The notes under the pieces were generated by a model. The model was not told the DNA's origin and made no database searches. It was given only the letters and a program-made list of their open reading frames with translations. This document shows positions 1 through 64,000 of a DNA stretch of 64,000 bases, piece after piece (within the stretch, counting starts at the first letter, position 1; every line of letters starts with the position of its first letter). Source of the DNA: Heteronotia binoei (lineage: Eukaryota); NCBI RefSeq assembly GCF_032191835.1, contig NC_083240.1, positions 29,326,001-29,390,000 of the forward strand, written 5' to 3'. The position numbers and the translations under genes are program-made.

Positions 1-42
1 CAAACCCCATAGTACTATAGATATCTTCCTCATCTCTTGCAG

Positions 43-98
43 CTGCCGCTTCCAGTCTAAAAGCAGAACTGGAGAGGATAAAAGCAGAAAAGGAACAG
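43..98 (+). CDS. RABEP1: RABEP1 internal exon
   Basis: ctcttgcAG|..|GTaaga; AASSLKAELERIKAEKEQ. Confidence 0.9.
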
Positions 99-3000
99 GT
101 AAGAATTTGATTTGGATGCCTTTAGGGCTGCGCAATGCGTTTCTGTCCACCAGGACTTTGGGCATTCCCAGGAACTGCATATCATGTGGCGAGGCCCTTA
201 GCCACGGAGCATCCCACAACCAAGAGAGTAAGAGGAAAGCTTGAAGAGCAGAGGTGAAAAGGAAAATCCCCTGCTGTTGTGGCTTCTAGTGGCCTCTGGC
301 AAAGAACTCTCAAAGTCACAGCCACTGAGAACTGCAGAATACAGCTGAATTTCCTTAGTAGGCTCAGTGTGTGTGTGTGTGTGTGTGTGTCTTGACAGAG
401 TAAGGACTCTTTCATAAGCTCAACTTTATATATGACTAATGCTTAGAGGGACAAGAGGAGTGTGAGACTGAGAAACAGTTACTGTTCTACCCCTGTCCTT
501 TTTCAGTAAAGCATATTTATGTTTAGAAAATCTTTCCATTGTGAAGAAACACTGAAAGCGGCTTATAGAAAGAAGCCCGCTTGAAATCCACCAGAGAAAG
601 GGCTTTCTCCGTTATGGCCCCTACATGGTGGAATCAGCTGCCGGAGGAGGTGAGGGTCCTGCGGGACCTTGTTCAGTTCCGCAGGGCCTGTAAGACGACC
701 CTCTTTCGGCTAGCCTACACCTAGCTAAGATGAGAACTCAATGTAGCTTGGCCAGACGTCTGTTCTATATGTAATTGGAATGTTTACTGGTTTTTAAGGT
801 TTTAACTGTTTTAAATGTTTAATTGTTTATATATTTAAAATTGTTTAATTTTTATGTTTGACCAATTTCTGGAAGCCGCCCTGAGCTACTTGTGGGAAGG
901 GCGGGATACAAATCATGAATAAATAAATAAAATAAAAAATAAATAGTGAGAGCGGATAACATCAAATAAAAACCTCCATCAGACAGTAGTATATATTGTG
1001 GTACCCATAAGGGATCAGAAAATCTGACCATCTAAGGACAACACAGTAAAATGGCTAAATTTGGTTGGCCTCAGTGTGAGACAGGATGCTGGACTAGAGG
1101 GACCATTGGTCTGATCCAGCAGAGCTCTTATGTTCTTAGGTCCCAGTCAATTCACGTGGGTGGGCGGGGGATCATCTTACAGGTATTTGAAGCCCAGATT
1201 GTTGAAGGCTTTAAAGGCTGAATTTGACCTGGAGGCAAATTAAAAGTCAGGGCAACTGATAAAGCACAGGAGTTTCACAGCAATGAGTGTGTGTTGTCAA
1301 GTCGCAGCTGACTTCTGATGACCCTGCAGAGTTTTCAAGGTGAGAAATGAACAGAGGTGGTTTTTCCCAGTGCCTGTGCAACAAGTCTGGACTTCCTCGG
1401 TGGTCTCCATCCAAGTACTAACCCTGGCCAACCCTGGCTTAGGTTCCAAGGTCTGACAAGCTAAGGCTAGCCCAGGTCATCAAGGTTGGGGCCTTCACTG
1501 CAATATGGTCCCGTCAAGATTCTAACCATGGTGCTGTGCGTGAGTTGAAGTTTCCAGACAGTCCTTCAAGGCAGCCCTACGCAGAGTGTGTTTCAGCAGT
1601 GGTCCCTCTAAGCTGAGTCAAGTGTGAGCTAGCTCAGTTTTTTAGCCTCCGGTTCACACATTTTTGTCTGAGCTCAGGAATTTATGCAGCAGCCAGATCA
1701 TTCACTCACAGCTTTAATGCCAGTAGCTCACGAAGTGGAATTTTTGCTCATAAGACTCCACAGCTTGGAAAGGGAGCACTGTGTTTCAGTTGTCTAATCT
1801 GGAAGTGACTAGAGCATGTATGGTGGTGCCCAGGTCTGCTGCTGAGGCCAGGGTTTTTTTTTTTTCAGACAGCCTTTCCTTCTAGTTTTAGGAGAGCAAA
1901 AAGAAAGGTTGGGGTATACAGAGTTAGTTGTGCAGTTTCTGAGCCCCTCTCAAACTCCCTGCTTCTGGCTTTCACAGCTGGAGACCACCTTGCAGGAAAA
2001 GATGCAACAATTGGAAAGCTTGCAAGAAAGGAGAAATCAACTTGAAGAGCAGTTGAAGAAGGAAATAGCCGCAAAGGTAAGCTATTAACGATGCCAAATG
2101 ATTCAGGGTGACAAAGTCTAATGCATTCCAGATGGTAAGGTGGATTCACTAAAGCAGTGCTTGTTGAAGCAAAAAATCGTGACTTTATGAATGTCCTGAT
2201 GAGAGTTCTGCAGTGGCTCTGGTTACCTGGGAAAAGAGATCCGCAGGTTATATCTCAATGAAAATGTTAATTTAATATGCTGAGGTAATTCAAGAGGGCA
2301 CAGAGTTCATGTTGGAATTATTTTGAGAGTGTGTGCTAAGGAGGGACATGATAGAGGTTTCTAAAACTGTGTAGAAAGACTGGATAGAGGTTTTTCTGGT
2401 AAAACGATACTGATTTCTGCACACTTTTTTGATAGAACTTGCTATTTATAAAATCTGTTTCTATGAGATCTGGTGATGTTCCCTGGCTCTGATGCCTTTG
2501 AGAGCGGGCAAGACAAAATTCAGGAGGTTATTCCTTTCGTTAGCCATGATCTCTAAATGGAACCTCTATATTCAGAAACAATGTATCTCTGAATACCAGT
2601 TTCTGTGAGGGTGTGCTGCAAATAAGGGGGAAGTTACTGTTTTCACACCCTGCTTATGGAGTTTCATGAAACATCAATCCAGCTACTGTTCAAAACAACT
2701 TGTGGATCTTGATGAACTCTTAGTCTCTTCTAGGCTGTGTGGCTCATATGCAGCTTTGTGACCACCGTATGTAGGGAGACACATGAAATAGTGTTGTGGA
2801 ACTGGAGAAATGGGTGAAGGCAAGGCTCGCGGCATTAACTAACAGTCAAACTGAGGTATAAAAATGTATTGAGAGAACTGAGAGAATTATCTCTACCCGT
2901 GTGGTCAGTTACTGACATTCTAACATGCTTTGACCATCAAAACCATGTTGCAGTGCAGGTGATGCATGATAAAAGTCTTTTTTGTTTTAAATCTAGGCCC

Positions 3001-5627
3001 ATCTGGAGCAGCTGATGTTTGAAGATAAGAACAAAGCTCAGCGGCTGCAGACAGAGCTGGATGTCAGCGAGCAAGTGCAGAGAGACTTTGTAAAGCTTTC
3101 TCAAACCCTTCAGGTAAGGGACCCGGCCAGTGAACTTACCAAGATCAGGGTAGCAGAGTGGGCCACACTACATCTAAGAAGAAGAGATTGGATGTATGCC
3201 CCACCCACCCTTCACTTGGGAGTCTCAGAGCAGCTTACAATCGCCTTCCCTCCCCCTAACAGACACCCTGTGAGGTAGGTGGAGCTGAGAGAGCTCTCTG
3301 AGGACTGCTGTTGAGAGAACAAGCTCTGCCAGAGTTATGACTGACCCAACAGCATGTGGAGGAGTGGGGGAATCAAACCCAGTTCTCTCAAAGAAGAGTC
3401 GGCACACTTAACCACTACACCAAACTGGCTCTAAGGCAGGGCTCTTGAGCACAGAGATGGCGGTGGATGCGTCAGTTTGGATTTTGTAGAATCATAGCAT
3501 GACATTGCAGTGGATTGATAGGAGCAGCTTTGCTTTGTTGTTGTACCTGCCCTTGACTGCTGCAAGGCTAGGGTGAAAGCAGCCCTTTTGATAGCAAAGC
3601 AGACAACAGAGCGAAATTAAAAAGCTGCCACCACACTTTTGGCTCCAGGCAATGTTTGAGAATATTTGGCTACGGTCTAGTAATTGTGTGGCAGTTGATA
3701 ATAGTCAAACAGTGTGGCAGCTTTAAGCCAAAGAATTGCTTTGTGCTCGGCTAGCCTTTCCCCACTTGCAGTATTCCTCTGGCTACCTGACACATTGCCT
3801 GATACACTGTTCTTTCCCCTTCATCCAATCTCTTGCTCTTGCCAGTGCATTCAGTTCCCCTGGTCTGCCTTTTGGCTTCACAACAGCTGTGTCTGTCAGT
3901 TTGGCCTTGGCTTTTTCAGCAAGCACAGGTCAGAGGTCTGCTTTGAAGTTACAGGCCATTTGGTCTTTGTAAGAGCTTGGGAAATGCAGGGCTGGGAGAA
4001 TCGGCACGCATAAGCAGCTTTTGTAGGTTCATCCACTAGCATTTCAATGAGTTAAAAATTCCTGTTTGAAGCATCACTTGAGATGCAGGATGGTGGTCCT
4101 GGGGCCTTCAGGTGGTAAAGACGGGTCTGCAGAAAACTGGTGTAGGGTTGATATATCCCCATTTGGATGTTTTTCATGCTAGTTGTCAAATATGAGAAAC
4201 CTGAGTCAATTCAGAGTTTACATTGAAGACATAAAACTTTTAGAGTAATGAAGTCTGCTTGTTAACGCGGTTCTGAATTGGCATTCAAGCCAGTGGAGAC
4301 CATTTCTATACACACATCAAGCTGTCGTCTACTGAATCAGACCCGTGGTCCATCAGAGTCAGTATTATCTGCTCAAACTGGCAGCAGCTCTCCAAGGGCG
4401 GAGGTCTTTCACATCACCCACTGCCTGCTTTTTCTACATGGAGATGCCAGGGATGGAACCTGGGGCCTTCTGCATATAAAGCAGAAGTTCTTCGGCTGAA
4501 CCACAGCCCCTTCCCTGATTTTTTTTTTAAAATACAAGAGATTAGGTCTTCTGTAGCAGTCCCTTGGAGCATTCTTTTTGCCCTGGCTTTGGGTTGCTAG
4601 ATGTCTTAGAAAACCCCTCTACTCCTGTGATCAGTGTGTGCCTGAGATGGCTTGAGTCGAGGTGATGGGGAAGAACCCAAGCTCCACACTCTTCGTTGCA
4701 TGACTCTGGGACACTCATGTTGCTCCGAGCTCCTTCAAGGAAAGGCAGAATAAAGAACTGAGCTGCTGAAAGCCACCCTGGTCCCCCAGACAGATACTTC
4801 TGAAGCAACCCAAACATACCGAATCAATATAACTTGCTCACTTCCATGGGTCCCCAGGATTTTCTCCCCCTTGTCCACTCCCTTCCACAGCCCTGGATAA
4901 AAATCCGATAGAAGTGTCTGCATTAACAGATAACGTTTAAATAAGTGTGCCAATTACCAAAAAGGGTTTTTGAAGATAATTTACGATTGATTAAATGAAA
5001 GCTGCCACTCGCTATCAAAAGAAAAGACCTTGAAAAATATGAACATATGAAGCTGCCTTATACCGAATCAGACCCTTGGTCCATCAAAGTCAGTATTGTC
5101 TTCTCAGACTGGCAGCGGCTCTCCAGGGTCTCAAGATGAGGTTTTTCACACCTATTTGCCTGGACCCTTTTTTGGAGATGCCGGGGATTGAACCTGGGAC
5201 CTTCTCCTTCCCAAGCAGATGCTCTACCACTGAGCCACCATCCCTCCCCAATAATAAAAAGGTGGTTTGTTAAAGTCAGCCCCACACATTTAAAATTTGC
5301 ATCTATTCAGTAAATTCCTCCCACGTAGTAACGTAATCAACTACAGCTTTATTTGATGGGCTTAGTGATTTTGTAAATCTGCAGACCAGCAGAAAACATC
5401 CTGTGGGCCTTCGAAGTCTCTCTGAAAGCCACAGCCCATTCCCAGCGCTTGTGAATGTAGTTCTGAAAGCCCTTCTGATGGGGCACATGCAGGCTGCCAC
5501 TCATCCCCCCCTTGTTTTCATTCAGGTGCAGTTGGAGCGGATCCGGCAAGCAGATTCCCTGGAGAGAATCCGAGCGATCCTCAATGACACAAAACTGACA
5601 GACATTAATCAACTTCCTGAAACATGA
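43..5627 (+). CDS. RABEP1: Rabaptin-5 (RAB GTPase-binding effector 1), 3' part; join(43..98,1978..2076,2997..3113,5526..5627)
   Basis: Four GT-AG exons in consistent phase translate to ...SSLKAELERIKAEKEQ/LETTLQEKMQQLESLQ.../AHLEQLMFEDKNKAQRLQTELDVSEQVQRDFVKLSQTLQ/VQLERIRQADSLERIRAILNDTKLTDINQLPET*, the recognisable rabaptin-5 C-terminal Rab5-binding coiled coil. Confidence 0.97.
367..390. repeat. (GT)12 microsatellite
   Basis: Perfect dinucleotide run. Confidence 0.95.
600..945 (+). mobile_element. L2-type LINE 3' end with (TAAA)n tail
   Basis: GCCCCTACATGGTGGAAT...GGCCTGTAAGACGACCCTCTT then gaagccgccctgagc...gggcgggatacaaat aataaataa. Confidence 0.6.
1285..1480 (-). mobile_element. 5S rRNA-derived SINE (5S head + RTE/Sauria-like tail)
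   Basis: Reverse strand contains GTTAGTACTTGGATGGAGACCACC (5S internal promoter region) then ...AAACCACCTCTG...CAGCTGCGACTTGAC; relatives at 28425-28615 (+), 54340-54440, 56000-56125, 56610-56750 (-). Confidence 0.7.
1597..1781 (+). mobile_element. hAT MITE family A (TIR CAGTGTTCCCTCTAAG)
   Basis: Exact 8-bp TSD tgtttcag; same family at 8785-8851, 16901-17312, 22229-22385, 29344-29537, 37784-37956, 38932-39125. Confidence 0.88.
1978..2076 (+). CDS. RABEP1: RABEP1 internal exon
   Basis: ttcacAG|..|GTaagc; 33 codons LETTLQEKMQQ...KKEIAAK. Confidence 0.93.
2997..3113 (+). CDS. RABEP1: RABEP1 penultimate exon
   Basis: atctAG|..|GTaagg; 39 codons AHLEQLMFEDKNK...LSQTLQ. Confidence 0.96.
3176..3430 (-). 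mobile_element. tRNA-head MIR/L2-tailed SINE (family B)
   Basis: Reverse of CCAGTTTGGTGTAGTGGTTAAG...GGTTTGATTCCCC...CCTCACAGGGTGTCTG...(TTC)n; same family at 46672-46943, 53834-54109, 60031-60276. Confidence 0.85.
5038..5249 (-). mobile_element. Young tRNA-derived SINE (Squam3-like)
   Basis: A box TGGCTCAGTGG, B box GGTTCAATCC, tail GCAGCTTCATATGTTCATA; near-identical to 16972-17187; older copies near 4410-4512, 11045-11195, 12355-12535, 24555-24650, 42245-42425, 42825-42900. Confidence 0.85.
5526..5627 (+). CDS. RABEP1: RABEP1 last coding exon
   Basis: ttttcattcAG|; VQLERIRQ...QLPET TGA. Confidence 0.96.
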   Translation: MQLERIRQADSLERIRAILNDTKLTDINQLPET

Positions 5628-8580
5628 CGCCCTCAGGAGCGGGGCTCTAAGGCTGCATTTTTTGGGTGTTTTTTTTTTTTAAAAAACCCTCATCTTTATA
5701 GCAAAACATTAATTATTATTTAACTCTAACTGAAAGAGTGGAAGAGGACATGGGGGAGCAGTGGCCCAGGCTTTGTTTCTGGAAGGGGAGAAGGTTTAGC
5801 GTGGGGAGCAAGAAATCGGTCAGAGAGAGAGATGTGCAGGACACTGGAGGGTATCAAAAAAGTCTGACCTCATTCAAAGCTAAGTAATACTCACCATATC
5901 TTTCCCCTTTCCTTAACCTAACACACTTCTCTTTCTCTCCTCTCCTTCCCCTGCCCAGTAAAGAAACATATTACTGTTACGGAAGTAGCTGCCGGAGACC
6001 GTGCTTCCCTCCGTCCCCTTAAAATATTTTTGAGCGAAGCCGTTGAAGTCTGCTCTCCTCTCTCCATCCCAGCTCACACCCCCCACCCCTACCCGTGACT
6101 GATCACACTGTATTTAGCTAGATGGCAAACAGGAAGAATGGGGTATACTGTGCTGTATAAATATTTTATATTAAAATATGGATTTATTTGCAGGACACTG
6201 GATCTAGGTTGGGTTCTGTAGCTCAGTGCTTGTTTTGTACCTGGTACATTGATGTGGTTGTTTGTTTGGAAGAGCTCAGTTGCCCTTGGAGACAGAATGA
6301 AGGAGAAGGGTGCAAATGACAAAAGGAACTTAATCCATAAAGAGAAACCAGCATTGGATCTGGGGAAACGTTTTCTTAAGAAGACCTGGGTTAGTTTGTT
6401 TGCTGTAAAACAGGAAATGCACATTTCAAACAAAATCATCCATCTTCGACAAGTGGTGCTTTCAGCCGGCGACTCGTGTTCTAGCTGAGCTGAGCCCTCT
6501 GGCCCTTTGCCCAAAGCACATTCCTCTTTCTAGTCACACCGGGGGTTGCATGTAAAGCATTTCCATTCACCCCAGCCTGAGTGGTACATTCTTGAGCCCA
6601 CAGGATTGTGTTCCAGTGAAAGCTGGTGACTCTGTACGGATTTTTTAAAATGAGACTTGTGTGAAAGAAAGGATGGGTGGGGCCTTGGTGCATGACCCAG
6701 GGCAGTGCTTGTTGCACTCCTATCCTCACAACTAGCTGAACAGCGGCCGTGCATTGCTGCTGGTGTGCTTTTTACAGAGGGAGCTGTGGCTGTGAAAACA
6801 TTGGCCTGCATGTTGCCCCCCCTACCCCCCACTTTCCGTTTTCCTGCCAACCCCAAACCCGGCCATGCATCCTTCACACTGATTTTCTGAAGACTGAGTC
6901 TAGTGGAGCGCATGGGGCCTCCCTTGTCAATCATGTTGAGGATCTTTGGATCCTTGCCCAAGCAACTGTTGAGCAAAATTCCATTTTGTACGTCTTATTA
7001 ATGTAAACAGGAGAGAATTCTCTTTGAACACTTGTGTTTGGCAAAGGGGCCTCGATTTAGCTGGATCTTCTTGGGCTTGGACATCTTTGGCTTTTCAACC
7101 GCAGAAGTTCTTTAGGTGTCCCCCCCACACACACTTTTTTTTTTGTAAGAGATTTTTTTCTGCATAGAACCTAGTATAATCCTCATAATTGCAAGCAGTC
7201 AGAACAGAATGAATTAGGATCAAATTGCTGGAATCCACCCTCTCTTTATAGCTGCTAGTGAAGGGGGGGGGGGGAGTATAGCAGTAACTATAAAACCAAA
7301 ATAACAAGGTGAGGAAATCTGTTAGTTGTGAAGAACACTTGGGTAGTTTGTTCACATTAAAGATCAGAAAACAGGTAACTTACTCTAACGCATTGCTTCC
7401 ACAAGGTTTTTTTTTAAACTCAATTACCTGGGGGGGGGGGGGGGTTCTGTAATGAATTTCCAGTTGTTGAAAGCCATTGGAAGCCAACTTCTGTCCTTAC
7501 ATCATATTCCTTTTGACGCTTCAGCGCTGCTAAATCGTTAAATTGATGGAGGAGCAAAGGGTGGGTGTAGAAACTCCCATGTGTCTCCTGTGAAGTGCCA
7601 GCAGCTTTATTTAACCACTTGGGGCTAAAACTAAGTTGATTGAGTCTGGTTAGTAGGGAACTGGCCATACAGAATAGAATGAGAGCAGACTACATCTTAT
7701 GAATACAGGAACGGCTGCGGTGGCACTGGGGACTCCAGTTACTGCTTAGTAGCTAAACTCTTATCCACTCTAACCTGAAACCCCAGGACTGAGAGGGGAA
7801 ATAGAGCAGCAAAGTTAGATTGAAAAGCATTTGGGGGTCTTACATTCTGGCAACAGAGCTTGATGACATAATAAATGCAGGAGTCTAGACTGGTTATAGA
7901 TATGCAGGCTGAAGAATATTCACAGCTATTCCAAAAGGGGAGTATTCTGCTTGGAGTATGATTAACTTTCAAAGTGAAACGTGGGCTTAAATTAATTATG
8001 GACTTGAGTCACATTTCCATTAAAAGACTTAATTTGTACCATCCAGCTTTACAGCTCCAGCAATTGACTGTAACTACCACAACGTAGAGTAAAAACACAG
8101 CAACCCTTCCTGATCAAGGACCACGGGCCTGTGTGCAAAATGTACTGGAGGGGAAAGCCTGCAAGTTTTAACTCTGTTCTATATACTTGTACAGTCGATA
8201 TGTGCAAAAAAAAAAAGAATCTTACAGCATGTCTGTGACCTTGTTATTGCTAACAGTTAACTGTACCCCTTCCTTTACTTCAGTGGTCTGCCTATATCTT
8301 CTTTCAAGAGGAGAAAGGGAACTCGCCTATCTAGTCCTGTTAGGGTTTGTTTGGGGGTTTTCCCTCCCGCAAAATAATAAAAATCAGCCTGTTACAGTCC
8401 AAACTGAACTGTTTGGAACCAATTCTGCATTCCGATGAACCAAGCTGCTGGTGTCCTGTGAAACTGTGGATGTAGAACTCTCCTGTCTACTGAATTCAAA
8501 AATGTAACCATTCGTTAACTGTATTGGAGGTGTATCCTTAAGAAAGTGTTCCAAATTAAAGGAGGAAAAAAGCTAACGAC
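5628..8580 (+). other. RABEP1: Probable long RABEP1 3' UTR
   Basis: Nearly repeat-free ~3 kb after the stop, ending at ATTAAA 8555-8560; the 3' end is inferred. Confidence 0.5.
8555..8560 (+). terminator. Candidate RABEP1 polyadenylation signal ATTAAA
   Basis: Variant hexamer at the end of the repeat-poor region. Confidence 0.4.
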
Positions 8581-9138
8581 AAGTATGCATCTTCTCCTTT
8601 ATGTTCTGCATCTTTGTCCTGTAGGAGACTTACACGTTTCTGTAAGGATCACAGATGGAGGGAGAGATTTTGCACAGAGGTGTTTCAGATCTTGTCTATC
8701 TGATCAGTTGTGCTATGTTAACACTGCAGCCCCATCTTCCTTGATGCATTTGGAAGCCGGGAGGGGGGGGGAGAGATGACTGAGCAATGCTCAAGAATTT
8801 CCACTCAAGAAATGTTTGCTCACAAGATTCCACAGCTTAGAGGGAACATTGCTCACACAAGAAAAAAAACCTTCGGGATGGAATGGTCCAGGTACCTACA
8901 TATTGGCTTTTAGAACCAGGCACACCCTTTGGTTTTCAGAGTATCTATGCTTTAGCGAAGGCTTATGTCAGCAACAGGGAGATGATGAGGGCCTGGCCAG
9001 GCAGCTCAGGTGCAAGGCCATAGACCCAAGCAAGGCTAATAGTCCAGAGAGAAGTTATGCCAAAACTGTATCCATCTTTTCCTGCCCAGAGAACACAGCG
9101 CCTCATCCTGAACTGTCCAAAGCACTTATCAAAAAATG

Positions 9139-9144
9139 TTTATT
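9139..9144 (-). terminator. NUP88 polyadenylation signal AATAAA
   Basis: tttatt on + strand, 70 nt after the NUP88 stop. Confidence 0.65.
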
Positions 9145-9213
9145 CAATGTGATTTTTTACAAAACACCTCAATACGTGAGGCAGCAAGACCAGTTATAAA
9201 TAAGAAAAGGTAG

Positions 9214-9277
9214 CTAGAAGTTGACGTGGTTTCGGATGTCATTGATCTGTTTCACCATCTCCCGTATGTGTTCTCCC
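9214..9277 (-). CDS. NUP88: NUP88 exon 17
   Basis: [23 protein letters not shown]. Confidence 0.96.
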
Positions 9278-12200
9278 CTGCAAAACAGAAGCCACGTTCA
9301 GCAAACAAGGCAAGAGAATCTTTTTCTTCTGCTCGGGTGTACTGCAAGTTTTGGAAGATTTGCCTCCCAGCCCAGATGTGGACAAAATGGAACCCCTCCC
9401 CAATATAAGCTTACTGGGGACTTCTATTGCTGCAGGAAATAAAGGGGAGAGCGCCCCAATTTTTCCTGCAGCTTCCACTCTCTGCTCAGCCCATCTGGTA
9501 ACAACCAGCATGCAGTGACATCACTCAAAGTCATGTCAGCCTTTGCTGTTTGGGGAGATGGCCTGGCCAAATTACAACCCATTAAGTACTCTGGCAAAAG
9601 ATGAGATGGCTGAACAGCATTACTGATGTCACTAACATGAATTTGAACAGACTGCGGAGGATGGTGGAAGACAGAAGGGCCTGGCATGACTTGGTCCATG
9701 GGGTTGCAAAGAGTCCGACTCAACAACAAGTATTCCAAAGCTCTGGAAGAAATGACTCTGTGTCTAACTTACTCCTCTTTCAAAACAGCCTGGATGCATT
9801 TCCGCTGGTAGGCACTGAGGCTGATACTGGGCTTCTGGGGGCTGGTTCCCTTCTCCATTTTCCTCTGCTGATAATCCTTCTTCATCTTAACCTAGAAAAC
9901 AAGAGGCAGGCACAAGAGCTAGACCTCCTCAGGGGCAGAACGTGAATTCGGTGCCCTGAATTCCACTGCCCACAGCCCTCGTCTTCAAGGCTATTCACTC
10001 ACCTGCTTGATAGCATTGCCTAAATGGCGCAGCTGCTCCTGGATGGTCTGCAGTTCCTTCTTCATGTCTTTCTCACTGTCTGACAGCACGGGCAGCTGGG
10101 AGTGGACACTACGGAGCACTTTCTTCATCCTGGGGCCATAAAGGGAGGGATGCTTGGGTAAGGCTATGCTGTGAAACCAGTGTTTGTCAACCATGTAGCC
10201 CAGCATTTAAAAGCACAATGTGTTCAGCCAGCAGATACAAAAAAATAGAAGTCTTGCTTCTGGTTGTTGCTAAGCTCTGCTCTCCATCACAGAATCACAG
10301 AGTTGGAAGAGGCCATACAGGCCATCTAGTCCAACCCCCTGCTCAATGCAGGATCAGCCTAGAGCATCCAGCCGCTTGTGTTTGTCCCGCCGCTGCTCAA
10401 AGACTGCCAGGGAGGGGGAGCTCACCACCTCCCTCGGTAGCTGATTCCACTACTGAAGAACTCTTACTGTAAAGAAAGTTTTTCCTGATATCTAGCCAGT
10501 ACCTTCCCACCCTTATTTTAAACCCATTCTTGTGAGTCCTCTCCTCTGTTGTCAAATCAATAGAAACAGTTCCCTGCCGGCCTCCTCTAAGTGACAGCCC
10601 TTCAGATACTTCAAAAGAGCCCCCTTCTCCATTAGTCCAGGTGGGACGGTACTCAAAAGTAAAACCAAATCCTCTGCAGTGTCACTGGCAATCGGCTGGA
10701 CGCAGAAATGTTGAGATCTAGGTCAATGGCCCACGGGTTTAGCTGCCTTTACCTGTCTACAATGTCTTCTTGCTTCTCTTTGGCTTCTTCATACTTCTCT
10801 GCTAAGCGCTCAGCCATTTCCCGCAAACTCTTCCTTTTAGGGGGAAAGAGGAAGTGCATTCAATAATTTTGGAACTTCCATCTTATGTGATTTAGGTCGG
10901 GCAAGGGGAAGACTAAAGAGCAAACTGTATCATAACCCCGGTAATTCATACATGCCCTTGTGGCATAAGTGCAACTGGAACTCTAGTTAAGTCATGCAGT
11001 TTGCGTTTATTCCACCTTCTGGAGGAACACTCTTTGAAACAGGAAAGTGCCCATCTGGGCCAGCATGGTCTATACTGACTAGCAGCAGTGCTCTCCAGGC
11101 TCTTTCAGAGGGGAATGTCCCAGACATCTACCCAAAATCCTTTAACTGAAGATGCCAGGGACTGACCCTGGGGCTGTCAGCATATAGAGCAGTTTATCTG
11201 TCATTGGGTTTCAGCCCCTTTCCTGGGACCACTGCTCTACTCATGCAGTGCAAACTCATTCTGCGGCGGTTCTTGCTGGAAAAAGGCATTGTATCAACTA
11301 ACCTTTCTTCTCGGCAATAGCCAAGATCTTCCAGCTGTTTCTTTTTCTGCTCGTGCAACAATTTGACTCTGAAAAGAAAAAGCCAGGTGGGCTGGTTAGA
11401 CTGAACGCAGCGCACATGCCTGCTACATCCTCCCCTCACTAGCAAGTGTTGCTATGAACTACTGAAACCTCAAGGAAAACAAGGTTACAACAAGGCTCCA
11501 GTCCACAGGGAGGAAGCTTCCACAAAACCATCCCCTAATTGTTCACCAACGAACAACAGAACTTTCTCTACTAACTGATTTGGGAGGGACTGTGGCTAGA
11601 GCCCTGGGCCAGCCAGGGAGGCTGCGTCCTTTCATGCCCCTCCTCAGATTTAATCCTATAACCTGAAACCAGTGAGCCTCTTCACAACACAGATTATTCT
11701 TGGCCAGGACATTTTTTGCTGGAGATTCTCAGTGCTTGTGTTTTTCATGTAAAGCCAGTGGATTAGAAAGCCAAAAGTTACCATCTCAGTGGTGAACAGG
11801 AGACCAAAAAACCCAGACTTGACTGCATTTAGGAGCAACTTTTGCTGTTGGGGTTTTTTTTTACCTCCGTTGGATCTCCTCTAAGGCCAGATCTTGTTTG
11901 AGAATATATTCTTTTCTAAACACTTGTGTTGCTCTGCTAACAAGCTGGAGGCATTCTTCAGGAGGTGGGGAAGTTTCTTTATCTGCAGCCCTTAAAGACA
12001 AATATAATAAGATCTTAGTACACACACGCACTCCAATAATTCACAAGCTACATGATGCTTTTTTCTGCCTCTTAGGATTCAACAACTGTTGTGGATGTGC
12101 AAACTGCAACTCATGCACGTTGGTGATCATTCAAACCACTGAGTTGCTGTTCATGAACAATCATTTTGCAATAAATATGTTGAATTATGCTGCCCAGTCT

Positions 12201-15200
12201 AGTATTCTACTCCCTACCCCCAGGTCAATTATGCCAGCAACAGATCAGCAAAATTAGGCCTCAGCAAGGATGCAGCAGTAGGGAAAAACCAGTCAAAAGT
12301 AGCTCCTTTCTTGCCTCTACCAGGTAAATCTTTCTGGAGGAAACTGCAAGGGTTTGGAGAGGGACTGGAGCTCAGTTGGGAGAGCTTCTGCTTTTAGCAT
12401 GTGCCAGCTTGGGTTCCTGGCAGCTACAGTTAAAGGATCTCAGTTGCTGGGAAAGACCTTTCTCTGCCTGAAACGTCAATGCCAGACCAAAGCAGACAAC
12501 ACTGGGCTAGATGAACAATGGTGTTAAAGGTAGACAAGTGCTCTACGAGATGGACAGCTCTCTGGACATGCAACTCCCAGAGCCTAAGTTATAAAGAATG
12601 CTCAGGCAAAGGGGCCTTCTTGGCCATTTGGTGGCCTGCATATGACAGAGGGACCAGAAAGCAGCATGCCCCATCCCTTTTACATTAATTCCCCTCAGAG
12701 AAAAATTCCGTACTTCAACAACAGTGGGTTGGCAGAGCTTCGAGACAGGATCTTTTGGATGTGTCTCTCAAAGGGATCCTGTGATTCAGCCAGAATGCGA
12801 AGAGGAGAGGCTACCACCTGAGAGTCTTCCATGGTACACAGAAGTGGAGGGGATGCTGGGTGGACCGCAGAGCTGTCAAAAGAAACATTACCTACTGGTT
12901 ACTACAACAACAACAAAATTTTATTTGTATCCCGCCCTCCCCGCCGGAGCAGGCTCAGGGCGGCTAACAGCATCATTCAAGTCATAGTTGTACAGAAGTA
13001 AATAAAATTACATTTAATTACATTTAAACATTATAAACATTTTAATTAAAATTCTGATTAGGTTTTAAAAATTAAATTACTGTTCTCCAAGGAGTCCTGT
13101 GCTTTGGTTTCATCAAATTCTTTAGCTGCTGAACCCGTTTCCCATACTAGGTATCAGGGCTTCTTTAGTAGAAAAGGCCCAGCGGGAACTTATTTGCATA
13201 TTAGGCCACGCCCCCCTGATGCAACCATTGATTTGCACAGAGCTTTTTGTAGAAAAAGCCCAGCAGGGGGCTCATTTGCATATTAGGCCACACACCCTGA
13301 CACCAAGCCAGCTGGAACAGCGTTCCTGCTCAAAAAAAGCCCTGGGCAGCAAGACTTGATGAGATCTCCATGAAGAACAGTTGTGAATGGCCAGATAGGG
13401 AAGGATCACGGGAAGGCTAACAAGCCACACAGCTCCTGGTTACAAACAAGGAATAGATCACTGTGGTCCATGTCTGGGGTGTCAAACTCATGAAGGCCAA
13501 ATCTGACGTAAATGAGACCATGCTGAGCCAGGCCATGTGTATCATAAAATGTAATGCCAGGTAGCAGAGAGATAAATTTTATAATGGGCACAAACAAAGT
13601 TTTAAGCTTAAAATAAAAGTTGCTTAAAACATTAACACTCCTGCAGTACTTTGTTTATTTAACTGTCTCTGATAACTGACACCACTTGCTCTGAATAATT
13701 GCATCAAAATCTGGAGACTGTGCTGTAGCAATCTTGAGTATGCTGTTCAAGTGTGTATCTGAGTTGCAAACCTACTTCTTGATTTACTGTCATTCATTAC
13801 AGAAATCTCATGGTCAGTGCTTTGAGCCTAAGACCCATGAAATGGCTGGACATTGCCAGTTTTTGTGCATAAGTTGCTTCATGTGTTGGTCAAGAACATA
13901 TGAAAGCATCATGGCACAGACGGAAGGGTGTTTGTCTACAAAACTATAGTATTCCCCAGAGAAAAAACTGGAACTCTTATGAGATAGTGCAAGAACAGAG
14001 ACACAGCCACATATAGTGTTAAGGATTAGCCTACTATCTGGGAAGCCTAAGTTCAAAATTCCCAGTCTCCACCTTTCAGGCTTGTTGTTACTCTTCATCA
14101 AAAAAATTTACATTGCTTTCCTACTGAGAAAGTCTGGATCATGAGAGAATGAATACAGTGAAAAGGTGGAGGGAGCCCAGTTGCACCCAGGAAAGCCCTG
14201 GAAAAACCAGCTCAAAACAGAGAGGGAGGCAAGGCAAAAAGCTCTTAGTTAACCTGAATAAAACTATGTTGGCTTTAAACGTGCTTTTTGTTTTTCTCTC
14301 TGGGACTGAAGCAGCTGAATAAAGCAGCCTCTCCTCACTCCTTCCCTCTTCCCCAAGGGAGGGGGAGAAGTCTCAGCCAATGGAGGAGTTTGGCTCTGAA
14401 GTTCTGCTGTGTGATTGAGCTGTGCCAGGCTATCTCAATCATACAGCAGAGCTACAGAGCCAAGCTCCTCCACTGGCTAAGACTCCTTCTCTCTCCCTCT
14501 GCCTTGGGGATGAGGGAGGGGGAGAAAGAGCAAGGAGAGGCTGCTTTGCTTGGCTGCCTGAACCCCACAGAAAAACATGAAAATGGCAACAACAGAAGCA
14601 AAAGAGAGGAAGAAGGAAGCAGACCATAGTGGGCCATACAGAAGCCCTCAGGTGGATGGATTAGGCCTGCAGGCAGGACATTTGACATCTCTGGTCTATG
14701 TTGTGTCAAGGAGACACTGGAGGAATTCAAGTTCCATGGAGGCTGATGCTATCTCATCCAAGGATCTTGAAGGAGTGCTGATAAATCTCAAGATTTCTTA
14801 GCTACTTAGAGGAGAACGGGTAAGTTCTCAAAGGACTTTTATAAATGCTGAATTTAGTTTTCAAAGTACAACTCAGGAGGTTCATTAATATTGGTCAATA
14901 ATATCTAAGCCAGAAGTGGAACCTGCCAGTTAGGCGGGGCAAGGTGTGTCTGCTATGTATGATGATGGATTTTGGGTGCTGCTAAGCCCAGAGTCAAACA
15001 AATCTGGCCAATTACCATGGTCCCATTCAACTCCCATTCATTTAATGGTGTTTGCACAGCTTAATTAATAGGAGAGGGATTTGGGATTTATTGCTTCAGG
15101 AACCAAAACTACTCATATCGGTAGGAAAAAATGGAACTATTTTTTTGCCATTTTTACATACTATGTATAATCAACATTAATTATCTGCCCCATGCATATG

Positions 15201-18200
15201 ATATAGTACATTATATGAATGCTCTCTAAATATACTATGTATAATCAACATTCATTATCTACCCCATGCATATTATTAAGTACAATAAAGATTAATGAAT
15301 ACAGATTAGAAATTAGAAATTACAGAATATTTACTACTACATGAATATTATTTAAAACAATAATTTAATGATAGACAATTATAAGATAAATAACCTAGAA
15401 TAAATATTCATGCTTGATAGACTATTTACTGAATTACAGTTAAGTTTATTGCAGTTCATGTGAACTGATATGGCAGGTCAAAGTGGTTCTCTATGTTGTT
15501 TTTTGGGGGGAAACGCTGAGTATTAAAGGGTTAATGAACAAATAAGCTATCTCTGAATTTCAGCAAGGCTAAGATGGAGAGCCAATCATTGGGAGTTGCA
15601 TTCTGGACTGTCCCTTGCAACCACTAACCCTTCCAATCACTGGCAAAGGAATAAGCACAGATCTGATCTAGGATGAAGAAGGGCAAAGGAATAAGCACAG
15701 ATCTAATCTAGGATAAAGAAGGGCAATACGTACAGAAGAGGCTTGGTGATGCATTCGTAAGTACTGGTGAGGCAGACCATGGTGGGGCCCAGAATGTCCG
15801 AGACTATCCAGAACCCTTGAATTGAGGCAGGTTGCCTGGAGGAACAATACAGAGCAAACATCAAACCTGCCACAAAAGCTTTCATAGCACCAATGACAAG
15901 TTAATTATTTCAGTTCATAGTATGGCAAACCCAAATGAGCCCAGGGACATCATAAAAGGCATCAGCCTTCTTTGTCAGAGTCACTGCTGCTTCTCTCTCT
16001 GGCCACACAGTTTGTGCAAGTTACCAACTAAATCTAACCCCAGCCAACTAGGGAGTGGTGCGGCGGCTATCTTTGTTGTCATGTCAGTGTAGAAAACCAT
16101 GATGATCTGACTCACGGCTTCAACAGAGGAGAGAAGCTCACTAAGATGAAATATACGTGCAAAGGCTTTCCTGCACCCATGGGCTGTTCTTATCTGTTTT
16201 ACAGCACATGAGAGGCTGCATCACAGACAAATACAAGAATAGTCTGGGGAAAATTTTACCAACATGTTGATAGTAAAATATTCATAAACTGAAAAACAAT
16301 TTTTAAAAAAACAAGACTTAAGAGCACACTCTACAAAAGTTCCTTCTGAACTGCTTTCCATGTCCCTTCAACAGGAATACATTTCCCCCCCAAACACATT
16401 CATCCAAACCAAGCAAAATAAAGGAAGAAGAGACTTCTCTGCTCCCCTCGGTCCCTAAAACGGGTCCCCAAAGGAGGAGATACTCACACTTCAAGCCCCC
16501 ATCCCTGGCAACAACCGGTTCCCCTTAGTCTCAAGTGCTCTCAGTTCAGGTCCCAGACTGGGTTGTCAGTGGCTGGTCTTCAACTGGCCTCTCCAGGCAT
16601 CATCAGCCCCACCCAAAGGGGAAGAGGCGACATCCCACTTGCTCTTACCTGGATGACAAAGGCATCGTACAAAGGATGTGCTCCACAAAGCATTTCTGTT
16701 CTGCTCCGAGTTCTTGCAAACTATCCTTGTCTTCCTCATCTAAAAAGCAGGTAAAGCTCATTCAGGCATGCAGGGAGGGCACAGCTATCTGGAGTTACAT
16801 CCCTCCCCTTAAAGGACCGGAGCGCTACACATATTCCTGAGAAGCTGCTGCTCAAAGCAAGCACCAGCTCCTCATGCACAGAGAGTAAACACGTCTCAGG
16901 CAGTGTTCCCTCTAAGCTGAGTTAGTGTGAGCCAGCTGTTTTTTAGCCTCCAGCTCACACATTTTTGTCTTCGTAGGGGAGGGACGGTGACTCAGTGGTA
17001 GAGCATCTGCTTGGGAAGCAGAAGGTCCCAGGTTCAATCTCTGGCATCTCCAAAAAAGGGTCCAGGCAAATAGGTGTGAAAAACCTCAGCTTGAGACCCT
17101 GGAGAGCTGCTGCCAGTCTGAGAAGACAATACTGACTTTGATGGACCAAGAGTCTGATTCAGTATAAGGCAGCTTCATATGTTCATATGTCTTAGCTCAG
17201 GAAAAATAGCCCCAGAGCGAACTAAGTTATGCAGCAGCTCACAAATTTAATGCCAGTAGCTCACAAAGTAGAATTTTTGCTCACAAGACTCCAAAGTTTA
17301 GAGGGAACATTGGGGTGAACCAAAGCTGGGAGCTTAAATTGTTGGGCGCAGGGGTCACTTCACAAAGGTTTCAACTGCCAGCTAGTAGAATAATACAAAA
17401 GTGAGGGTAAACTTCAGATGTTCCTGACTCTTGGGCACTTCAAGAGCATCTGCATAAAATCACAGATGGAAGAAACCAGCATTTGATCTAACAGTTGTAT
17501 AAACAAGATTCCTTATGATGGCTGCATGCGCCTCTTGCATTACTGGCACTAACTGTTCAAAAACATGACCTGGAAGCCTGAATGTGGGTATATATTTCCG
17601 TATGGGTCTTTGCATGTGTCTCCTGGTTTTGAATCCCAGTATTGGGATCAAGATCTACCCCATCCCACTCCTGCAATTATTTAAAAAAACACACACACAA
17701 AAACAGAAGGAAGTTTTAACTGCTTACCTGAACCAAGGAACTTGTGCAGTTTGTGGATCCAGGTGAGCCCAACACTATGTACACCAGCATCATGTGTACA
17801 GTGATAGCGAGATGGACACTTGGGATCTGAAAGCACAGGAAGATTACAGGTGAGTGGAGGTGCCAGGCAGGGGAAGGCTGTATTCAGATGCCATGGCAGG
17901 CTGAATTTGCTCAGACCTGGTTTGTTGCTTCTTGCTGCGTAAGCATGCCTTGCTCTAGCCCTCCCACACAGAACGCGATATAAGAACCCTGCTTTAAAAC
18001 TAACTTCAGTGATCCACAATGAAGCAGTGCAGGTGCACCGTTTAACCATCTGCCAAAGTGAGGGCTTCTAGCCAATCCAGGCTTAGAATCTCTGCTTATA
18101 GAAGGAAAATTAACTCTGATCATAATGCAAGAAGGGTCTGTGGGTGCAGAGGCAGTCACGCTACAAGTCTGGGACTTTCCTGTGAACTCAAAACAAGAAG

Positions 18201-21200
18201 CAAGTGTTCTGTAAGGAACCCAGAACAGTAGAGCTGTGGACAAACCAGCCTCTCTGAATCAGCCTTTACAATGATTCACACAAGCAACCATTCCTTCCTG
18301 ATCAATAACATTGTGTGGCAGGTGACCCATCAATTGCTGTTTTCGGAGCTTCCACTATGAGTCCCTGCTTCTGTTTTGTCCTGCCTCTACTGAGCCAAAA
18401 GGCCACTTGGAGCTTTAAGTATTTCAAAATGGAAAAAGAGATGCCACTCTCTGACTGGTGCAGCTTTGTATTTTAGCTGGGAGGGAGCTGGCCACAAATT
18501 CAGAAGGCCTTTCTTTCTGGCATGCAGATGGGGCATCTTCTCAGGGACACAGGTACAGCCGCCAGAAGGGCAAAATGACTGAGGTCATCAGCTGCCGCCA
18601 AGAAAGGCTTCCCTGTGCTCCCTGCCTCAGTCTGTCTGGTGATGTAGGCTACCAGGCACCCCGGCCCAGTTTTTCTCATCTTCGAGGCAACTTGAATGAA
18701 GAGTGAAAAGAACACAGCAGACGGACCATATTCTTAGAGCAAAGGGACGGCAACGGAGGTCACACCTTCCACTCCTTACCTCTGTGCAATTTGATTGGGC
18801 AAGAGAAGTCCAACTCCAGAGGCTCCTCCCCCTTTCTCGGGGCCAATTTCAGGGCAAGCTCCAACTCAATGCATTCAAAGACGTAGAGTGATGGGATGAG
18901 GTCCGTTTTTGAATCCCAGGATTTGACAGACTGTCGAAGAGATGTGAGTGTTAACCCTATCACCCTCCTTCACAGTGGCATAAGAGTTAACTTCTCTTCG
19001 GAAGAGTCATTCATGTAAGTTACAAGTGATTTCCAACTGCCTTAATTTTTCTTTAGCCAAAAGGTTGGCTTGTATAATAAATGGTGTGTAGGGAGGGAGA
19101 CAACCTCTACACTTAACTGGTTGGCTTTTTAAACTCCAAATATACATTAGTTCATGGCTTGAAGTACATCATGGAGTTGTTTGTTTGTTAAATCAATCCC
19201 AGATACAAGAAAAAAAATTACGAACATACATTTTGATATTCACTATATATTTTTCAGCCACTTATTCTGAGCATCCATGTATAAAATGCCAGAGAAAATA
19301 TTTTTAAAAATGAGAATGCAAGCCTAATAGTTACTTCCAGGTCCTCCCTTGGGTCTCTGGCCACTTCTGAAGGCGCAAAGTTGGATGCTTGCCTCTTCCT
19401 GTTTCCAGGGGTAGCAAATGCTAGGACTAGAAACAGAGATGGAGTTCCCCAAAACTGGCAGTGAGCCAGGTGAGCCTGCTCTTAATGCCAGCTCTTAATG
19501 GCCCTTGGCCTGTTCAACCCATTGGTCGGGAGCAACAGCCAATTAGCTGATGCTGCAGTCTGATAGGCTGATATTCCTGACACACTGCCAAACAGCTTCA
19601 AGACTGGATGAAAGGCTCCTGCAGGCTAGGTGTGGCCTTCTGGGCCATGATTTGTCCATCTCTGACGCAGGAAGCAATGACTGTTGGAAAGGCTCCAATC
19701 TTGGCTTCTAACTCAGTGATGCAAACCAGCCTCTCCAACTGTCATCTAGTTTGGAGGACCAAAGCAGATATATTTTATTTATTTATTTATTCTGCTTATA
19801 TCCTGCCCTCCCTGCCGAAGTAGGCTCAGGGCGGCTTATGCTCCATAAACGTCATATAAAAACAAGTATGAACATAAACCGCAAACATAAAAAAATATAA
19901 AAACATAACACAGTATCAGGTGCCATTTCAATCTTAGAATAGCAATACATTAGTGTGTTGATAACGGCGGATAGCTGCCAGTTCATTCTGTGTTAGATTA
20001 TGTGATGGCAAACTACAAAAGTAACCTGAGAGAAGGGAGCATGTGTACATGATGCATGGACGTGTGTGTGGCCAAGCTATGATTTGGAGTTGCATGTAAA
20101 ATTTATGTTGTTTCTGGAGACCACTGAGTGAAGCAATACCACTTCATTTGCTTACTCAGCCATTCCTGTTTTTATTAAGCCACTTCAAACTCAGGATGTA
20201 AACAAAACTAAAATATCAGAAAAGGGATAAGGATGTCTGACAGCAATGAGCTTTTGTGCTGTATGTTCAAGACAGCCCAGGTAAAAAGGCCAGCAGTACT
20301 TAAAGACCTAGCAAGGACCGAGTCCTGCATAGGTATATATAATATGAAGTTCCGTCCCTCCACAAAGAAAACCTGCAAGGGATTACAGCCATACCGTCTG
20401 TTCGTCGTCATCTTCCCCCTCCAGCACCACACAGTGATACAGCATTCCTGAATCGGTAGCAATGACCAAGATGTTGGGAATGCAGGGCAGGCAGAGGACC
20501 GCACAGGCATCATAGCCATAGTTGTCTTCAGCTGCAGGGTGCATCGGCAGTGGGCCCAACAGCTTGCCGAGGTTTCTGGTGCTGGAATAAACAAAAGGGA
20601 CGTTTACCGGGCAGCCGTTTCATTACAGCTGTCCCCCCCCCCCTCAAATAGCAGGAATCAATTTGCAACAACAGAGCTATTTCTCTACTAGAATATCTTG
20701 GATATCTAGAACATGAAAAATGGAGCTTTTCTTCCTGTAAAGAAGTTCCATGCAAGAAATTATTGCATGCTTATCTCAGAATGGACTGCTAACTGCAGTT
20801 TTCCCTTCCTGGTTGATTCTCATGTATCAGGAATACTTTCTCTTTAAGCCATTGCTCTAAATAGGCCAGAGGTGGCCTACAGTGTAATCCTAAGCAGAAT
20901 TACTAAATGCATTGTTTTAAATGCTTGCTGCCTAAGATCAGATTTTGCTTTGTCTTTTGCCACCCTCAATTTCCAGGCACATCCAGTTTCTGGTCAACAC
21001 TTCCACCCTCTCCCCCCACCCCTGCAAAAAAACCCAAAAAACCACAGTGGCAGCTGCCAGAAATGCACAAATAAATTTTCCATCTTTACCTGTGCAGTAG
21101 ACTGAGGTAGGTCAGGAAGGTCTCCCCATTTTCGTACAAGATGTAGAGCGGGTATGCCAGCACTTCTTCTGCTTTCTCTTGCTGCCCGGTTATGTTCCTG

Positions 21201-24200
21201 GGAATGGCTGCCAGGGGCCCAAAGTCAAATGCCACGGCTGTCTCCCCTATCAATGCCGTATAGGCTCTCCTGAGAGAGGGGGGAAAGGCTAGAAATTTGG
21301 CTTGCAGGAGCCGTCTGCCGCAAATGTAATTTCCTCATTGTGGAAAGGATGGGGAAGGGTTTTGGGTTTTTTTTTGCCAAAGCGAAGAGGAAAGCATCCA
21401 GATCTTACCCTTTATTGAGACTCAGAGCCTCCTCATCAGTATTTGAAAGAGTGATCATTTTCACGGCTGTCTGGGGTGAATTCAAGCTGTAAATCCTAAA
21501 GCCCAAACAATATTTTAAAAACCACCCCGTAAGTGAGCCTCCCATAAGAATTTTAAAAATCAGCAACCAGGGTGCGGGGTGCACCCACAGCTAGAATATT
21601 TCATATGTATTTGGAGAAATCGCCCCATTTGTGGAACAACACAGGATATTTTAACGTGTACTGAACATCTGCTGGCACACGCCTCCTATGCGTGTGTTTT
21701 GGTACAGCTCACTTGCGCCTGATGAACTTACAACTGCAGAAACTGGGCCAGCCTCTTCTCAAGACATGAGTCTTGGCTGCGTTATCAAAGGAACCTTTAA
21801 AGTGAGACATACTTTAAAGGGAGACATCAGAGCCAGGTATGTACCTGATTGTGTTGTCAGAAGTTAGGAGCACTATGTGGGGTTCCAGCATCTCACTTGG
21901 GTACCAGGCGGCATGCTTCAGTGTCAGGGATGTCGAGCTGGTGAAGAACCTCTCTGCAATAGGAATGGTGCTAGAAGAGAGATTTCATAAATAAAATGGG
22001 ACAGTATTTTGTGAGCCAAACGGAGTTGTCAGTTTTTCTAAAGAGCCCCCGTACAACTGTGCTATCCCCAACGGAGTGCTGTGCAGGCAATAACTTTGTG
22101 CTGCAGGAAGGTTCATCTACCATTTTTTGATGATCCAGCTGCTTTTAAAAGCACAAGAGCAGGTGAGATTGCATTTTTTTCTGAGCAGCCGGCAACCCTG
22201 TCAGCAAACAGACTAAACCAGTTGTCAACAATGTTCCCTCTAAGTTGCAGAGTCTTGTGAGCAAAAATTCTACTTTGTGAGCTACTGGTATTAAATCTCC
22301 TTCCTGAACTAAGACAAAGATGTGTGAGCTGGAAGTTAAAAATCTGTGAGCTAGCTCATGCTAACTCAACTTAGAGGGAACACTGGTTGTCAACACACAC
22401 AAAAATGGCCACAACATGGTGCCCAGCGGTGCCAAGAATAGGGTACCATATTACCTCCTACTTTTTTCCCACAATTAGAAAAAAAAAGAAAAGAAATTAA
22501 ACCTCTGCCGAAAACTCTTCTCCCATCACTCAGCAGCATGTCAAGTACATGTGGCCAAGCACATAACACTAGTTTTGACTAAATCTGCCGATCCTTCCGA
22601 AGAAGAGCTGCACACCTTTCTTCCCAATCCCAAAACAAAAGACAGGAGCTGCATCATGAGAGTCTCCTGACACAGCCTCACACAAAAGTGATCTTTTACA
22701 CTGGAGAAATCAAGGACCAAACATGAGGCCAACTGCCCACAAAGCACATTGCTTCATAAATGGTAGCAGAATGTCTGAACTGCCTGCACTGAACAGGACA
22801 TATGAAGCCTCTTTGTGACACTGGATCTGTGAAGGTTGTCTCAGTTGCCATTTGACATCCCAGTCATTAAGTGATGAATGCTGCCACCTCTCTTTTTTTT
22901 TGCTTAAATGAAATCTACTATGGAATAAATGCTGCTTTTCTTTTCATTGACCTACAGCATCTCAAGCACCCTTTCGAAGAGGTATGAAAACAAACTCCCA
23001 CCCCCTAGTGCAGAGGTGGGGAACCTTTTTTCTGCCAAGGGCCATTTGGATATTTATAACATCATTCGCGGACCATACAAAATTATCAACTTAAAAAACA
23101 GTGCTCTGCCAAGGGAGAATGATTCAGGCTGGCAAAATTAATGCAAATAATTGTTTTTCAATTTGAAGTCACGTGGGGAGAGCCTAATTCAGCACATACA
23201 CACAGTCTGGTCCGCTGCCCTAGGCAGATGCCTAGGTCCAGGCACATCCCCTAAAATTAGCGTATTCGGTTGCACACTCATTAGCATATTAGGCCACACC
23301 ATCTGGGATAATCATGTGCAAATTGAACTAGTGGTAGCTGGCTGCCACCCACTCCCCTGCCATCCCTCCCTCCATGTGGAAACTGCAGCTGCTCCCAACA
23401 GACCTTTAAAAGTACCCACATACCCCAGCAGTAGTCCTTCACAATGCCTACCACTCAGGTTCCACGGAGGAAGGGAGGAAGGAAGGAAGGAAGGAAAAGA
23501 AATTAGGGGAAGAAAGGAAAATGAAATGGAGGGAAGAAAGGGTAATAAAGGAAAATAAAGGAAAATAAAGAAATGGGGGAAGAGAGAGAAAGGGAAATAA
23601 AGAAATGGGGGAAGAGAGAAAAATAAAGAAATGAGGAAGAAAGGAAAATGAAGAAATAAGAATAAAGGAGGATAAAGGGAAATAAATAAGTGTGGGGAAG
23701 AAAGAATAATAAAGGGAAATAAAGAACGGGAAATAAAGGGGGGAATGGGGGAAATAAAGGAAACAAAGAAATGGGGGGAAGAAACAGAAATAAAGGGAAA
23801 TAAAGAAATGAGGGGGAAACTTACCTGTACTTTAGCAGTGACTTTTCCAGGCCCTGCAGCGATCCTGGCTGGCCAGCCAGGCCCCAGGGAGGCTACAGTG
23901 TGACTGGGCCCCAAAAATCCCTGCCAACCAGCCAGGCCCTGGGGAGGCCGCTGCACAGTGCAGCTTAGCCACATGATCCCTGCCAGCCAGCTGGGCCCCA
24001 GGGAGGCCACCATGTGGCTTGGCTCGGCCCAGCAATCCCTGAGGGCCAGACCAAGTGATCTCGAGGGCCATAAACGGCCTCTGGCCTGACGTTCCCCACC
24101 CCTGCCCTAGTGGAATGTGCGCAAGTAAAACAGAGTCCCTCCATACGCAGTGTCTACAACTATAAGGATAGCAAAAACCCCAAAGAGAACATACCACGTA

Positions 24201-26666
24201 TCAAAATGGTTTCCTGACAAGTCCAAAGAGAAAGAAGGAAAAGGAACACCAAGTAGCCCTAGTTTTAAAGCTGTCAAAGAAACATGAGAAAACCCGAGGT
24301 GTTACATACCTACAATTAATTGTTGCCCTTCCACCTTCAAATTCAGAGTTCTTTCCCCAACGTTTTGGTAACTCCAGTACTGCTAGCCCTTTTGTTCCTA
24401 TAAGAGCCACATACTGTTGTGTAGGACTCAGTGAGGTTTGGTAGACATCAAAAAAGGGTGGATTTATGCAGAGCAGTGTCTGGAAATAAAAATGCTGAAT
24501 CACTTAACAGTACAACATTTCAACTTTTGTTTCTAAGCAAATAAACGTTATACAATATGAACATATGAAGCTGCCTTATATACTGAATCAGACCCTCGGT
24601 CCATCAAAGTCAGTATTTACTCAGACTGGCAGCGGCTCTCCAGGGTCTCAGGCTGTTTTCTGAGATGACCATAGATTAAATAATTAAACAAGCCCAAACT
24701 AGGGTAGGAGTCTACTTTCCACGAAGCAGGAAAAAGACCAGTGGCTGGACTGTACCACTCCAGATTGCAGGTGGAGTGCTTTTCCATAATTGAAAAACCC
24801 TTCACACAGAAAACTTGCTAATCAGGGCTGAGGCTAGAACCTAACACAAACACTGGCTGCAGGAGCTGGTAGTGTGAGGTCCTTTACACCCAATTATTGC
24901 AACTTAAGTGCAAGCAGTATTTAAACATTGCATTCCCCCCCTCCCATGTTTCAGCTAGACTCCATACAGAAACCCTAACCTTTAAACAGGTCCTTGAGCT
25001 TTACTGAAAACAAACTACAAGGCCTAGCTGCCTTTCCACAAAGTAAAATTCCTTGCACTTAGAAAACAAGCACATCTGGGGACAATGTTCAGCTTTTCCC
25101 TGACACTCTGATTTCCACATTCTAGGAAGAGGGTTTCACATCCAGCTCTTCCCTGCTTTGCTAGTTTCAGTCTGTGTCCTGCAGACCTTTTAAAAAACAA
25201 TTGTTTTGTCTGACTGGCACATTTTCAACATGTGTTTATGGTATCTTTTCCACATTCTTCCACTATGAAATGCAAGGAGTATTCATGGTTCTCTCATGCT
25301 ACATTTTCTCCTCACAATCACCCTGTAAGGGAACAGGCGGGCTGAGCCAGAGTGATTGCCCCAAGATTGCCCAGACAGCTTCATAGTAGGCAGGGCCGGC
25401 CCTAGACTGTCTGGCATCCTACGCAAGGCTAACTTCTGGTGCCCCCTCCCCGCACACAGATGATGTCACTTGACACCCCTAGATGGCTGGCGCCCTAGGC
25501 AATCGCCTAGCTTGCCTAGTGGCAGAGCCTGCCCGGATAATAGGAGAGGGATTTGAACCTGCCAGAGCAGTCTCAAACAGAGTTCTAAGTCCACTGGTGT
25601 CAATTAGAGATGCCAACCTCCGGTAGGGCCTGAGGATCCCCAGGAATGCCAGCTTATCTCCAGTCCAGCCAATAAAAATCAATTTCCAATGGATGTTTTG
25701 GAGGGTGGGCTGTATGGCATTGTACCTCGTTGAGATCCCTGTCCTCCCCAGGCTCCATCTCCAGTCCAGGAGTTTTCCAACCTGGAGCTGGCAACCGGCA
25801 CAGACAAGTGCAAGTTGCAACTTTGTTTAGGATTGCTCTGTGTGTGTCTCTAGTCCAAGAGCGGCCAAACTTGCTTAACATAAGAGCGATATAGAATAAA
25901 CATCAGATGGTTGAGAGCCGCAAGACATGGACGTCAGAGTTTGAGAGCTCGAAGGAAGGCAGGCAGAGGGAGAGAGGGAGGGGGAAAGAAAGCAGCTTTA
26001 AAAGCACTCTTCAAACTGCTGGCCGGCTTGGTTTGGTGAAGTGACTTAAAGAGTCAAATGCCTTTTCCAAGCCAGCTGATGGGGTATGGGAGCTCTGAGA
26101 GCCACACAATATGTGTGAAAGTCGCATGTGGCTCCTAAGGCACAGTTTGGCCACCCCTGCTCTAGTCCTTTACGGCACTGGCTCTTTATATCAAGAATAT
26201 ATCGCTTTGTATGGACAAACCACTACACCAACACGCGCAGGAAGAGAAAACTAGATGGAAGCGAGTGACACCGACATGCTGGCTTTCTACGTGCAGGGGT
26301 TTTGTAACGGAGGCGCTCTGCGGCACCTGCGAGCCCAAGACGGTGGCAGCACACGGCTCCCTCGGGGGCCTCCAGGAGAACCAAGCGAGGAGGCCGCACC
26401 TGGTACCGGCTCAGGCTGTCGTGCTCGCCGCCGCCCAGGCTCCTCAGGCTGAGGGCGTAGAAGGCGCTACGCTCGCCGTCCCAGAGGAAGAGCTCGCCGC
26501 CCAAGCCGAACATCAAGTCCCGCGGAAGCGCCGGCCGAGCCTTCACGTCGCCCGGACCCGGCTCGACCTTCGCGGCCTGCTCCTTCAGGCGACAAATCAC
26601 GGCGTGGTTGGATAGCTCCTTCCGCCAGTGCTCTCCCAGGCCGGGCGCCACGGCCGCTGCGGCCAT
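9214..26666 (-). CDS. NUP88: Nucleoporin 88; complement(join(9214..9277,9773..9891,10003..10129,10753..10833,11303..11368,11865..11990,12714..12872,15734..15835,16649..16739,17728..17826,18780..18930,20395..20581,21090..21269,21409..21495,21845..21970,24310..24479,26400..26666)), 2202 nt, 733 aa
   Basis: 17 GT-AG exons join in frame without stops; motifs [67 protein letters not shown] and C-terminus [20 protein letters not shown]. Confidence 0.98.
9598..9728 (+). mobile_element. RTE/Bov-B-type LINE 3' end
   Basis: Encodes [38 protein letters not shown] (RTE ORF C-terminus) and ends GCAAAGAGTCCGACTCAACAACAA. Confidence 0.8.
9773..9891 (-). CDS. NUP88: NUP88 exon 16
   Basis: [11 protein letters not shown]...[15 protein letters not shown]. 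Confidence 0.95.
10003..10129 (-). CDS. NUP88: NUP88 exon 15
   Basis: [27 protein letters not shown]...AIKQ. Confidence 0.95.
10289..10625 (-). mobile_element. CR1 LINE 3' end
   Basis: CACAGAATCACAGAGTTGGAAGAGGCC...CATCTAGTCCAACCCC typical CR1 3' terminus. Confidence 0.8.
10753..10833 (-). CDS. NUP88: NUP88 exon 14
   Basis: [26 protein letters not shown]. Confidence 0.94.
11303..11368 (-). CDS. NUP88: NUP88 exon 13
   Basis: [21 protein letters not shown]. Confidence 0.94.
11865..11990 (-). CDS. NUP88: NUP88 exon 12
   Basis: [41 protein letters not shown]. Confidence 0.95.
12714..12872 (-). CDS. NUP88: NUP88 exon 11
   Basis: [13 protein letters not shown]...SPLRILAE...SSANPLLL. Confidence 0.94.
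13155..13344. mobile_element. hAT-like MITE family B (TIR CAGGGCTTTTTT) with internal duplication
   Basis: Termini cagggcttcttt / aaaaaaagccctg; two copies of ATTTGCATATTAGGCCAC. Confidence 0.7.
13474..13765 (-). mobile_element. 3' terminal remnant of an autonomous hAT (transposase C-terminus + TIR)
   Basis: TIR ctggggtgtcaaactca; reverse strand reads ..[35 protein letters not shown], resembling hAT dimerisation-domain ends. Confidence 0.65.
14288..14580. repeat. Long inverted repeat (foldback), loop 14420-14433
   Basis: Inner arms 14394-14419 and 14434-14459 pair at 23/26; similarity extends to about 140 nt per arm. Confidence 0.85.
15100..15520 (+). pseudogene. Probable NUMT of the mitochondrial control region 5' (TAS/ETAS) domain with a 74-bp tandem repeat
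   Basis: TACATACTATGTATAATCAACATTAATTATCTGCCCCATGCATAT..AGTACAT repeated at 15158 and 15232; downstream ACTACATGAATATT and TTAAGTTTATTGCAG; very AT-rich. Confidence 0.68.
15642..15726. repeat. 40-bp tandem duplication
   Basis: ggcaaaggaataagcacagatct(g/a)atctaggat(g/a)aagaag x2, 2 mismatches. Confidence 0.95.
15734..15835 (-). CDS. NUP88: NUP88 exon 10
   Basis: [28 protein letters not shown]. Confidence 0.94.
16649..16739 (-). CDS. NUP88: NUP88 exon 9
   Basis: [24 protein letters not shown]. Confidence 0.94.
16901..17312 (+). mobile_element. hAT MITE family A interrupted by a SINE
   Basis: TIRs cagtgttccctctaag / ttagagggaacattg; split at tttttgtctt|agctcagg. Confidence 0.88.
16972..17187 (+). 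mobile_element. Young Squam3-like SINE nested in the MITE
   Basis: Flanked by TGTCTT (16966-16971, 17188-17193); intact A/B boxes. Confidence 0.88.
17728..17826 (-). CDS. NUP88: NUP88 exon 8
   Basis: [32 protein letters not shown]. Confidence 0.96.
18780..18930 (-). CDS. NUP88: NUP88 exon 7
   Basis: [29 protein letters not shown]...FSCPIKLHR. Confidence 0.95.
20395..20581 (-). CDS. NUP88: NUP88 exon 6
   Basis: [38 protein letters not shown]. Confidence 0.96.
21090..21269 (-). CDS. NUP88: NUP88 exon 5
   Basis: [19 protein letters not shown]...[16 protein letters not shown]. Confidence 0.96.
21409..21495 (-). CDS. NUP88: NUP88 exon 4
   Basis: [28 protein letters not shown]; phases fit neighbours. 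Confidence 0.9.
21845..21970 (-). CDS. NUP88: NUP88 exon 3
   Basis: [39 protein letters not shown]. Confidence 0.96.
22229..22385 (-). mobile_element. hAT MITE family A
   Basis: Exact 8-bp TSD gttgtcaa. Confidence 0.9.
23011..24104. mobile_element. Non-autonomous hAT sharing termini with the 29594-33758 element
   Basis: TIRs cagaggtggggaacct / acgttccccacccctg; exact TSD ccctagtg; internal purine-rich tract 23460-23820 and GC-rich ~55-60-bp repeats 23860-24040. Confidence 0.92.
24310..24479 (-). CDS. NUP88: NUP88 exon 2
   Basis: [31 protein letters not shown]...INC. Confidence 0.96.
25391..25535. mobile_element. Small MITE (CAGGGCCGGCCCTAG termini) inserted in an old SINE
   Basis: cagggccggccctag...gcctagtggcagagcctgccc; MIR-like SINE halves on both sides. 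Confidence 0.55.
25604..25797. mobile_element. MITE with (TAGGG)TTGCCAAC...GCTGGCAACC termini
   Basis: Same family at 44412-44560 and 44670-45011 in the MIS12 intron. Confidence 0.6.
25856..26159 (+). mobile_element. hAT MITE family C (TIR CAGGGGTGGCCAAAC)
   Basis: Exact TSD ctctagtc; same family at 45856-46115 and 58019-58262. Confidence 0.88.
26400..26666 (-). CDS. NUP88: NUP88 exon 1 (coding part)
   Basis: ATG 26666; MAAAAVAPG...[10 protein letters not shown]...RYQ|GTgcgg. Confidence 0.92.
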
Positions 26667-27118
26667 CGCTGCGTCTGAATGAAGAGAAAAGTTTGTTGCC
26701 GAGAGGAGGCTGAACAAGGTAGGCCCCGCGCCGCCTCAGAGCGCGGGACTACATGTCCCAGACATCACCGCGCGAGCGGACTCTTCAAGACTATAAGATT
26801 GCTACCAAAAATATCTAAGGTTATGGTTAACACCATAGAGGTATATAGATGGACAGCCACGCCGTTACTTGAAGACAAACGACAGTTATCGGGCCAGCGC
26901 TAGTTCTTTCGAACCCCTCCCCCAAACGGAACGGCTCTTTCGCAGACTTCAATTCCCATAATGCAACGGGGTTCCGCTACCCGAAAGGAGGTGCTTCCCA
27001 TCATGCATCGGGTGCTGGAGTGCTTGTGCTTGACTACATTTCCCAGTGTGCTTTGGGCAAGAAGAACCAGCGGGGAGGAGAGGGCGGCAAGAGCAGCAGC
27101 TGTGCGGAGCTCGCGGTT
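26667..27118. promoter_or_regulatory. NUP88/RPAIN bidirectional CpG-rich promoter with four ZNF143 (SBS / ACTACA-TCCCA) motifs
   Basis: 452 bp between divergent ATGs; ACTACATGTCCCAG 26748, ACTTCAATTCCCATAATGCA 26946, TTCCCATCATGCA 26995, ACTACATTTCCCAGTGTGC 27033. Confidence 0.85.
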
Positions 27119-27208
27119 ATGGCCGGCTCGATGGCGTCGTTGCTCCAGCAGCGGCGGTGCCTCTACAAGGGTTCCCGAGCCCCGCCTTGGAAGGAGACCT
27201 ACCGGCAG
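27119..27208 (+). CDS. RPAIN: RPAIN exon 1 (coding part)
   Basis: MAGSMASLLQQRRCLYKGSRAPPWKETYRQ|GTaggt; two in-frame ATGs (27119, 27131). Confidence 0.9.
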
Positions 27209-30200
27209 GTAGGTCAGCAGGGAGGCGTCGGGGCTTCACATCTTTGGAACGTTGAGGGTGCCAACATTCGAGGGGTGGATACATTGATTGTATCGAAAGC
27301 TGTGCCACTTGGACTGGTTTTCTTGGAAGTAAGCCCTGCGCTGTAAAGCGTCTTTTAGTGCTATGCGATCCTGCGCACGCTTCCGTGGGAGAAATTATGA
27401 CCAATTTCGCACTAGACCTTTAATCCTGGTTTAGCCCTGTCCCCCACTGGAATCAGAGAAACCAACTTTATGACTCTATTATTCTATTATTTTAGTGCAG
27501 AATGTCTGTTTGGGGACAGGGCTAAAGGTCTAGTGCGAAATTGGCCTAAGTTCCCTGCGTCCCCGTTGCATGTTTACTGCGAAGCAGACGAACAAAAGTT
27601 GAGGGATGCCTTAAAGGCTAGCAGTATTGAAGTGTGAGCTTTCCTGAGTCACCGCTCGCTTCTTGGAATAGATGGCGGGAAGTCAAACCGGGAGTCCTAG
27701 TGAGGTGGAGGATTACGAGAGGGAGAGGAGGGGCTGAGACAGGATAGGTGTGAGTTCTGTCCTGAGTCTTTCAAGTGTCGATTCTCTGTATAAATTACTA
27801 GATCGGGATTAGCGGGTTCAAAGAGATCAGCAAACTACTGATGAAGCTTGCTCAGGGAGTAGTCTGAAGTGTAAATGAACATTAACTGATATTGGTGACA
27901 AGGACCCACTATGCACACACTTTATTGCAGATTTTCAGAGTAGCAAGCCACAGTCAAGAATCTTGACTTTGGACTCTGTGCACCGTACGCATCGTTCTTT
28001 TTCCTTTGGTGTATTATTCTGCAGCTACCAATTTTAAAAATGCATTTTTTCTAAATTGGGGTGGAACGTCACTTGTGACATATGGGGAGTGGCATCCAAA
28101 GTTTTAAAAAACATTTATGCAATTGCGCTATTGCTGCTGAACTGCAGTATCCAGCAAGCACCATCCATTTAAATCCACATGGTTCACATTTTGTGCATGC
28201 ATTTTAGCATTAGTTCCTTGAATGAAAGGAAACAGAAAGGAATGCAGGCAAAGGGGGGGGGGGGAACCCACTGTTGAGACTGGCCAAACTTTTACTGAAA
28301 CTATCCATGGGAGACTGTAGGACTGATAATGAGCTGGAAGTTGTATGTGACAAGCACTCTTCAAGTCTGTCTTGTAGCAGGCTGGCTCTGTTGATTTGCT
28401 TCTTTCCTTCATGGGGCAGGCATTGGGCCTAGCCTAACCCAATTTCATCACATCTCAGAAGGTAAGGAGTGTCAGCCCTGGTTGGCATTTAGATGGGAGA
28501 CTGCTAGAGAATTCCAGGGTCACCGTGCAGAGGCAGGTGGTAAGAAACCACCTCTGTTAGTCTCTTGCTTTGAAATTTGTATGTGGTCACCATAAACCAG
28601 CTGTGACTTGACAATGCTTTATACATATACACAGCGAGAGACTGTAATCCAAAAAAGTGTTTTTTGTAACACAAGCAGGCAGGGCTTTTTTGTAGCAGGA
28701 ACTCCTTTGCATATTAGGCCACACACCCCAATGTAGCCAATCCTCCTGGCGTTTACATAGGCCCTGTACTAAGAGCTCTGTAAGCTCTTGGAGGATTGGC
28801 TACAACAAGAGTTTCAGGGTATAAACTTTTGAGAGTCAAAACGCCCTTTGTCATATACCTTCACCAGGAAGAAGGCAGCAGACGGTAGCCAAATCTTCCA
28901 GCAGTGACTTATAGTGCAATCCTGAGAACTATTTCTTAGGAAGCTGAATAGACTTCAGGATTCTGTGTAGTCTCAGACTTAGGCAGGTGTGAGTATTACA
29001 AAGAAGGAAGAGGACAGCAAGTAGGCAGATGCTCCTCTGCTATGCCTGGATTACAGTGGGGGAATCTCCTTGCTTGGAAAGCTTTTGTATCGAAGCATTT
29101 CATCTCTGTTAAATGCTGGTTCTTGTGAGCTTTTCAGGCAGTCAGTTTTAAGGTTGAAAGGCAGGAGCAACATGACAGTGATTTTATTTACTCACTCTGT
29201 GTAGTCCGCCTTGAGTCTCAATAAGAGAGACAGTAAATAACATAAATAAATGAATTGTATCTAATTGTAAAGTTATTGGTCCCTTGTGCAGGTCGCACAG
29301 ATAGCAGAACCAGATTGCTCACACATGTAAGCTTAGGCTTCTCCAACATTCCCTCTAAGCTGCAAAGTCTTGTGAGCAAAAATTCTACTTTGTGAGCTAC
29401 TGGTATTAAAGTTGTAAGCTACTGCATTAATTAGTGTGCTCTGGGGTCATCCTTCCTGAGTGAAGACAAAAATGTGTGAGCTGGAAGCTAAAAATCGGTG
29501 AGCTAGCTCACACTAACTCAGCTTAGAGGGGACACTGAGTGGGACAAGGTGTGACTCTCAAGTATGGAGATACGTGACATTGACTATGTAAATCAGGGGT
29601 GGGGAACCTTTTTTTCTGCCAAGGGCCATTTGGATATTTAGAACATCATTCGAGGGCTGCACAAAATTATCAACTTAAAAATTAGCCTGCTATATTTGGT
29701 CAAACATTTAATTGACTCATCCCTAATGTGATGGCTGGAATGGCTTCTCTTTGGTGAGGCGTATGCTGTTAACTGGTATTGATGATGTTGCTACTCGCAA
29801 CTGATTTTCCAGGTTTGTCTCAGTCAGTCTGGAGTGCAGTTGACCCTTTGCGATGGTAAGTTTTGAAAGAACTGCTCACAGCAGTAAGTTGTTCTGAACG
29901 CAGATGCATATTTCAGTGTGTCTCCTCCAAGTGGGAAATTCATCATTGCTTATATAACGTTTATGAACTCAAGCAGTGGGACGTTGTTGTACCTAGCTTT
30001 CAGCTCATCATTGCTTTGCAACTGAATGATTTCGTGTTGTAGGTTATCAGGCACATCAGCTGGCTCCATATTGAATGGTGTATCAAAGATGTTCAATTCC
30101 AGTTGCTTACTTTTCACATCCTTGAATCTCATCAAATGCCTCAATTAGTTTCAAACATTCACCAGCATATTCAAGTGTCATAGAAGGGTTTTGTCCTTCC

Positions 30201-33200
30201 AGAGTGGGGAAATGCACCATGTTATTCTTTTCATGTTCTACTTTCCACAGCCTTAATTTAGCTTCGAATGCTTTCACATTTGAAAGCAAGGAGCTGAGAA
30301 GCTGGTTGGGGCCCTGCAGCTTGAGGTTCAGCTCAGAGAGGTACTTGGTAATGTCCACCATGGATGCTAAATGACACAACCACTTGCTAACATTGAGTTC
30401 CCTAACAGGTTTCCCCTTCATCACCATGAACTGCTTGACTTCATCCCGCAGTTCGTAAAACCTCATGAGCATGTTCCCACGACTCAGCCACCGCACTTCA
30501 CAGTGATGAACAAGATCACTGTACTCAGACTCAAGTTCATTCAGTAACTCCTTAAACTGGCGGCTGTTAAGCCCTTTGCTTTTGATAAAATTTATGCATG
30601 ACACAACTGTCGGCATCACATTGTTGAGCCGCAACGACTGTGCACAGAGGCTTTCTTGGTGTATGATGCAGTGGCATATAATTAAATCACTTGGCTCAAG
30701 GCCGAAACGATTCATTTCTTTCTTGACCATTTTTGCGAGCCAACCATGACTGGAGCTCCATCTGTAGTAAGGCCACTTAACTTTTCAAATGGTAGCTCAA
30801 GTTTTTCATTGCTAAAACAAGTCTCTCAAACAAGTCCTCACCTCTTGTCGTGCCATGCATGGCTTCCAGCGCCAGCAGTTCCTCTTGCGTGTCAAACTCT
30901 GCAGTTATCCCACGAATGAAAATGGCCAGTTGGGCAGTATTTGTTATGTCCTTTGTCTCATCACAAGCCAGAGAGAAAAACTGGAAATCTGCAGAATCTT
31001 TCAGTGTTTTTTCAATATCTTGTGCTAAGTCAGTAATCCGATCTGAGACAGTTCTCCGAGACAAACCTAACACTCTGAGACAATCTTATTTTGTCCGGTG
31101 CCAGCAACTCTGCAGCAGCCACCATGCAATCTTTCACAAATTCTCCCTCTACATGAGGCCTCAGCTTGTTTGCAATTAGTTCACTCACTACATAACTTGC
31201 CTGAATAACATTGTCTCTGTCACAGCGAGGCCTCGTGAAAGCAGCTTGTTGTGATTCCAACCTCTTCTGAAGAGCATTGATTTTATCCAGATGCGTTTGG
31301 CCTTGCAATTAATTGAGTTTAACATGTTTTGAGCTGAAATGGTGCTCCAGATTGGCTTTTTTTTATTACTGCTAATGCATCGCCACAAACTAGGCACACA
31401 GGTTTGCCTTTGACTTCAACAAAAAAATAATCATTTGTCCATTTCTCTTGGAAAACTCGACACTCTGCGTCAACTTTTCTTTTCTTTGTAGTCGCCGTTT
31501 GTAGGATGTCTCACCGCTTAAGTTTTAATAACTATCCAGTGTGTGTGTCACCCAGGAGCGGCCCTACAAAGAGGATGAAGTAGTTTAGCAAATCTTTGGG
31601 CACCACAAGGACTCATCTCAGCCAGCCATGGTCTGAACCACGCTGTTTAGCCTGCCCTTTGTTTTGTTTCCAAGGCCCCCAGATGTTAACCGCTTACATT
31701 TGACTTTTTATAAGCACAAAATAATAAAGATTTAGCAGTCAGTGTTCCTCACAAGCCACCCAGATCCTGCTGGACTCGCCATGTGCACTTTTCTCAGATG
31801 TTCTTCATTTACTATTAGCTTCTCTCTCCCAGGACCAGCTAAATAGCATCTGATGGCCAGCATGGATCCATACAAAGATAACTGTGCATCAGAACTGAGC
31901 AACAAATCCAGGTTTGCCATCAAAGATGCACACAGCAGGGAACCTTAACCAGTTTAACTGTGTACCTTTAAAATGCCAATGGGTGATGTGGTTAGTATGC
32001 TAGACAAGGAGTAAGGGGGCTAAGACTAAATCCACCATTGCCTTAAAACTCTCTTGGGATAAAGTTCACCTTGGGGCTAACTGCTTTTTCTCTCAGCCTA
32101 ACCTTCCTCACAGGGTTGCTATGAAGGCAAAACAGGAAGGAAGGCTTCAAAATGAGATAATGAGCATATGATTGCAGGCTGATATTGCAATCTAGATCTT
32201 TACTCAAAAGTACTTCACTTCCTGAATCTGAAGCACAGAATTGCAACCTTGCTATCCTGGACTGGTAGACTTATTATTTGCTTCAGACTTGAGAATGCCC
32301 AGCAGGAAATCATAGAGACATTAACAACTTGTGGTAGTGGGGGTCAAGAAGACCCTGTCCCCAGGCTTTCATTTCTAGCCTGCTACAGCAGGACAGACAA
32401 AGTCCTGCCATCTAGCAGTGATATAAAGCCAAATTAGAGAAAATAGGATTTTTTAAAAAAACAGGGTGCCTGAAATATTTGGGGACAGAAGTATTAAGCT
32501 GCTTGAGAAATATGCAAAGCAGTAGATTAGAGGGGTGGGGTGGGGCTATTTTTAAATGGGTAAAACTCCTTACTACAACTGAACTCATTCTATTTAATGT
32601 ACAGCTTTCAGCATCACAAATTCCTGCATTGTGCAGGGGGTTGGACTAGATGACCCTGGCTATTTGATTGACTGTGGCCATTGACAAAAGTTTCTGGATT
32701 CTCATTTCTCCAGTCCCCCTCCCCTTCCCCACCCACTTCTTCTGGCTTTTTTTCCTCCCCTCCTGGCTAGATTGCTCTCTCTCTTTCTCATCCCTGCACT
32801 TCTTGGTCCCCTCAGCAAAGGCGTGGCTGCAGCAACAGAGCCCAGGTGGGGAGGGAGATGGAAATTTCATTCAAGCCTGTCTCCTCCCTCTCCCTCGTTG
32901 TGATGGAAAGCCATTTGCGGGACTTTAAACTGCACATGGAGATTGGGGGCTCCGTTTTTCCTTGCTGTTCACCCCCAAACACCTCCTTTCACACACACTC
33001 TTCCCTCAGGCTGGCTCCCCTCCCACAGCTCTCCCCTTCCTCAGTGGCTGCACCCAGCTGTGATGAGCAGCTAAACGCTAACGGGACCGTTCCTTTGGTC
33101 CCTGAGCCTCCTCCATCACCCTCGCACTCCATGGGCACCCATTTGAGGGACCCTAGGGGTCAAGCGGGGGCGGCGATTGATTAGATGGGTTCTCCTCCCC

Positions 33201-36200
33201 CAGCTATGAACCTGGCTGCCTCCCCTTCCTCATTTCTCCAGCTCTGTGTGCTCCAGCCCCCGCTGCCTCCCTTTCCCCACCCAGTTCTCCTGGCGGCTCG
33301 TGTCTTGCACATTCCCCACCTGTACGGTGGGGCCAGGGTGGGGAGGAGTGTTCTGCCATTCTTGACTTCTGTTGCTGCAGCCGGTTCAAAGTCAATATGG
33401 TTGGGGGAAGCAGAGCAGGCACCCTCAGCCTGAGAAAAGAGGAGGAAAGCGGCCAGTGCAAAAGCGCGAAGCAATAGCAGGCAGGCAGCACGCACGTGCT
33501 TCTCTTCCTTCGCTGCCTGCTCCGATCTCCGTGGCGCGCCAGAAAGGAAAGGGGTGGGGCCAGGCCAGGAAGTGTTCCCCGGACCTGTGCAGAGCTCTTT
33601 GGTTTGTGTGAGATCGGGATGGGGCCAGGCAAGAAAGCCTCCGACCTGCACGGGCATATGGAGCGTGTACACGTGCCCGCCAAGGGTTGCTCTGCGGGCT
33701 GGTCCAAGTGGCCTCGGGGGCCGTAAACGGTCCGAGGACTGGAGGTTCCCCACCCCTGATGTAAATGAACCAAAATAGTGTACAGACCCTCTTCATGTAC
33801 TGTCTGGTAAGAGCTGAATGGTCCCCTGGTGGCACAGGATGTTGAGTCAGTTTGTTTATGTATTTAGTTTATATTCTGCATTTGCCCCCGATGGGGATCT
33901 GAACACCCCGTGAAATAGGTTATGCTGAGAGCATGTGATTGGTCTAGCAGCTAGCCTCCATGGCAGAATGGCGGTTCAAACTTGGCTCTGACACTGTAGC
34001 CAGTGCACTGGACCACCTTGGCACCAAGGACCAACTCCATCAAGATTCTGAGTTTATATAGTCCTGGGGAGGAGGGGGAATGTGCAAGTTGTTCTCCTCC
34101 CTCCTCCATCTGCCCCCTCTTGGACTGGCAAAATTGTTTGGCAGTCAGAGACCCGCTAGTCATAGGGAAACATCAAGAAAATGATTTAATGTGCAATTGA
34201 CTGTTTTTTCCCTCCCTGTGTCTGCTTTTTTTTCCCCGCAGCGCTGCGTGGAGAGGTTGAAGAACAGCCGGGCCAGACTCTTGGACCGATACCGCCATGT
34301 GGGAGAGAACGCTGCTGCTGGTGGAGGAACAAGGAGCTCCCTTCTGGTTCAGGAGGTGATGGAGGTTGAGTGGCAGGCCTTGCAGTCGGTAGACACAGAA
34401 CTGCCGTCCCTCCGGAAGAAAGATACTTCTCTCCATGTTAGTTCACATAGTTTTGTGTCTTCCTAGCATTCACAAGCTTCTTCCCCACATATGTTTAAAC
34501 AACAGGCAGCCTTTTTTTTTTTAAGTCATCCTATTAAACCCATCAAGAAAAGCAAATTAAAAGCCAATCAGCCAGACAGTGTGTTGAGATGCGGCTGATT
34601 GATCTGTTTGATGTTTATCCAGTTTTCTTGTTATAAACCACCCCATCTTCCCAATGACTCACACTAGTGGTAAAAACCAGGGGCACCCTGTCTTTTTGAG
34701 AGAGAGGGGAAAGAAGGCTAACTAAATCCTTCTGGAGAAGGAATCCCATAGCTTGGGGATCCACCTTGAAAAGGCTGTTCCCCAATAACTACTAAGCAGA
34801 CAAGCGGAATGCAGGAGGAATGCATTGGTTTTTCTTGTCACGTTGTATAGTAATGCCCAAAACTCAGCAAAAGTTAGGCAAATGGGAATGAGATTCCTTT
34901 CAGAGAGCGTCATTGTGTGAATCTTCTGTAGATGACCATGAATGCAGATGCCTGTATACTCCTGGGCAGAGCTACTCCAGTATAAGCTCACTGGTTGCAC
35001 TGTGTGTGTTTGTGTGCAGCCACACAAATAAAACTGAATCTGGTCCTCCTTGCTTAACTTTAGTCCGACAGACTGGCCTGTTCCCAGCCTTGCAGTCTGA
35101 GAGTCTTTTCCTAGAAATGGCAAATGCTGAACTGGACAAGTTCCGCAGCTGAGCTATAGTTTCCTTTGTGGCTTTTTTCACGTGGAAAAGCCTAACGCTG
35201 AGTCTGTGCTGCTTGGTTCTAGGTTCTGGAAGACTCCAGTGAACTAGCAGTGTTGGAGGAAATCCAGAAAGAGCTGATTTTGCAAGGTACTCTTTTTAAA
35301 AACAACAACAACATACTTTTTTGTTTATTTTTATTTCAGTGTTTATTCTGCCCTCCCTGCAAGCCAGCTCAGGGAGGATCACAACAGTGAAGTGACAGCA
35401 ATAATAAACAATTAAAACAGTTAGAACAATATAAATTAAGCAGGCGGCACTGTCAATAGATGCAGATCTAATTGTTGTGATTTTTAATTGCTGTTGTGAG
35501 CTGTCTTGAGCACAAGGTATTAATTTTTTTTAATTGTCTTATTTCTAGTCTGCCTTTCTCACAGGGACTCAAAGTAGATTACGCGTAGTGAAGTCATCAC
35601 AGTCAATGAAATTGGGACATTCAAATATAAATATTTCTCATATCCAGGGCTTTTTTTGTAGCAGGAACTCCCTTGCATATTAGGCCACACACCCCTGATG
35701 CAGCCAATCCTCCAAGAGCTTACAGGGCTCTTCTTACAAGGCCTACTGTAAGCTCCAGGAGGATTGGCTACATCAGGGGTGCGTGGCCTAATATGCAGGG
35801 GAGTTCCTGCTACAAAAAACCCCTGCTTATATCTATCTTTTGATAATCCATATGCTCAACCTTGGCTCACCCAGCACTGATGCTTTTGCATTTCAGGCAC
35901 CCGACAGCAACAACAAAAAACTGCTTTTCCCAGTTCTGTCGATTCTATCATGTTTTCATCCTCCCCTTTCTTCAAGGTGTTCGGCATAGCATACATGGTT
36001 CTCCTGTTTCTTACAAGAAAGTGGCTGACCCAGAGTCACCCAGTGAGCTTCCGCTCACCATTCTAGTTTGACTTGTTTGTAGTGTCTTTTTCTTTTTTTA
36101 TCTTTACTATTGCTGCAGTTTTGTTGATTGTAGTGCTGGCTTTACTAGTTGATCACCATGCTTTTCATCAATTAGTCATTATATTTTATGTTAGTATTTT

Positions 36201-39200
36201 GATGATTGCTGGAAAGTGCAGGTGCCTCCTTCAAAGAGGCAGAATATGAATATCTTAAATATTCCCCCAACGTCAAGTATCTTGCTGACCCAGTGAATTT
36301 GGAGGGGCAATATATTCAGGAACGACAGAAGTATTTGTCAACAAGTAATTAGGTTGTGAGGTTCACTGGCAAAGGATGTAGCCATAGTGACAAGAAGGGG
36401 CCCACCATAGTCAGAAAAACTCTGAATACTAGTGCCAAGAGGCAGCATCGGGAAGGTTTCGGCCTCTGTGCCCCTGTTTGTTCATCAAGGGCAAGAGGCT
36501 GGCCATTGTGCAAAACAGGATAGTGGACTAGATGGACCACTGGTCTCACTTTCAGGAACTGATTTTGCTTGATAATAGAGTATGTACATGGGAAATAGAA
36601 GCGTGTTCAGGGCATTTGTTGGTTCCAGGATAAAACTGACTTTTAAAGTTTGTTTTGTGGAGGGGAGGACGAGCAGTCTTTGTCACACCTTGAAGGCTGT
36701 GTGAAGAAGAGATCTGCGTACAGTGGAGCACCGCAGCATGAAACAGCAGTGGTTGGTGGTAATGCAGCACTTGTCAGTGCTGGAAAACATTTCCCATCCC
36801 TAGCATCAGAGGTTTAGGTGCCAGGCCTTGTTCAGAACATGGAACATATTTGATGCAGCCATGTTCCCACATCAGAAGACAATTAGTAGCACTCAGGACA
36901 GAACTTTGCAACCAAAACATGGGGGTCACTGTGCATTGCTATCCGCTGTGCTCAGCGTATAGCGTTCCTTATAGCAAGTGACGGTGCCTTTCTCCCTTGC
37001 AGAACAGCTGGCTATAGAGGAATATGAACAAAGCCTTCGGTTTGATGAGGAGTGCCTCAATGCGATGCTCGAGGGCTTAGATGCTGAACCCAAGGTGATC
37101 TGCCCAGTTTGCCAAAGGTGAGCAACCCTGTATTTCTTTCCTTTGAAGAACTGATGATGATCTCCACTCATAGCCGTGCACACCACTCAAATGTAATGTG
37201 AAAGCGGCTTGGAGAGGCCAAAGTTCAGTGGCAGCCCTGGTCTGGATTGGTTCCACATGGCTTTTGATCAGAAAGGCCTATAGCGTATTAGGATACAGCA
37301 TTTGCTTGGCCTGCAGAAGGCCCCTGGTGCAGCCTTTGGCATCTCTCACTGGAAAAGAGATCTAAGGAAGGCTGGGGAGCCACTGCCATGAATGGAAGTT
37401 ATCCCTAGTGGTGTGTATGTGTGTGTGGAGGGTCTTTCAAAGGGTCTGAGGGCCACACTCTGTCCTGAGCAATTAACAGTGCAAGTGGGTTCCTGCAACA
37501 TATGTTCATCCAGATTTCTGTTTTGCATTCATCCTGCCAGCTTTTGCTGCCACTCCTCACATAGTTGTTCTGCACGCCCCTCTTGTTATTTATCTGTATC
37601 CTGCTTTTCTCCCTAGTGGGGGACCTAAAACAGCTTACAACATTCCTCCCTGCTCTGTTTTATCCTCGCAGCAACCCTTTTTAGGTAGGTGAGGCTGAGA
37701 GAGAGAGAGAACAGCCTGAAATCCACCCATTCGCAAATGCTCAAGGATCATTCCATGTCCAGCACTGCTGCTTGCACTATAACCAGTGTTCCCTCTAAGC
37801 TGAGTTAGTGTGAGCTAGCTCACAGTTTTTTCAGCCTCCAGCTCTCACATTTTAATCGTAGCTCAGGAGAAATGGCCCCAGAGCAAACTAATTTATGCAG
37901 TAGCTCAAGAAGTAGATTTGTTGCTCACAAGACTTCACAGCTTAGAGGGAGTATTGACTATGTCCTATGCGACAGCAGAACACTGCTTAGTGAGATTAAC
38001 TCTGCTGACGTATTGCTGAATACCCACCAGCACTGAAACACAGCCATGTCATAAAACAGTGCATCAAACTCAGTTGAACTGCCAGCCTTTGCTTTACTGC
38101 TCAGTTTTACAGAAGGCTTAAATCAAGGTTCTAAAACATTTCTTTGTTCTGGAAGTCCAGCTTCTCAGGCAGTTGCAGAACATTATATGAGCTGTGGGTT
38201 TGCATATGGTTCTTGATCATTGTTCCTTCTCCCTTCTGATGCTTTTGCAACGGGAATTGGGGTGAGGGCTGTTCTCACAGTCCTGTTCTGTTTCCCAGGA
38301 ATAACCTCACCGTGATGAGCCACGTGGTCACCTGTACCTGCGGACTGTGCATCAGCACACAGGTAAACAAATTGCTAAAAGGCGCTGAAATTGTTACTTA
38401 CTGTGTAACAGCCACCACTGCTCTCTAACAAAGTTTTTGGATGAATGAAGCATGCTGGGGGCTTTGCAAGGCATCTCTTCTGTCCCCTTCTGGTAACTTG
38501 AACAGGAAAGTGGCATGGGCAGCTGTATTATGCAGAAAAGAAAGCCTTGGCTTTGCATTTCTACCAGTCTGCTGATAGCCCCTTTGTTCTGTACCTACTG
38601 GCCATCTTTCTTGGATGACACTAAATTCTGCTTTCATCAGTTTTCCACTTTTTCTACAACTATCCTTCCTCTCAGCTAAAAAAAGACAAACCCTTCAACT
38701 CCTTAGCCTTTTCTTGTATCCAATTCACTGACCAGTTTGTGCAAACATATAGCTGTGAGTTGGGATGAGGCTGGAGTGAAGAATGACCAGTGGCTGAAAT
38801 TTCTCTGTCTTCTGCAGCTGTTGAAAGAAGGGTCCAATTTCATTCCTGCATCTCTTGAACCCACTGACAGCACAGCTGTTACTTTGCATGGATTCTGGAA
38901 CCTCAGGAATGGTCTTTCCAGGGTTTGCAGGCAATTCACCCTCTAAGCTGTGGAGTATTGTGAGCAGAAATTCTGCTTTGTGAGCTACTAGCATTAAAAT
39001 TGTGAGCTACCGCATTAATTAGTTTGCTCTGGGGCCATTTTTTGTGAGCTAGGACAAAAATGTGTGAGCCAGAGGCTAAAAAACTGTGAGCTAGTTCACA
39101 CTAACTCAGCTTAGAGGGAACACTGGTTGCAGGGAACAGAGAATTCAGGAAAACTCTGTGTACCTTCTTAACACAGATGGTTGGATACATCTTTAATCTT

Positions 39201-41420
39201 GGTGAATTTAGTTAAAAGTATTAGAAGATGGGTGTGCAGTTGGTTAAACTCAGCGCTGAAGGAGTGTGGGGTGGTGGTAAATACTCAACCAAATAATGGA
39301 GTATCTGGGCTTCCATAAATAAGGGGCTGTGCATTATATTGGGAACGTGGCAGACAGTATCACAAAGAAATGTGTGAAAGGGGGAACAGATAACTGGGTA
39401 GATGGCAATTCTGCTAAATTGCATGCATTTGATTCTTTCTCAAAGGGGATGACTGAAGAGATGCTTCAGTCGCTGCTAGGAGACGGGGTAACGGAGCACA
39501 GCCAGCACTGTCAGCACAGTCCTGAATTTTCTGTAACTAGTGGGATGGATGGAGAAACTAACCTTCTCATGAGTTGCCAGGTAAACTTCAATTCTGTGAG
39601 CTCCCTGATGAAGAGATGCTCTGCTTCAAACTGGATCTTCCATCCATTGACTCACAGTGGGGATATTCTCTCAGTTACCTTAAATAACATGAGCCAAATT
39701 AAGTGCACTCAAAGAGCAGGATATATGCCACAATTCCATCCTGCCCTTCTTCCAAGGAGCTTAAATTGGCAGGTGTTTCTTCACTCATGGTATCCTTACA
39801 ACAGCTCTGCAAGGTAGGCTAGCCTGACCATGTCAGTCTATATAAGACTGGCCCAAAAGCACTATGAGCTTCATGGCTGGGGTGGGGGAACCCAGATCTC
39901 TTATCTCTCCAGACATAGCATAGTACCATCATCTAACAGTATTGGCCTCTTTCCCTTTACAAGAATGAAACCTTTTGTTAGGAACCAACCACAACGACAG
40001 AATGTCATGCAAGCTTTCAAGCTCAAAGGAACTCTTCATCAGAGTGGATTTTACAAAACAGAAGGGTAGAAGGCAGATTTCTCGGTGATGTTAAGGTCTA
40101 ATCATGCCGGGATCCTTTATGAGATGCTAGCAGGCCCAAGTCGGTTGGTTCTCCAAGGATATTACAGATTTTGTTGTTTCTGAAATTATTTTGGTTTAGT
40201 TACTTTTTTGTAATGTACTATATCTGTGCAGGAGGGGAAAGGAAGCGTGGGGGGAGGTTGCTATTTTATTTATTGAAGTGATGTTAAAACTACTTGGAAC
40301 AATGAATCATCACTCTGTAGAGGTTGCAGTGGCATTTGGCAACATCTTATCTGTATTTTAAAATAATCCCAATAAGAATTATTTAAAAAGTAGGAGACAA
40401 AGGTAAATCAATTATTCGTGCAGATAAAAATGGGGCATGAAATCACTTTTGTCTAGTGCCTTGGAGATTTTGTATTGTGTTAGGAGGTGGGTATCAGCAC
40501 TGGGCTCAGCTCACCCCCACCTCCTTGCTGCTCCTTGTCGTGAAGGTTTGCCCATTGCCTGGTGCTGGTGGAGAGAGGCAATTGTACCCAGCCTCCAGAG
40601 CATGGGCACTAAAGCTGGAAATGGAGACACACTGAACTATTAGGAAGGGAATTGAAAACAAATCAGCCAGTATCATAATGCCCTTGTATAAATCGATGGT
40701 GCGGTCTCATTTAGAATACTGTGTACGATTCTGGTCACTGCACCTCAAAAAGGATATTATAGCTTGGGAAAAAGTGCAGAAAAGGGCAACTAGAATGATT
40801 CCCTATGAAGAAAGGTTAAAACGCTTGGGGCTCTTTAGCTTGGAGAAATGTCGACTGCGGGGTGACATGATAGAGGTTTACAAGATTATGCGTGGGATGG
40901 AGAAAGTAGTCCTTTTCTCCCTTTCTCAAAATACAAGAACTCCTGGGCATTCAATGAAATTGCTGAGCAGTCAGGTTAAAACAGATAAAAGGAAGTACTT
41001 CTTCACCCAAAGGGTGATTAACATGTGGAATTCACTGCCATAGGAGGTGGTGGCAGCTACAAGCATAGCCAGCTTTAAGAGGGTATTGGATAAAAATATG
41101 GAGCAGAGGTCCATCAGTGGCTATTAGCCACAGTATGTATATGTGTGTGTGTGTGTGTGTATACACACACATATATTGGCCGCTGTGTGACACACTGTGT
41201 TGGACTGGATGGGCCACTGACCTGATCCAACATGGCTTCTCTTATGTTCTTATGAACTATGCATGCAGTCTTCATAGTGCTACCCTAAACAAGGCAGAAC
41301 TACAAAGACTGCATAAGAGGCAGCCAGACTATTTTCTTTCTCTTTTTAAAAAAAAGCCAACCTGGCAATTTTATTTTCTCCTTTTTCTAGATTTGTGATT
41401 TCTTGGCAGTCATTTTGTAA
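27119..41420 (+). CDS. RPAIN: RPA-interacting protein; join(27119..27208,34242..34436,35223..35286,37003..37117,38299..38362,39446..39580,41391..41420), 230 aa (226 from ATG 27131)
   Basis: Seven exons in frame; LYK..PPWKETYRQ|RC.ERL.NSR.RLL, LEEIQKEL, EYEQSLRFDEECL, zinc-finger ICPVC..C.CG..HC..CQ-ICD, ending AVIL*. Confidence 0.96.
27399..27546. mobile_element. Palindromic MITE, PIF/Harbinger-like
   Basis: gaccaatttcgcactagaccttt / aaaggtctagtgcgaaattggcc TIRs plus inner tagccctgtcccc / ggggacagggcta; TA(T/A) flanks. Confidence 0.7.
28425..28615 (+). mobile_element. 5S-derived SINE, diverged
   Basis: cagccctggttggcatttagatgggagactg...aaaccacctctg...cagctgtgacttgac. Confidence 0.6.
28680..28805. 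mobile_element. MITE family B, partial
   Basis: cagggcttttttgtagcaggaactcctttgcatattaggccacac...ggattggctaca. Confidence 0.75.
29344..29537 (-). mobile_element. hAT MITE family A
   Basis: ttccctctaagc...cttagaggggacactg. Confidence 0.85.
29723..31498 (-). pseudogene. Frameshifted hAT transposase (about 590 codons)
   Basis: Fragments KKRKVDAECRVFQEKW, BED finger CLVC..H...H, FSLACDET (D), TTDGAP (D), HCIIHQESLC, EVRWLSRG, CEQFFS (E), ends QPSH*; start codon reads ACG; spread over several frames (ORF track 29950-31397). Confidence 0.92.
31985..32150 (+). mobile_element. Decayed MIR-like SINE fragment inside the hAT
   Basis: gatgtggttagtatgctagac...accttggggc...ctctcagcctaaccttcctcacagggttgct. 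Confidence 0.55.
34242..34436 (+). CDS. RPAIN: RPAIN exon 2
   Basis: ttttccccgcAG|RCVERLKNSRARLLDRYR...LLVQEVMEVEWQALQS...|GTtagt. Confidence 0.9.
35223..35286 (+). CDS. RPAIN: RPAIN exon 3
   Basis: VLEDSSELAVLEEIQKELILQ. Confidence 0.9.
35645..35825. mobile_element. MITE family B, full-length near-perfect palindrome
   Basis: Arms of about 70 nt pair almost perfectly; TSD ctcatatc/cttatatc. Confidence 0.9.
37003..37117 (+). CDS. RPAIN: RPAIN exon 4
   Basis: EEYEQSLRFDEECLNAML...VICPVCQ. Confidence 0.93.
37784..37956 (+). mobile_element. hAT MITE family A
   Basis: TIRs; TSD actataac/actatgtc. Confidence 0.85.
38299..38362 (+). CDS. RPAIN: RPAIN exon 5
   Basis: NNLTVMSHVVTCTCGLCISTQ. Confidence 0.9.
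38932..39125 (-). mobile_element. hAT MITE family A
   Basis: TSD tttgcagg/gttgcagg. Confidence 0.85.
39446..39580 (+). CDS. RPAIN: RPAIN exon 6
   Basis: GMTEEMLQ...EHSQHCQHSPEFSVTSG...LLMSCQ. Confidence 0.92.
40640..41255 (+). mobile_element. CR1 LINE 3' fragment (end of RT ORF2 + 3' UTR)
   Basis: PLYKSMVRSHLEYCVRFWS.HLKKDI..EKVQKRATRMI..YEERLKRLGLFSLEK.RLRGDMIEVYKI; tail (TTCTTATG)n. Confidence 0.92.
41391..41420 (+). CDS. RPAIN: RPAIN exon 7 (last coding)
   Basis: ctttttctAG|ICDFLAVIL TAA. Confidence 0.9.
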   Translation: MCDFLAVIL

Positions 41421-41630
41421 TCTCAGCTTTGCTGGACTGTTTTCTGGGAAAGATGCAGCTCTGAGATACTCCCTCTTCCTCCCAAGCTTCAAGTGTTTGG
41501 AAGGCAACTTGTATATCTTGTTAATAAATGTATGTGTTCTCAATGCACACATTGTATATAACTGCAGAAAGCATTCTTTACTGTTATAATTTGTGTTTTT
41601 AACTTAATTGTGTTCAGCACTGCCCTGCTA

Positions 41631-41636
41631 AATAAA
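41631..41636 (+). terminator. Candidate RPAIN poly(A) signal AATAAA (a proximal one at 41523-41528)
   Basis: Canonical hexamers about 100 and 210 nt after the stop. Confidence 0.5.
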
Positions 41637-43514
41637 AAATCACCTCTGAAACATTGAAGAGGTAATGCATGAATTCAGCTGCATGTTTTTAAATACCCGT
41701 AAATACTACAAAAGAGCTGAGAGAGGACTTGGCCAAAGTGGGACAACTGGGAGAATGGGACTTTCCTCCCCCCATACAATTCCTGATATCATCTCTCCCC
41801 CATATACAAACTTTTCCAAACTTGCTCCAATTGACCCAGTTGGTTCTGCTTGTGGGGAAAAGTATTTGTGGGGAGCCATTACATGTTGTATATAAACTCC
41901 AACAGAATTTGAATACAAAATCCTTCCACCTTGATATTCAGAGAACTGTTACAAATTGAATGGTGTTCAGCCAGGCTTTCAGGGTACCAAGGTTGTCTTT
42001 TTAGTAACCAACAGTCTTCAAACTATTCCCAGTGTTTTAAAAAAAGCAATGCTGATAATGAAAGTGGAGAGGTATGGGCGGAAGGGTGCAGCTGTATAAA
42101 AATAAAAATCCGATTTGTTTGCTGTATGTTAAAATACTGAGTGCTTAGGGAAGCAATGCTGTAGCTGCTTAATTAAGTGGAATAAACTGTATTGTTTTTA
42201 TACCAAGCAGTTCCTTGCATTCCTGGCCAGTATAACAGATGAAACCGCATAATACCAATTCTATCAGTCAGTATTGCCCACTCAAACTGGTAGAGAGTCT
42301 TTAGGGGACTCAGGTGGTCTTTCTCATCCCCTATTACCTGATCCTTTTTAACTGATGCTGTTGGGGATTGGATCTAGGACCTCCTACATTCTAAGCAAGT
42401 GCTGTACTATTGAGCCACAGACTCTCTCTGACTAGGACATGTTTCATTATCTTCATCTTACGCCAAAGGTATTAACTTGCAAAAAACAAAACTGCTATAT
42501 GTTGGTGTTTGTCTCTTCCCCCTCCCTCTGAGTCATATAAACCAAATTGTTGTCTCAATGGACTGAGATTTGCTGTTGAAGGAATGAAACTTGTTTTGAA
42601 TAATGAATATCATTACATGTTTATTGTTAGATAGATTGCTTCTGTGGATTCAAAACCACTATCAGTCAAAATATTGCTCTAGATACTCCTAGATTACTGA
42701 AGCTGGTTTACGGCCTTGTTCCTGCAAAAGCTCTTAACTCCCAGTTAGAGCACAGTCCTTTAATCTAAAGCTTTGTGAATAGAGAAAAACCATGAATTTT
42801 GCTAAGAATCAAAAAGCATAACAGCCCATGGGCATCTTGCTCAGTGGTAAAATACATGCTTAGTATGCACAAGGTCCTGGGTTCAAATCCCATCTCGCCA
42901 TATTAAAATGTATTTGAAAAGAAAAGACCCTTAGCTTCTGCCAGTCATCGTTAACAGTAGGTTTGTTAAGTCAGGGAATAGGGCAGCTTTGTGTCAGCTA
43001 TGTGTTTCTGATGCAACTGTACTGGGCTGTATTAGAAAGGCTTTTCCTGACTGTCTACAGCAGAGGCAACTGGACCACCTATATATTTATACTACTATTG
43101 TTCATACAGAAAAAGGAAATTGGTCCCATTGTCAGTTAAAAGATCCTGCCAGGTATTTTAGTTTTTCTTGTATTACATATTTTGTATCTCATTTTACTGT
43201 GAGCTGCCTCAAGAACCAGATTAGGGAAGAGCATAGGGCAGAAACATAAAAACCAAACATTTCCCAACAGATTCAGCTGCTCCTGATTTTCAAAGTCCCA
43301 TAAACTAAACAAGAAAGGTAAATGCAAGAGGATGATAGTTTAGTAGCTTTTGGAAACCATTGGTAATTGGCCTGCAAGCCTGGGAGAAACTGTGTGCGCG
43401 CACACACACAAACATATATATGTAGATTCTTAAATTTAGCTCAAATCTAGATTTGACAGATGAAAATCATATAGGTTTGCTTTCTCCTGAAACTGAAAAA
43501 GCCATATGACAGGA

Positions 43515-43524
43515 TTTATTTATT
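43515..43524 (-). terminator. Candidate MIS12 poly(A) signals (overlapping AATAAA)
   Basis: tttatttatt on + strand about 155 nt after the stop. Confidence 0.5.
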
Positions 43525-43676
43525 GATAATCATCACAGGGAACTGAATTAGAATAGCTGTCTAGAGATTACTCTTTCAGAATTTGCTTTTAGCACACAAT
43601 TCAAATTTATTATATGGGGATAAAAGGCATATTAGCTTAATGGCAGACTTTCTGTTCAAGTGCTTCCTTAGCACAA

Positions 43677-44297
43677 TCACTTCTTGTACAACTTCTTGCT
43701 TTTATCTTCAACCTCCTGCATCACAGTTTGCAATTTGGTGGCATTCCCCTTCAAGAAAGCAAAGCTTTCTTTGAGGTTACTGGTCCCATGTTCTCGGCAG
43801 ATGTTGTCGAGGCTATCAAACCACTGAAGGATCTTTTCGAGCTGCTCCTGGGTTGCTTTTTGCTCTTCCAGCTCTGCTTTCAGAGCCTGCTGGGCAGATA
43901 TTTCAGCCTTAACACGGTGCTCCAGGTGACAGATTTCCTCCTGGAGCTCCTGAAACTCGCTTTCAGTGTAGCGATATTGCTCCTGGCATTTGTCTTCAGG
44001 GAGCAAAACATTTTCTGGGATAGTTAGCACCACCTGTAGCAGCACTGGTTCCATTTTGCCAAATAGCTGGTCAGAGTGTTTCCTCATATAGGCAAGGAAT
44101 TTCTCACTGCTTCGACGGATTGAAGAAGGTGTGAGCTTAGTGTAGCGCATGCTCTCCAGTTTCTTCAGGATCACCTCTTCTATTATCAGCATTATGTGAC
44201 AGAGATGGTCTTGGAATGCAAGGTACATACGCATCATGCATGTCTGAGGGGTGAAGCCAAAGAACTGGGTTTCGTAGATCATGACATTTCCCGACAT
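43677..44297 (-). CDS. MIS12: Kinetochore protein MIS12, single coding exon, 206 aa
   Basis: MSGNVMIYETQFFGFTPQTCMMRMYLAFQD...IPENVLLPEDK...HGTSNLKES; acceptor ttttgttccAG at 44342/44341; probable non-coding exon 1 donor GAG|GTAAAA at 45124/45123. Confidence 0.97.
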   Translation of the reverse strand: MSGNVMIYETQFFGFTPQTCMMRMYLAFQDHLCHIMLIIEEVILKKLESMRYTKLTPSSIRRSSEKFLAYMRKHSDQLFGKMEPVLLQVVLTIPENVLLPEDKCQEQYRYTESEFQELQEEICHLEHRVKAEISAQQALKAELEEQKATQEQLEKILQWFDSLDNICREHGTSNLKESFAFLKGNATKLQTVMQEVEDKSKKLYKK

Positions 44298-45123
44298 CTT
44301 GATGAGCAAAAACTGTCCACACTATGTAGAAATCTGGAAACTGGAACAAAAAAAATAGTCTGAGGCAGTGTAGTTTTAACTAGGCCTAGGGAATCCTTGC
44401 CTCCAGCATTCCTTTTGGTTGCCAGCCTCCAGGCAGGACCTGGATATCTCCAGGAATTACACCAGCTCTTCAGACTACAGATGTCAGTTCCTAGGGTTCC
44501 CAGTTCCAACAAAGGAAAGACCTGGGACTTTGGGGTGGAGCCTGGAGACTTACCAATTCCCTAAAATAAATAAAAATACAGCAGTGCAGTTCCTCTGAAT
44601 ACAGTCTTCATTCCCTCATCTCTCTTTTTTTTTTTTTTGCCTTCGAAGAGTTCCCTTGCAGCTGCACTTCTAGGGTTGCCAGGTAAGGCTGACAAGCAAG
44701 TGGGGGACTAACCAGGAGTCTCCGGGGGAGGGAGGAACCAGAAGAGAGAACCAAGCGCGTTGCATTTGAGACCACATTCCTCTAAAATGCTATACCTCAA
44801 CAGGAAATAATGGAGGATGGGGGGAGGGACTTCTTTTGGGGCTCATAGAACCCCTGGCCCTATCTTTTTTAAATTTAGAGGTGGGGTTTTGAGGAGAGGT
44901 AGCGGCAGTTATGAAAATAGTTGCTATATGGACTCTGCCGTATTATACCCTGCTGAGGTTCCTCCACTCACAAACCCCCAGGAATTTCCTAACCCAAAGC
45001 TGGCAACTCTACCTCCCACCTCATACGTTTATTCACTTCATTTGTGGCCCCCTTCTCGTTAAGGCTGAACAAGGACTATAGAGTGATAACAAACAATGCA
45101 ATTTTAAAAATACATAGTTTTAC

Positions 45124-45644
45124 CTCAGACTTGGCCTATCTTTCCGAATAGAAGACCTGGAACTTAACTGCCGTCCAACTAAGTTCTCCTTTTTCCCGCC
45201 ATATTCAAACGGTTCATCACGCCCTCCGAAGAGCTAGCCCCTCCCCTTTTCGGAATCACAAAGAGCTCTCGGACAAAAATAGAGAGACGTCCGGCTTTCA
45301 AACTTCCGGTTAGGGGAATGCCTCCATCAGCCGCCAAGCGGCTACTTCGAGGTCGCTCTAGCAATCACATCACTATGATGACAGGCTCGGGAAGGCCGTC
45401 GGCGCTGTATGAGTCTAGCCTCTTTCCCCATCTCTGGGTTTCTAAAGCGGCACCCGATTGGACGCGGAAAGGAAGCGAAAGTGAGGAGAAAGAAAGTGGG
45501 CGGCGCTGATTGGCTGCGCTGAGGCATGAAGCGGGAGGGGAGCGCTGCTGATTGGCTGCTCCTCCGGCCACTAGGTGTGTTGTTATTGGTCTACGTCGCG
45601 GTGGCGTAATCAGGTGGGAGAGGAGCCTCGGCGACGGCGCCAGG
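45124..45644. promoter_or_regulatory. MIS12/DERL2 bidirectional CpG-rich promoter
   Basis: Four ATTGG (CCAAT) boxes at 45457, 45509, 45551, 45585; E2F/YY1 TTTTCCCGCCATATT 45190-45204; TTCAAA (CHR) near 45204 and 45297; ETS ACTTCCGG near 45302. Confidence 0.8.
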
Positions 45645-45737
45645 ATGGCGTACCGGACCTTCCGCCAGGAGTACCTTCATATGCCTGTTGTCACCCGGGC
45701 CTACACTACCGCCTGTGTCCTCACAACCGCCGCCGTG
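45645..45737 (+). CDS. DERL2: DERL2 exon 1 (coding)
   Basis: aggATGG start; |GTgagt donor. Confidence 0.96.
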
Positions 45738-48700
45738 GTGAGTGAGGAGAGGGAGGGGTCTGGCTTCTGGACCCTGGTTAGGGTTTGCATGTGCCCCCCA
45801 TTGGCCTTTCACCAGGGCAGCCCTTGGGTCGGGCTAGTTTGCATAGTACAGTCCAAGGGGTGGCTAAACTGCGGCTCAGGAGCCACACTCTTTCAGATAA
45901 ATTGTGTGGCTCTCAAAGCTCCTCCCATTGGCTAGCTTAGAGAAGGCATTTGTCTCTTTAAAGCACTTTGCCAAGCCAGGTGGAAGCTTGGAAAATGCAT
46001 TTAAAGTTGCTTTCTTTCCACCTTCATATTCCTTCCTTCCTTGAAACATCTGATGTTAATGGCATGTGGCTCTCAAACATCTGACGTTTATTCTATGTGG
46101 CTCTTACATTAAGCAATTGTACTACAATCCTTTATGCTGGGCCAGGCTTTGGGAAGGAGACTAATGAGTATATGCTTACCTCATGCATACCTCATGCTCC
46201 CTGCCCCACCCTGGGGATCCCACTGCCAGGGTTTGGGTGGAGAGACTGATTTGCATATATTAGTTTATATTTGCATAATACCTCACCTGTCAGGTGGTGG
46301 GCAGGAATTTTATAACTCCACACATAACCTTGATTTTTTTTTGTTCTTTCCAGCCCTCCAGGTCTTGTTGTGAATGTGTATGTCTGTCCCTAGTGTGGCT
46401 CTGCTTAAATATTGTACAGCTGTCATGGCTAACGACTCTTTATTTATTTTTAATCTCTTTAAGTCACTTGTCTGCTAAGGCAAGTGAAGTGACCTACAGT
46501 AATCATTCCAGTCCAGAGTGTGTGCGTTTGTACAAATCCCTATATTAGGCCACAGTTATCCTTCCCTTTTGCCACTCCTTTACATCAGGGGTCCCCAAGC
46601 CCCAGTCCATGGCCTGTTAGCAACCGGGCTGTGAGTTGTATAATTATTTCATTATATATTACAATGTAGTAATAATAATAAGAAGACATGGAATGTATAT
46701 CCTGTCCTCCACTCTGAATCTCAGAGTGATTCACAATCTCCTTTACCTTCCTCCCACAACAGAAACCCTGTGAGGTGGGGGTGGGGACTGAGAGAGCTCT
46801 GACAGAAGCTGCCCTTTCAAGGACAACCTCTGCCAGAGCTATGGCTGACTCAAGGCCATTCCAGCAGCTGCAAGTGGAGGAGTGGGGAATAAAACCTGGT
46901 TCTCCCACATAAGAATCTGTGCACTTCACCACCACACCAAACTAATAGAAATAAAGTGCACAATTGTATCATCCAGAAACCAACCCCCCAGTCCGTGGAA
47001 AAATTGTCTTCCACAAAACTGGTCCCCGGGGCCAAAAAGGTTGGGGACCACTGCTTTACATGACTAGTTTTAGTTCGCCTCGGTGTGTATATAAATGAAC
47101 TTGCACTGGATAAACAACATACAATGTTGTTATAACTCAAAAGTTATCTCACATTCTTTGTATGCATTATCTCCAGAATCTTTGCAACAGCCCTTTAGTT
47201 AGATTGGTGTTATATTATAATAGTGAAGAACTGAGAGGGATAATAGACAGTGGTTTGCTAAAAGCCCCCCTGGTAAATTCATGGTAGAGAAGCTTTGAAC
47301 AATTAACTTCCTGCATCACAATTTGACTTCTTAGTCACAATTCTGTGTTGCCTCTCTGTTGCTAATGTAGCATAAGGTTGTAGATTTGTAGTCATATCCT
47401 CTTTGTTCTAATTGAAACTGAGTCCCATTCAATTGCAGCCTTAACAAGACTGTAAGATTACTCAGAGGTAAAGTCCCAGAAGCTAAGTACATGCTTGCTG
47501 CCTTACAGCACAGTCCTAAATGGAGTGTACACTTGTGTGCAAATAGAAGTTAGTGGACTTAGAAGGATGTAACTCAATTTAGGATTGCACTGTTGATCTA
47601 ACTCAGTATTGTCCACTGACACTGGATCTTCATGGTCTTCTTTTAGTTTGTAGAGAGCTCCTTGGTTCAGAGAATAGGTTCTAGCAGTGTGCTCAAAAGA
47701 TCAGCATCACTACACTGTCAGACTTTGACTTTTGTATGCTTATCTCTTTCAGCAATTAGAATTAATCACACCATTTCAGCTATACTTCAATCCGGAATTA
47801 ATATTTAAACACTATCAAGTAAGTGCCTGTCTATCTTTTTAGTAAGTCATTGCTCCTTAAAGAGTGTTTAAACTTAACCTGCTCAACATAAGGTCACTGC
47901 TATTTTCAACAGGTGGAGACAAGAAATAGCTCTCTGTTAGGGGATGCTTTGGTATTGCTACCAATTGCAATGGTTTGGTTGCAGGTGGGAGGCAGACATG
48001 AGCTCAGCAGAAGTGCTGTATATGTCACGTGTGATTTATTATCTGACATTAGTGATCAATAGGGTTGGTTGTCATCAGTATGCATATTCCAGTCTCTGTG
48101 GGGGTCTCTTCCTCGCTTCCCAAAATACACCATTATGAAAAAGTAACATCAGAAGTGTGGCAATCAAATATTTTCGGTGCTGAAAAAGTTGGAGAACTGG
48201 AGAAATAATTGCTTCAGCATGAAAACCTAGTGTTTTGGGAAAACTTCACTGCCTTTTATACTGTGTAGTTGACCATATGGTATGTTGTAGGACTAAGGTA
48301 TCTTGCAAGCAGTGATGACAGTGACCACATATAGTTGGGTCTGGAGACCTAGCATGAAGTTGGGTGGTACAGGTGTATTGCGCTATGTTGTACACCTTAA
48401 AAGTAGAGCTACCACCAAGTTAAAGAAATGTTAATTTCTTTAAATCTGTTTAAATTAGCATGGGCCCAAAAACAGTAACAGTAAAGACAGTGCAATCCTA
48501 GACAGACTTACACCACTCAAAGCCTATTGATTTTAGCAGACTTAGAAGGGTGTAGCTCTGTTTAGGGTTGCCTGGTAGATGGATTTCTTTTTAGAGAGGA
48601 TGCTCTATAGGATGGGATGCTTCTTGTAAGTTTGCTCTCTGCAGTTCTTAAGCAAGCACTTGTATTAATAGATATCGAAAAACTTAAAATCTGCAGCCTG

Positions 48701-51700
48701 ACCAATCAAGCCAATCCAAGTGTTTTTGGGTCAACTAAATCACTGGAAAATAGCAGGCATTGTTCTTACAGGCTGTCAAAAGTAGTGGATATTTCCTTGG
48801 CTGTTTATACCCTATGTTTCATCCCAGTGGGAACCCCAAACATAATATCCTTCCTCCATTTTATCCTCCCAACTTCCCTGTGAAGTAGTTTAGGCCAAGA
48901 GAAAGTGACTGGCCCAAGGTCAACCAGTGAACTTCAGTGGCAGCATGGAAATGTGAACCTGGATCTCCCAGTTCCTAGTCTAGCACTCTTAACCATGGTA
49001 CCGCACTGGACTGTGCTTACTGACTGAAAATAGAGATGCTAGTTTTCAGGTTTGGGTGCAGACCATAGCATCTACCTTGGAAGAAACCCTGCTTTTCAAA
49101 TGGGAGGACTCACCATTGTTCTGTCAGAAAGAAAAGACTTACGTGCATGCTTAGAAGTACTTTCCATTAACTGTATCACACCTGTTTAAAGAAATGGGCA
49201 TGCCCAAAGATGGGAAGGTGATATTAAATGGATAAGACTAAAAGCAGAGTGTGGGCTTACTAGATCAAGATCAACTGTGCCTATAAGAAAGGCTTTCCCC
49301 CCTTACATTGCCAGTTTCAGATTTCTTGAGGTCAGGAGCAGAGTTTGCCATGCTGCTAGGCAGACAAAACGAAACCCTTTTTAAATATGACGTGATGTTG
49401 TTTGTTTAAACTCATCTGTGATTTCTTCTAGCTGTGAGTTCAACAATCACATTCAGATAACTACTCATTTTGTCTTCCAGGTATGGAGGCTGATTACCAA
49501 CTTCCTTTTCTTTGGACCAGTTGGATTTAATTTTTTATTTAATATGATATTTTTGTATCCTTTTTTTAAAAGCTTGATTTAAATCTCATTCTCTTTTCCT
49601 CCAGTTTGTGTTCATGAAAACCTAAACATGTTCACAACAACGTAAAATTTAGGAAGAACTTCCTGACAGAGTGGTTCCTCAGTGGAACAGGCTTCCTCGG
49701 GAGGTGGTGCCCCCCCTTTTTAAACAGAGGCTAGATGGCCATCTGACAGTGATGCTGACTCGGTGAACTTAGGCAGATCATGAGAAAGAGGTCAGGGGGA
49801 GGTAACTGTGAATTTCATGTATTGTGCAAGAAGTTGGACGAGATGATCCTGGGGTACCCTCCAGTTCTGTGATTCTATGATCCCTGTGAGGTATGTTTAG
49901 TCTGAGCTTGTAACTAGCCCAGAGTTATCCAACAAGCTTCCATGGCAGAGTGGGGATTCAGATTCTACACTGGCATAACACTGCCTCTTGTTTAATCATA
50001 GAATGAGCCTCACATGCCCCCCTCCTTCTATTCAATCTGTAGATTGCCCACTTTGTAAGGAAGCAAAGCTTATCACGAAGTCGTCATAACCAGGAATCAG
50101 AGTCTAGATAGAACATGCTTTAAAAAGCAGGAGTGCAGCCTCTGGAGTCTTATCTGTCCATTTTCTGTTGAACATAATGACACACTATAGTGTGATCAGA
50201 GGTATCTCCATTTGCTGACTTAACATTCATATGAAACTTCTCTCCTCCCCCCCCCCATCTGATATATGAAACCTTGTTGTTAAAAAAAACAAACCCTTGA
50301 GATCCATTATGCAGTCTCTGTGTTTATCTGGCATTGAGAATTTTCCTGACCTTCAAACCTCAGATACCGCTACTGTCGAATGCTGGAGGAAGGATCGTTC
50401 CGAGGTCGGACAGCAGACTTCGTTTTTATGTTCTTTTTTGGTGGCCTGTTAATGACTGTATCCTTTTCCTGTTTTAGCTGAAAGTTAGGAAGCCCCACAA
50501 GAGTGCCTGAAGAAATCATTTTGAGATTCATTTTCTTCAGATCGTTTCCCAAGGAATAGAGAAATTTCTTTCCTTACGGAGAAAATCATAACGGACAAGA
50601 TTCCTTACACCCTAAAACCACTTGTCTGCCATTTCTTGATTGTTCACTGCAATGTGTAGTTGCGGGAGGGTTCTGGGTAGTTCTTTAGGTTCTGTTTTAA
50701 ACTGATGCAGGCCAAGGCCAACCCCAGAAGGTTTGCTCCTTGTCTCAGAATCAGATGAGGTTCCTTTGCAGAAATGCTTATATGGAAAAGAGTTCTATGG
50801 AAGTCGAGCTTCTGAAGTCAGAAAGTTATAAATATGGAATGAGAACACACAAACCCTGCTTGATCAGACCAGCAATGTGACTTGCATCCTGGTTAATCTT
50901 AGGGGAGAGGCCGTGGCTCTGTGATAGAGCATTTGCTTAGTGTTCAGAAAGACCCAGGTTCGATCCCTGGCATCCCCAGCTAAAAGATTCAGACAGTACA
51001 TGATGTGAAAGACTTTGGAGACCCTAGAAAGTGGCTGCCAGTCAGAGTAAGCAATATCGAAAACAGAGCAAGGGTCTGACTCAATAGAAGGCAGCTTCAT
51101 GTGTTCCTCTGGTTTCTTGTAGCCAAACTGTTGTCCTTGAGAAGGCCACAAGTACAGCACGGAAGCAACAGCTCTCCCCTCCCCCCCCCAATCGCTCTTC
51201 ACTAATGTACTGCCAGACTTCAGGATTCCATTTCATTATCAAGGCTGGTAGCTACTGATAGGCCATGAATTTGTCTAGCTCCTTTTGTAAGCCATTGGCC
51301 TGAACTTGCCCTGATGAATTCCCTAAGCTCACTACAGGCTGCATGAAGAAGCGTTTTGGATCTGTTCTGTGATCTCCCATAAGTACCAAAACGTTAAGCT
51401 GGATTTAAGAACATCCTCTTCTGAGTTAAAATGGAAGGGTTTTGAGGATGGAAAATGAGAGCAGAGAAGCAGCTGTAAACCATAATTTGTGTTTTCAGTT
51501 GTTCAGAAACACCAGCCATAATTTGGTTTTTAAAAATGAGTTAGCACAAACTGTGGCTTTGCGTGACTTAAGTCCTTGTCTTTTAGGTTAGGGTTTTGTG
51601 ATGATGTGGAAGGAATAGAAGAGAGTAGTCATACCTCTCAGTTGGCTTTTATCTTTCTGGGGGATTCAGATTTTAAAAGTACAACAGGGCTTTCTCAGTG

Positions 51701-54700
51701 TTCTCAAGAGCACCAGGATAATTCTTGTTGTAGTTACACTTTGTTTTTTCTTTTGTTATCTGCTTTATGGATCCCCATAGGTGGAAATACTTTGAATAAA
51801 TACAGAGAGAGTATCTGGGGTGCCTATGGTCATACCACCTTGAACATGCCTGATCTCGTCTGATCTTGGAATGAGTATTTGAGCCAGGACCAGTTCTTTC
51901 CTCGCTGCTGAGATGTTGCTAAATGCTTTTTCTTTGACAGCTTCTCCACCAGATATTTGGCTTGTTTGTCAACTTGGTTTTCTTAGGGCAGGCGTTCACA
52001 ATAATGCTGGTGTATATCTGGAGCCGCCGGAACCCTTTTGTCCGCATGAATTTCTTTGGGCTTCTCATCTTCCAGGCCCCATTCCTTCCTTGGATTCTCA
52101 TGGGGTTTTCACTGTTATTGGGCAACTCGATTATCGTGGATCTCCTGGGTAAGCCAATTATGATCATCTTGACATTCTTAGGACCCCCCAGAATTCTTTT
52201 GCTTTTAAAATTTATTTTGTTGACTCCATTTATCCCCCGCCTTTCTCTCTAAAGAAGCTCACATTGTTCTTGCTGCCATTTTATCCTCACAACAACCCTA
52301 TGAGGTAGGTTCAGCTTCCATGGCCAAGTATAATTCGAACCCAGGTCTCCCGGATCCTAGTCCTAACATTCCGACCACTGCACCACACTGGCTCACAAGA
52401 TGGGCACTTGCCGTTTCAAAGCCTGGATTCACCAGAGGGTTGTTTTATACCTCGTGCTACAGTGTTGAAGGAGAGAAATGAAGCAAAATCCAAAGATGTT
52501 CTTCATCCGATTTGACCCATTGTGGGAGCATGAGAACTACTAAAGCAGATACTGTAGCTTTGTAGGAATTATTGCACACATTTACAGACCACTAACTGCT
52601 GTTTTCCATCCACTTTTTTTTTGTTTGTTGTTGCAGTTCTACCCCAAGACAATGCTTTGGGTAGAAATTACAGTGGCTGTGTTTCCCAAAGGCAGAATCT
52701 TAAAAAGGTCTCTCTTCCCCTCCTCCTTGACTTTAGGTATTGCTGTAGGCCATATATATTTCTTCTTAGAAGATGTTTTCCCCAATCAACCTGGCGGAGG
52801 AAGGCTGCTCAAAACACCATCTATTCTGTAAGTATCTTCCTTTGTGGCTGTTGCCCAAAACTATATTTGGAGGTACAAATGCCTGCCATGTTGTTCACAT
52901 GTTATTGGAACCAAGTAAAGAGGCATGATATTTTGCAGCTTAAAAGCCAAGAAGGGCTAGAATGTTCAGTAGTACATATCTAAAGCATGGCCTCTGGAGA
53001 CAAGACCCTGCTAAGAACATCAGGCCAGTGGCCCATCCAGTCCAGCATTGTGTCACACAATGGCCAAAACTAATCAGGAGGTCCACCAGCAGGGCCAGAA
53101 TTTCAGAAGCTCTCCCACTGCCCCCCCCCCCAAGCACCAGGAATACAGAGCCCCAGAAATGGTGTTTCATCTAAATGTTGTGGCTAATAGCCACTGATGG
53201 ACTACATATGTTTATCCAGTCCCCTCTTGAAGCTGTCCATGCTTGTAGCCGCCACCACCTCCTGTGGCAGTGAATTCCACATGTTAATTACTCTTTGGGT
53301 GAAATACTTCCTTTTATCTGTTCTAAGCCAACTTCTCATTAATTTCATTGAATGCCCACAAGTTCTTGTATTACTAGAAAGGGATAAAAGTACTTCTCTA
53401 CTTTCTGCATCCTATGCATAATTTTGTAAACTTCTGTCATGTCACCCCTCAGTCATCATTTCTCCAAGCTAAAGCTCCCATCTTAGCCTCTTTTAATACA
53501 GGTGTTCCATCTCCTTAATCATTTTAGTTGCCCTTTTCCTGCACCTTTTCCAATGCTATCTTTTTTGAGGTGCAGTGACCAGAACTGTACACAGTATTCC
53601 AAACTCCTGGGAATCCTAGTATAATCATATAGCTAGTACAGCAATTCATAGAATCATAGAGTTGGAAGGGATCTCCAGGGTCTAGTCCAACCCCCTGCAC
53701 AATGCGGGAAACTTACAAACACCTCCCCCTAAATTCACAGGATCTTCATCGCTATCAGATGGCCATCTAGCCTCTGTTTAAAAACCTCCAAGGAAGGAGA
53801 GCCCACCACCTCCTGGGGAAGTCTGTTCACTGAGAGCCAGTTTGGTGTACTGGTTAAGTGTGCGGACTCTTATCTGGGAGAACCGGGTTTGATTCCCCAC
53901 CCCTCCACTTACACCTGCTAGCATGGCCTTGGGTCAGCCATAGCTCTGGCAGAGGTTGTCCTTGAAAGGGCAGCTGCTGTGAGAGCCCTCTCAGCCCCAC
54001 CCACCTCACAGGGTGTCTGTTTTGGGGGAGGAAGGTAAAGGAGATTGTGAGCCGTTCTGAGACTCTTTGGAGTGGAGGGTGGGATATAAATCCAATATCA
54101 TCTTCTTCTGATGTTGAACCGGAAACTCTTCTGATTTAATTTCAACCGATTGGTTCTGGTCCTACCTTCTGGGGCCACAGAATTTGTTTCTGTTCATTGT
54201 AAAACCAGAGCAGACAGATGGGTTTATAGAGGAGAAGATGGACTTGTCCCATCCCCTTTTTTGTTTGTTTTGGCTGTCAATTTGCAACCAAGTTATGGAG
54301 ATTCCACATTTTCAAGTCAAGAGACAAACAGAGGTAGTTTGCCACCACCTTGACTTCCTTGGTGGTCTCCCATCCAAGTACTGACCAGGGCTGACCCTGC
54401 TTAGCGTCCAGAATGTGATGAGATCAGGCTAGCCTGGGATTATCTTACCCTCCTCACAATACCGAATAGGAGCTGCTCAGCTGGGCAGTTTCTGGGCTTT
54501 GATCTCTGATTCCTTCCCCACCCACCATGGTTACCCTTTGTCAATTGCCTATCAACAGTTGTCACTGGATGACACAACCCAGCAAAAATGTAAACACCTT
54601 TATTGCCAGTACAGTGAGACTGCTGCTGAGTCTAGCATACTTTGGTAAGCATCCAAGGCCATGTGAAAAAAAAACTATGGCCCTGAATTTCTCATGCCAC

Positions 54701-55285
54701 CGGCAGCTCGTGGTTTAGAAGGCCGTATGAGCTGCTGTGGTTTAGCTAATGTGCTTATATTATCACCATACATTGTCCTGGCCATAGAAACGGTCTGAAG
54801 AATGCATGATATAGCTGCAGCTTAGAAGCTAATCAGTTGTGGAGTCCCATGGCGGAAAGTGAGGCTGCGGAACTTTTATGTTCTTAAAAACCTCAGGTTG
54901 GTCAGCAAATAGCTCTTTATTCTGAAATTATTACATTTGGGGGTTGGGAGGTTCCTTTATAGTCTGCATTACAAAAAGAGAAGACAATGCAATTAATAAG
55001 GGCCAGCACTGTATTGGATACAGCATTTAGAAATGATTTTCTTTTCTAGAAAGTGATTAGAAGCCTTAGACAAAAAATAAGATGAAAAAAAAATCCCTTG
55101 TAAAACCAGAGGCTATCAAGGAATGTAAAGTTTATTTCTCTCTGAACACTCATGTCTTAAAATGATGTCTGTTTCCTAGGAAAATAATATTTGATTCACC
55201 AGAAGATGATCCCAATTACAACCCTCTGCCTGAAGAACGGCCAGGCGGCTTTGACTGGGGTGAAGGTCAGCGCCTTGGAGGCTGA
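45645..55285 (+). CDS. DERL2: Derlin-2; join(45645..45737,47753..47818,49481..49554,50364..50457,51953..52148,52737..52827,55180..55285), 720 nt, 239 aa
   Basis: [92 protein letters not shown].../WSRRNP../..[25 protein letters not shown]. Confidence 0.98.
45856..46115 (-). mobile_element. hAT MITE family C, truncated
   Basis: aggggtggctaaactg...atgtggctctcaaacatctga..tttattctatgtggctctt. Confidence 0.8.
46586..47053 (+). mobile_element. MER1/Charlie3-like hAT MITE interrupted by a SINE
   Basis: TIRs caggggtccccaa / ttggggaccactg; exact TSD ctttacat; internal GAGTTGTATAATTATTTCATTATATATTACAATG and GTCCGTGGAAAAATTGTCTTCCAC. Confidence 0.85.
46672..46943 (-). mobile_element. SINE family B nested in the MER1-like MITE
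   Basis: Inserted in the (AAT)n run of the MITE. Confidence 0.85.
47753..47818 (+). CDS. DERL2: DERL2 exon 2
   Basis: [22 protein letters not shown]. Confidence 0.96.
49481..49554 (+). CDS. DERL2: DERL2 exon 3
   Basis: [24 protein letters not shown]; followed by a U12 donor. Confidence 0.96.
49555..50363 (+). other. DERL2: U12-type (minor spliceosome) GT-AG intron 3 of DERL2
   Basis: Donor GTATCCTTT; branch TTTTCCTGAC with A at 50349, 14 nt before the 3' end. Confidence 0.92.
49620..49880 (+). mobile_element. CR1 3' end within U12 intron 3
   Basis: aggaagaacttcctgacagag...ttttaaacagaggctagatggccatct...tctgtgattctatgat. Confidence 0.8.
50364..50457 (+). CDS. DERL2: DERL2 exon 4
   Basis: [31 protein letters not shown]. 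Confidence 0.96.
50905..51105 (+). mobile_element. Squam3-like SINE within U12 intron 4
   Basis: ggggagaggccgtggctctgtgatagagc...ggttcgatccc...ggcagcttcatgtgtt. Confidence 0.8.
51822..51871 (+). pseudogene. 5' half (50 nt) of a 5S rRNA pseudogene
   Basis: GCCTATGGTCATACCACCTTGAACATGCCTGATCTCGTCTGATCTTGGAA aligns to vertebrate 5S nt 1-50 with mostly CpG-type changes. Confidence 0.85.
51953..52148 (+). CDS. DERL2: DERL2 exon 5
   Basis: [47 protein letters not shown]...VDLLG. Confidence 0.96.
52737..52827 (+). CDS. DERL2: DERL2 exon 6
   Basis: [29 protein letters not shown]. Confidence 0.96.
52990..53610 (-). mobile_element. CR1 LINE 3' fragment (same family as 40640-41255)
   Basis: taagaacatcaggccagtggcccatccagtcc...gtggctaatagccactgatggac...aagctgtccatgcttgtagccgccaccacctcctgtggcagtgaattccac. 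Confidence 0.88.
53645..54185 (-). mobile_element. Second CR1 family 3' end, interrupted by a SINE (53834-54109); another copy at 56775-56945
   Basis: catagaatcatagagttggaaggg...; resumes at atgttgaaccggaaactctt. Confidence 0.8.
53834..54109 (+). mobile_element. SINE family B, well preserved
   Basis: A/B boxes and (TTC)n tail. Confidence 0.88.
55180..55285 (+). CDS. DERL2: DERL2 exon 7 (last coding)
   Basis: [37 protein letters not shown] (SHP-box region). Confidence 0.96.
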
Positions 55286-55673
55286 ACAGAGAAAGCCTTG
55301 TCGATAGCCAGATTCTTCCGGGAGAGACTAAGCTAGAGAACCATGCTGGAGATCCTTGTGAGAGGAACAGAAGTTTTCTGAAGGCTTTTCTGATCTGAGC
55401 ATATGAAGCACTTTTTAAATTTTGAACAAAAAGTGTTCTTATTGTAAGACATTCGTCTTCACACATTCATACTTCTGGGGGCTTTTGCTGCATTGGCTGG
55501 TTACAGACTGAATTATCTAAACAGAGCCAAGAATAACTGCAAATGCACCTTCTTGTCAACCCTCAAGTTAACAAGATCATCAGTACTTTGTGTAAAAAAA
55601 TGATATTTCTTAAGTTTTTCCCCCCAAAAAATGTATTTGATACAAGGGACTGAATGGAAAACTTCAGAAGGGG

Positions 55674-55679
55674 AATAAA
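55674..55679 (+). terminator. Candidate DERL2 poly(A) signal AATAAA
   Basis: Canonical hexamer 390 nt after the stop followed by a T-rich downstream element. Confidence 0.55.
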
Positions 55680-57339
55680 CTTTTTGATAGATTTATACCC
55701 TGCAACATTGCTTTATTTTTCCATTTTCACTTTTTTTTTGGGGGGGGGGAATACTTCTGAATTGAAACAGCACCGAAGAGCTGGTTTTGTTGGTCAGAGA
55801 CAAGGCAGATTCTCCGAGGATAACTTGTGCTGAGTCTGACTCACCTAATGGTTTAATGCTTATTGTTTGTGGGGGGGAGGAGGTATTTGAGGTTTAGTGT
55901 GAATCTCATTATGAATCTTTCAGATGTAACTCTCTGTGTAAGGAACTGGAACAGGTTAGGTTGATACACATAATGGATGATGAGAAAGGTCAAAGATTCC
56001 AGTCTTGTCTTTCTTCCCATCAAGTCACAGCTGATTTATGACCTTGTGGGGTTTTCAAGGCAAGAGACATTCAGAGGTGGTTTGCCATTACCTGCCTCTG
56101 CATCATGACCCTGGTATTCCTTGAGAAAGGGTTATAGTATAATACAACTGTTAAGAATAAATGTTAGTTTTTAAGGTGCCCCTGGACTTTTGTTTTGATT
56201 CTATAGACTAACAAGGCCAGGCTACTCCTCAGGAATTATTGGCAACCGAGCCTGAGGTATATGAAAGGCTGTTAAAGGGCAGTTCTGTCAGAGCTCTCTC
56301 AGCCCCACCTATTTCACGGGGTGTCTGTTGCGGGGGGGAGGTAAAGGAGATTGTGACCGCCCTGAGATTCAGAGTATAGGGCAGGATATAAATCCAGTAT
56401 CTTTTAGCTTGTTTTTATAAGTACATTATAAAATGTGGTGTTGAATCTGTACTTGCAGGGTCTTGATCTCTAGCCTGTGCACTATGTTCTATGTGGCAAT
56501 TAAAGCCCAAAGTTTGAACATCAGGTCTGTGTTCAAAAGCTAGCACCACAGCACCGCTAATTTTTTTTTTAAGTTTTAGCTCATTGGAAGACACAAGCAA
56601 CTTTTTTTTTGCTGTCAAGTCACAGCTGACTTACAGTGACCCTGTGGGGTTTTCAAGGCAAGAGACCTTGGTATTCCTTGGTGGTCTCCCTTCCTTGCTT
56701 AGCTTCTGAAATCAGACTAGTTTAAACTATCAAGATCAGGTCACAGGCAACATACAGAGTGGCAGTAATGCAGATCATAGAATCATAGAGTGGGAAGGGA
56801 CCTCCAAGGTAATTTAGTCCAACCCCCTGCATAATGCAGGAAACTCACAAATACCTCCCCCAAAATTCACAGGATCTTCATTGCTTTCAGATGGCCATCT
56901 AGCCTCCCTTTAAAAAACTCCAAGGAAGGAAAGCCCAGCACCTCGCAAGATAGTAGCTCTGTGAGGTCATTTTAGGCACAGGAGGAATCCACACCCCCAG
57001 CTGCAATCCCAATTTGAATCAATGCCCTTGTACAGTTGCTGTATAGAAGGAGATTTGTCAAAATGCTTGATATTGCTTTTCTTCAGTATGAACAAATTTT
57101 AAGATCTGACAACTGGCTCCTTCAACACCTCCAGCCAGACTCCTTCCGTCAGGAGCTGCTTTATTATTACAAAGAGTACAGGCCCAAGTTTTCACTTTTT
57201 TACGATTCCACGATTCATTTAAGGAGCATAAGAAACAGGCACGCCAAAACATGCCATGATCTAAGGGATGATTTCAGACCAGAGAATCTCGCCCCTCCCT
57301 CCGCCCTATCCTGTTCAAAAGATTTCCTCTGGCCTGCAG

Positions 57340-57562
57340 AGGACGCAGCTTCAGCCAGCATGCGGATGAATGCGCACGCGCGTTCAAACAGACTGCATTA
57401 CCCAGCATGCCCAAGTCGCCAGACAGCGCTGGGGCGCCTGCGCACGGCATGCTGGGAGACGCAGTCCCTACGCTGTGAGGCGGCGAGAGCTCGAGACGAG
57501 TAAGCATGTTCTCCGCCAGCGTCGTTATCGCGGCTGGGAACTGATTCCCGGCGACGAAGACG
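57340..57562 (+). promoter_or_regulatory. DHX33 CpG-rich promoter with an inverted pair of ZNF143-type sites and NRF1-like GCGCACGCGC
   Basis: ACTGCATTACCCAGCATGC 57392-57410 and its inverted near-copy GCATGCTGGGAGACGCAGT 57447-57465; TGCGCACGCGC 57371. Confidence 0.75.
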
Positions 57563-63442
<5,880 letters not shown>

Positions 63443-64000
63443 GTACCACGCCAACTTTGTTATAGCACTAGGTATATTTACAGCAAGGTCTGTATTTAGA
63501 AACAGTTGAGCCTCACTGACTGGGATGTAAAGGGCTGGGGCCCCTCCCCCAGCCAAAGAGAATTGAATTTGCAGGCTGAAAGTTGGATTTTGCCTGGCCA
63601 TGTGCACTGCAGACCCTCATTACATTTTTCTAGGAACATTTGGGCTATGATCCTAAGAACATTTTCCTGGGAGTAAGCTGCACTGAATGTCACAGGGCTT
63701 ACTTCTGAGTAGGCTTGCTTAGAATTGCTTCCTCAATCTCTTTTGCTTCTGTATGTTACAGGGATGGAATCTAAGATTTGAGATCTATTGTCCATAACTG
63801 TTTTTATGCCTTGTTGGTTTCTTTTAGAGATATTGGGACTAGGAAGGTGTTTTCTGATTTCCGTTTCCCCCCACCCCAGGTCTTTGCATCTCTTGGTGGC
63901 CACGTGAGGGCAGAAAGGCAGGACACAAATTTTGTAAAACAAATAAATTAATTAAATATTGTTGTTTACTTCAAGAGGTAAAGGCAGCTTTTGTAAAACA

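Follow-up and report, generated by a model that had tools for sequence, protein, structure and literature searches.

A probable mitochondrial control-region insertion, with its 74-bp tandem repeat, in intron 10 of Heteronotia binoei NUP88

Intron 10 of the Heteronotia binoei NUP88 gene contains an A+T-rich, internally repeated island, and the question is what this island is and where its repeat was made. The original prediction took it for a NUMT from the TAS/ETAS end of the control region, complete with VNTR units. Our analysis of the window, that is, the whole 64-kb stretch of DNA surrounding the locus, agrees with this identification. With a probability of about 0.86, a ~290-bp fragment of the H. 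binoei mitochondrial control region, including its VNTR, would have been copied into NUP88 intron 10, where it would be carried as a neutral NUMT. Period and copy number, the literature on the gecko 75-bp box and RNA contigs from a close relative all point in this direction.

NUP88 lies on the minus strand, as seen from a collinear exon chain of Pfam Nup88 matches. The tenth coding exon (exon 10, 15734..15840, minus strand) corresponds to profile positions 428-465, and exon 11 (12698..12872, minus strand, with only the 5' end at 12872 fixed by the splice junction) corresponds to positions 467-510. We also used outside contigs from two public runs, referred to as X1 and X2. A 1.7-kb contig from these runs sits on exon 10 only, and its loose ends consist of exon 9 and exon 11 sequence, which places the 3' end of exon 9 at 16654. 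Since this NUP88 contig joins exons 9, 10 and 11 in spliced form, the runs are RNA-seq data, and the 3 to 4 differences over 167 NUP88 exon bases show that their source is a close relative. The Pfam chain and the spliced contig ends define intron 10 as 12873..15733 (minus strand, 2861 nt), confirming the host intron already named for the element. On the right, 299 nt separate the element from the donor site of exon 10. Exons 10 and 11 flank the element on one contig and the spliced mRNA skips it, so its location is nuclear. A search for the exact products of the two open reading frames adjoining the element found no record.

The core of the element is a direct repeat. The repeat search recovered two head-to-tail units with a period of 74, at 15158-15213 and 15232-15287, with 89% identity over 56 nt, in accordance with the predicted 74-bp period at 15158/15232. 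A third copy follows in register at a spacing of 75 (15329-15363, 77% to the reference core). On the plus strand, the array thus comprises unit 1 (15158..15231), which carries ACTATGTATAATC, CCCCATGCATAT and GTACAT; unit 2 (15232..15305), whose first 56 nt resemble unit 1 and whose 3' third is divergent; and a degenerate third unit (15306..15379), followed by a 55-nt unrepeated tail of the ETAS domain (15380..15434). Compared over their whole 74 nt, units 1 and 2 are 77% identical, units 2 and 3 are 65% identical, and units 1 and 3 are 59% identical. The array at 15158-15379 was missed by Tandem Repeats Finder, probably owing to the low number of good copies, about two, and to the differences in their 3' thirds. 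The 21-mer ATACTATGTATAATCAACATT occurs at just two sites in the 64 kb at up to 3 mismatches (0 expected), one in each good unit, and CCCCATGCATAT is likewise confined to the array, so that the array strings mark a single locus in the window.

The composition of the island also sets it apart from the intron. Region 15148-15434 contains 42% A, 35% T, 14% C and 8.7% G (A+T 77.4%), while the 300-nt flanks on either side have 59-60% A+T and 23-24% G, and the edges between them are sharp. This G-poor, A-rich bias is the one reported for the mitochondrial L strand; the L-strand-like sequence is the plus strand of the window, antisense to NUP88. TACAT occurs at 15155, 15207 and 15338, and ATGTA at 15163 and 15237. 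The proposed TACAT-act-ATGTA mini-hairpin, a TAS motif joined to its complement, is present at 15155..15167 (plus strand) and is predicted to fold with a 5-bp stem, and the corresponding stem in unit 2 is imperfect (ATATA for TACAT). In a literature string search, the 12 papers found to print CTATGTATAATC or CCCCATGCATAT all concern vertebrate mitochondrial DNA, mostly control-region sequences or primers; the same search found no gecko paper that prints a matching control-region sequence.

Short motifs of this kind could in principle arise in any A+T-rich intron DNA. TACAT and ATGTA are common, with 62 and 61 occurrences in the window, and the folding energies of the units equal those of shuffled sequences (z = 0.02, -0.87 and 0.10), with only the 5-bp hairpin forming. 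However, chance likeness to TAS motifs would explain neither a 56-nt repeat at 89% with 21-mers unique in the window nor the sharp compositional edges, and it is effectively refuted by the independent X1 and X2 contigs, which match 15157-15434 (~280 nt) at 86-100% identity; we regard its probability as close to nil.

The same contigs define the limits of the element. Their depth is zero on the surrounding sequence, and the left edge falls between ~15136 and 15157, where the left-flank alignment to the contigs is ambiguous; together with the compositional island, they delimit the candidate NUMT, a copy of the ETAS (5', tRNA-Pro-proximal) part of the control region, at 15148..15434 (plus strand). 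The range of 15100-15520 proposed at first is therefore too wide, as outside homology extends only from 15157 (possibly ~15136) to 15434. The two downstream blocks assigned to the control region are divided by this boundary: ACTACATGAATATT (15336-15349) is retained as part of the degenerate third unit, but TTAAGTTTATTGCAG (15440-15454) lies outside. A MITE bounded by an 18-nt inverted pair at 15025/15584 was also considered and discarded, given the zero outside-contig depth beyond 15157-15434.

By published description, the array closely resembles that of the H. binoei mitogenome itself: NC_010292.1 is reported with an ETAS VNTR of 74 bp in 3 copies (PMC6295329, Table S8), and the nuclear copy has a period of 74 and about three copies, two good and one degenerate. 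Over 59 bp, the mitochondrial VNTR shows 78% similarity to the 75-bp box of Cyrtodactylus (PMC6295329, Table S8). Members of the gecko 75-bp box family are expected to be 55-75% or more similar to that box, and the family is described as tandemly repeated sequence with TACAT, found where the control region begins at its 5' end (Areesirisuk et al. 2018, PMC6295329). In this family, TACAT TAS elements are placed inside the units and the ETAS A+T content is 71-77% (PMC6295329). Judged by the published description, the NUP88 units share the TACAT within the unit and the ETAS-like A+T content, and their start-to-start spacings of 74 and 75 agree with the ~74-75 bp tandem repeat of the family. Their position may also be comparable, directly after a possible tRNA-Pro end and, in the presumed source transcripts, before a CSB-F-like box. 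Stable secondary structure, another family feature, was not found in these units when folding was compared with shuffles, but this is a weak criterion, as PMC6295329 gave no shuffle control. Unlike the mitochondrial 75-bp box of geckos, the NUP88 copy stands in a nuclear intron without the central domain, CSB-1/2/3 or flanking tRNAs.

The RNA behind the outside contigs appears to be polyadenylated and is far more abundant than the transcript of the host gene. Summed X1/X2 depth over unit 1 reaches ~83,000, and individual contigs lying on 15230/15319-15434 range in depth from 254 to 875. For the spliced NUP88 contig of X1 and X2 the value is 8-26, which makes the excess 10 to several thousand times. 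The contigs show one flank type on each side, and beyond 15434 they leave a loose end and continue into a CSB-F-like box that agrees with the published gecko CSB-F consensus at 15/19 positions, a match of only moderate significance (286 of 20,000 shuffles reach 15/19, p ~0.014). From the high abundance and the single flank per side, which are not expected of dispersed repeats, we infer that these contigs are probably mitochondrial control-region RNA.

The alternative is that the island belongs to a nuclear satellite or TE family that resembles the control region or was anciently derived from it, with the outside contigs being transcripts of that family. Unit 1 exceeds the adjoining control-region part (15319-15434) in depth by a factor of 100-300, more than three mitochondrial DNA copies would give, and this can be read in such a way. 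RNA abundance can nevertheless explain the excess, which three unit copies alone would not. A dispersed family would also be hard to reconcile with one locus in 64 kb, with one flank type per side instead of many, with a right flank that enters a CSB-F-like box, and with a period and copy number equal to those of the published H. binoei mitochondrial VNTR. Moreover, the repeat search found no TIRs, TSD or poly(A) tail bounding 15148-15434, and the inverted pair at 15025/15584 lies in zero-depth sequence. A satellite or TE origin is accordingly quite improbable.

The NUMT reading leaves the question of where the array was made, since the original prediction described the repeat as the insertion's own. 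A single unit could have been inserted and later duplicated in the nucleus, and the 89% likeness of units 1 and 2 over 56 nt would in principle fit a post-insertion duplication followed by drift. Against this, the unit 1/unit 2 junction is already present in the outside contigs, which span it at 15160-15238, 15175-15252 and 15209-15268. A 457-nt X2 contig runs unbroken over 15230-15434 with 25 substitutions and 4 indels and shows the order found in the window, with unit 2 followed by the degenerate unit 3 and then the tail, and the mitogenome is itself reported with 3 copies (PMC6295329). We give nuclear duplication very little credence. Because the outside contigs already hold the same junctions and arrangement, the array was most probably inherited from the mitochondrion.

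The state of the third unit bears on the age of the insertion as well. Decay of the inserted sequence had been taken as a sign of an old event, but the third unit is already equally degenerate in what appears, from the contig sequences, to be the mitochondrial source. Nor does the 12-14% divergence indicate age, as it was measured against the fast-evolving control region of another lineage. A young insertion, polymorphic or lineage-specific within the H. binoei complex, is conceivable but rather doubtful.

According to the above comparisons, we propose that ~290 bp of mitochondrial DNA, reaching from the tRNA-Pro boundary or just inside it almost to CSB-F, a box of the central domain, was inserted into NUP88 intron 10 in the Heteronotia binoei lineage. 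The route would presumably be the one usual for NUMTs, in which escaped mitochondrial DNA is captured when a broken chromosome is repaired by end joining. The VNTR would have arrived with the fragment, already made up of two well-kept units of 74 bp and a degenerate third one, with a short tail behind them. Lying antisense to NUP88 and removed with the intron, the NUMT would be a neutral molecular fossil, most likely without function.

Consensus searches for CSB-F, CSB-1 and CSB-3 returned none in the window, and therefore the ETAS domain alone appears to be present; the CSB-F-like box of the outside contigs is absent from the window too. The decayed tRNA-Pro end suggested upstream is not supported: ARAGORN in mitochondrial mode called no tRNA at default thresholds, and lowered thresholds gave 11-18 obviously spurious calls. 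What can be seen is a resemblance of at most ~15 nt, CAAAAAAATAGTTCC at 15133..15147 (minus strand), which we take, going by vertebrate tRNA ends, to be possibly the last few bases at the 5' end of mitochondrial tRNA-Pro. Because sequence from the central domain, the CSBs, the tRNAs and cytb is missing, the suggested confounding of D-loop PCR is improbable except where the two primers both fall inside the 290 nt, and amplification from primers placed in the CSB domain or the neighbouring tRNA genes is unlikely to be disturbed. In metagenome contigs, the pattern of TATGTATAATC followed after a gap of 8-28 by CCCCATG was too loose: it hit at least 120 loci, and in a blastn comparison with 15050-15560 these loci yielded nothing beyond chance matches, 16-65 nt long. 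A tighter 26-base pattern had no matches in viral and prokaryote contigs. Two of the metagenome loci listed are human-gut metagenome contigs and were not taken as human DNA.

Like other vertebrate NUMTs, the NUP88 insertion would be a short piece derived from mitochondrial DNA that lies in a non-coding part of the nuclear genome, shows no TE hallmarks and has no apparent function. It differs from NUMTs in general in being purely control-region sequence with the VNTR kept. Among human NUMTs, D-loop sequence is under-represented, which makes a control-region-only NUMT a less common sort. The 'Lopez' NUMT of the domestic cat, a 7.9-kb mitochondrial segment including the control region that is tandemly amplified in the nucleus, similarly associates nuclear control-region sequence with tandem repetition. 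In the cat, however, nuclear amplification took in the entire insert, whereas in NUP88 a small mitochondrial VNTR would have been carried over at insertion.

The value of the locus lies mainly in annotation, as ~290 bases of NUP88 intron 10 would be recorded as mitochondrial-derived and not as regulatory sequence or a novel family of repeats. A control-region-only NUMT that keeps its VNTR would also preserve, in slowly evolving nuclear DNA, a mitochondrial sequence that itself evolves fast, and it could help to establish the direction of change in the gecko 74/75-bp box. Hybrid parthenogens are well known from the H. binoei species complex, as are mitochondrial duplications, and the NUMT could serve there as a presence/absence marker. 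If the insertion did prove young, and polymorphic or lineage-specific, it would offer a dated snapshot of the VNTR and could be a nuclear presence/absence marker for tracing the parental genomes of hybrid parthenogenetic lineages. On the practical side, short mitochondrial or RNA-seq reads could mis-map onto NUP88 intron 10.

The candidate NUMT is an A+T-rich island on the plus strand at about 15148-15434, with A 42%, T 35%, C 14% and G 8.7% (77.4% A+T); the 300 nt on each side hold 59-60% A+T and 23-24% G. The repeat search found period-74 direct copies at 15158-15213 and 15232-15287 (56 nt, 89% identical) and a third copy, in register, at 15329-15363, 75 nt on from the second. After cutting into 74-nt units, U1 (15158-15231) and U2 (15232-15305) were just 77% identical over the whole unit because their 3' thirds differ, and U3 (15306-15379) was degenerate, with 65% identity to U2 and 59% to U1. 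The array at 15158-15379 went uncalled by Tandem Repeats Finder, whole 74-nt units showed no folding advantage over shuffled sequence, and the studied region is free of N runs. The TACAT-act-ATGTA mini-hairpin sits at 15155-15167, the 21-mer at the head of the units occurs at two places only in 64 kb with up to 3 mismatches allowed (0 expected), and within the window CCCCATGCATAT is confined to the element. The period-74 copies, unique 21-mer and mini-hairpin bear out the tandem D-loop-like array of the original prediction, although its limits of 15100-15520 were too wide.

Most geckos carry a tandem repeat, the '75-bp box family', in the control-region ETAS domain (Areesirisuk et al. 2018, PMC6295329). 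The family bears a TACAT termination-associated motif, the ETAS A+T content is 71-77% (PMC6295329), and H. binoei NC_010292.1 is listed with a 74-bp ETAS unit present 3 times (Table S8, PMC6295329). Compared by published description, the element agrees with the gecko family and the H. binoei VNTR in period, copy number, motif and composition, its copy number being two good units plus one degenerate against the 3 published for NC_010292.1. In literature text, CTATGTATAATC or CCCCATGCATAT led to papers on vertebrate mtDNA in 12/12 cases, mostly control-region sequences or primers; pattern scans of collections free of vertebrate mitogenomes gave chance matches or none. We regard the element, with a probability of roughly 0.86, as a genuine NUMT of an ordinary sort, not described before but belonging to a well-known class. 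NUMTs are understood to arise when end-joining repair of double-strand breaks in nuclear DNA captures fragments of mtDNA; the repeat search found the element bounded by neither a target-site duplication nor terminal inverted repeats nor a poly(A) tail.

Stop-free minus-strand segments, searched one by one against Pfam Nup88 (PF10168) with exons left unjoined, gave a collinear minus-strand series of matches (profile 1-644, window 9991-26735). The segments lie at 26.2-26.7 kb (profile 1-69), 24.2-24.5 kb (66-127), 21.8-22.0 kb (124-168), 21.1-21.3 kb (196-255), 20.4-20.6 kb (265-318), 18.8-19.0 kb (317-369), 17.7-18.1 kb (361-402), 16.65-16.76 kb (402-431), 15.71-15.90 kb (428-465, the tenth coding exon), 12.70-12.90 kb (467-510) and 11.86-12.03 kb (510-551), with more NUP88 exons downstream of the last. 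A putative exon 4 on the minus strand (21408-21590) accounts for the profile gap 168-196; it was recognized by eye (IYSLNSPQ...SLNKG) and gave no Pfam match. Exact-product look-ups of ORFs neighbouring the element returned no match.

Only two small public runs, from one sample of organism A, shared words with 14900-15700, and their contigs, placed on 14700-15900 at ≥80% likeness, fall on two places, NUP88 exon 10 (depth 8-26) and 15157-15434; neither run has contigs on 14700-15150 or 15438-15724. A 1.7-kb contig maps to 15734-15840 alone, with one loose end matching 16654-16683 in exon 9 (0 mismatches) and the other 12843-12872 in exon 11 (2 mismatches). It sets the minus-strand boundaries at 16654 (exon 9 3' end), 15734-15840 (exon 10) and 12872 (exon 11 5' end), and therefore intron 10 at 12873-15733. 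This contig shows a mature NUP88 mRNA from which intron 10 and the element have been removed, and since it is spliced, both runs evidently come from RNA-seq. Exon sequence differs from the window at 3-4 of 167 bases, which makes organism A a close relative and not the same individual. The predicted placement inside NUP88 intron 10 is thus upheld by the Pfam exon chain and the spliced contig, on a numbering of coding exons that would shift with any untranslated first exon. Running antisense to NUP88, the element sits 299 nt away from the donor of exon 10; we saw no sign of function in this intronic, spliced-out sequence.

Where contigs cover 15157-15434, their depths add up to about 83,000 on unit 1; for the first half of unit 2 the sum is 7,000-11,000. 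A 457-nt contig (depth 254) shows 25 substitutions and 4 indels across 15230-15434, a 208-nt contig (depth 875) shows 14 substitutions across 15319-15434, and short contigs at 15160-15238, 15175-15252 and 15209-15268 cross the junction of units 1 and 2. Such placement on 15157-15434 excludes chance resemblance, whose probability we put close to nil. Each side shows a single flank type: the left flank reads ...TTTGTCCACACATACTATATATTTACCCACATC, and the right flank, in both runs, reads CACGTACATACAAGGAGAACCCCGCAACCC, which was searched for in the window and not found, and which agrees with the gecko CSB-F consensus from the literature at 15/19 positions (equalled by 286/20,000 shuffles). These unlabelled contigs are best explained as mitochondrial control-region RNA, because they are thousands-fold over a housekeeping mRNA, have single flanks and run from a TACAT-bearing 74-bp array to a CSB-F-like box. 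The excess depth over unit 1 could also reflect a nuclear satellite or TE family, which is nevertheless improbable: the flanks are single, the sequence continues into a CSB-F-like box, the window holds only one locus, and the element agrees exactly with the mitochondrial VNTR as published. Duplication of the array in the nucleus after insertion is very unlikely, as the outside contigs cross the unit junctions. Rather than being the insert's own nuclear-made repeat, as originally proposed, the array was inherited from mtDNA, since the contigs share its junctions, and in them unit 2 is likewise followed by the degenerate unit 3 and the tail (15380-15434).

The decay read as a sign of old insertion fares similarly: third-unit degeneracy was already in the source and therefore carries no information on age. 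The non-repeated part differs by 12-14% from organism A, a reference that is another lineage's fast-evolving control region, and the insertion could be recent or ancient. CSB-F, CSB-1 and CSB-3 were searched for in the window and none was found; the insert comprises only the ETAS domain. Because it stops at about 15434, TTAAGTTTATTGCAG (15440-15454), taken earlier for a control-region block, is ordinary intron sequence. In mitochondrial mode ARAGORN did not find the suggested tRNA-Pro remnant; only 15133-15147 resembles the first bases of a vertebrate tRNA-Pro, and the left flank aligns ambiguously with the outside contigs. The feared D-loop PCR confusion is also doubtful, co-amplification being unlikely because no primer site lies beyond these 290 nt.

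In organism A, contigs of 74-bp-unit sequence (placed 15151-15273) are 100-300 times as abundant as the control-region sequence next to them and exceed NUP88 mRNA several-thousand-fold or more in the sense of thousands of times. One has a run of at least 22 A after the equivalent of 15198, directly past CCCCATGCATA; this run and the abundance suggest a mitochondrial RNA of L-strand sense that is polyadenylated and ends within the TAS-bearing repeat, a matter of the mitochondrion and not of the NUP88 locus.

Around the element, a 40-bp tandem duplication (15642-15726, 2.1 copies, 95% identical) lies on the intron side, 8-92 nt downstream of the exon-10 donor. A 227-nt near-palindrome at 14321-14547 matches Rfam MIR7533 on both strands (63 and 54 bits, gathering score 230), with nested mir-606/mir-9-like matches under threshold at 14384-14469. 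This intron-10 sequence resembles a hairpin of the MITE type rather than a miRNA gene. In intron 8, ARAGORN called a plus-strand tRNA-Pro at 16980-17052 (anticodon GGG; Rfam tRNA 43 bits), which is more likely a tRNA-derived SINE head than a working tRNA gene because GGG is, to our knowledge, not a usual proline anticodon in eukaryotes.
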